Both the position numbers and the translations under genes were made by a program. DNA of 34,069 nt from positions 1 to 34,069 of IMG/VR virus record IMGVR_UViG_3300042391_000141; one strand, 5' to 3'. This document shows, piece by piece, positions 1-34,069 of this stretch. The notes beneath the pieces were generated by a model. That model did no database searches. It saw only the letters and a program-made list of their open reading frames with translations, and was not told where the DNA came from. Position 1 is the first letter of the stretch. The number at the start of each line of letters is the position of its first letter. This stretch comes from a virus. Taxonomy: Duplodnaviria; Caudoviricetes.

Positions 1-127
1 ACTGCGCTTAATATTGCTTTTTTGATTCCTCCGTAGCCCATTATACGTATGTTAAAGATGCTCTATTGTTCCACACTTGGTTAAATGCCTCGCTTCCGTT
101 TGCGTACTCACTCATTAATACATTACC
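1..127. repeat. 127-bp terminal direct repeat (circular-assembly overlap), left copy
   Basis: Identical to 33943-34069. 127 is a common assembler k-mer, and genes run through the junction. Confidence 0.95.
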
Positions 128-421
128 TACCTTAGTATATCGTATAATTAACCAATTTGCATCTGAATTTACTTTACCGATTAAAGCCTTACCTACGTAA
201 AATAAAGTATCAGAAACCTCATCTAAACGCACGGTTAAACGTTTGTCTTCCGTATCTGTATTTAAAGCCGTTAAAACATCGTCTAACTGCGCAATGATAG
301 TTACTTGATTATCTGAAGTAGCAGCACCTGAAGCACCACCACCTGCCATCGTAACTGGTAGCGGATTCGATTCGCTTACTAAATCTTGGTTATTTCTTAA
401 TGATACTTGCGCTGCTGACAT
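41..421 (-). CDS. Hypothetical virion-associated protein (126 aa)
   Basis: ORF in the structural operon, just upstream of the 916-aa protein once the genome is circularised. No function recognised. Confidence 0.65.
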   Translation of the reverse strand: MSAAQVSLRNNQDLVSESNPLPVTMAGGGASGAATSDNQVTIIAQLDDVLTALNTDTEDKRLTVRLDEVSDTLFYVGKALIGKVNSDANWLIIRYTKVGNVLMSEYANGSEAFNQVWNNRASLTYV

Positions 422-488
422 TTCCTATCTTTTTTAAATATAACTTCAACTTCTTGATGTTGTCCTCTTTTATCTTGTAATTTTTCAT
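390..488 (-). CDS. Small basic protein MKNYKIKEDNIKKLKLYLKKIGNVSSASIIKK (32 aa)
   Basis: Read by hand. Its ATG overlaps the TGA of 485..985 (ATGA coupling) and it fills the gap between genes. Confidence 0.55.
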   Translation of the reverse strand: MKNYKIKEDNIKKLKLYLKKIGNVSSASIIKK

Positions 489-985
489 ATGTACCAACCT
501 ATAAATATACTATCTGAATCGTGTGGCATATCTCCGTTAGAGTTTTGGTTATACTCTGGAAATAAGCTATTGTAATTTCTTATGTAAGCGTTAAATCTTT
601 CTGTGTAATGCTCCGCTATACTGCGTTCTTTTTGGACTAAAAAATCTACTTCGTTTTTATCTACACTTTCGCTGTTTTCGCTTCCGTGTTTATACACTCC
701 TTTGTTCGCTATTGTGTAAGCTGCAAAAGGTAAGTACTCAACCATAGCCCAATGAATAAGCATAGGCTTAACATACGTTTCTAAAAGGCTTAAATAGTTA
801 CCACTTAAAGTATTTGAAACAATGTTAGATTTTAACCTATCTAAAAGTTTAGTACCTAAATAATTCTGTATGTGTATATCTTGTGCTATCTTAATAAATT
901 GCACAAATTTATCTGTATCTATATTGCCATTAGCAGCAGTATATTTTACTAAATCTGTTCTTGTAATTAATAGTGCTTCTGCCAT
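485..985 (-). CDS. Putative head-tail adaptor / head completion protein (166 aa)
   Basis: Directly follows the portal gene (TAATG coupling). Helical; IKIAQDIHIQNYLGTKL pattern recalled from Bacteroidota phage adaptors. Confidence 0.65.
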   Translation of the reverse strand: MAEALLITRTDLVKYTAANGNIDTDKFVQFIKIAQDIHIQNYLGTKLLDRLKSNIVSNTLSGNYLSLLETYVKPMLIHWAMVEYLPFAAYTIANKGVYKHGSENSESVDKNEVDFLVQKERSIAEHYTERFNAYIRNYNSLFPEYNQNSNGDMPHDSDSIFIGWYI

Positions 986-2754
986 TATCTTGCGTCTTGT
1001 GGTAAGTTTTTATTAGCAGGATGAAATCCTTTATTTGGTAAGTTGTTAGGTTGTATGCTAACTTGGTAAGGATTAGTTACTTTAAATCCTCGTTTGCTTG
1101 CTATATCTGTGCCTATCCTACGTGCGTTTGGATTAGTTACGTCAATTCCTGCACCCTCAATAGAAGCGAATGTAAGCCTTTTAAAAGAATGGTGGCATCT
1201 TGGTCCTCCTTTGAATAGAAACACGTTATAAGGCTCTCCATTATGACCAAAACCTTTATTTACTGAATTACTATTTACGTTTTCTAAATCCTCTTTACGA
1301 TAAATCTTATTAGCACTCATCATAGTTTTGCAAAATGCTCTCTCTGGATTAGGATTGCCTGCGTATTGGTATCTAACTTTCCATTGAATATCCTTTACCA
1401 CTTTGTCTTGTGAACTCTTAGCATTAGGAATAGCTTTAACTGCACTTGCTAATTTTTGAAATAAGTTTTGTTTAGATTTGTAGTTTTTCAACTGCTCATC
1501 TAATTCATCCTCTAAATCGTAGTCAACATCTCTTTCATCTACTAATACCCAACCCTCTAAATCTAAATCCTCGCCTAAAGATATTAAACCGTCTGTATCT
1601 AATTCAACTTCTGCGCTCAATTCCGTTCCTGTTTCTTCAGCAACTTGTTCCTTATTCATTGTATTCTCTAAGTCCGTAAACTCTAAAGGTTGTAATGTTT
1701 TAAAGTATAATTTTAAACTAATTCCGTTAAACGCTAAAATCTTTTCAATTGCACTTAACATTTCGTCTTGCATTGGTCGAATAACCATATTATCAAACAA
1801 TACAACTGAATTTTTTAACTCGTCTGCATTAGAACTAAAACCTGTACTTGTTGCAATACCGAAAATCAAAGGCGATGTAACCGTATGCCCTAACATAATT
1901 TTACGCATACACTCCTCACTCAAAAATTGGTATTGGTCTGCTGCATCGTTTAAAGGAATATCATCAACCGTTGTTTTGCTTTCTGCATTGTCGTTAAATG
2001 CTACAATAACTTTTTGACCTCGTGAACCTGTTAACTTGCCTAATACTCTGCGTGATATTTCGTCTTGTTGCTCCTCTGTAGGTATTCCGTTGTTAAAGTT
2101 AACTACCTTTGTACCTGAGAATCCGTTTTGTACTTCGTTAATTAAATAGTTAGAAATTTCTTCCTCTAACATTGCATAAGGTAACGCTCCGTGATAATCT
2201 ACGTGCGAGTAATATTTCATACCAACCGAATAAGGCTGTATAAATAGAATTTCAATCTTATCTTTAGAACTACCAAACGCAGATAATCGTTTAGGTTCGT
2301 ATTTTTTAGTATCTAACCAATTATCAGAATAGTAATAACCATCAATTTCTCCGTTTTCGTTGCATTTTTCCGCACGTAATAAGTTAACAGGTATGTGTAA
2401 TGCTTTTAAAATCTTATCGTGTTTCTCGTTATAGTGTACTTGAATAGCAGACTGCCCTAACATCTTTCTATCTATAAACAATTTACGTAAACATTCATCG
2501 CTTAACAACGCTTTCATTTGTGCGTATTCGTTTGGCTTTCTGTTCGCATCTAACGCACTTAATCCTTTTCCGTATAATAATCTGCATACGTTGTTTATAA
2601 TGGCGTTATTTGTCGTAGAATTAGTGTATCTGTCAATTAAAAACTGATAGTAATTATTATCTTCTCCATACTCTACCCAATTGTCACGCTTTGATTCTGT
2701 AATTACTGGTGTATTATATGCTGCAAGATTTAATATGTGTACGTTATTACTCAT
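985..2754 (-). CDS. Portal protein with C-terminal Cys/His (MuF-like) extension (589 aa)
   Basis: N-terminal ~355 aa is portal-like (WVEYGEDNNYYQFL; IMLGHTVTSPLIFG; NMVIRPMQ). An acidic linker leads to a domain with RAFC...KGGPRCHH. Confidence 0.85.
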   Translation of the reverse strand: MSNNVHILNLAAYNTPVITESKRDNWVEYGEDNNYYQFLIDRYTNSTTNNAIINNVCRLLYGKGLSALDANRKPNEYAQMKALLSDECLRKLFIDRKMLGQSAIQVHYNEKHDKILKALHIPVNLLRAEKCNENGEIDGYYYSDNWLDTKKYEPKRLSAFGSSKDKIEILFIQPYSVGMKYYSHVDYHGALPYAMLEEEISNYLINEVQNGFSGTKVVNFNNGIPTEEQQDEISRRVLGKLTGSRGQKVIVAFNDNAESKTTVDDIPLNDAADQYQFLSEECMRKIMLGHTVTSPLIFGIATSTGFSSNADELKNSVVLFDNMVIRPMQDEMLSAIEKILAFNGISLKLYFKTLQPLEFTDLENTMNKEQVAEETGTELSAEVELDTDGLISLGEDLDLEGWVLVDERDVDYDLEDELDEQLKNYKSKQNLFQKLASAVKAIPNAKSSQDKVVKDIQWKVRYQYAGNPNPERAFCKTMMSANKIYRKEDLENVNSNSVNKGFGHNGEPYNVFLFKGGPRCHHSFKRLTFASIEGAGIDVTNPNARRIGTDIASKRGFKVTNPYQVSIQPNNLPNKGFHPANKNLPQDAR

Positions 2755-3086
2755 AAAGTTATAAATTCGTTGTTTGATGTATGCGATGTATAAGCGTCTT
2801 TGTTTACTGTATAAACTTCTGGTTGTTGCGATGTAACAAAGATTTTATCTCTGTAAACTATGTTTGTTCCGTTGTACATTGTCAAGTAATAAAAATGCTC
2901 ATCCTGTAAGTTATTTGCAATAGTAAAATTTAATGTTTTGTAGTACGAATTAGACACAACTGAAACTGCTGTTATAGGCACTATCTTATTTGTTAACTCG
3001 TTGTATATAGTTACGCTTGTGTAAGCATCCGAACGTGGACTAATTGCAATTGATTTTACACCTGAAGTTTTACTTAATATCTGCAT
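2751..3086 (-). CDS. Hypothetical structural protein (111 aa, beta-rich)
   Basis: Coupled to the portal gene and preceded by the candidate late promoter. Confidence 0.65.
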   Translation of the reverse strand: MQILSKTSGVKSIAISPRSDAYTSVTIYNELTNKIVPITAVSVVSNSYYKTLNFTIANNLQDEHFYYLTMYNGTNIVYRDKIFVTSQQPEVYTVNKDAYTSHTSNNEFITL

Positions 3087-3091
3087 ATTAA

Positions 3092-3118
3092 TATAACCTT
3101 AAAAACCTTGTTTTGTTT
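3092..3118 (-). promoter_or_regulatory. Candidate late promoter AACAAAA-N13-GTTATA
   Basis: Same motif with the same 13-nt spacing occurs before four late genes. Confidence 0.6.
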
Positions 3119-3120
3119 CA

Positions 3121-3155
3121 AAAAAAAAGCCTACCAAGTTAATGATAGGCTTTTA
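3121..3155 (-). terminator. Intrinsic terminator after the tail tube gene
   Basis: AAAAGCCTA(T)CA...TG(G)TAGGC stem followed by a T-tract on the minus strand. Confidence 0.85.
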
Positions 3156-3169
3156 ACACTTAAATAATA

Positions 3170-3709
3170 TTAAGCTACTACAATAGTTGCTGGCGAGAAT
3201 ATTGTAAGTAATTCTGTTTCGTTGGAACAATCCAAGAAGTTAGCAGGTACATTTTCCATACCTGTAAACGTTAATTTGTAACCGTTGAAATCTCCCATAG
3301 CTACACCATCAGAGATAGTACCGGCAGTCATATCCATACCTCTAAACAAACCTGCAATTTTAAACTGCCCTGCTCTGTTTCTAACTACGATATGTGGTCT
3401 ACCATAAGCTAACAATTTAACAGTTTTAGTTGTAGCTAAATCTTGTTTTTTCAATTCAACTGATAATACTTGCTCAAAGAAAGTAGTACCATTTTCACGT
3501 GAACTTTGGATAGTTTCTTCAAAGGAATTATTACCTTTCAATTCGTACTTGTATAAAGTTGGAACACCGTTAACATCCATAATTTCATCCGTACTTGCTG
3601 TGTAGGTTACGTCTGTATCTTTAATTTTGTAGTTAATAAAGTAGATAGCATCTAAACCACCTACCGAATTTTTACAAGGCTCTACACGCCCATTTGCTAT
3701 ATCACACAT
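3170..3709 (-). CDS. Major tail (tube) protein (179 aa)
   Basis: Follows the capsid gene. C..SVGG..YF, SSRENGTTFFEQVL and DFNGYKLTF patterns recalled from Bacteroidota phage tail tubes. Confidence 0.75.
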   Translation of the reverse strand: MCDIANGRVEPCKNSVGGLDAIYFINYKIKDTDVTYTASTDEIMDVNGVPTLYKYELKGNNSFEETIQSSRENGTTFFEQVLSVELKKQDLATTKTVKLLAYGRPHIVVRNRAGQFKIAGLFRGMDMTAGTISDGVAMGDFNGYKLTFTGMENVPANFLDCSNETELLTIFSPATIVVA

Positions 3710-3722
3710 ATTTTATAGTATT

Positions 3723-3757
3723 AAAAAAGGGATGGCGTATATTGCACCACCCCTTTT
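3723..3757 (-). terminator. Intrinsic terminator after the major capsid gene
   Basis: AAAAGGGGTGGTG-CAATATA-CGCCATCCCTTTTTT hairpin with T-tract. Confidence 0.85.
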
Positions 3758-3773
3758 AAGTTAATTAATCTAA

Positions 3774-4727
3774 TTAGTTAGCAGAGTTAACGATTCCGTA
3801 AGTAACGATGTCTTGAACTACTGCGTATTGAACTCCTGCAGTTAAACGCATAACTACACGTACATTTTGAGAACCGTCAATATCAGCCATATCAATAACT
3901 TTAACTTCGTTATGGTCTGCTAATAATCCTGTACCAAAGTAAAGGTTATCTACAGTTGTACAAATTGCTGTGTTGTTAGCTAATCCGTTTGCAACGAAAA
4001 TTTTAACTCCGTCAAACATTAACTCTCCGTTAGTGTACCACATTGTACCTTGTCCTTCTTTACCATTAGCACCTAATCCAGATGCTCCGAATCCACCCAA
4101 TGCACGAACGTAAGCCTTAGCGATGTTTTGTGAAACGTAAATTCTTAACCCTTCGTTAGTATACAAAGATGCAGGAATAGCGTCTACGATTTTACCTAAC
4201 TCTGTGATAACGTTTGCTGCAGTAACTGTTGTTCCTGTTACTTCGTTTGCTGATGGTAACGCTGCGTCTAAAGATAATAATGTAGCGAATCCGTTAAACT
4301 CTCCTGCGTTAGCAGTTACACCACTCCAGATATTAGTTTCGTTTTTAGCCGCTACTTTTGCTGCAACGTGTCCGATTAAGAAATCAGCAAATGTTTTAGG
4401 CAAAGTGTCAAATGCAGAATAACCCATTGAGATAGCTTCCCAATCTGAACGGAAATCTTTTTTACACAATTGTAAGTTTACTTGGAACTCCTCTGGTTGT
4501 AAAATTCTTTCTGTTAAAGTAATCGTAGATGTTGCATCAAAATCACAAGTAGCGTTTTTCAATACATCGTCTGTTGAAATTCTTTTAAGAACTTCTTTAA
4601 ATTTAACATTAGGCTTAACTGTGATACCTTGTTTGTCAATTGTGTTAGCAGTCAATAATGCTGCTGCTACATACTTACCTGCGAACTCTCCAGCGTAAGT
4701 TGTTGTAATACTTGTTGTTGTTGGCAT
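3774..4727 (-). CDS. Major capsid protein (317 aa)
   Basis: Lies after the protease and scaffold genes, has biased codon usage and its own terminator. TTYAGEFAGKY and LTERILQPEEFQVNLQLCK patterns. Confidence 0.88.
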   Translation of the reverse strand: MPTTTSITTTYAGEFAGKYVAAALLTANTIDKQGITVKPNVKFKEVLKRISTDDVLKNATCDFDATSTITLTERILQPEEFQVNLQLCKKDFRSDWEAISMGYSAFDTLPKTFADFLIGHVAAKVAAKNETNIWSGVTANAGEFNGFATLLSLDAALPSANEVTGTTVTAANVITELGKIVDAIPASLYTNEGLRIYVSQNIAKAYVRALGGFGASGLGANGKEGQGTMWYTNGELMFDGVKIFVANGLANNTAICTTVDNLYFGTGLLADHNEVKVIDMADIDGSQNVRVVMRLTAGVQYAVVQDIVTYGIVNSAN

Positions 4728-4743
4728 TTCTTTTTATTTTAAT

Positions 4744-5316
4744 TTATGAATTAATTTTACTCATTACTCTATCAAGTGTACTCATCTCACGATTTTGTCC
4801 GTACTTGAAATTTACTTTTGTAGCTTCTACTTCTGGATTGTAGTTGATAGGATTTACTACCTCTAATTCTACTTTCTCCTCTACTACTTCTTTGTTTTCT
4901 AACTGTGATTTAAGTGCTACCACTTCAGCTTTTAACGCTTCAAATTCTTCAGTAGAAAACCGTGTTTCTTTACTTACTGATTCGATAATGCTTTTAGGCG
5001 TTTTAACCTCTGCTTCTGCTTCAACTGGTACTTCTTCTTCAGGTGCTTCTTCAACTACTTCTTCTTCAGCAGCAGCTTCCATATAAGATGCGATAATACC
5101 TTCAACTTCTACAGTTAACATAAAACCATTTTCCATTTTGTACTCGCCAATTGGCAATGGAATTTTTTGCTCATCTTCTGTTACGATAAACACTTCTTGT
5201 TCTGCTTCAAATGAATCCGCCTCTAGAATAGTTACACCATCCTCTAACATCATTTGCTCTAAATTCACTTCCATACCTAAAAGCGATTTGATTTGATTAA
5301 TTACGTTATTTTTCAT
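4744..5316 (-). CDS. Capsid scaffolding protein (190 aa)
   Basis: Very acidic with a coiled-coil segment, immediately upstream of the capsid gene. Confidence 0.75.
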   Translation of the reverse strand: MKNNVINQIKSLLGMEVNLEQMMLEDGVTILEADSFEAEQEVFIVTEDEQKIPLPIGEYKMENGFMLTVEVEGIIASYMEAAAEEEVVEEAPEEEVPVEAEAEVKTPKSIIESVSKETRFSTEEFEALKAEVVALKSQLENKEVVEEKVELEVVNPINYNPEVEATKVNFKYGQNREMSTLDRVMSKINS

Positions 5317-5331
5317 TTATGTGTTTTTTAT

Positions 5332-5358
5332 AAAAACTTATTAATATTTGTTTTGTTG
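5332..5358 (-). promoter_or_regulatory. Candidate late promoter CAACAAAA-N13-GTTTTT
   Basis: Copy of the motif upstream of the scaffold/capsid genes. Confidence 0.55.
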
Positions 5359-5363
5359 CCTTT

Positions 5364-5567
5364 TTAGTTTTCACGTACCATTGTACGCACTTCGTTAACG
5401 TTGTTTACAATAGATATTCCTTGCGAATTTTCGCTACCTATCCCTTGCGCTTGTAGGCTACCATCACAACACTCTTTGCTGTACGTACCATCTTCACATA
5501 AGCAACCTTTGTTACCACCCTTTGGAGATGTTTCGCTTGTCGTTTTAAAAAAATCTTTTAATCCCAT
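5364..5567 (-). CDS. Small Cys-rich protein (67 aa)
   Basis: GCLCEDGTYSKECCDGSLQAQGIG motif; lies between protease and scaffold. Confidence 0.75.
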   Translation of the reverse strand: MGLKDFFKTTSETSPKGGNKGCLCEDGTYSKECCDGSLQAQGIGSENSQGISIVNNVNEVRTMVREN

Positions 5568-5568
5568 T

Positions 5569-6147
5569 TTATACTTGTTTTAAAATTTCTACTATTTTAT
5601 TTATTAACTCTTGTTCTTCTGCATCCTGTAAACTCATTTCTAATTTATCTGCAAAATAACCCTCAATTGAAAAGCCTTTTACCTTGCCGTCTTTTACATC
5701 TTTCCATACGTCATCGTTGTTTACTTTCATTGAAATCATCCACGTACCAACTGGCAAATCAAAGTTATATAATCGGCTTTTATCCGTTTTGCTATCTTCA
5801 ATTATCCAACTTTCAACTACTGATAATCCTTTTAACTTTTGTTCGTGTTCGTACGTTGCGTTGTTTTGGTTTGAGTTCATTAAAAATAACTCCGATGCTT
5901 GGCGCACCGTATCTTTAGAAAAGAATATATAATACTCCTCTTTCTCGTTACGTCTGAATATTTGCTTATCTGGTATCAAAGCTGCACCCATTAAAATACG
6001 CTTTTCAGCATCTACTTCTTTAAGTTCTATTTCGTGCTTGGATAAATAGATAAAGTTTTCTTCTATTGCAGGGGATTGAACAACTGATACGGCATCAATT
6101 CCTGATAGCTTATCTTTGTCGTCAATTACTAATTCAACTATTTTCAT
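5569..6147 (-). CDS. Prohead maturation protease, XkdF-like (192 aa)
   Basis: VQSPAIE, GAALIPD, TYEH, VESW, PVGTW and GKVKGFSIEG motifs. Confidence 0.88.
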   Translation of the reverse strand: MKIVELVIDDKDKLSGIDAVSVVQSPAIEENFIYLSKHEIELKEVDAEKRILMGAALIPDKQIFRRNEKEEYYIFFSKDTVRQASELFLMNSNQNNATYEHEQKLKGLSVVESWIIEDSKTDKSRLYNFDLPVGTWMISMKVNNDDVWKDVKDGKVKGFSIEGYFADKLEMSLQDAEEQELINKIVEILKQV

Positions 6148-6152
6148 ACTTT

Positions 6153-6179
6153 AATAATTTATTTTTTTAGTTTTTGTTG
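6153..6179 (-). promoter_or_regulatory. Candidate late promoter CAACAAAA-N13-ATTATT
   Basis: Copy of the motif 5 nt upstream of the protease ATG. Confidence 0.5.
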
Positions 6180-6206
6180 CATTTTTAAAATAATTAACTA
6201 TCTTTG
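6177..6206 (+). promoter_or_regulatory. Bacteroidota housekeeping promoter TTG-N19-TATCTTTG, plus strand
   Basis: Full match to the -33/-7 consensus, in an intergenic region. Confidence 0.75.
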
Positions 6207-6210
6207 CTTC

Positions 6211-6290
6211 GTGTTCATAACATAATTAACAATGTTTAGGTTGATAGGTAAGTAAATAGGCAGTCGGGCGTGGCTGCTTATTTAGTTTTA
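6211..6290 (+). ncRNA. Candidate ~80-nt small RNA on the plus strand
   Basis: Lies between a consensus promoter and a terminator-like hairpin; no credible ORF. Confidence 0.5.
6253..6289. terminator. Hairpin terminator, possibly bidirectional
   Basis: TAAATAGGCAGTC-GGGCGT-GGCTGCTTATTTA. G:U pairs form on the plus strand. Confidence 0.7.
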
Positions 6291-8204
6291 TATCGTTGCG
6301 TTTTTAACTATGTTTCTATCCAAACTTTGTGCGCTTGATACTTCCCCACTAACTACATACGCTTTAATAGGATTGCTTGATAGTTGCGCTAATTGGTTTG
6401 CTCCTCCTGCTCCTACTACGTTAAAGTTTGCTGCTTGCACGTTTGGAACACTTGGTGCGCCACCACCGCCACCGCCACCGCCTGCTCCTTCATCGAATTT
6501 AGTAGATGCAATTTTAGATATATTTGCAAGTCCTGCTGCTACTACTGCTGCTGCGAATACCGCACCAAGTATTGGATTCCCTGCTGATGTGAATGCTGTT
6601 GTCGCACCTTTAAATGTGTCAATTGTTGCTGTAGCTATGTTGACTGCCTTTTGAACTTCAAACGCTTTCTTTTGTTGTGCTTTAGATTTACCTGCAAATA
6701 AAACCGCTAAATCTCCAATAGCTGTTAAACCAGCTTTTGCTGCATCAAATAATTCGTCTCTATGCTTTTTCTTTCTTTCCTTTTCTTTTTGCTCTACTAT
6801 CTTTTCATCCTCAATTTGTTTATTCATTATCTGAATACGCAAAGCAGAAGTAGATTCTAAATTAGCTGCTTCATTTTGTTGTCGTTCCTTTTCGGCTTCA
6901 TCTTTGATTCTTGTTTTCTCATCTTCAATAGTAGCAAGTTGTTGTAACTCTAATGCGTAAATTTCATCTTCAGTAAGTGCTTTTTCTTTCTTATCTTCAA
7001 TTGTTTGTTTATCTACTTTAACTACTTCTTTTTGTTGTTCAACATATTTCTTACCACTATCAGTTAACTTATCCTGTGTGGTCTGTAACTTAACCGCCCT
7101 ATTTGCTAAATCTTCAATTGCCCTTGATGAATCCTCTAAATCTCTTTTTGCTTTTGCTATACCTTGCTCCGTTTCTGTTGTATCTGTCTTATCTAAGTTT
7201 GTACCAGCTATAATAGATTTTTTTTCTTTCTCTAATCTGTTTAATTCTTTCTGCGCTGTTATTTGTTTCTCAAGGTTATATTGCATATAAGCCTCGTTCT
7301 TCATCAGCTTAAATTTAACGGTCTGATATTGTATGTAGTCTTTAACAACTAAACTTAATTGAGCCTGAAAATCAGCTTCACTTTTTAAATTTTTTAAATG
7401 CGTACCATACTCACCATTTATTTCCCTTATTAAATCTCTCCTCTCTTTACTATTTGCATTTGTTTGTTTTAATTTAGTAATTAAAGATATAAATTGAACT
7501 GACTCTTCAGCTATATATTTAGAGGATTCTTTTACATCCTTTGCTAATGCTCTTTGATGAAATGCTGCTGATTTTCTTTCTTCATTGATTGCTTTTTGTT
7601 TCTCTAATTCAGTATCTTCTGAACCACTTAACAATGCATACGCTCCAACCAATGCTGCTACTGCTGAAACTATAAGCATAATTGGGTTTTGCTTCATTAC
7701 AAAGTTTAAAATCTTTTGTGCTGTTGCAGATTCTTGTATAGCTACACCCATAGCTTTAAATGCTGGTATCGATTCTCTAATACCTTGAACACCTTGAGCA
7801 ATAGCCATAGCACTCTGAACTTTCAATAATGCTTTTTGCACGTTTTCACTTTCAGCACCCATAGCACCCATCGCACCTTGCACCAACTCAAACCCACTTG
7901 TTACACCACCTAATGCACCGCCTAACTTTTGCGAAGTAGTCATAGCCAAACCATCTACTTGTGCATCCGTTTGTTGGATAGTCTTTTTCATTCTACCAAC
8001 TTCAGCAGCTAAAGTTTTAAATTCGTCTGTTCCTTGTTTACCTGCGTTTGCTAATTCGTATAACTGATCTTCAAGTTCGCCCATACGACCTGTTAAAGGC
8101 TGTATCTCTCCATACGCATCCTCAAAAGAACGTGATAGTAAATCTATATTCTTTGTAGCTTCTTTAGTTTCTACATTAAGTATTACCGTTTTTTCAATTG
8201 CCAT
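6288..8204 (-). CDS. Tail tape measure protein (638 aa)
   Basis: Long Ala/Gly-rich and coiled-coil helical protein with hydrophobic segments (NPIMLIVSAVAALVGAY). Confidence 0.85.
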   Translation of the reverse strand: MAIEKTVILNVETKEATKNIDLLSRSFEDAYGEIQPLTGRMGELEDQLYELANAGKQGTDEFKTLAAEVGRMKKTIQQTDAQVDGLAMTTSQKLGGALGGVTSGFELVQGAMGAMGAESENVQKALLKVQSAMAIAQGVQGIRESIPAFKAMGVAIQESATAQKILNFVMKQNPIMLIVSAVAALVGAYALLSGSEDTELEKQKAINEERKSAAFHQRALAKDVKESSKYIAEESVQFISLITKLKQTNANSKERRDLIREINGEYGTHLKNLKSEADFQAQLSLVVKDYIQYQTVKFKLMKNEAYMQYNLEKQITAQKELNRLEKEKKSIIAGTNLDKTDTTETEQGIAKAKRDLEDSSRAIEDLANRAVKLQTTQDKLTDSGKKYVEQQKEVVKVDKQTIEDKKEKALTEDEIYALELQQLATIEDEKTRIKDEAEKERQQNEAANLESTSALRIQIMNKQIEDEKIVEQKEKERKKKHRDELFDAAKAGLTAIGDLAVLFAGKSKAQQKKAFEVQKAVNIATATIDTFKGATTAFTSAGNPILGAVFAAAVVAAGLANISKIASTKFDEGAGGGGGGGGAPSVPNVQAANFNVVGAGGANQLAQLSSNPIKAYVVSGEVSSAQSLDRNIVKNATI

Positions 8205-8340
8205 AACCTATGCGCTTACCTTGTTTAACTGCTTCTTTAAATCCTTTAGGAATTTTATACTTTCCTTTTGCTATATCTATATTCTCAGACACTCCGTAGA
8301 AGTCTGATATTTTAAGCATTGCTATAATTTGTTTTATCAT
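8194..8340 (-). CDS. Small hypothetical protein MIKQIIAML...DIAKGKYK...GYGN (48 aa)
   Basis: Read by hand. ATGA-coupled to the upstream gene and overlaps the tape-measure start. Confidence 0.7.
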   Translation of the reverse strand: MIKQIIAMLKISDFYGVSENIDIAKGKYKIPKGFKEAVKQGKRIGYGN

Positions 8341-10352
8341 TTTGGTACGTATGAAGTTAAGTTTCTAAAATCTGATATTAATTGAAATGTAACATCGCCA
8401 CTTGTTAAATCTATTTGCATCGTGTTTATTATATATCGCTTATCTCTTATTACTAACCTATCATTTAACTTTATGTTGCTTAAAATTGATACTGGTAAGT
8501 TTGCCTTAATAGTAACTAATCGTGCTTTTGTATTGTATAAATTCGATAAGTAATCAAAGTAATAAACGTTTACAATTGAGTTCGCTATGTTTTCATTTAG
8601 CAAGGTAGATTGGTCTGCTCCAAAATTTAAAGAATACTTTACAGAACCTACTATTGCATCCTGCCCAAATGGTATATAGTTTAAAATATGGTTTGTACTT
8701 GTGCCATTGTTAAAATGAAACGAACAACTTAACTTGTTATACTTGTAAAGTAGTATTGGTTTAGGTATGTAAGGTTTATAATCTGGTGCTTTGGTTAAAC
8801 AATAGCCTACTTGTATGTTAGTACTTGTGAACTTATTAAAGTTTAGATTTTCAAAAGGTAGTTTAATAATGTAATCGCCACCATCTATGCTATACACGTT
8901 ACTTAAATCTCCGTATTCACGTGCGTATAAATCAAAAAACTTTCTATTTATCAATGATTCTGACTTTTCGTGTTCAAATGAAATCTTTTTAAACAATGGC
9001 ATTCTATCAATAGATGCTTCATTCTTATCTGTGTACTTTGTAATATCTCTTACACTTCCTGCGCTGTACCAATCTTCTAAAGGTAGAATAGTAAAACTAC
9101 TTGCACTTGTTGGAACGCACGTTAAATTAAACTGATTCAATACACCACTAAAGAAATCCGAAATTTTCATATCAGGCATATTAGATGATATATCTAAATT
9201 ACCAATTAAAGTTTGGCTATTACCTGTGCAAGTGTTTGTGTTTTGTACTGGTGTAGTTCCTACTGTAATATTGTGGTATAAGTTTGTTTCTGAAGTAAAC
9301 GCCATTAAAGCCCTTGCTTTTATTTTTAGTTCAATGGTCTTGTTTAATCCTGTTGAATTAGGAACGAAATACAATTGATAAAAGTCTGAACCTACTCCTT
9401 CCGTTGTACTTACTAAAACTCCATTTTCCCACACCTCAATAAAGTATGGTATTGCAGTTGATGAAGTAGTTATAGTAGTGTTAATTTGCCACAAGCCCTC
9501 GTCAACTGCTCCAGCGTTCAATGCGTCTGCTGAATAGAATAAGTTTATACTATTGTTAGTCGTGTTAAAAAAAGGTACTCCGGCTACGTTTGTACTTTCT
9601 GTTAGCGTTACGGTATCTAAATTTATAAGTTGTTTATCTGTGAAAAATTCAAATGTTTCTTTATTCTTTAAGTATAGAAAACAATCCGTAAATCTTTTGT
9701 TCGTTAAAAAACTACCTGTAAAATTAATACTATATTTGTTCTCAATAGCATCAAATATTTTAGGAACACGCAATGCAGGAAATAACTCTCCAAAGTGTAT
9801 ATGCCCTGATGTATTATCAATATCCTGCGATGGCGTTCCACTATTATATTGCCATAATCTACTACTTGAAATCAAAGGATAACGTAAATCGTAATCTACC
9901 GAATCTGAATTGATACGTGTCTGAACGTTTGCACCTGTGTATAAATGGCTATAAGCTGAATAATCCAAAGACGCTAACTTGTCCTCTCCAAACAAATCTT
10001 TTAACGTAACTAAGTCGCCATAAAAAGTAATAGTATAATTATCTACTTGTCCGTTCTTTAATTGTGCTTTTTCAAGTTGTATTTTACCTGTTCTAAATGG
10101 AACTAAATCTATTTCGATATACGCAGTTCTACGTATGTTATAATCTAATGTAGAATCAACTTCGTTTGCGTAGAAGTGTTGAAATATTTTATTGTTGTTT
10201 ACTGATGCAGGAATAGTAAAACTTTGCGAGAAATCAGTGTACGTTTTAGATATATCACTAATATTCTGAACGCTTGAATTAATCGTTATTTTCTCATCGT
10301 TGAATAATTCTAAACGCTGCCCTTCTATATATATTTCTACTTGTCTATTCAT
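8337..10352 (-). CDS. Minor tail / tail-tip hub-like protein (671 aa)
   Basis: DFSQSFTIPAS..NN pattern at the N-terminus, OB-like C-terminus, adjacent to the tape measure gene. Confidence 0.7.
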   Translation of the reverse strand: MNRQVEIYIEGQRLELFNDEKITINSSVQNISDISKTYTDFSQSFTIPASVNNNKIFQHFYANEVDSTLDYNIRRTAYIEIDLVPFRTGKIQLEKAQLKNGQVDNYTITFYGDLVTLKDLFGEDKLASLDYSAYSHLYTGANVQTRINSDSVDYDLRYPLISSSRLWQYNSGTPSQDIDNTSGHIHFGELFPALRVPKIFDAIENKYSINFTGSFLTNKRFTDCFLYLKNKETFEFFTDKQLINLDTVTLTESTNVAGVPFFNTTNNSINLFYSADALNAGAVDEGLWQINTTITTSSTAIPYFIEVWENGVLVSTTEGVGSDFYQLYFVPNSTGLNKTIELKIKARALMAFTSETNLYHNITVGTTPVQNTNTCTGNSQTLIGNLDISSNMPDMKISDFFSGVLNQFNLTCVPTSASSFTILPLEDWYSAGSVRDITKYTDKNEASIDRMPLFKKISFEHEKSESLINRKFFDLYAREYGDLSNVYSIDGGDYIIKLPFENLNFNKFTSTNIQVGYCLTKAPDYKPYIPKPILLYKYNKLSCSFHFNNGTSTNHILNYIPFGQDAIVGSVKYSLNFGADQSTLLNENIANSIVNVYYFDYLSNLYNTKARLVTIKANLPVSILSNIKLNDRLVIRDKRYIINTMQIDLTSGDVTFQLISDFRNLTSYVPK

Positions 10353-11386
10353 TACTTCATATTATTAATAATATCGTATGCGTACTCAAACTCTAATTGG
10401 TAGTTAATCATTTTAGTATTTATCTGCTTCTGCTTTTCAATACCTTTAGTTTTCATTTTTGCAGGTTTTCCATCTACTAAGATTCTTTCGCTTAACAATA
10501 TTTGTTGTACGATTTCTGCGTAGTCATCGTTTACCCATCCTGAATTAACCTTAATGCTTTCTGTTCCGTTTACGTTAAATACTTTTCTGCTACCTACGTT
10601 TACATCGTAGTTTACATTTGCACTTAGTAAATTATATTCTGCTCCTGATGTTTCAATGCTGTTTGAAGATGCTTTATAGAACCAAGCCTTTTGCCACGCT
10701 CCGTACTTGTTTACGAAGTCTATTGTAATTACATCGTACTTACATTCTTCGATAGGAATAAATGTATATTGTTTAGTACCTACTGATTTTAAAAGACGTA
10801 TCTTTACCCCATTTGTAAGGAACTCTAATTTTCTGCCTATTGGAACGTTATAAACTCCTGTAGTTGTTATAGGGTCGAATAAGTTAGTGCTGGATATTGG
10901 GTCTACAAAATTTACGTGATCGCCACTTCTTAAGTATGCTCTAAACATATCAACCGGCATCACTCCAGTATTGTGGAAATAATACGTTTGATTATGCACC
11001 AAACTTTCTTCTCCATTATCTGCGTTGTACCCTTGCTCAAAGTAACCATAACCATCGTATGCGATATAATCAATAGTATTTAAAAGCGTTGCAGTATTCT
11101 TGTATCGTTTTACACGTACATTGCACCATTGGTTAGTATTAGTTAAAGTTATAACATTAAACAAAGCTAAAGGTGTATCAAAGTTTATAAACTCCCTAAT
11201 AAATGGCGATATATCGTAGCTTGTTTTTAAGTTAGTTGCACTTGGTACATTCTTACTTAAAGTATAAGTTGGAGTTGCAGGTGCTGAACCTGTACCGTTC
11301 CATATAAATATTTCTACTTTACTTGAAGTTTGTGCTGCTTCGTTAATTTCTATAATGAAAGGTGAACGTGCAAAAATGTTAGGCAT
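10352..11386 (-). CDS. Minor tail protein, distal-tail-like (344 aa)
   Basis: ARSPF, FVNKYGAWQ and VNSGWV patterns; position in the tail operon. Confidence 0.65.
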   Translation of the reverse strand: MPNIFARSPFIIEINEAAQTSSKVEIFIWNGTGSAPATPTYTLSKNVPSATNLKTSYDISPFIREFINFDTPLALFNVITLTNTNQWCNVRVKRYKNTATLLNTIDYIAYDGYGYFEQGYNADNGEESLVHNQTYYFHNTGVMPVDMFRAYLRSGDHVNFVDPISSTNLFDPITTTGVYNVPIGRKLEFLTNGVKIRLLKSVGTKQYTFIPIEECKYDVITIDFVNKYGAWQKAWFYKASSNSIETSGAEYNLLSANVNYDVNVGSRKVFNVNGTESIKVNSGWVNDDYAEIVQQILLSERILVDGKPAKMKTKGIEKQKQINTKMINYQLEFEYAYDIINNMK

Positions 11387-11388
11387 AT

Positions 11389-11898
11389 CTATTTAATTAA
11401 AATTGTTTTATTCATTGTTTCCTCTACATCTAATGCGAAGGCTTGTATTGTTTCTTCAGGTAGGTTTTTAAACGCTGCTTCAAATGGTTTGGTAAAAAAC
11501 AAACTCGGTTTAATTCCTTTGTTGAATACTGAACGTGCAATAAGAAATCCTAAACTTTTATAGCTTATAAATCTTCCGTTTGCGCCACGTGGTTTAATTC
11601 CTTTCTTCTTTGCCCACTCCTCAAATGGTTTGCTCGGTGGTCGTTTATTCTTAAAACTAAACTTAGTATCGTATTTCTTTTGCTTACCACTTACCCCCTT
11701 ATCTTGAAACGTTCCGTATTGATTCATTCCAAACTCTAAGAAGATAGAATTAGGCATCGCTTTCACTTCTCCATAGATTGAGTTATAAAGTCCTTTAGAT
11801 GCGTTCTTTTGCTTATTGGTTAAGTTCTTTCTTGATTCCTTAACTACGTGCAACCTAAACCTATCTAATACCTTTTGAGTTTGTTTAATGTTTAACAT
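11389..11898 (-). CDS. Putative neck / tail completion protein (169 aa, basic)
   Basis: ASKGLYNSI, YGTFQDKGV and IARSVFNKGIKP patterns resemble HK97 gp10-like neck proteins. Confidence 0.65.
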   Translation of the reverse strand: MLNIKQTQKVLDRFRLHVVKESRKNLTNKQKNASKGLYNSIYGEVKAMPNSIFLEFGMNQYGTFQDKGVSGKQKKYDTKFSFKNKRPPSKPFEEWAKKKGIKPRGANGRFISYKSLGFLIARSVFNKGIKPSLFFTKPFEAAFKNLPEETIQAFALDVEETMNKTILIK

Positions 11899-12347
11899 AT
11901 ACTCATTTCGTTTGGTACTAATACGTCAAAGGTCATAGTCCATCCTGCTAAAAAGTTTTCGAATCGTTCGGTAAATGGTTCACACGTTGCTGTTCCATCT
12001 ACTTGATATAAATTATCAAATAAGTCACCACGCTTTGCAGATTCATATACACGTTGGCAAACTATTAACTGCTGGTTTAATACGTCTTGTACGTTATCGT
12101 TGCCTATGTATTCATTTGGCGCATCTTCTTTATTAATATCTACTATATCCATTGCTACAATAGAAACATTAAAACGTGTTTGGTTATTCTCAAACGTTGC
12201 GTTGTTAACGATAATATGCGATAAAGGGAATATAGTCTGTTTGGCTAAATCCACATCGTATATATCGCCTTGCGTTACCGTGTTAACAAATGGTATTGTT
12301 TCAAGTTCTGCCTTGATTGTGTCTATTAAGTTGTAAAATCCCTTCAT
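11892..12347 (-). CDS. Putative tail terminator protein (151 aa, acidic)
   Basis: Size, FPLSHI and EPFTERFEN.LAGW patterns, and gene context. Confidence 0.6.
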   Translation of the reverse strand: MKGFYNLIDTIKAELETIPFVNTVTQGDIYDVDLAKQTIFPLSHIIVNNATFENNQTRFNVSIVAMDIVDINKEDAPNEYIGNDNVQDVLNQQLIVCQRVYESAKRGDLFDNLYQVDGTATCEPFTERFENFLAGWTMTFDVLVPNEMSIC

Positions 12348-13101
12348 CGTTTCATTATTCTATCTATTTTTCTTTGTTCTATTTCTTGCTTCTCTTTTTC
12401 AAATGTAAGAAGTGTTAAACATTTAGTAAGTGGTTGTCTGGTAACTTCATTGAATCGTGTAACATCTCCTTGAGAGAGTGCATATATGCTTGAATACCAT
12501 CCCCACCGTTTTCCAAATTGAGTTGTTTCGCTAAAGTCGCTTTCTGCTTCTTGCTCATCGTTTTCTCTAAATAGTCCATCGTAGCTTGTAGTAATTCTTT
12601 TCCTAAATTCCAAAAAAAAACCTGCGCTGCAAGTGCAATAGATATTGGAGCAAATTCCATAACCTCTGCAAAGTTCGCACTTGATTCATACGACTGTATA
12701 TCGTATCTGTTCTTCTGCTCTCTAACTATTGGTCTGTACATAACTGCCATTGCTTTATTCATTGTTTCAAATGAAGATAAGTTAGCTTCTAAATCTACGT
12801 ACTCGCCAAATGATATATCTTCTAAGTTCGGAATAAAACCGAACTCTACACCGCCTAATGTAAACCTTTTAACAAACTCGTGCTTTGCAGCAAACAAATT
12901 ATTTAAGTGCTGTACTACATCAATGATTGAAGAATAAGAAATCTTGCTTACTTCCGATAGTTCCATATTGCAGAATATAGATACCATCTTCATAGCTATA
13001 AACTCATCGTCTTGGTTGTTCGATTGTATCTTTACGAACTCGCTATACTGCTTTACGGTAATTTCTTCTAATGTACTTGGAACTTTTATTGTAACCTTCA
13101 T
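12344..13101 (-). CDS. Tail assembly chaperone, -1 frameshift (gpGT-like) product, ~252 aa
   Basis: The -1 frame ORF 12344..12613 opens exactly at the T9 run (12612-12620), is ATGA-coupled to the next gene, and has a WGWYSSIYAL pattern. Confidence 0.7.
12415..13101 (-). CDS. Tail assembly chaperone, unshifted (gpG-like) product (228 aa)
   Basis: ITVKQY and FGFIPNLEDISFGEYVDLE patterns; contains the slippery GTT TTT TTT site. Confidence 0.75.
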   Translation of the reverse strand: MKVTIKVPSTLEEITVKQYSEFVKIQSNNQDDEFIAMKMVSIFCNMELSEVSKISYSSIIDVVQHLNNLFAAKHEFVKRFTLGGVEFGFIPNLEDISFGEYVDLEANLSSFETMNKAMAVMYRPIVREQKNRYDIQSYESSANFAEVMEFAPISIALAAQVFFWNLGKELLQATMDYLEKTMSKKQKATLAKQLNLENGGDGIQAYMHSLKEMLHDSMKLPDNHLLNV

Positions 13102-13106
13102 ATTAT

Positions 13107-13133
13107 TATAACCTATTTATGTTTATTTTGTTG
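13107..13133 (-). promoter_or_regulatory. Candidate late promoter CAACAAAA-N13-GTTATA
   Basis: Copy of the motif 5 nt upstream of the chaperone ATG. Confidence 0.6.
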
Positions 13134-13280
13134 TATGTAATCGTATGCGATACATAACATTTGAAAGTGTCGGTGCATCATCATAGGATTATCGAATACT
13201 ATTTTAACTTTTCGTTGTTTCTTTTCCCATATGTAATCCTCAACTACACGTATGTATTCTTGTATGTCTATGTTATTCAT
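13113..13280 (-). CDS. Small hypothetical protein MNNIDIQEYIRVVEDYIWEKK... (55 aa)
   Basis: Read by hand. ATGA-coupled to terL. Confidence 0.7.
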   Translation of the reverse strand: MNNIDIQEYIRVVEDYIWEKKQRKVKIVFDNPMMMHRHFQMLCIAYDYIQQNKHK

Positions 13281-14482
13281 CGTATATTATATTTACCTTT
13301 GTTAGGATTAACTAATTGATAAGATACTGCATATCTAATAGCGTCAATTGCGTGGTTAAATTTATCTATTGGCGTGTTAGACTTTTTCTCAAGCCACGAA
13401 TAGTTATTAAACTCTTTGTGTAAATCAATTGATTCAGCATCTACTATTAAATCGTAGTCTGATAATAAACTAATACCATATACAACTGAATCCGCTCCTT
13501 TAATTGCAGGTACTACATTGCAACCTAAATGTTTAATCTCGTTTATTAAACGTGGTTCTGCACTATCTGCTACTATCAATCTATCCTTTGCAAATTGCTT
13601 GTTTAGTTGTGCTATGTTTGATGTGGTTAAACCTTGCTTGTAATAGTGCAAACGTAAATAGATAATCTTATTGTTTAAGTCTATGTTTGTTTCTACTAAT
13701 GTAGTCGGATCGTTGCTAAATCCGTAATCTTGTCCGAATACTGAAACGCCTACTTCTTTAAATTCTCCTATGCTCCAGTTGTTAAAGATAACACCCTCAG
13801 CTTTGTTTAACCAACCACCTAATATTGTGTGCTTGTATTTCTCTGGTCTACGTTGTTTTATTTCTTCCACCTGCTCAATGAACGATGGCGAAAGGTTGTT
13901 TATGTTATCTAAGTACGTTGTGTGTATGTATGTGCAATCTCCGTTTATTAATGTTTGTCCTGCCTCAATACCTTTCGATTCAAAGAACTTGTTATATATA
14001 AAGTGTTCTTTCGTAGTTGGGTTAAGTATTAAGATTACTCGGTTCTGCTTTGTCTTATGCCTGATAGATAAATCAATTTTATCGAATACATCCTCATCTG
14101 TTAACTCCTCTGCCTCATCAAGTACCCACGTAGTAACACCTTGCAAAGATTTTAAGTTGGCTGTTTGTGTTCCGCTACTTGTTTTAATTCCTTTAAAGAT
14201 AATCTTTGAACCAGTACGTATGTTTATAATCTCGTCTTTAGTTATCGTAAAATCGGATTGCATATCCATCATTTCAATCTTTTCGATAAACTCTGGTATA
14301 ATAGATATGTTTGCAGAAACTAATGTGTATCGTGTAAATAATATTACGTGGTTTGCTTCTTGAGTTAATAAAAGCAGAAACGTGGTAACACTAAAAGATT
14401 TAGAACTACCACGCCCACCTGTTACAATGAAGTAACGAGAATCACTACCTAAGTAATTATACTTACTATTTAATTTTATCAA
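13277..14482 (-). CDS. terL: Terminase large subunit, PBSX/Terminase_3-like (401 aa)
   Basis: Walker A GGRGSSKS, Walker B WVLDEAEE, LNP motif, and nuclease motifs GQDYGFSNDP, ADSAEP, NHAIDAIRY. Confidence 0.96.
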   Translation of the reverse strand: MIKLNSKYNYLGSDSRYFIVTGGRGSSKSFSVTTFLLLLTQEANHVILFTRYTLVSANISIIPEFIEKIEMMDMQSDFTITKDEIINIRTGSKIIFKGIKTSSGTQTANLKSLQGVTTWVLDEAEELTDEDVFDKIDLSIRHKTKQNRVILILNPTTKEHFIYNKFFESKGIEAGQTLINGDCTYIHTTYLDNINNLSPSFIEQVEEIKQRRPEKYKHTILGGWLNKAEGVIFNNWSIGEFKEVGVSVFGQDYGFSNDPTTLVETNIDLNNKIIYLRLHYYKQGLTTSNIAQLNKQFAKDRLIVADSAEPRLINEIKHLGCNVVPAIKGADSVVYGISLLSDYDLIVDAESIDLHKEFNNYSWLEKKSNTPIDKFNHAIDAIRYAVSYQLVNPNKGKYNIR

Positions 14483-14741
14483 TTGAGAATAAGTCTTTAA
14501 TGTTTATACTGCTTATGTTTGTCGTTTGCTCAATCGTTTCTTTTGGATTGCCATACGTGTAAGCAAGGATTAACTTACTCGCACTTATCTTATCCGCATC
14601 TTTTGATTTAGGATTAACAACTATGTTTGCTAAACATTGCACCGCATCAAGTGAATAAGGCTTCATTAAATCTCTAATCCTATTCTCTTCGTCTTTTGAT
14701 TTACGACCTGAGTTTGGTCTAACTCCCCCTCGTTTTTCCAT
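14466..14741 (-). CDS. Putative terminase small subunit (91 aa)
   Basis: Overlaps the terL start; N-terminal RGG.RPNSGRK motif. Confidence 0.7.
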   Translation of the reverse strand: MEKRGGVRPNSGRKSKDEENRIRDLMKPYSLDAVQCLANIVVNPKSKDADKISASKLILAYTYGNPKETIEQTTNISSINIKDLFSIDKIK

Positions 14742-14759
14742 TGGTTTTGTTTTGGTTAA

Positions 14760-15005
14760 TCAAATTTTCTTTTTTGCTTTACGCATTAAGTAAGAACCGT
14801 TATTGTATTGCTCCCAATCTGTTGTATCTGAACAAACTGAATAACCGATAGTGTCTACTGGTCCTGTGTAATACCATTTGTTATTCAAGAACACTTGGTG
14901 CTTAATTGCTTTTAATGATGTACATTCTGTGTTAGGTGCTATATCTTCTTTCTTGCAAGATGCTACTACTACTACTAATGCTAATACTAATAATATTTTT
15001 TTCAT
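14760..15005 (-). CDS. Lipoprotein (81 aa)
   Basis: Signal peptide II MKKILLVLALVVVVAS-C followed by KKED. Confidence 0.8.
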   Translation of the reverse strand: MKKILLVLALVVVVASCKKEDIAPNTECTSLKAIKHQVFLNNKWYYTGPVDTIGYSVCSDTTDWEQYNNGSYLMRKAKKKI

Positions 15006-15025
15006 AATTCGTGCGTTTAAATGTT

Positions 15026-15292
15026 TTAAATGTTAGATAAATTTGCATTGACAATAATTCCACATTTGTATCTAAGTCTATCTTTTTCTCCTGTCTGCTT
15101 AAATGTATAGTGTCTTCGAGAGTTAAAACAGCGTTCAAACTCATCTTCAATATCTTCTACAGTGTGGTTTTCTATTAAGTTGTTTACCAATTCTTCTTGG
15201 TATTCATATTGTGTCTCTGTATCGTTTTCTAAATCTTCTTCAAAAAGTCTATTATACTTTTCTACTTGTTCTTTTGTAAATTTAATTTTCAT
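15026..15292 (-). CDS. Hypothetical acidic protein (88 aa)
   Basis: ORF with an A-rich start region and its own promoter. Confidence 0.65.
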   Translation of the reverse strand: MKIKFTKEQVEKYNRLFEEDLENDTETQYEYQEELVNNLIENHTVEDIEDEFERCFNSRRHYTFKQTGEKDRLRYKCGIIVNANLSNI

Positions 15293-15307
15293 TTTTATTT
15301 ATTTAAC

Positions 15308-15334
15308 TGTTAATAACTTGTACAAATATAAACA
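15308..15334 (-). promoter_or_regulatory. TATATTTG promoter module, near-identical to 23639-23665
   Basis: TGTTTATATTTGTACAAGTTATTAACA, containing the -7 consensus. Confidence 0.6.
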
Positions 15335-15340
15335 AATATT

Positions 15341-15733
15341 TTAATTCAAATAGTTTTCGTGAATTTTTTTTAATTTATTTATAATTTCAGCTAAACAAGT
15401 TGCACAACTGGTAGGTTCTTGGTTTTGTTTGAAAGTGCGATTATAAATTTTAAGTATCTCTCTTTGCTCTGATGGTTTAACGCTGTTGCGATGTACTGCA
15501 AACCATTCTGTAAGATAGTTGTATTCGGTTTCTGTAAGGCATTCAGGTTTAATGTAAGGAAACAAATGGTTTAGTTTTTGTTTACGTTCCTCGCATCCGC
15601 AATCTTCGCCCATAATGAACTTGGCTACTTTATCTATTCCTGTAGCTTGTAATACTTTCTCTACGGTATCGCCTAATCCTTTTGATTGTGGTTTACGTGT
15701 TCTTGGTTTTCTTGTTTTCTTTTCCATATTCAT
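15341..15733 (-). CDS. Phage hypothetical protein, possible Zn-binding (130 aa)
   Basis: KGLGDTVEK...DCGCEERK..LN and CATC motifs. Confidence 0.75.
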   Translation of the reverse strand: MNMEKKTRKPRTRKPQSKGLGDTVEKVLQATGIDKVAKFIMGEDCGCEERKQKLNHLFPYIKPECLTETEYNYLTEWFAVHRNSVKPSEQREILKIYNRTFKQNQEPTSCATCLAEIINKLKKIHENYLN

Positions 15734-15956
15734 TTAATTCTTTTTTTAATATTTCGTTTTCTTTTTCTAATTCAATTGCTTTATTAGACCAATACTTTAA
15801 ATCTTGTTCTATTGCGTCTTCTTCAAATTCATATAAATTTAAACCATCAATTATTATTTTAATTTCTGAATCAAATTGTTCGTGTGTTCTTAATAATAAT
15901 TTACAGAATAAAAATGCTTTTTGATAATCTGCATATTTAATTTTATTTTTTATCAT
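15693..15956 (-). CDS. Hypothetical protein (87 aa)
   Basis: ORF packed in the operon; very AT-rich. Confidence 0.6.
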   Translation of the reverse strand: MIKNKIKYADYQKAFLFCKLLLRTHEQFDSEIKIIIDGLNLYEFEEDAIEQDLKYWSNKAIELEKENEILKKELNEYGKENKKTKNT

Positions 15957-16410
15957 ATTTCTTTAATTTATTTTTACACTTCTTTAATGTTACGAATATA
16001 CTTTTCTCGCTAATGTTTGTTTCTTTGGCTAATTTACGAATGCTCATACCAGAATCAATGTATAAATTAAATAGTATCTCATCGTAGTAATGCCAAGATG
16101 CTATCTCGTTTTCTATTCTATTCTCAAATTCTATGTATGAATCGTGCGAAATATCAAAGTTGTCATCTAATCTTACAACCTCGAAACGTGATTTTAGTTG
16201 CACGTAGTTAAGAAATAAGTTACGCAGTACGAAGTATATGTAGCCTTTGTTTAGTGTTCCACGCTTCACAATCTTATCGTAAGTGGTGTACTTGTTTATT
16301 CGTAGGTACATTTCCTGAACGATATCTTCAGTATAGAACTCCTCGCCAAATGAACGAACTACATCTACCCATTCGTTGTGATACTTCGCAACCTCATCTA
16401 ATAACTTCAT
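15943..16410 (-). CDS. ECF-like RNA polymerase sigma factor / late activator (155 aa)
   Basis: Region-2-like EDIVQEMYL...YIYFVLRNLFLN and region-4 HTH SIRKLAKETNISEKSI. Confidence 0.85.
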   Translation of the reverse strand: MKLLDEVAKYHNEWVDVVRSFGEEFYTEDIVQEMYLRINKYTTYDKIVKRGTLNKGYIYFVLRNLFLNYVQLKSRFEVVRLDDNFDISHDSYIEFENRIENEIASWHYYDEILFNLYIDSGMSIRKLAKETNISEKSIFVTLKKCKNKLKKYDKK

Positions 16411-16460
16411 TCGTTTTTGTTTGCAATTATAATATTTTTTATTATAAACGAAACATTTTG

Positions 16461-16625
16461 TTAATAAGTTTCTTCATCTAATGGCAAATCTTGTGAACCT
16501 TTGCAGTAAGCATCAATAATTTCTTCATCGTATTTTTCTTTTGCTTCTTTTAAAATTGCATACCAAGTTAACTTGTCTTTTGGTAACTCCCATAATTGCT
16601 CAAATAAATAATCTACTGCACTCAT
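16461..16625 (-). CDS. Small hypothetical protein MSAVDYLFEQLWELPKD... (54 aa)
   Basis: Read by hand. ATGA-coupled to ninG; resembles 24701..24937. Confidence 0.7.
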   Translation of the reverse strand: MSAVDYLFEQLWELPKDKLTWYAILKEAKEKYDEEIIDAYCKGSQDLPLDEETY

Positions 16626-17155
16626 AATTCTTTACATTTTTGTTTATAATACTCTGCAAGTTCTTTCAATTCATCCTTTGTGTACTTTCTTGTAATGTAT
16701 GCACGTTCACGTAACATAGTAAATTCATCTGCTCCTATCTTGTTTTCTAAATGTATTCCGTATTCAATTAGGTTACCTGATAAAAACGTATTGCAGTGTT
16801 CACATTGTAAGTGTACATTCATCTCATCAAATCGAACGTTTGTATGTGTACCAGCAGAAAAATAGTGTCCAGCATTCTCTTTCTTTGGTTTCTTTTGGCA
16901 ACTGATACATAAATTACCTGCATCTCTTAAACGAATGTACTTATTAAAATGCGTTTGAGCAATCTTAAACCAGTCTTGTAACGTCATTAAATCGTCTTTT
17001 AACGCTTTCTTACGCACTTTCTTTATCTTTTCAAGGTTCTTTATTGCTTGACGTGTTTTAGTGCATACAAAGCAAAGTTTATCCGTTGTTCGATATGGTG
17101 TGAATATCGTTTCACATTCCTTGCATTTCTTTTCAAAGTTATTCTTAAATGCCAT
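16622..17155 (-). CDS. ninG: NinG/Rap-like recombination endonuclease (177 aa)
   Basis: AQTHFNKYIRLRD...CISC...AGHY...RFDEMNVHLQCEHCN..LSGN. Confidence 0.9.
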   Translation of the reverse strand: MAFKNNFEKKCKECETIFTPYRTTDKLCFVCTKTRQAIKNLEKIKKVRKKALKDDLMTLQDWFKIAQTHFNKYIRLRDAGNLCISCQKKPKKENAGHYFSAGTHTNVRFDEMNVHLQCEHCNTFLSGNLIEYGIHLENKIGADEFTMLRERAYITRKYTKDELKELAEYYKQKCKEL

Positions 17156-17438
17156 TTGTCAAATTTTCGTTTATCTTTTTTAACTGCTCTATTTCTCTTG
17201 TCAACTCCATTACTTTTTTGTGTTCTGCGTATAGTAATGTTTGGTATTGTTTGTTTTCATCGACTAAAATATTAAAAGTAGTTCGTGCGTCTTGTAGAAA
17301 ATCAAAGTGCTTTTGCATTGACTCAATTAAATCTGTACGATGTGAATTCTTTTTTTTGATGTCGTCTATTGAAATCTGTAAAGATTGCGTCAACGATTCA
17401 AAAGTTATTGATGCTTCTATTATTGCTATTTGTTTCAT
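17145..17438 (-). CDS. Hypothetical coiled-coil protein (97 aa)
   Basis: Translationally coupled ORF. Confidence 0.7.
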   Translation of the reverse strand: MKQIAIIEASITFESLTQSLQISIDDIKKKNSHRTDLIESMQKHFDFLQDARTTFNILVDENKQYQTLLYAEHKKVMELTREIEQLKKINENLTNGI

Positions 17439-17632
17439 ATCATTATTAAAATGTTTTTTTCACTTGAAATTTCAACTTCAAAATGGTTTGTTTCTTCACA
17501 ATTACACGCTAATTCATATACAAGTAAATCATTAATTCTAACTTTTATACCAGTTATTATTCTTGCTTTTTGGTCTATGTCTGTTATTAGATATACTATA
17601 TCTCCTAAATTAAATTTGTTATTTATATACAT
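17435..17632 (-). CDS. Hypothetical protein, SH3-like small beta fold possible (~65 aa)
   Basis: ATG at 17632 directly follows the helicase stop; KFNLGDIVYL pattern. Confidence 0.65.
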   Translation of the reverse strand: MYINNKFNLGDIVYLITDIDQKARIITGIKVRINDLLVYELACNCEETNHFEVEISSEKNILIMI

Positions 17633-17633
17633 A

Positions 17634-18542
17634 TCAAAATGGTAAATTATCAAATGAATTATTTGGTGCTATTGCTTTTGTACTTGGCGAAGTTAATCTT
17701 TTTATCACATCTTTACCTCTAACTTTAAAACCCAAACCAAAATTGTAGTCCATCATCATTGGCTCGTTTAATAGCGTTGGTTTTCCGCCAGTATCTGTAT
17801 CTTTAATCTTTACAACTTCAACCATTGTGTAGTTCCATAAATCTGGATGTTGTGTTAATCTGTGAACTACTAAAAAATCGTCTGCTTTATTTGCGAATGC
17901 TTTACCGCCTTCAATGTCTGACTTTAATGGTGGCATAACGTGTCCATTCCAACCGTGCTTTTCTGGATATACTGCCGAGCGTCTTCCACTCGCTGAACTT
18001 GGGTGTGCGTTTATGTAGATTGTTTTACCATTCTTTGTAAAGTGCTTTAAATCGTTTAATACATCGTAGTTTGAACTATAAGACATTGGAGTTTTTAAAC
18101 CATTGAACGGGTCGATTAAATGTACATCGCATTCTGCTTTATCGAATATGTTTAATAATTCGTCTGGAGTGTATCGTTTAGTATTATCTACAAACTTAAA
18201 CGAATTTTCTAAAATTGTTTCGTATCTTCTAACTTCGTTGTATGTTAAATCCATAAACTTTTTACCAGAATACATCTGTATTAAGTCACGCATTACTTTA
18301 CCCTGATAGTTTTCATCCATAAACAAACAAAACTTTAAATTGTGGTTTGTTGCAAGTGCTAAAAAATACCATTCTAAAAAATATGTTTTACCTACGTTAT
18401 CGTGTCCTAAAATTATATTTAATTGTCCTTGCTTATGAACGAAGAAATCGTCTAAGTCACAACCTAATTTTAATCCAGTTGGTATCTTACCATCTAAATA
18501 GTCGTTTAAGTATTGAGTACTATGTCCGTTGTTTAATATCAT
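17634..18542 (-). CDS. Replicative helicase, DnaB/SF4-like (302 aa)
   Basis: Walker A GHDNVGKT, Walker B LIDP, AHP and GG..FANKAD motifs. Confidence 0.88.
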   Translation of the reverse strand: MILNNGHSTQYLNDYLDGKIPTGLKLGCDLDDFFVHKQGQLNIILGHDNVGKTYFLEWYFLALATNHNLKFCLFMDENYQGKVMRDLIQMYSGKKFMDLTYNEVRRYETILENSFKFVDNTKRYTPDELLNIFDKAECDVHLIDPFNGLKTPMSYSSNYDVLNDLKHFTKNGKTIYINAHPSSASGRRSAVYPEKHGWNGHVMPPLKSDIEGGKAFANKADDFLVVHRLTQHPDLWNYTMVEVVKIKDTDTGGKPTLLNEPMMMDYNFGLGFKVRGKDVIKRLTSPSTKAIAPNNSFDNLPF

Positions 18543-19321
18543 TAAAATAGTTTTTGTTGGATGCGTGAAAGTACTTTTTCATTCGCTAATTTATAGAAAT
18601 CTTTTTTAATCTCAAATCCAAATGATTTTCTATTAGTTTGTGATGCTGCTAATAAAGTACTACCAGAACCTGCACAAGGATCAATTACTACATCTCCTTT
18701 ATCTGTAAAAATTTCTATTAAATGTTCCAATAATTTAACTGGTTTTTGTGTTGGATGCACCTTTTCAGTATCTGTATCTCTTATCCAATCAAAACAATTA
18801 AAAATCATTTTACCATTGTTATTAAATTTTGGTAGTTTATCTCTATAAAGTAATACAGCATATTCACAATTACCAACTACTTTCATATTAGCTTTTAATA
18901 CTTGAGCTGAAAAGTTTTTTCTAAATACTAAATTAATACTTTTTACTAAACCGTATTTTTTAGCCTTTTCTATAAGTTCAAATTGTTGTTCAAATGCACA
19001 AAAAACAATCATACAAGGTGCTGCGCTTTTTTCTTTTGGTTCTGGTCTTAACATTGTAGAACAAAAATGTAAAAATTCGCTAATTCTAAAATCTTTATCT
19101 GTATCAAAAAATTCTTTATTAGCTAACTTACTTTCTCCATTCTTATTATCTCCATCAATATACCAAGCTGGATTCGATGCATAAGCATTATTACCTAAGT
19201 TGTAAGGAATATCTGCAATGATTAATTGTGCTTTAGGAATATTATAACGCTTATAATTTTGAAAATGGTCGTTATAAAGTTCTGGCTTGTAAAATTTATT
19301 TACTTCGTTATTTGTTTTCAT
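18542..19321 (-). CDS. Orphan DNA methyltransferase, N6/N4 beta class (259 aa)
   Basis: Catalytic IADIPY, HPTQKP, and SAM-binding DPCAGSGS motifs. Confidence 0.92.
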   Translation of the reverse strand: MKTNNEVNKFYKPELYNDHFQNYKRYNIPKAQLIIADIPYNLGNNAYASNPAWYIDGDNKNGESKLANKEFFDTDKDFRISEFLHFCSTMLRPEPKEKSAAPCMIVFCAFEQQFELIEKAKKYGLVKSINLVFRKNFSAQVLKANMKVVGNCEYAVLLYRDKLPKFNNNGKMIFNCFDWIRDTDTEKVHPTQKPVKLLEHLIEIFTDKGDVVIDPCAGSGSTLLAASQTNRKSFGFEIKKDFYKLANEKVLSRIQQKLF

Positions 19322-19324
19322 ATT

Positions 19325-19942
19325 TTATTTATTTAAGTTTATTTGTTTATATACGTTTTTCATAAATTCATCTTGTTCTGGTTCTTTATTCTTTGGTTTT
19401 TGGTTAAGGTATCTAAAAAAATTATCATTAACTAAAAAATGTGATGGTGTTTGCATCTGATTTTCTACTACCCAATCATTTAAACACATCATTTCAAATG
19501 CGTGTTCCCATTCGTTAGATAATAGTTTTTGTTGTTTAAGTTTAGTTAAGTTGTTTATTGTTGTTTTGTTTATAGATGTAAATTTTCCTTTTGTACCTAC
19601 ATACTTTAATTTCATTTCATTAAACCAATTTAAAAAAGCATCCACATCAATAACTATTTGTTCTTTCTCTTTCTCTTTCTCTTTCTCTTGTACCGAACCC
19701 CCTTCGCTACCCCCTACCGAACCCCCTAATGTAGTCTTTGTTTTTGTTTCATAACCAAGCACTTGAGCATCTATATTAAATTTCTGAGAAATGTAAGCAA
19801 ACTTTGCCATACCTTCTAATTCTAATTCAACTCCAGTAAATTGACGTGTTATTAAAGCATCGTAGAAAGCTAACCTATTTTTATCGTTTAGTTCTTTTGC
19901 TACCTCAAAATATGAATTGTAAAAATTAAATGCTTTTCTCAT
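19325..19942 (-). CDS. Putative replication initiator / replisome organiser (~205 aa)
   Basis: Starts at MRKAFNFYNSY (ATG 19942). Two domains joined by a repeat-encoded linker; lies upstream of the helicase, as lambda O does of P. Confidence 0.7.
   Translation of the reverse strand: MRKAFNFYNSYFEVAKELNDKNRLAFYDALITRQFTGVELELEGMAKFAYISQKFNIDAQVLGYETKTKTTLGGSVGGSEGGSVQEKEKEKEKEQIVIDVDAFLNWFNEMKLKYVGTKGKFTSINKTTINNLTKLKQQKLLSNEWEHAFEMMCLNDWVVENQMQTPSHFLVNDNFFRYLNQKPKNKEPEQDEFMKNVYKQINLNK
19664..19727. repeat. Iteron-like repeats inside the initiator gene (candidate ori)
   Basis: CCCCCT three times at a 12-bp period (TACCGAACCCCCT twice), next to (TTTCTC)4. Confidence 0.55.
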
Positions 19943-19952
19943 AATATTTATT

Positions 19953-20046
19953 AAATAAAAAACCCCTATAAATCCGTAGGCTCTCACTTCTACTTCATTA
20001 TAAGGGTTAAACTAATGTCTTGTTCTATAATGTGAGAGTCGAACAA
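19953..20046 (-). ncRNA. Candidate structured leader RNA: two hairpins with complementary loops and a U-tract
   Basis: Stem TTGTTC/GAACAA with CTCTCAC in its loop; stem AACCCTTATAA/TTATAGGGGTT with GTGAGAG in its loop; then TTTTATTT. Confidence 0.65.
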
Positions 20047-20048
20047 TG

Positions 20049-20056
20049 CAAATATA
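20049..20056 (-). promoter_or_regulatory. -7 element TATATTTG driving the structured leader
   Basis: Consensus -7 box 2 nt before the first hairpin; -33 element weak. Confidence 0.6.
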
Positions 20057-20067
20057 CAATATACTAA

Positions 20068-20340
20068 CTACTTTTCATCTTCAAACAATTGAATCTTTTG
20101 AACAATTTTATCAATTTCATTAACAATTTCAACCCATTTTTGTGCTGAATCTTCTGGTAGTTGTTCACTTACATTCTCTACTATCTTTTCAACCCACGTG
20201 TAAAAGTTTTCACATCGTTGTTTAAATTCACGTTTGTAGATTACTTCGTGTGATAGTTCATCTAACGTGTGTAATATTGACTGCATCTGTAAAGTTAATG
20301 CTAAAGTCAAATCTAAGTCTTTTCGTTGTTTAGTTGTCAT
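20068..20340 (-). CDS. Hypothetical helical protein (90 aa)
   Basis: ORF in the early operon. Confidence 0.7.
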   Translation of the reverse strand: MTTKQRKDLDLTLALTLQMQSILHTLDELSHEVIYKREFKQRCENFYTWVEKIVENVSEQLPEDSAQKWVEIVNEIDKIVQKIQLFEDEK

Positions 20341-20515
20341 CGTGTTGTTTAATTACGTGTTTAAACCCATCAATTATATTGCATCTACTATAACCAGTAG
20401 AACACATTAAATTGAATACAATCTCTGCAAATTCATCTGAATCTATTTCATCACTTGCTTCTGTTATGTGTTTGAATCCGTGCGATTCAATGCTTACAAT
20501 TAGTTTATCTTCCAT
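20330..20515 (-). CDS. Hypothetical protein (61 aa), paralog of 20960..21127
   Basis: Shared G.KH..E and NLM...GYS..NII.G patterns. Confidence 0.75.
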   Translation of the reverse strand: MEDKLIVSIESHGFKHITEASDEIDSDEFAEIVFNLMCSTGYSRCNIIDGFKHVIKQHDDN

Positions 20516-20537
20516 AGTTTTTTATTTATTAATATTA

Positions 20538-20723
20538 TTAAGATTTCCAAACTATAGTATTGTTATTATTCTCAATAAAAGACTTTGCTTTTTCAATACT
20601 TATATGCGTATTAGTAAAATTCATTTGAACCCAAAATGGAAACCATAATCTCCAAACTTGGCACTCATAACCGTTAAAGTTATCTTTTACAATTCTGTGT
20701 TTTTTAAATTTTATTTTTTTCAT
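20538..20723 (-). CDS. Hypothetical protein (61 aa)
   Basis: ATG lies within a junction repeat; Trp/Phe-rich core. Confidence 0.7.
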   Translation of the reverse strand: MKKIKFKKHRIVKDNFNGYECQVWRLWFPFWVQMNFTNTHISIEKAKSFIENNNNTIVWKS

Positions 20724-20962
20724 TGTTATTGTTGTTTAAAAGTTCCATTCACAAATTTCTATTTTTTTGACTCCTTTTAGTCCTTTTTCTACCCAATATT
20801 CGTTTTTTTCAATTTTTATGGAAGAAAATCCTTTACTAATCATTAAATGCCAATAAAAAAATCTTATATTAATACATGAATTACTCATTGTTCTTGTTGT
20901 TTAGTTATACTTTTATGGTTTACAATTGTTATACTTTTATGTTTCATTGTTCTTGTTGTTTA
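20720..20962 (-). repeat. Three 19-bp gene-junction repeats TAAACAACAA(G/T)AACAATGA
   Basis: Copies at 20720-20738, 20885-20903 and 20944-20962. Confidence 0.85.
20736..20888 (-). CDS. Small hypothetical protein MSNSCINIRFFYWHL... (50 aa)
   Basis: Read by hand. Both start and stop fall within junction repeats. Confidence 0.6.
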   Translation of the reverse strand: MSNSCINIRFFYWHLMISKGFSSIKIEKNEYWVEKGLKGVKKIEICEWNF

Positions 20963-21127
20963 ATTATCGTTAACAATATCTTGTAAGCCTTCAATAATGT
21001 TATCTTTAGAATATCCAGCCGTTAACATCAAGTTGTAAATGTTACGTGTAAATTCAAAAACATCTTCATCATCGCAATCTGTTTCAATTGAGTGTTTAAC
21101 TCCGTATTTTTCAATGTATGCTTTCAT
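20960..21127 (-). CDS. Small hypothetical protein MKAYIEKYGVKHSIE... (55 aa)
   Basis: Read by hand. A-rich start region; paralog of 20330..20515. Confidence 0.75.
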   Translation of the reverse strand: MKAYIEKYGVKHSIETDCDDEDVFEFTRNIYNLMLTAGYSKDNIIEGLQDIVNDN

Positions 21128-21133
21128 AGTTTT

Positions 21134-21316
21134 TTATTTAAAGTTACCTCGTCTATCTTCGCAGAACTTAATCCAATTATCCATCGTATCACAATAATAA
21201 ATAATACTCGGGTGCTTATCTGCTTCTTTCAATGCTTCTGCTTTGCTTTCTGCACTTACTATCATTCTATCAGGTTTTCCGTTTGATAGCCAATATAAAA
21301 TTACGTACTGCTCCAT
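21134..21316 (-). CDS. Hypothetical protein (60 aa)
   Basis: A-rich start region; VSAESKAEAL motif seen in small phage proteins. Confidence 0.7.
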   Translation of the reverse strand: MEQYVILYWLSNGKPDRMIVSAESKAEALKEADKHPSIIYYCDTMDNWIKFCEDRRGNFK

Positions 21317-21366
21317 AGTTTTTAGTTTAAAAATATCGGTTTAACCACCCACCGAAAAGGATAATA

Positions 21367-21672
21367 CTAAAATGGTAAATCGTCTTGCTCTTGTTGTGCG
21401 AACTTCTGCGATGCCGTTTGAAGTGGTTTATCTTGCTTTTCAGCTACTTTAACCTCTCCATTGGTATAAACTACTTTCCCATTACCGATGTAACGCTTAG
21501 AAGTCTTTAAATCACGTTCTTCTTTTGTTTGCGATTCTGTTAACCCTACGTTGTTTCCATACGTATCTGTTGAATCATTGATTGAAATTGTCAAGTTTAG
21601 ATACTTTCCGTTGTATAACTTGCTTTTGTCGATTTTTGTGACGTCAATTGACGCATTTATAAGTGTTGACAT
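21367..21672 (-). CDS. ssb: Single-stranded DNA-binding protein (101 aa)
   Basis: Acidic DDLPF tail, OB-like core, and position in the ERF/exonuclease module. Confidence 0.75.
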   Translation of the reverse strand: MSTLINASIDVTKIDKSKLYNGKYLNLTISINDSTDTYGNNVGLTESQTKEERDLKTSKRYIGNGKVVYTNGEVKVAEKQDKPLQTASQKFAQQEQDDLPF

Positions 21673-21677
21673 ATTTA

Positions 21678-22376
21678 TTAATTTACTCGTTTATAAATTG
21701 ATTCTTTTTTATTTAATTTTCTGTAAAAAGTTGCTCTTGAAATACCATAATAAGTATATGCTTTTTTTATACTTGAAAATATTTCTCCAGTTTCAGTATT
21801 AAGAAGTTTAATTGACCATTTAACTTTACCTTTTGCAGAAATTGACATTTTCTTTTTGGTTTCTTCTGAGTGCTTTGTATTTAATTTTGATTTAGATAAT
21901 TTAATTTTAACGCTTTCAGGTGTTTTTAATCCTTTATTCCAAGAAGTTTTTCCTTTTAATGATTTAGACATTTTATCTTTTGTTTCATCGCTAAGTTTTT
22001 TATTTTTATTTGGATTTACATATCCATTTAAATAAAGTTTTTTTTGCGCATTGCTAAGATATTTTTTTTGTTCATCAGTAAAAACATAAGACTTTAAACC
22101 TTCTCCGCCATCTGTTAAATTAGCTAGTGTTCCTTTTTTTAAATTTATCCGTCCATATTTATTTATTAATTTAATTTCTAATTCCCTTGCTTCTTCTATT
22201 GTAATATTATCGTGTACTATATTTACAATATAATTTGTTTTGCTAGTAATTTTTTTCCAAATATCATTTTTACGATATTTCCAATAAGCTCTTTTATAAG
22301 AATTATTTTGTTTTGATATTCCTATATAAAATACTTCGCCATTATCTTCTCTAGTATGAGTATAAACGTATGCCAT
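21678..22376 (-). CDS. Free-standing GIY-YIG homing endonuclease with NUMOD3-like repeats (232 aa)
   Basis: YVY...FYIG, NLTDGGEG, repeated (H/L)S.ETK.KMS and a C-terminal HTH; very AT-rich. Confidence 0.9.
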   Translation of the reverse strand: MAYVYTHTREDNGEVFYIGISKQNNSYKRAYWKYRKNDIWKKITSKTNYIVNIVHDNITIEEARELEIKLINKYGRINLKKGTLANLTDGGEGLKSYVFTDEQKKYLSNAQKKLYLNGYVNPNKNKKLSDETKDKMSKSLKGKTSWNKGLKTPESVKIKLSKSKLNTKHSEETKKKMSISAKGKVKWSIKLLNTETGEIFSSIKKAYTYYGISRATFYRKLNKKESIYKRVN

Positions 22377-22394
22377 ATTTTTTTATATTTATAT

Positions 22395-22402
22395 CAAATA
22401 TA
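22395..22402 (-). promoter_or_regulatory. -7 element TATATTTG upstream of the homing endonuclease
   Basis: Consensus -7 box in an intergenic region; no clear -33 element. Confidence 0.5.
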
Positions 22403-22435
22403 GTAAAATAATATTGCTTGTACTAATTAAAGTTC

Positions 22436-23119
22436 TCATTTGTTTAAAATTACTAATAATTCTTGATAATACTCTCGTGCAACTTCGATTCTTTGCTTTA
22501 ATTTTTCAATGTCCGCTTCGTTGTATTCAACTATAAATCTTTTGACACGTAAATTTTTAGGTATATGCTCAAAGCTATGTAAGCTTTCTACTGCCTCACG
22601 TACAAGAGGGTCTTCATCAATTAAACATAACTTCCAATGTTCTTTTCTTACTTCGCTTTCTACAATTTGAAATGGTGTATCTGTTAAACAATATACTAAC
22701 TCCGCTTGTTTGTGTCCTGTAAGCCACATATATCCGATAAGTTGCCAGTAGTAATTTTTATTTTTAAGCACATCGTCAAACATCGGAAAAGTACTTGCAG
22801 ACCAAGAGCATTTTATATCAGCTAATAAAGTATCATTAACTAAATCTGGTGTACCTACAATGTAATCATTTTTAAACTTATCTTCGTTCTTTAAAATCCA
22901 GTTCCAATCCAATACTTCAGATGCTAACTCAATAGCTATATCTTCGTTTTGGTTTCCTTTGTCGGTGTAGCGTGAACTAAATTCTTTGTAGATACCTAAT
23001 TCCTTTTCTCTAAACATATCTTCGATAAGTGTCTTTGCAGTAGCCGACAAAACCTCGCTTTTACTACGAGATTCTGTCATTAAATTGCCTAACTGCGAAC
23101 ATCTAAATAGTAAACTCAT
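22436..23119 (-). CDS. PD-(D/E)XK exonuclease, lambda-exo/YqaJ-like (227 aa)
   Basis: KGNQNE, GTPD, ADIKCS and YYWQL.GYM motifs; coupled to ERF. Confidence 0.85.
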   Translation of the reverse strand: MSLLFRCSQLGNLMTESRSKSEVLSATAKTLIEDMFREKELGIYKEFSSRYTDKGNQNEDIAIELASEVLDWNWILKNEDKFKNDYIVGTPDLVNDTLLADIKCSWSASTFPMFDDVLKNKNYYWQLIGYMWLTGHKQAELVYCLTDTPFQIVESEVRKEHWKLCLIDEDPLVREAVESLHSFEHIPKNLRVKRFIVEYNEADIEKLKQRIEVAREYYQELLVILNK

Positions 23120-23622
23120 AGCGTTGCAAATGTTACTTTTTGTGATTCTGTTAATTCAAATTGTGCCAAGTCTTCTTTTTTAGCAAGTCCTTTACCTATT
23201 GCATCAATTGCTTTGTTAAAACGTTCATCTGTTATTGTTTTAACTTTCTTTACTTGTTCTCCACCAGCATCCGTATCTTTGTCTGTAACGATACCTAAAA
23301 TAGAACTCAATGCGTAACGTCTAAAGTAAGTTAGTTGACTTCCGTACACCTGAAACTCATTCATCCCTTTGAGTGCGACATCTTTAAGCAATGCCATTTT
23401 AGATTCAATCGTTTCTCCAGATTCTACGTGAAACAAAATAGTTGTTAAATTCTCATTTTCTATTAATTGAGTGAAACCCAATCCGTGCTTTTTTAATAGT
23501 GGATTAATTACGCTAAAGATTTTAGGCAAATCTGCAAAGGTATATCCATAACCTTGTGTTGCTTTGTGAATTACTGGAACTTCTTGTTGAAATTCTGCTA
23601 AACTTTTAAATAGATTTTTCAT
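23116..23622 (-). CDS. erf: ERF-family single-strand annealing protein (168 aa)
   Basis: YTFADL...PLLKKHGL...HVESGE...GSQLTYFRRYALSSILGI...DTD. Confidence 0.92.
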   Translation of the reverse strand: MKNLFKSLAEFQQEVPVIHKATQGYGYTFADLPKIFSVINPLLKKHGLGFTQLIENENLTTILFHVESGETIESKMALLKDVALKGMNEFQVYGSQLTYFRRYALSSILGIVTDKDTDAGGEQVKKVKTITDERFNKAIDAIGKGLAKKEDLAQFELTESQKVTFATL

Positions 23623-23638
23623 TTTCTTAGTTTTAAAT

Positions 23639-23665
23639 TGTTAATAACTGATACAAATATAAACA
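23639..23665 (-). promoter_or_regulatory. TATATTTG promoter module upstream of erf
   Basis: TGTTTATATTTGTATCAGTTATTAACA; 25/27 identical to 15308-15334. Confidence 0.65.
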
Positions 23666-24055
23666 TTATTCTTTAATAGATAACTTTTTTATCAAATTAT
23701 TTTTAATCTGCCAAAAGTCTTGTAATGAATTAGCTTCTAATATATCCAATTCTGCTTCTGTTAGCTGTAATTTTTCTTCATCTGGTATATTAATGCAAGA
23801 AACTTCTAACTCGTTTTCTACTAACTCAATTAATTCTTTGAAGTCTGGATAGTTTTTGTTTCTATCGTAACATTCAAGACCGTGTAAAATTGTAGCGTGT
23901 CCTTTGCCGAACATTTTACCGATTCTATCTAACGTCATTCTGTTGCTACGTAGAAAATGATATAATACACTTCTAATATAAACCTTTTCACGTTTGCGAG
24001 ATGGTGTGTTTAACTCGTATCTTTCTATTAATTCTGTAATTTTTATTAAATTCAT
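23666..24055 (-). CDS. DNA-binding protein with DnaA domain IV-like HTH (129 aa)
   Basis: SRKRE.V..R...TL.RIG..FGK.HATILHG resembles the DnaA C-terminal signature. Confidence 0.75.
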   Translation of the reverse strand: MNLIKITELIERYELNTPSRKREKVYIRSVLYHFLRSNRMTLDRIGKMFGKGHATILHGLECYDRNKNYPDFKELIELVENELEVSCINIPDEEKLQLTEAELDILEANSLQDFWQIKNNLIKKLSIKE

Positions 24056-24057
24056 TT

Positions 24058-24480
24058 TTATTTAGTTAAATCATATTCAAAGCATATACTTTTATCGTAC
24101 ATAGCTTTTAATATTTGGTTAAAATTTTCTTTTTGTAAAACAATATTCATTGAATCATCAAACTGTTCATCTTCAATTATTATATTATCTTCTTTTGTTC
24201 TTGTTACTTTAATTTTTGGTCTTGGATAGATTAATGTTGGTGGTCTATCTTTTTCGTGCAACCCAAATATAATTTCATTTTTTCTATCTTCAGGTGTTAT
24301 AGATTTATCTTCTTTAATTTTAGATAATAAATTCACATCTGATTCGTGAATATACAAATGACCTAAATTGCTCATTGTAGAAATTACATATAATTTTGGT
24401 TGGTAATATTTACCTTTTGTAGCATCAAATGCAAATCTAATATATCCTTTTTCAATTAAAAAGTTTTCAAATGAAGTCAT
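24058..24480 (-). CDS. Hypothetical protein (140 aa)
   Basis: AT-rich ORF packed in the operon. Confidence 0.7.
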   Translation of the reverse strand: MTSFENFLIEKGYIRFAFDATKGKYYQPKLYVISTMSNLGHLYIHESDVNLLSKIKEDKSITPEDRKNEIIFGLHEKDRPPTLIYPRPKIKVTRTKEDNIIIEDEQFDDSMNIVLQKENFNQILKAMYDKSICFEYDLTK

Positions 24481-24481
24481 T

Positions 24482-24685
24482 TTATTGTTTGTTTAAATTT
24501 TCAATATCTACTCTTAATCTTTCAAGGTATAAGCAAAAATCCATTGCTTCTTGTTGTGCTTCGTTTATCCAATCAAGCGTGCTTAAATCGGTTCTTTCAA
24601 GTGTTACTCCGTACTTCTTTAAACCATCGTCTGCACGTTGCTCAAACTTCTTAATTACGTTTAATACTATTCTGTCTATTTTCAT
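24482..24685 (-). CDS. Small phage protein, possibly all-alpha NTP pyrophosphatase-like (67 aa)
   Basis: GLKKYGVTL.R.DL...W...AQQEAMD..LYL motif; function is inferred. Confidence 0.6.
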   Translation of the reverse strand: MKIDRIVLNVIKKFEQRADDGLKKYGVTLERTDLSTLDWINEAQQEAMDFCLYLERLRVDIENLNKQ

Positions 24686-24700
24686 AAGTTTAAATATATT

Positions 24701-24937
24701 TTACAATTTCGTTTGTTTATGTAAATTGTATTTTGTTTTAAATTTTTCGTTATAATAATCAATATTGCTTATAGATTTTCCGTTTATTGTTGCCTTAATA
24801 CCATCTTGCCTTGCATTAATAATCTGTTGCTCAAACATTTGGTTGGCTTGCTGAAAAATATTCAAATCCATTTTATCAAGGTTAAAACCACTTTTATTCA
24901 TTTGGTTTATTAACCATTCTACTGCTGTTTTTTCCAT
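24701..24937 (-). CDS. Hypothetical protein, TAVEWL-type (78 aa)
   Basis: KTAVEWL...QA..M..QQIINA motif. Confidence 0.75.
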   Translation of the reverse strand: MEKTAVEWLINQMNKSGFNLDKMDLNIFQQANQMFEQQIINARQDGIKATINGKSISNIDYYNEKFKTKYNLHKQTKL

Positions 24938-24974
24938 TCTTTTTAGTTTTTAAATTATTACTTTTTATTTTGAT

Positions 24975-25005
24975 TAACAACAAACTTGCGTCAATATCGG
25001 TGTTA
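24975..25005 (+). other. Short degenerate TAACA...TGTTA site at the left edge of the cassette array
   Basis: TAACA-ACAAACTTG-CGT-CAATATCGG-TGTTA; its GTT begins cassette 1. Confidence 0.45.
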
Positions 25006-25817
25006 CCAGCAATGCCAGAACCGACACCGCTAAAATAAACGAAGTTGTGATTTAAAGTCATTAAAACGCTTTTCTTGTTTCTCATAATATTCTTGGTCTA
25101 TTTCAAATCCTACAAAGTTGAACCCGCCTTTATACGCTGCAATCCTACTGCTTCCACTTCCTAAATGAGTGTCAAGTATCGTTGCCCCAATTTCAGCATA
25201 GTTTTGTAAAAGCCAATCGTATAAAGCAACTGGTTTTTGTGTTGGGTGTATTTTATCCTCTGCACTTGTTTTGCCTTGTAGGTTTCCGTAATATCTAAAA
25301 TCAAATTGTTTTGCCACCTTATTAAATGAAGTCCACGCCAATTCCCCATCCGCAAAGTTTGGAACTGGGTTTCCTTTATGCCAATAAATAAAGCCTTTGC
25401 ATCCGTTTTGCCATAAATAAGGAAAGTAATTGCCACCCCACACAATTTGATTTTTAGATACTCTCATTAGTTCGGCAAAATATTCATCGCTTGGAATATC
25501 ATCATCCCAGTTGCTATTTTTGTATTTGTTGGCTTTATACCTTTCTCCGTTACTTGCTTTATTGGTTCGGTTAAATTCTCCAAATCCAATCCCATAAGGC
25601 GGGTCAACTATTGCCAAATCAAAATGGTTATCTGCATAGCGTTTTAATGCCTTTACACAATCTTCCAAATAAACCTCCGAAGAAGGCACTGCTGGTAACA
25701 CGTGCTTTGCAAAAGCGGGGGTTTCCGTTTTCAAAGGAACATTATCGTTAAATATATCATTCATCTTTCTAATTAAATTTAGTGGTTAAATGCCCCGCCT
25801 TCGCAAAGCACCATACG
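25003..25817 (+). mobile_element. Gene cassette 1: methyltransferase plus attC-like site
   Basis: GTTACCAGCAATGCC (25002-25016) is the 14/15 inverse of GGCACTGCTGGTAAC (25685-25699), which is followed by the palindromic site. Confidence 0.75.
25030..25764 (-). CDS. Orphan DNA methyltransferase, N6/N4 beta class (244 aa)
   Basis: IVDPPYG, IHPTQKP and LDTHLGSGS motifs. Confidence 0.95.
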   Translation of the reverse strand: MNDIFNDNVPLKTETPAFAKHVLPAVPSSEVYLEDCVKALKRYADNHFDLAIVDPPYGIGFGEFNRTNKASNGERYKANKYKNSNWDDDIPSDEYFAELMRVSKNQIVWGGNYFPYLWQNGCKGFIYWHKGNPVPNFADGELAWTSFNKVAKQFDFRYYGNLQGKTSAEDKIHPTQKPVALYDWLLQNYAEIGATILDTHLGSGSSRIAAYKGGFNFVGFEIDQEYYEKQEKRFNDFKSQLRLF

Positions 25818-25823
25818 TTATAA
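25693..25823 (+). repeat. attC-like imperfect palindrome 1 (131 bp)
   Basis: TAAC-AC-GTGCTTTGCAAAAGCGGGG ... CCCCGCCTTCGCAAAGCAC-CATAC-GTTA. Confidence 0.8.
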
Positions 25824-26221
25824 GCAACCTTACGAAACCGTGCTAAGGTCAAAATTGGTTGACTTAATTTTAAAACAATTTCGCCAAAATCCAGTAACCA
25901 AATCTATTTTGGTGTGGTCTTTAACTCTATCATTTTTGTTTATTTCTTCTTTGATATTTTCAGAATCACATACTTGAACATCGGCAATGCCACCAAAAAA
26001 GAAAATGTATTTATCTCCAATTTCTATTGGTTCTGTATTTTCGTAACATTCAAAGTCAAATTCTTCTTCGTGTCCTTCGATTTTTGTTTTAAAATTTCTC
26101 ATTTTGTTTTTAATTTAAGTTAATAAAGGCTGCTTATAACAGCGTATATAAGAAATGGCACAGAAACCTTTGTGCTTAATCTTAACATTCTGCAAGTGCC
26201 ACTTCTCATATACGCAAAACG
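25818..26221 (+). mobile_element. Gene cassette 2: 90-aa ORF plus attC-like site
   Basis: GTTATAAGCAACC (25817-25829) is the 12/13 inverse of GGCTGCTTATAAC (26128-26140). Confidence 0.75.
25830..26102 (-). CDS. Hypothetical cassette-borne protein (90 aa)
   Basis: A-rich start region; its stop codon abuts the cassette boundary. Confidence 0.75.
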   Translation of the reverse strand: MRNFKTKIEGHEEEFDFECYENTEPIEIGDKYIFFFGGIADVQVCDSENIKEEINKNDRVKDHTKIDLVTGFWRNCFKIKSTNFDLSTVS

Positions 26222-26227
26222 TTATAA
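26134..26227 (+). repeat. attC-like imperfect palindrome 2 (94 bp)
   Basis: TAAC-A-GCGTATATAAGAAATGGCAC ... GTGCCACTTCTCATATACGC-AAAAC-GTTA. Confidence 0.8.
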
Positions 26228-26380
26228 TTCCCATTCTTCTACTTCTCCGCTTCCTTCGCATTCAGGACACTCAATCACTTCTGTACATCCACCGCAACAA
26301 TTCCAAGCTGGTTGGTCGCAATCAGTAGATACTTCAATTCTGCCTTTACCATCGCATTGTTTACATTCTACTTCAATCAT
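26222..26380 (-). CDS. Small DnaJ-type zinc-finger protein (52 aa)
   Basis: Read by hand: MIEVECKQCDGKG...CCGGC...CPECEGSG; ATGA-coupled to the upstream gene. Confidence 0.8.
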   Translation of the reverse strand: MIEVECKQCDGKGRIEVSTDCDQPAWNCCGGCTEVIECPECEGSGEVEEWEL

Positions 26381-26592
26381 AATGCTAAAATTTCGGTTAA
26401 TACTTTGATATATGCTTGTTCAATTCTTTCAAGTCCACGCTTGCAAGTGTCTATTCTGTTTAAGTGCTTTGCAATTATATTTGGAAATTGTGAGTAATAT
26501 TCCGTATTACTTTTAAGATAGTCAATTCTTGCTTTCATAGCTTGATGTAACTCAAATACATCATTTGCTTTATTGTGTAAATCGTAGTTCAT
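26377..26592 (-). CDS. Hypothetical protein (71 aa)
   Basis: Translationally coupled early ORF. Confidence 0.7.
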   Translation of the reverse strand: MNYDLHNKANDVFELHQAMKARIDYLKSNTEYYSQFPNIIAKHLNRIDTCKRGLERIEQAYIKVLTEILAL

Positions 26593-26771
26593 CGTTGCTC
26601 GTTTAAATTGTTTAACTTAATTTGTCGTATTCTGTTTAATCGTTGCTCATCAAACGTTGTAAAAAATTGCTTTCTGATTACATCGTTAATGTGGTTAACT
26701 TTTGGTATGTACTCATTCTCAATTGTAGTTGGTACATAGTTAGGGTTAAAAGTGTTGTGTAATGTTTTCAT
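26589..26771 (-). CDS. Hypothetical protein, first early gene (~60 aa, MKTLHNTF...)
   Basis: ATG 26771 lies downstream of the consensus promoter, so the longer TTG start is unlikely. Confidence 0.7.
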   Translation of the reverse strand: MKTLHNTFNPNYVPTTIENEYIPKVNHINDVIRKQFFTTFDEQRLNRIRQIKLNNLNEQR

Positions 26772-26794
26772 ATTATAAAGTTTAAATGTTTCAG

Positions 26795-26824
26795 CAAATA
26801 TAGTAATAATGTTTATAAGTGCAA
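26795..26824 (-). promoter_or_regulatory. Major early promoter TTG-N19-TATATTTG
   Basis: Full Bacteroidota -33/-7 consensus at the head of the early operon. Confidence 0.8.
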
Positions 26825-26889
26825 TACTTTTTAACAATTATTTTTAAATTATTTTTAGTTTCTCAATGTTTACAATACTTTCAGAGCAT

Positions 26890-26917
26890 AAAAAAAGTGG
26901 AGATTTCTCCCCACTTC
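26890..26917 (-). terminator. Intrinsic terminator
   Basis: AAGTGGGGAGA-AA-TCTCCACTTTTTTT. Confidence 0.8.
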
Positions 26918-26969
26918 TAACAATTAAACTAAAAAACTATGAAAATTCACTAAACAGAATAAGCGAATC
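26890..26969 (-). ncRNA. Candidate ~80-nt small RNA with anti-start-codon sequence
   Basis: TATATTTG at 26974-26981 and a terminator at the 3' end; contains TTTTCATAGTTTTTTAGTTTAA. Confidence 0.5.
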
Positions 26970-26982
26970 GTTGCAAATATAA

Positions 26983-27759
26983 CTATTTTAAATTGTTACG
27001 CATCTTAAATTGAATAAAATCCATATAAGTTTTGTTGTTTATAGTGAACTTTTTATTGCAAACTTGTCTGTCTGAACATTGCATTCTATGAGTTATAGTT
27101 CCAGCTGGTGTTGTGTACATACTTTTATAGTGTGGTAACTTGCCACAATTCGGGCATTCGAACTTTTCGCCACCTCTTAAAACTGCGTAATTAACTTTAT
27201 GTTTTGTATAAGGTGCTAATCTTTCGTAAACTTTCTCCAAGACAACGACATCCATATCGCAGTACTCAACCATTCGTTTAAGTGCTTCAGCATCTTTGTT
27301 AAAAATGATTGCTTTCCACATATCCATCCCTTCGTGTTTTAACTTTGCACCTACCCCAAGAAATTTAGCGATATAATCTAATTTATTCGAGTTAAAATTA
27401 AACTGGCTTTTAGCGTGTTTAAGCGTGTCAATAGTTTGGTATTGTGGAAACATATCTAATTGATGAAATAAGCAACGTGTACGCAACCATTTAATATCAA
27501 ATCTGTCGCCATTGTGAGCAACAATTTCATCTGCTTTGTTTAGTTCTTTGATAAACGCTTTTAAAAGTTTTTTATCACATTGGTTTTCATCCCACGTTAA
27601 GTTATGTACTTCGTCTTTACCTTCCCATTTCCAACTTACACAAATTATAGCACGTTCTTTAATAATATCGTCTGGTTGAATGTTTAAGTTGTAACCACTT
27701 CTCCAGAATATACCAATATTAAACGATGTTTCGATGTCAAAAAACAATCTCTTTCTCAT
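26983..27759 (-). CDS. RNase H-fold (DEDD/YprB-like) 3'-5' exonuclease with C-terminal Zn ribbon (258 aa)
   Basis: FFDIET, VAHNGDRFD, IDTL, LDYIAKFLG, YCDMDV and CPNCG motifs. Confidence 0.88.
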   Translation of the reverse strand: MRKRLFFDIETSFNIGIFWRSGYNLNIQPDDIIKERAIICVSWKWEGKDEVHNLTWDENQCDKKLLKAFIKELNKADEIVAHNGDRFDIKWLRTRCLFHQLDMFPQYQTIDTLKHAKSQFNFNSNKLDYIAKFLGVGAKLKHEGMDMWKAIIFNKDAEALKRMVEYCDMDVVVLEKVYERLAPYTKHKVNYAVLRGGEKFECPNCGKLPHYKSMYTTPAGTITHRMQCSDRQVCNKKFTINNKTYMDFIQFKMRNNLK

Positions 27760-27778
27760 AAATAAAATTTAAGTAAAT

Positions 27779-27803
27779 AAAAAAACCACTATTAAAGTGG
27801 CTT
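27779..27803 (-). terminator. Intrinsic terminator after the endolysin gene
   Basis: GCCACT-TTAAT-AGTGGT-TTTTTT, overlapping the stop codon. Confidence 0.6.
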
Positions 27804-28244
27804 GTAAGATATATATTGTGTTTTACCACCGATTATAATTGCTCTTAACGCTTGTTTTCTATTGTTACCTTTACGATACGATATGTGAAACCAATTAGCG
27901 TGTGTATCGTTTCCAAACTCATAGATAGCTTGGTCAAATTCTACGTTTTTAAGAATCCAATCAAACAATTTTCTATTTGTTAATTCCAAATCAAACGCTT
28001 CGCCTTTTGTATGTTGGCTACCAGACGCACCGCCTATTAATTTATTAAGTTGCTCGCATCTAAAACCACTACTTATTTTAATTGGTGCGTTTAAATGCTT
28101 TCTAAGTGGCTCAAAAACATTCTCACATAGTTGCATAGCTTTGTCAATTGCTATTAAACCCATTGAATTATTAATTCCTTTTTTAATTGCAGTTGGAGAA
28201 TAGCAAAATTCTTCCATTGTAACGTGTTTACTTAAAGTTTTCAT
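27792..28244 (-). CDS. Endolysin, peptidase M15A family (150 aa)
   Basis: ISSGFRC..LN..IGG...SQH..GEAFD...WFHIS. Confidence 0.9.
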   Translation of the reverse strand: MKTLSKHVTMEEFCYSPTAIKKGINNSMGLIAIDKAMQLCENVFEPLRKHLNAPIKISSGFRCEQLNKLIGGASGSQHTKGEAFDLELTNRKLFDWILKNVEFDQAIYEFGNDTHANWFHISYRKGNNRKQALRAIIIGGKTQYISYKPL

Positions 28245-28690
28245 AGTATTTTTGGCTTAAAGATAAACGAAATTATCGTAATACAAATTAAACCAATAAC
28301 AATTAATAAAAGCGTGTATGGAAATGGTTTAGTTTTAGTTCTATATTCTTTGCGAATCTTAACCTTTTCAAGTCTTAACGTATCTCGTTTAAGTTTATAT
28401 TCTATTCTAATCTCTTGACGTGTTTTAGGCACATATAAACGTTTGTACTGAATGATTGTATCTTTAGTGGTAAAATACTTCTCGAAGTAAAAAGTATCGT
28501 TTAAAACCACTTTAAATGAATCTATTGAAGCAATGCGTATCGTGTCGCTTGTTTGCTCTAACTTTGCACCTTTTTTATAAGCTCTATTGATATGCCATTT
28601 AGCAGAACACGAAGTAAAATAAAATACTAAATAAATAGATATTAACCATAAGATTAACATCGAAAATAAATGTTTAAAGTCTATTTTCAT
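28241..28690 (-). CDS. Spanin-like lipoprotein, possibly unimolecular (149 aa)
   Basis: Lipobox FTS-C after a hydrophobic stretch, C-terminal transmembrane helix, adjacent to the endolysin. Confidence 0.65.
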   Translation of the reverse strand: MKIDFKHLFSMLILWLISIYLVFYFTSCSAKWHINRAYKKGAKLEQTSDTIRIASIDSFKVVLNDTFYFEKYFTTKDTIIQYKRLYVPKTRQEIRIEYKLKRDTLRLEKVKIRKEYRTKTKPFPYTLLLIVIGLICITIISFIFKPKIL

Positions 28691-28991
28691 ACTCCTCTTT
28701 TAATGAATAATATTTTTTCTCCCACGTTCGCAATTCTTTTCGTAGTTTGTCGTTTTCAATACGCAATTGTTGAACTTCATCTTTTAAAGATTGCATCTCC
28801 TGTTTCATATCTACGTAACGCTGCTCTATATCTTTAACGAAATTATCATAAACAACTTGCATAGAAGATACTGCGTCTGAACTTGCTTTTTTTTCTTCGA
28901 TGCGTTTCATTCTCTTACCGCTAAAATAAGCGACAACAATTCCAACTACTCCAGTCATTGCTTCCCAATGGTTTAATAAATTCTTAATCAT
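28674..28991 (-). CDS. Membrane-anchored coiled-coil protein in the lysis module (105 aa)
   Basis: N-terminal hydrophobic helix followed by heptad repeats. Confidence 0.65.
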   Translation of the reverse strand: MIKNLLNHWEAMTGVVGIVVAYFSGKRMKRIEEKKASSDAVSSMQVVYDNFVKDIEQRYVDMKQEMQSLKDEVQQLRIENDKLRKELRTWEKKYYSLKEEYENRL

Positions 28992-29295
28992 TACTTTTTT
29001 CTTTTTTTAGGTATTGTGCAACTGTGAAAATTGTAACAAACCAAAGGTCGTTAAGCGTGTAAGTGGTTTCTTGTCTAAATAGTAAAACGTAAATGTTGTT
29101 TACTACCATTGAATTAAATAGTTTTTCTACAAAGTTATTCTCAGACTTGTATTTAATAGATATAATTATAATAAGGGAAAGTATGGAGTTATTCAAACCC
29201 CACCATTTATACGTATCATTTTTAAAAAACAATTCGCATATTTGAAAGTTACCAAAATAAAGTAACAATATTAATATACCTATTGCTTTATTCAA
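28984..29295 (-). CDS. Multi-pass membrane protein, holin candidate (103 aa)
   Basis: 3-4 hydrophobic segments and a charged C-terminus; TTG start overlaps the upstream stop. Confidence 0.55.
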   Translation of the reverse strand: MNKAIGILILLLYFGNFQICELFFKNDTYKWWGLNNSILSLIIIISIKYKSENNFVEKLFNSMVVNNIYVLLFRQETTYTLNDLWFVTIFTVAQYLKKEKSND

Positions 29296-29531
29296 CGTGG
29301 CGGTTTTATGTATGGTCTATTAGGATTTTTAGGGTCTGTATTTCGCAACGATAAACCATCGTTAAACATTTCTTTAATGCTTGGTAAAAAGATTGTTAGC
29401 AAAAGCCCTAATAACTTAATCCAGTTAATTAACGCTTCATTCATTCCTATACCTTTTAACATTTCAAATTGAGTGTCTGCAATAGCGCATACTGCAATAA
29501 CTAAAGGTAGGTACTTGATTAATTTTTTCAT
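29292..29531 (-). CDS. Small membrane protein, holin candidate (79 aa)
   Basis: Two hydrophobic segments and a Pro/basic tail. Confidence 0.6.
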   Translation of the reverse strand: MKKLIKYLPLVIAVCAIADTQFEMLKGIGMNEALINWIKLLGLLLTIFLPSIKEMFNDGLSLRNTDPKNPNRPYIKPPR

Positions 29532-29740
29532 ATAATTTGTGTTTGTGGTTTCGGATTATACACGCTTATTGGCAAATCATTAAGCCATAAAAAATCGTGG
29601 TTTGCTAAAAAGTTAATTTCTTCTTCAGATATTACCCATTTGTCGTTAGCATCTAAAATAGGATTGAAATAACTATCAGGAGCGTATTGCTGTCCTACAA
29701 GTTGGTCTTTTTGTTCTACGGTTAAATATGCGATATTCAT
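29528..29740 (-). CDS. Hypothetical protein, possible partner of the upstream tail protein (70 aa)
   Basis: LT.EQKD.LVGQ.Y..DSYFNPI.D motif. Confidence 0.7.
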   Translation of the reverse strand: MNIAYLTVEQKDQLVGQQYAPDSYFNPILDANDKWVISEEEINFLANHDFLWLNDLPISVYNPKPQTQII

Positions 29741-29746
29741 ATATTA

Positions 29747-30625
29747 TCAAATTATGGCTCTATTTAAAGTGGTTTGAAATTTCTGTACTGCTAAATATAG
29801 GTTTGATGCTTCGGTGTCAGTTAATCCATCTCCTAAGAATGCAAAGGCGTGTTGGTATTGGTTATAAAATCCTTGTGTTATATTATTTTCATTTCTTGCA
29901 CCAAAATAAAAATTTGCAGTTGGTATATCAACCACACTTGTTGTTTTAGTTCCTAACAAAACATTATTTCTAAATGCCTTAAATAAAGTACTTGTAGTTC
30001 TACTACCAAAAATCAAACCAGTAGTTGGAGATGCTGTATATAATATTTGTGTTGTTAACGCTCCATTTATAAAATCTCCCACACTTACATTATTTTGTAA
30101 ATAATTACTACCTGTTAAACATCCGTATATTTTTGCTCCAAATGCTTGTTCTGTTTTAGAATATAAACCAAAAGAATTACTATTTACATTTAAAATTGTT
30201 TTAGGATTTAAAAAGGTGTTTGCATAACCATTTGTGCCATTCGGCAATACTCCATTACTTGAATGTGTCCACCCACCATTAAAAGACAATCTAAACGCAA
30301 CGTCTAAATCTCTTGGGTCTTTCAAGTTGAATTTATGAGTTGTAGCAGTACCTCCAACAAATGGATAGATAGCTTTCATTTTAGACCAAGTACCATCTTT
30401 CTTCATATCAACAACCAAAGTATCTAAAGCACTTGTAATAGTAGCATCTGTTATACCTGTTGCACTTAAAAAAGCAGTAGTGTCCGCATCTTGTCGTAAT
30501 CCGTATATTTCTGTATCTCCTGCAGGAGAAGTCTTTTGCACAATCCCCCAGCTAATAAGATTATTGAAAGCACCTCTACCCCAATTGATAACATTATTTA
30601 TTACACCTAATCCCCAAACCGCCAT
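29747..30625 (-). CDS. Putative virion protein with ConA/LamG-like beta-sandwich (292 aa)
   Basis: W.KMKAIYPFVGG...HKFNL, NGTNGYANT and AF.GDGLT patterns; beta-rich. Confidence 0.65.
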   Translation of the reverse strand: MAVWGLGVINNVINWGRGAFNNLISWGIVQKTSPAGDTEIYGLRQDADTTAFLSATGITDATITSALDTLVVDMKKDGTWSKMKAIYPFVGGTATTHKFNLKDPRDLDVAFRLSFNGGWTHSSNGVLPNGTNGYANTFLNPKTILNVNSNSFGLYSKTEQAFGAKIYGCLTGSNYLQNNVSVGDFINGALTTQILYTASPTTGLIFGSRTTSTLFKAFRNNVLLGTKTTSVVDIPTANFYFGARNENNITQGFYNQYQHAFAFLGDGLTDTEASNLYLAVQKFQTTLNRAII

Positions 30626-31158
30626 TATACAAATCCTTTAAAGTTTCCGTACTTATCAATTATAATCTCTTTACCTCTTGAAATTATCGTACTCATATTA
30701 TTAACCTCTAAATTCTCCTTTTGTTCTATTTTATTCTTCAAAAAAGTTTCTAAAGTTTCTAATTCTTTGGCTTTTTCTTTTAACTCTTTGTCAAAATTAC
30801 GCAGTTTAGAACGCATAAACTTTAGCTTGTCTATAGTTAAATTATTCTTCTCAATCAAAAAGTTCATTTCATCTTTAAAACCTTTTCGTTCTTGCGATAG
30901 TTTTTCTTTATCTGCTAATACTTCAAGCAAACGCTTTTCTACATCGTTTTTAATCGTTTTAACGTGCTTTCTTTCATTTTCTACACTATCTATCGAACTA
31001 TGCAAAATAAGTTCTTTAGATTCAAGATTTTTATTAAATTCGATTAACTCGCTTTCAATACCGTTTAAACTTAGTTCACGGTTATTGAGAACACTCTCCC
31101 AATCTTGCAACTGAGAAAGTGTTTTACCGAAAAGATATTTCTTAATAAATTCTATCAT
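30625..31158 (-). CDS. Hypothetical coiled-coil protein (177 aa)
   Basis: Long E/K/L-rich heptads; coupled to neighbours on both sides. Confidence 0.7.
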   Translation of the reverse strand: MIEFIKKYLFGKTLSQLQDWESVLNNRELSLNGIESELIEFNKNLESKELILHSSIDSVENERKHVKTIKNDVEKRLLEVLADKEKLSQERKGFKDEMNFLIEKNNLTIDKLKFMRSKLRNFDKELKEKAKELETLETFLKNKIEQKENLEVNNMSTIISRGKEIIIDKYGNFKGFV

Positions 31159-33905
31159 TTTAATGCTATAAATTGTGGTAGTGTTAACGGGTCTTTTTGT
31201 GTGTCAATTTTAAGAATCAACTCATCTAACTTATCGTTGTTTTCTTGTAATTGCGGTGCATCGGTCGCTAATTGGATCTGATTACCTACGTAAAACGCTT
31301 GTTCATACGTTCCTTTTAACATACTTGAACGACGGCGTACTCCTGAACTTGTATCTCGCCCTACTAAATCAAAACCACTTATGCCGATAAATCTAAACGG
31401 TGCTGTGTTGTTTGGTAAGGTTGCTAAAAGCGTTCCTGTTGCGTAGTTATCCGTTAGTGTTGCAGTAGTTACTTTCCACAATTCATAGCCTAAATTATCA
31501 CCACCTAATATTTCAACTTGACTATCTCCGTTCGCATCTTCAATAAGTACATTGATAATTTCCGTATCGGTTGGCGTAATCGTTTTAGGCGGTGTGGCTT
31601 TTAATGCGTTGTACTTTGTGCTTTCATTAATTACAATTGATTTGTAAGTAATTGTACCACTTGCAACGCCTACAATAGCACTTGCATCATCTTTGATTTT
31701 TACGTTGTAATTTCCGAAGTCTAAATACAAACCATCCCTTGCAACTAATTGCCCTAGTTTTATTCCTGTTTCAGTAAGTCTAAAAATAGCTGTTGCATCG
31801 TAAAGTTGTGAAGTAGTCGAGAGTGTTGTGTAAGCATTTGCAGTTGCGAACGTGTCGGTAATACCGACATCTTCTTGGTTGCTTGCAGTCCACCACATTT
31901 CACCACCTGCCAAAGTTATAACCTCATCGTATCTTTTGAATCCGTACAATTCACGCGCTACATTTTTAGTTGTTCCTGCGTTGCCTGGAGGGTAGTAAAT
32001 AAAATAATCCTGTGCGGTTGCCGTATTGTTTACTTGGAAAAATTCAGTCGCTCCAGTTGACGTGTTCCAAACACAAACGCTTGCATCTGGTGAAATGTTT
32101 TCTAATCTTAATACGGTTGATGTTCCTGCGCTTGTTTGATAAACTCCTGTTATTAATGCAGTTCCTGTTAAGGTAATTGTATTTGCCTTTAATGTAGTAA
32201 AATTTCCACTTCCTGTTGAAATTGTAACCCCTGTTGATACGTTAATAGTCCAACCAACATAATCAGATGTTGCATTTGCAGTTAAGCAATTATCAGCTTG
32301 AAATAAATTTGCAGTTGTATTTAAAGCGTATTGATACGCATCATAAATTTGTTGGTAAGTTAAGTTGCCTGTAATAGTCATTACTTTTGTAGCGAAGTTA
32401 AAAGCAATACCTGTTATAGCTTGTGCGGTTGCAATTACCTTACTTGAAGTTGGTAAACTTGTATGTACGTATGTAGGTGTAATAGCGTTATTTCCTGCTA
32501 AATTTGTTGTTAAATAAACTTTGTCATAACCATAACGACTTGAACCAACTGAATGCGTTTCTGCACCTTTTGTTGTTCCTGTACAAAAGTAATTGTAAAC
32601 ACTTTGATTTCCATTTGCAGTTGCGTAACCCCAAGCAAATGGAAACTCTGCTGTTGCTGTACCTGCTACTGTTGCTATACTTTGTTGTGTTAAATCAAAA
32701 GTAATATCTACCGTTCCACCTTTTGCTCTAATTCCTGCTACATTTGAGCCAACTGGTTGATAATACATATAACCATCACTTAATAAGTTCCCTGCTGTAT
32801 CTTGTGTTTTAATAGTTATTTGTTTAGAAAATTCTAATACATTTCTACCACTTGCACTTGAACTCATCCAAACAATGTTAGTACCTACTAAGTTGTTTTT
32901 TAAACGAGTCCAAGCACCACCTAATAATACTATTTGAGCACCTGCATAGTAGTTAGGTACTACATAAGTTGTGTTGTAATTTTCAATAGAAATTCTTGTT
33001 GCAGTTGGCACACTTGCAAGGTTAATTTCAGGTCCATCTGTATCAATAGGAGTATATCCTTTCAAACTTAATTGAGGAACACCAAAATTTAACCACATAC
33101 CAACCCAAGTTTGAGTAGCTTGAAAATCTATCGTTGCTGTTGTGTTATCTTGTCTAATGCGAGCTTGTCCTGTTCCTGTACCTCTTGCACATAAAATCCA
33201 GCACTCATCTCCTGATGTTGAAATTCTTGAATAGTTACCTGAATCTGTTGTAAGCCAATCAGCTCCAAATCTTACAGTAGCATCAATAACCGTAAACTTT
33301 GCTGGATAGGTTGCGTTTGTACTTGCAAGCTTTAAAATCTTATTTCCGTTGTTTCCTAACCAATCAAAACCAACGTATGGAAAATAACCATTATTTGCAG
33401 TTGCTTTACGACCACTAAAGATAATTTCACCACCACTTGCACTTCCTTCTACTTGAAATCTGTTTGAGCAACTACCATCATTTCTTAATTGAGCACCCCA
33501 AGATAGAACTGTTAAAGTTCCTTGAATATACAAATCTAAACCTTGAACATCAAAAATTCTAAATAAAGAACCTCTATCTTCTCTTAAAATAAATCCTGTT
33601 GGTGCTGCGGTTGCATTATTTAATGTATCTGTACCTGTTTGAATAATTCCAGTAGAAACTGTGTATGCTTGTGAAGTAAAAGCAGGAAATGCTGTATCTA
33701 CTGTTAAAGAACTTGAAGATTGAATAGACACAACAGTTCTTGTATTTCCACCTACTGTAATAGTACTACCAACCCTTACTGTTGAAATTGAAGGTGCCGC
33801 ACCTATTCCAAACGCAAAACTACTCCCAGCTATTGTAACTGTTGTATTTCCTGCACAAGTTAATGTTCCTGCTCCTGCTACTGCTGTTGTTCTTGCAAAT
33901 GCCAT
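31155..33905 (-). CDS. Large Thr/Gly/Ala-rich beta protein, putative tail spike / receptor-binding protein (916 aa)
   Basis: Amino-acid composition, size and late-operon position; no family recognised. Confidence 0.6.
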   Translation of the reverse strand: MAFARTTAVAGAGTLTCAGNTTVTIAGSSFAFGIGAAPSISTVRVGSTITVGGNTRTVVSIQSSSSLTVDTAFPAFTSQAYTVSTGIIQTGTDTLNNATAAPTGFILREDRGSLFRIFDVQGLDLYIQGTLTVLSWGAQLRNDGSCSNRFQVEGSASGGEIIFSGRKATANNGYFPYVGFDWLGNNGNKILKLASTNATYPAKFTVIDATVRFGADWLTTDSGNYSRISTSGDECWILCARGTGTGQARIRQDNTTATIDFQATQTWVGMWLNFGVPQLSLKGYTPIDTDGPEINLASVPTATRISIENYNTTYVVPNYYAGAQIVLLGGAWTRLKNNLVGTNIVWMSSSASGRNVLEFSKQITIKTQDTAGNLLSDGYMYYQPVGSNVAGIRAKGGTVDITFDLTQQSIATVAGTATAEFPFAWGYATANGNQSVYNYFCTGTTKGAETHSVGSSRYGYDKVYLTTNLAGNNAITPTYVHTSLPTSSKVIATAQAITGIAFNFATKVMTITGNLTYQQIYDAYQYALNTTANLFQADNCLTANATSDYVGWTINVSTGVTISTGSGNFTTLKANTITLTGTALITGVYQTSAGTSTVLRLENISPDASVCVWNTSTGATEFFQVNNTATAQDYFIYYPPGNAGTTKNVARELYGFKRYDEVITLAGGEMWWTASNQEDVGITDTFATANAYTTLSTTSQLYDATAIFRLTETGIKLGQLVARDGLYLDFGNYNVKIKDDASAIVGVASGTITYKSIVINESTKYNALKATPPKTITPTDTEIINVLIEDANGDSQVEILGGDNLGYELWKVTTATLTDNYATGTLLATLPNNTAPFRFIGISGFDLVGRDTSSGVRRRSSMLKGTYEQAFYVGNQIQLATDAPQLQENNDKLDELILKIDTQKDPLTLPQFIALK

Positions 33906-33908
33906 TTC

Positions 33909-33983
33909 TTAATCTCTTTTAATTATTGATAAAATAAACGCAACTGCGCTTAATATTGCTTTTTTGATTCCTCCGTAGCCCAT
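33909..33983 (-). CDS. Micro-protein MGYGGIKKAILSAVAFILSIIKRD (24 aa)
   Basis: TAATG-coupled to the 126-aa gene; ends 3 nt before the next ATG. Confidence 0.5.
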   Translation of the reverse strand: MGYGGIKKAILSAVAFILSIIKRD

Positions 33984-34069
33984 TATACGTATGTTAAAGA
34001 TGCTCTATTGTTCCACACTTGGTTAAATGCCTCGCTTCCGTTTGCGTACTCACTCATTAATACATTACC
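33943..34069. repeat. 127-bp terminal direct repeat, right copy
   Basis: Identical to 1-127. Confidence 0.95.

Follow-up and report, generated by a model that had tools for sequence, protein, structure and literature searches.

A two-cassette, integron-like array with inverted genes in a tailed phage, and the XerA-like recombinase family that likely serves such arrays in trans

The array described here lies in the genome of a tailed phage (Duplodnaviria; Caudoviricetes) represented by IMG/VR record IMGVR_UViG_3300042391_000141, all 34,069 nucleotides of which make up the window of this analysis. The contig is complete (100%) and circular at 33.9 kb, with a 127-nt repeat at its ends, and the minus strand carries all genes, including every ORF of the early operon. 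The host probably belongs to the Flavobacteriaceae, since the best match of the terminase is to Nonlabens phages (56%) and the window DNA is present in lake metagenomes. As originally predicted, the phage encodes no recognisable tyrosine recombinase: a PHROGs scan found none among the 55 ORFs of the window, and a search of the whole circular record with PF00589 gave nothing at E<=1. Genes for an Erf-like protein and an exonuclease lie 1.4-2.6 kb from the array, adjoined by a gene resembling NUMOD3 homing endonucleases (21678-22376, minus strand). A second N6/N4 DNA methyltransferase gene (18542-19321, minus strand; PF01555 E 3e-26) has no hairpin site around it. Related AT-rich motifs recur in intergenic gaps (15304-15334, 22375-22405, 23636-23670 and 26795-26839), several of which include, on the minus strand, an element resembling TATATTTG; these are likely early promoters or operators.

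Features of the array are collected in Table 1, and the predicted cassette sizes of 815 and 404 bp proved correct. The product of the cassette A gene matches PF01555 (E 1.5e-14), phrog_67 (E 5.7e-44) and PADLOC MTase_II (E 1.1e-38). The reading frame opens in the site A loop, where the start codon lies, and its first residues come from the hairpin arm and core; site A is in this sense dual-coding, its return arm and core (25682-25764) specifying residues 1-28. The 90-aa product of cassette B had no match in PHROG, Pfam, NCBIfam, PADLOC or Atlas, and hence no family or fold lead in these collections. For the promoter candidate we used a -33/-7 consensus, which we take to be that of Bacteroidota.

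Table 1. Array features in the window and the basis of each assignment
Feature	Position	Strand	Basis or remark
Site 0	24975..25005	+	Fixed array anchor; GTTA core 25002-25005 at its end; no significant hairpin
Cassette A	25003..25817	+	815 bp; border inside GTT core; exact absence in L296 and in metagenome run joints
Cassette A outer arm beside site 0	25006..25016	+	10/11 complementary to 25685-25695
Inner partner of cassette A outer arm	25685..25695	+	Pairs with 25006-25016
Orphan N6/N4 DNA methyltransferase, 244 aa	25030..25764	-	Pfam, PHROGs and PADLOC matches
Site A, attC-like hairpin	25696..25820	-	Best fold on minus (gene-sense) strand; travels with methyltransferase
Cassette B	25818..26221	+	404 bp; no cassette A beside it in L093 and L296; its place taken by other cassettes in L099/L101 and L087
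90-aa protein, cassette B gene	25830..26102	-	ORF; 10 viral relatives
Cassette B outer arm	26128..26136	+	Pairs with 25821-25829; both ends change together in L392
Site B, attC-like hairpin	26137..26224	-	Folding; homologous site at the head of another gene in a phage record of 635 kb
52-aa cysteine-rich flanking ORF	26222..26380	-	TAA stop codon supplies outermost core
Candidate early promoter	26795..26824	-	Bacteroidota -33/-7 pattern match only; would read through both cassette genes

The two imperfect palindromes that prompted the original prediction do share one architecture, consisting of TAAC (at 25696 and 26137), a spacer of 2 nt in site A and 1 nt in site B, an arm of 19 bp (25702-25720 with 25793-25811) or 20 bp (26142-26161 with 26196-26215), a 5-nt spacer and GTTA. 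GTTA cores stand at 25002, 25817 and 26221, the boxes of the window read TGGTAAC, TTATAAC, GTTACCA and GTTATAA, and a relaxed scan of the whole window returned sites A and B as its sole hairpin sites. Two mismatches in each arm and one in each outer flank pairing make up six, all of them A/C on the plus strand, as had been noted. Classical extrahelical bases are absent from both sites, again in agreement with the initial reading. The 11 nt to the left of each TAAC are matched by the flank of the previous GTTA at 10 of 11 positions in both sites, compared with only 4/11 (A) and 6/11 (B) for the flank of the same site. From these complementarities, the pairing of 25006-25016 with 25685-25695 would form only in a circular or looped molecule.

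Preferential folding of one strand was also predicted, and in both sites the minus strand folds lower than the plus strand, whether treated as DNA (-20.0 vs -17.9 kcal/mol for site A, -19.3 vs -14.8 kcal/mol for site B) or as RNA (z -5.3 vs -3.7 and -7.4 vs -5.8, with 0/200 shuffles as good). When the minus strand is folded in the form it would have in a circle, z improves over the linear form from -3.2 to -5.9 in site A and from -5.3 to -8.4 in site B (100 shuffles). Because the minus strand is also the coding strand, folding in the window cannot by itself tell a role in DNA from a role in RNA. The hairpins might thus be mainly elements of the early transcript, serving as RNase III sites, terminators or translation controls, a reading with which the location of the methyltransferase start codon in the site A loop and the identity of the better-folding strand with the mRNA strand would agree. 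A terminator scan returned five sites against 1.0 expected, four of which are short sub-stems in or beside the hairpins; the main stems themselves run into GTTA and lack a U run. Against this reading, Rfam searches of the window and 20 site-rich loci gave no match at gathering thresholds, the E-value matches being generic hairpins, and RNA structure leaves precise DNA breakpoints unexplained.

Such breakpoints were found in related phages. Apart from the absence of 25003-25817, L296 is identical to the window over 1639 nt (0 mismatches), and its join shares only the 4-nt GTTA. Among 27 loci found through the neighbouring 71-aa gene, the array follows the 52-aa gene in five and the platform is absent in 22. 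Five distinct arrangements occur at the locus: the window, cassette B alone (L093), a different single cassette with the same site 0 after it (L099, L100 and L101), two other cassettes (L087), and L296; every break is at the core, so that cassettes are exchanged next to one fixed anchor. Lake metagenomes contain comparable variants. An 815-nt skip identical to the L296 join appears in three of the seven runs compared (X2, X3 and X6), a different insert of ~0.76 kb lies between 25005 and 25799 in four of them (X1, X2, X3 and X5), the methyltransferase form is present in X1, which may be the sample of origin, and a joint in X7 represents the form without the platform. The short side of these joints measures just 26-30 nt, the seven runs may share one campaign, and contig depth is not equivalent to frequency; RNA runs, which contained under a tenth of the window's words, were left out of the comparison. 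Exact loss, metagenome joins and replacement at the core together largely support the prediction that the two units, of 815 and 404 bp, are mobile cassettes, and the presence/absence breakpoints among related phages fall, as anticipated, in the 4-nt core. The predicted crossover is upheld as to its location, inside the AAC/GTT core; the breakpoints do not single out G/TT, and the G/TT cut itself is something we infer. Cassette circles, also expected from the prediction, were not seen among the metagenome joints listed, nor was a zero-cassette anchor, contigs being prone to drop rare forms. All five records checked for a zero-cassette allele contain cassettes, and neither the junction of cassette A with site 0 nor, in metagenome contigs, the flank was matched in exact searches.

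Some of these observations would also fit a process driven by homology, in which the sites are linkers for exchange by the Erf-like annealing protein and exonuclease, or relics that lose cassettes by hairpin-promoted slippage. Both genes are close by, the end of site A and the ~0.76-kb replacement allele have at least 19 nt in common, short junctions that lack hairpins mark the variation of other early genes and of the platform borders, and circles are missing from the joints listed. This explanation is nonetheless improbable in view of the overlap of just 4 nt in the L296 deletion, of dozens of junctions that fall in the same core between unrelated flanks, and of conserved wobbles between the two ends of a cassette, which have no role in annealing. 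The platform is a separate matter: its borders in the 22 of 27 relatives that lack it, and in the X7 joint, lie away from GTT cores, and its arrival stands outside the cassette explanation. An extra gene separates the 71-aa and 52-aa ORFs (window 26377-26380) in 12 of the 27 relatives (L083, L086, L087, L090, L092, L099-L104 and L106), joined at short conserved stop/start motifs where a hairpin is absent; genes of the early operon are thus swapped in a second way as well, without sites. One cassette of L087 (5545-5871) has a 52-aa ORF in its hairpin loop, and ~100 nt between its ends hold no clear gene.

The same cassettes occur elsewhere in quite different company. In 80 methyltransferase loci of phages, the right end of the cassette was kept in 48, with 47 different neighbours, and the left end in 46, in 45 different contexts (three rows of the left-end comparison are anchored on an earlier TAAC). 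Because similarity drops at TAAC on both sides of the methyltransferase cassette, each hairpin travels, in line with the original assignment, with the gene downstream of it on the coding strand. Nine viral relatives listed for the cassette B gene include four with intact site-and-end borders, one of them with both ends changed (L392), one with a worn end only, and four from large phages that have no site; cassette B is found in other contexts in L389, L391 and L392. Site-free homologs of the 90-aa gene in phages of 140-460 kb (L393-L396 and L386) are a possible source of cassette genes. In the cultured Flavobacterium phage hemulen6-1, the methyltransferase cassette (78% identity) lies beside an anchor, in an array of nine sites and four methyltransferases where a recombinase is absent; in L002 it belongs to an array that ends at a 275-aa recombinase. 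Polaribacter phage Freya_1 lacks a block of Freya_10, both ends of which are at YAAC cores next to a phage recombinase. The base before AAC follows the upstream cassette, which puts the Freya_1 crossover within AAC. Ten Freya isolates (L380 and L382-L385) differ by up to 4.9 kb just upstream of an annotated integrase gene, and the one pair compared in full differs at cassette cores; the product so annotated may recombine cassettes instead of marking a lysogenic phage.

Further sites were collected with a strand-neutral pairing detector, used in place of a covariance model, which found 159 sites in 772 kb of phage loci and, in 40 loci, 60 sites compared with 2 in shuffled sequence; it selects for pairing in the first 12-14 bp, and such pairing is not independent evidence. 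The sites have a median length of 126 nt and a 5-by-1/2 internal loop. Among 119 distinct sites, the long spacer comes first on the coding strand in 112, and G:T pairs exceed A:C pairs by 177 to 53. A G-T pair occupies position 15 from GTTA in 87% of 112 sites, the corresponding share at position 12 being 44%; position 6 runs against this polarity, being A:C on the folded strand in 46%. Single-base bulges are absent from the first 16 nt of the arm in 92/108 sites, extending to the family what was predicted of extrahelical bases in the window, and the gene-sense strand folds lower in 91/108, the other strand in 15/108. A best end match of 7/8 was obtained with the downstream end in 69/110 sites and with the upstream control in 1/110. 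Where the two ends of one cassette were compared, as pairs picked for best match with the upstream-end control run separately, positions 1-5 are paired and a T-G wobble occupies position 7 in 82/90; the 5-mers after GTTA comprise 44 distinct sequences among 90 matched cassettes. Some 5500 stretches of the genome collection match one site motif, chance matches included. The sites are members of a large family in Bacteroidota and their phages.

Orientation differs between the cassettes of phages and most of those of bacteria. The prediction that the ORFs are inverted relative to classical cassettes is borne out in phage loci, where 89 cassettes have the gene on the folding strand against 2 with it on the other, whereas in bacterial loci the other, classical strand carries the gene by 28 to 12. 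The wobbles of chromosomal arrays are found on the antisense strand, so that the polarity belongs to the site whatever the direction of transcription. The reversal weighs most heavily against a role chiefly in RNA, which we consider very improbable, although a secondary RNA role of the hairpins may exist beside that of the cassettes. At the cassette borders, then, breaks are bound to cores, homologous sites stand by different genes, and action solely as RNA terminators is contradicted.

Two components were overlooked in the earlier reading, the anchor at 24975-25005 and a XerA-like recombinase linked to such arrays. Site 0 stays constant while the adjoining cassette varies (L099/L101 and L296), shows no tendency to fold (z 0.17), and begins, as do other anchors, with a base other than G, the first base of 124 of 127 hairpin sites. 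It lies 68 nt before the start codon of the next gene, the place of which is taken by a recombinase gene in related arrays; phage arrays that have this recombinase gene end at an anchor mostly 36-57 nt before its start codon. In hosts, an anchor of the form YAAC, four bases and a TATA-like box, often within a palindrome, follows the recombinase stop by 27-135 nt (16 distinct cases, 49 loci). Terminal array sites exceed background as a class on the phage-type anchor profile (p 3.6e-7), on which site 0 itself is weak (rank 69 of 469), and an attI-like pattern occurs in 17/61 Flavobacterium genomes, with no excess over a reversed control. Site 0 is likely an attI-like anchor or receptor; alternatively, it may be a worn attC.

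Homologs of the recombinase were found in 76/101 Flavobacteriaceae genomes and in 37/61 Flavobacterium genomes, and 20 loci were chosen per set, with long contigs favoured. Sites lie downstream of the recombinase in 14/20 Flavobacteriaceae loci (38 vs 1 by orientation; A:C 63 and G:T 0 on the gene strand), and control DNA contained 1 site in 100 kb. In 12/20 Flavobacterium loci sites are downstream in one orientation, with A:C 49 vs G:T 29, and in 3/20 they are upstream in the opposite orientation; the anticipated clustering of sites near a tyrosine recombinase is thus apparent in both sets. These loci with upstream sites (L401, L404 and L413) have the divergent layout of classical integrons. 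Many host recombinase genes end within a few hundred bases of the edge of their contig, which is what assemblies broken by repetitive arrays would show. One Flavobacterium chromosome (G001) has an array of 27 or more sites in classical orientation, ~52 kb from a frameshifted host-type recombinase (L235 11296-12350); a loose site pattern tried in G001 gave a count below its control. Among viruses, a single host recombinase query found no relatives, whereas an alignment query did. About 1100 viral stretches match the family patterns, and from the best 80 a second filter recovered 61 recombinase ORFs, leaving out some of the 21 recovered by a first filter. Of the phage recombinase loci with 2.5 kb upstream, 24/34 have at least two inverted-type sites there, and the orientation count is 124 vs 0.

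Host and phage enzymes alike are closest to XerA (NF040815 at or near cut-off; PDB 4A8E). They fall under the TIGR02249 cut-off of 265 bits (192-203 for host, 146-154 for phage enzymes), and lack the IntI insertion, 42 residues spanning what takes 90 in IntI4, with which the alignment breaks into two pieces. TIGR02249 at E<=1e-40 matched 0/101 Flavobacteriaceae genomes in a search whose positive control was silent too. Phage-type enzymes are short (~267 aa), and host enzymes have about 100 extra N-terminal residues. In a tree of 51 sequences (22 chromosomal, 26 random phage and 3 others, with L002 and Freya_1 absent), most sampled phage recombinases form a clade of their own (support 0.998); the tree has no IntI or XerC/D outgroup, and its deep branches are poorly supported. 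Since tyrosine recombinases of any kind occur in only 3 of 38 phage records, a sample that includes array-less relatives, most such phage arrays are integrase-less. The likely enzyme for the window is a XerA-like recombinase without the IntI insertion, acting in trans.

The prediction had called upon a host integron-like integrase in trans. The host does seem the likelier source, albeit by a rough apportionment in which we lean moderately toward it, hold a co-infecting phage to be possible, and consider it rather unlikely that neither supplies it; the enzyme, on the other hand, is XerA-like and not IntI, and other phages carry it too. The second of these sources, a co-infecting phage or prophage with a short phage-type recombinase, for which inverted cassettes would be a phage-only pool, is a tentative alternative. 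It draws on the frequency with which phage recombinases have inverted arrays upstream, their separate clade, the nearly fixed inversion in phage loci, the occurrence of the methyltransferase cassette beside a recombinase in L002, and the signal of terminal sites on the phage anchor profile. It is weakened by the rarity of tyrosine recombinases in phage records and in near-complete viral contigs (1/26), by the weak standing of site 0 on the phage-type profile, and by the close resemblance of hairpin sites in hosts and phages.

We therefore favor, as quite probable, a two-cassette array that exchanges its units at AAC/GTT cores on a folded minus strand, through a XerA-like recombinase acting in trans and coming most likely from the Flavobacteriaceae host. 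By analogy with integrons, each site would fold when phage replication exposes single-stranded DNA, giving a core duplex, then a 5-by-1/2 internal loop and a 19-20-bp stem; the part played by extrahelical bases would fall to the conserved G-T wobbles, which would mark the active strand. Recombination between two cores would release a circle, in which the two ends of the cassette would form an outer arm of 9-11 bp that favors re-insertion, and the attI-like anchor would be the entry point of new cassettes. Genes inverted relative to chromosomal cassettes would be read from the phage early promoter. The payoff would be a changeable set of orphan methyltransferases against host restriction, from which the cassette methyltransferase, judged by its family, would protect. 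A broader reading, in which a second, non-IntI class of integron is common to Bacteroidota and their phages, the XerA-like enzyme reads the G-T wobbles of the folded strand, and integrase-less phages use the host enzyme to swap inverted methyltransferase cassettes as a counter-defence library, seems to us evenly balanced.

Integrons, which IntI defines, have become familiar chiefly as platforms on which bacteria carry resistance and defence genes. The present array works like an integron cassette array and yet fails several defining tests of the classical kind. With classical integrons, above all sedentary chromosomal ones, its family shares the AAC/GTT core, hairpin sites with one favored strand, complementary cassette ends in the circle form, at other loci a receptor beside a tyrosine recombinase, and long arrays of variable genes. 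It differs from them in a recombinase that lacks the IntI insertion and scores under the TIGR02249 cut-off, in the absence of the RYYYAAC / GTTRRRY consensus, in an internal loop and fixed G-T wobbles that replace extrahelical bases, in an outer arm of 8-11 bp, in a chromosomal recombinase mostly upstream of the array and co-oriented with it, and in phage ORFs that are inverted, on the folding strand. Archaeal XerA and the XerC/D-dif systems supply the best sequence matches of the recombinase. Their dif sites are short and double-stranded, unlike the 70-160-nt hairpins that flank single genes here, and the ~100 extra N-terminal residues of the host enzymes are a further difference. Rfam Flavo-1 (RF01705) is similar as a structured Bacteroidota repeat found on either transcript strand, as far as the part of PMC9723704 covered describes it; our sites fall below its 42-bit gathering score, with zero matches at E<=10, the controls of one search being silent.

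Phage arrays of this kind have been encountered before. In the portion of the text covered, Qi et al. 2023 (PMC9892861) describe phage CALINs, including that of Polaribacter phage P12002L, as ordinary attC sites in "divergent directions"; like ours, the latter is an integrase-less array with methyltransferases in a Flavobacteriaceae phage. In the same portion, P12002L attC1 is the only one of six sites that IntI1 did not recombine, whereas attC2 was recombined, and neither an inverted family nor a separate recombinase is mentioned there. On re-reading the genome, we find that attC1 has the hairpin family layout on the gene-sense strand and that attC2 is the terminal array site. Nilsson et al. 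2020 (PMC7077304) tie plating efficiency to one such methyltransferase gene, again in the part covered, and "integron" and "cassette" are absent from what was covered of the main texts of that paper and of Bartlau et al. 2021 (PMC8776804). A literature search, largely of open-access papers, found no description of an inverted, non-IntI cassette system. The distinct Bacteroidota/phage system that was predicted is thus substantiated by the site family and by its linkage to the recombinase, and the data point to a parallel cassette system in Bacteroidota and phages, with a different enzyme and a different site code. If so, the variation of methyltransferase sets among flavobacterial phages would have an explanation, such phages could quickly change their protection against host restriction enzymes, and a new question would arise, namely by what means a Xer-like enzyme that lacks the IntI insertion acts on folded single strands to recombine them. 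Direct testing is possible because cultured phage-host pairs exist, and the window and L296 provide a natural plus/minus pair whose difference is exactly one cassette.
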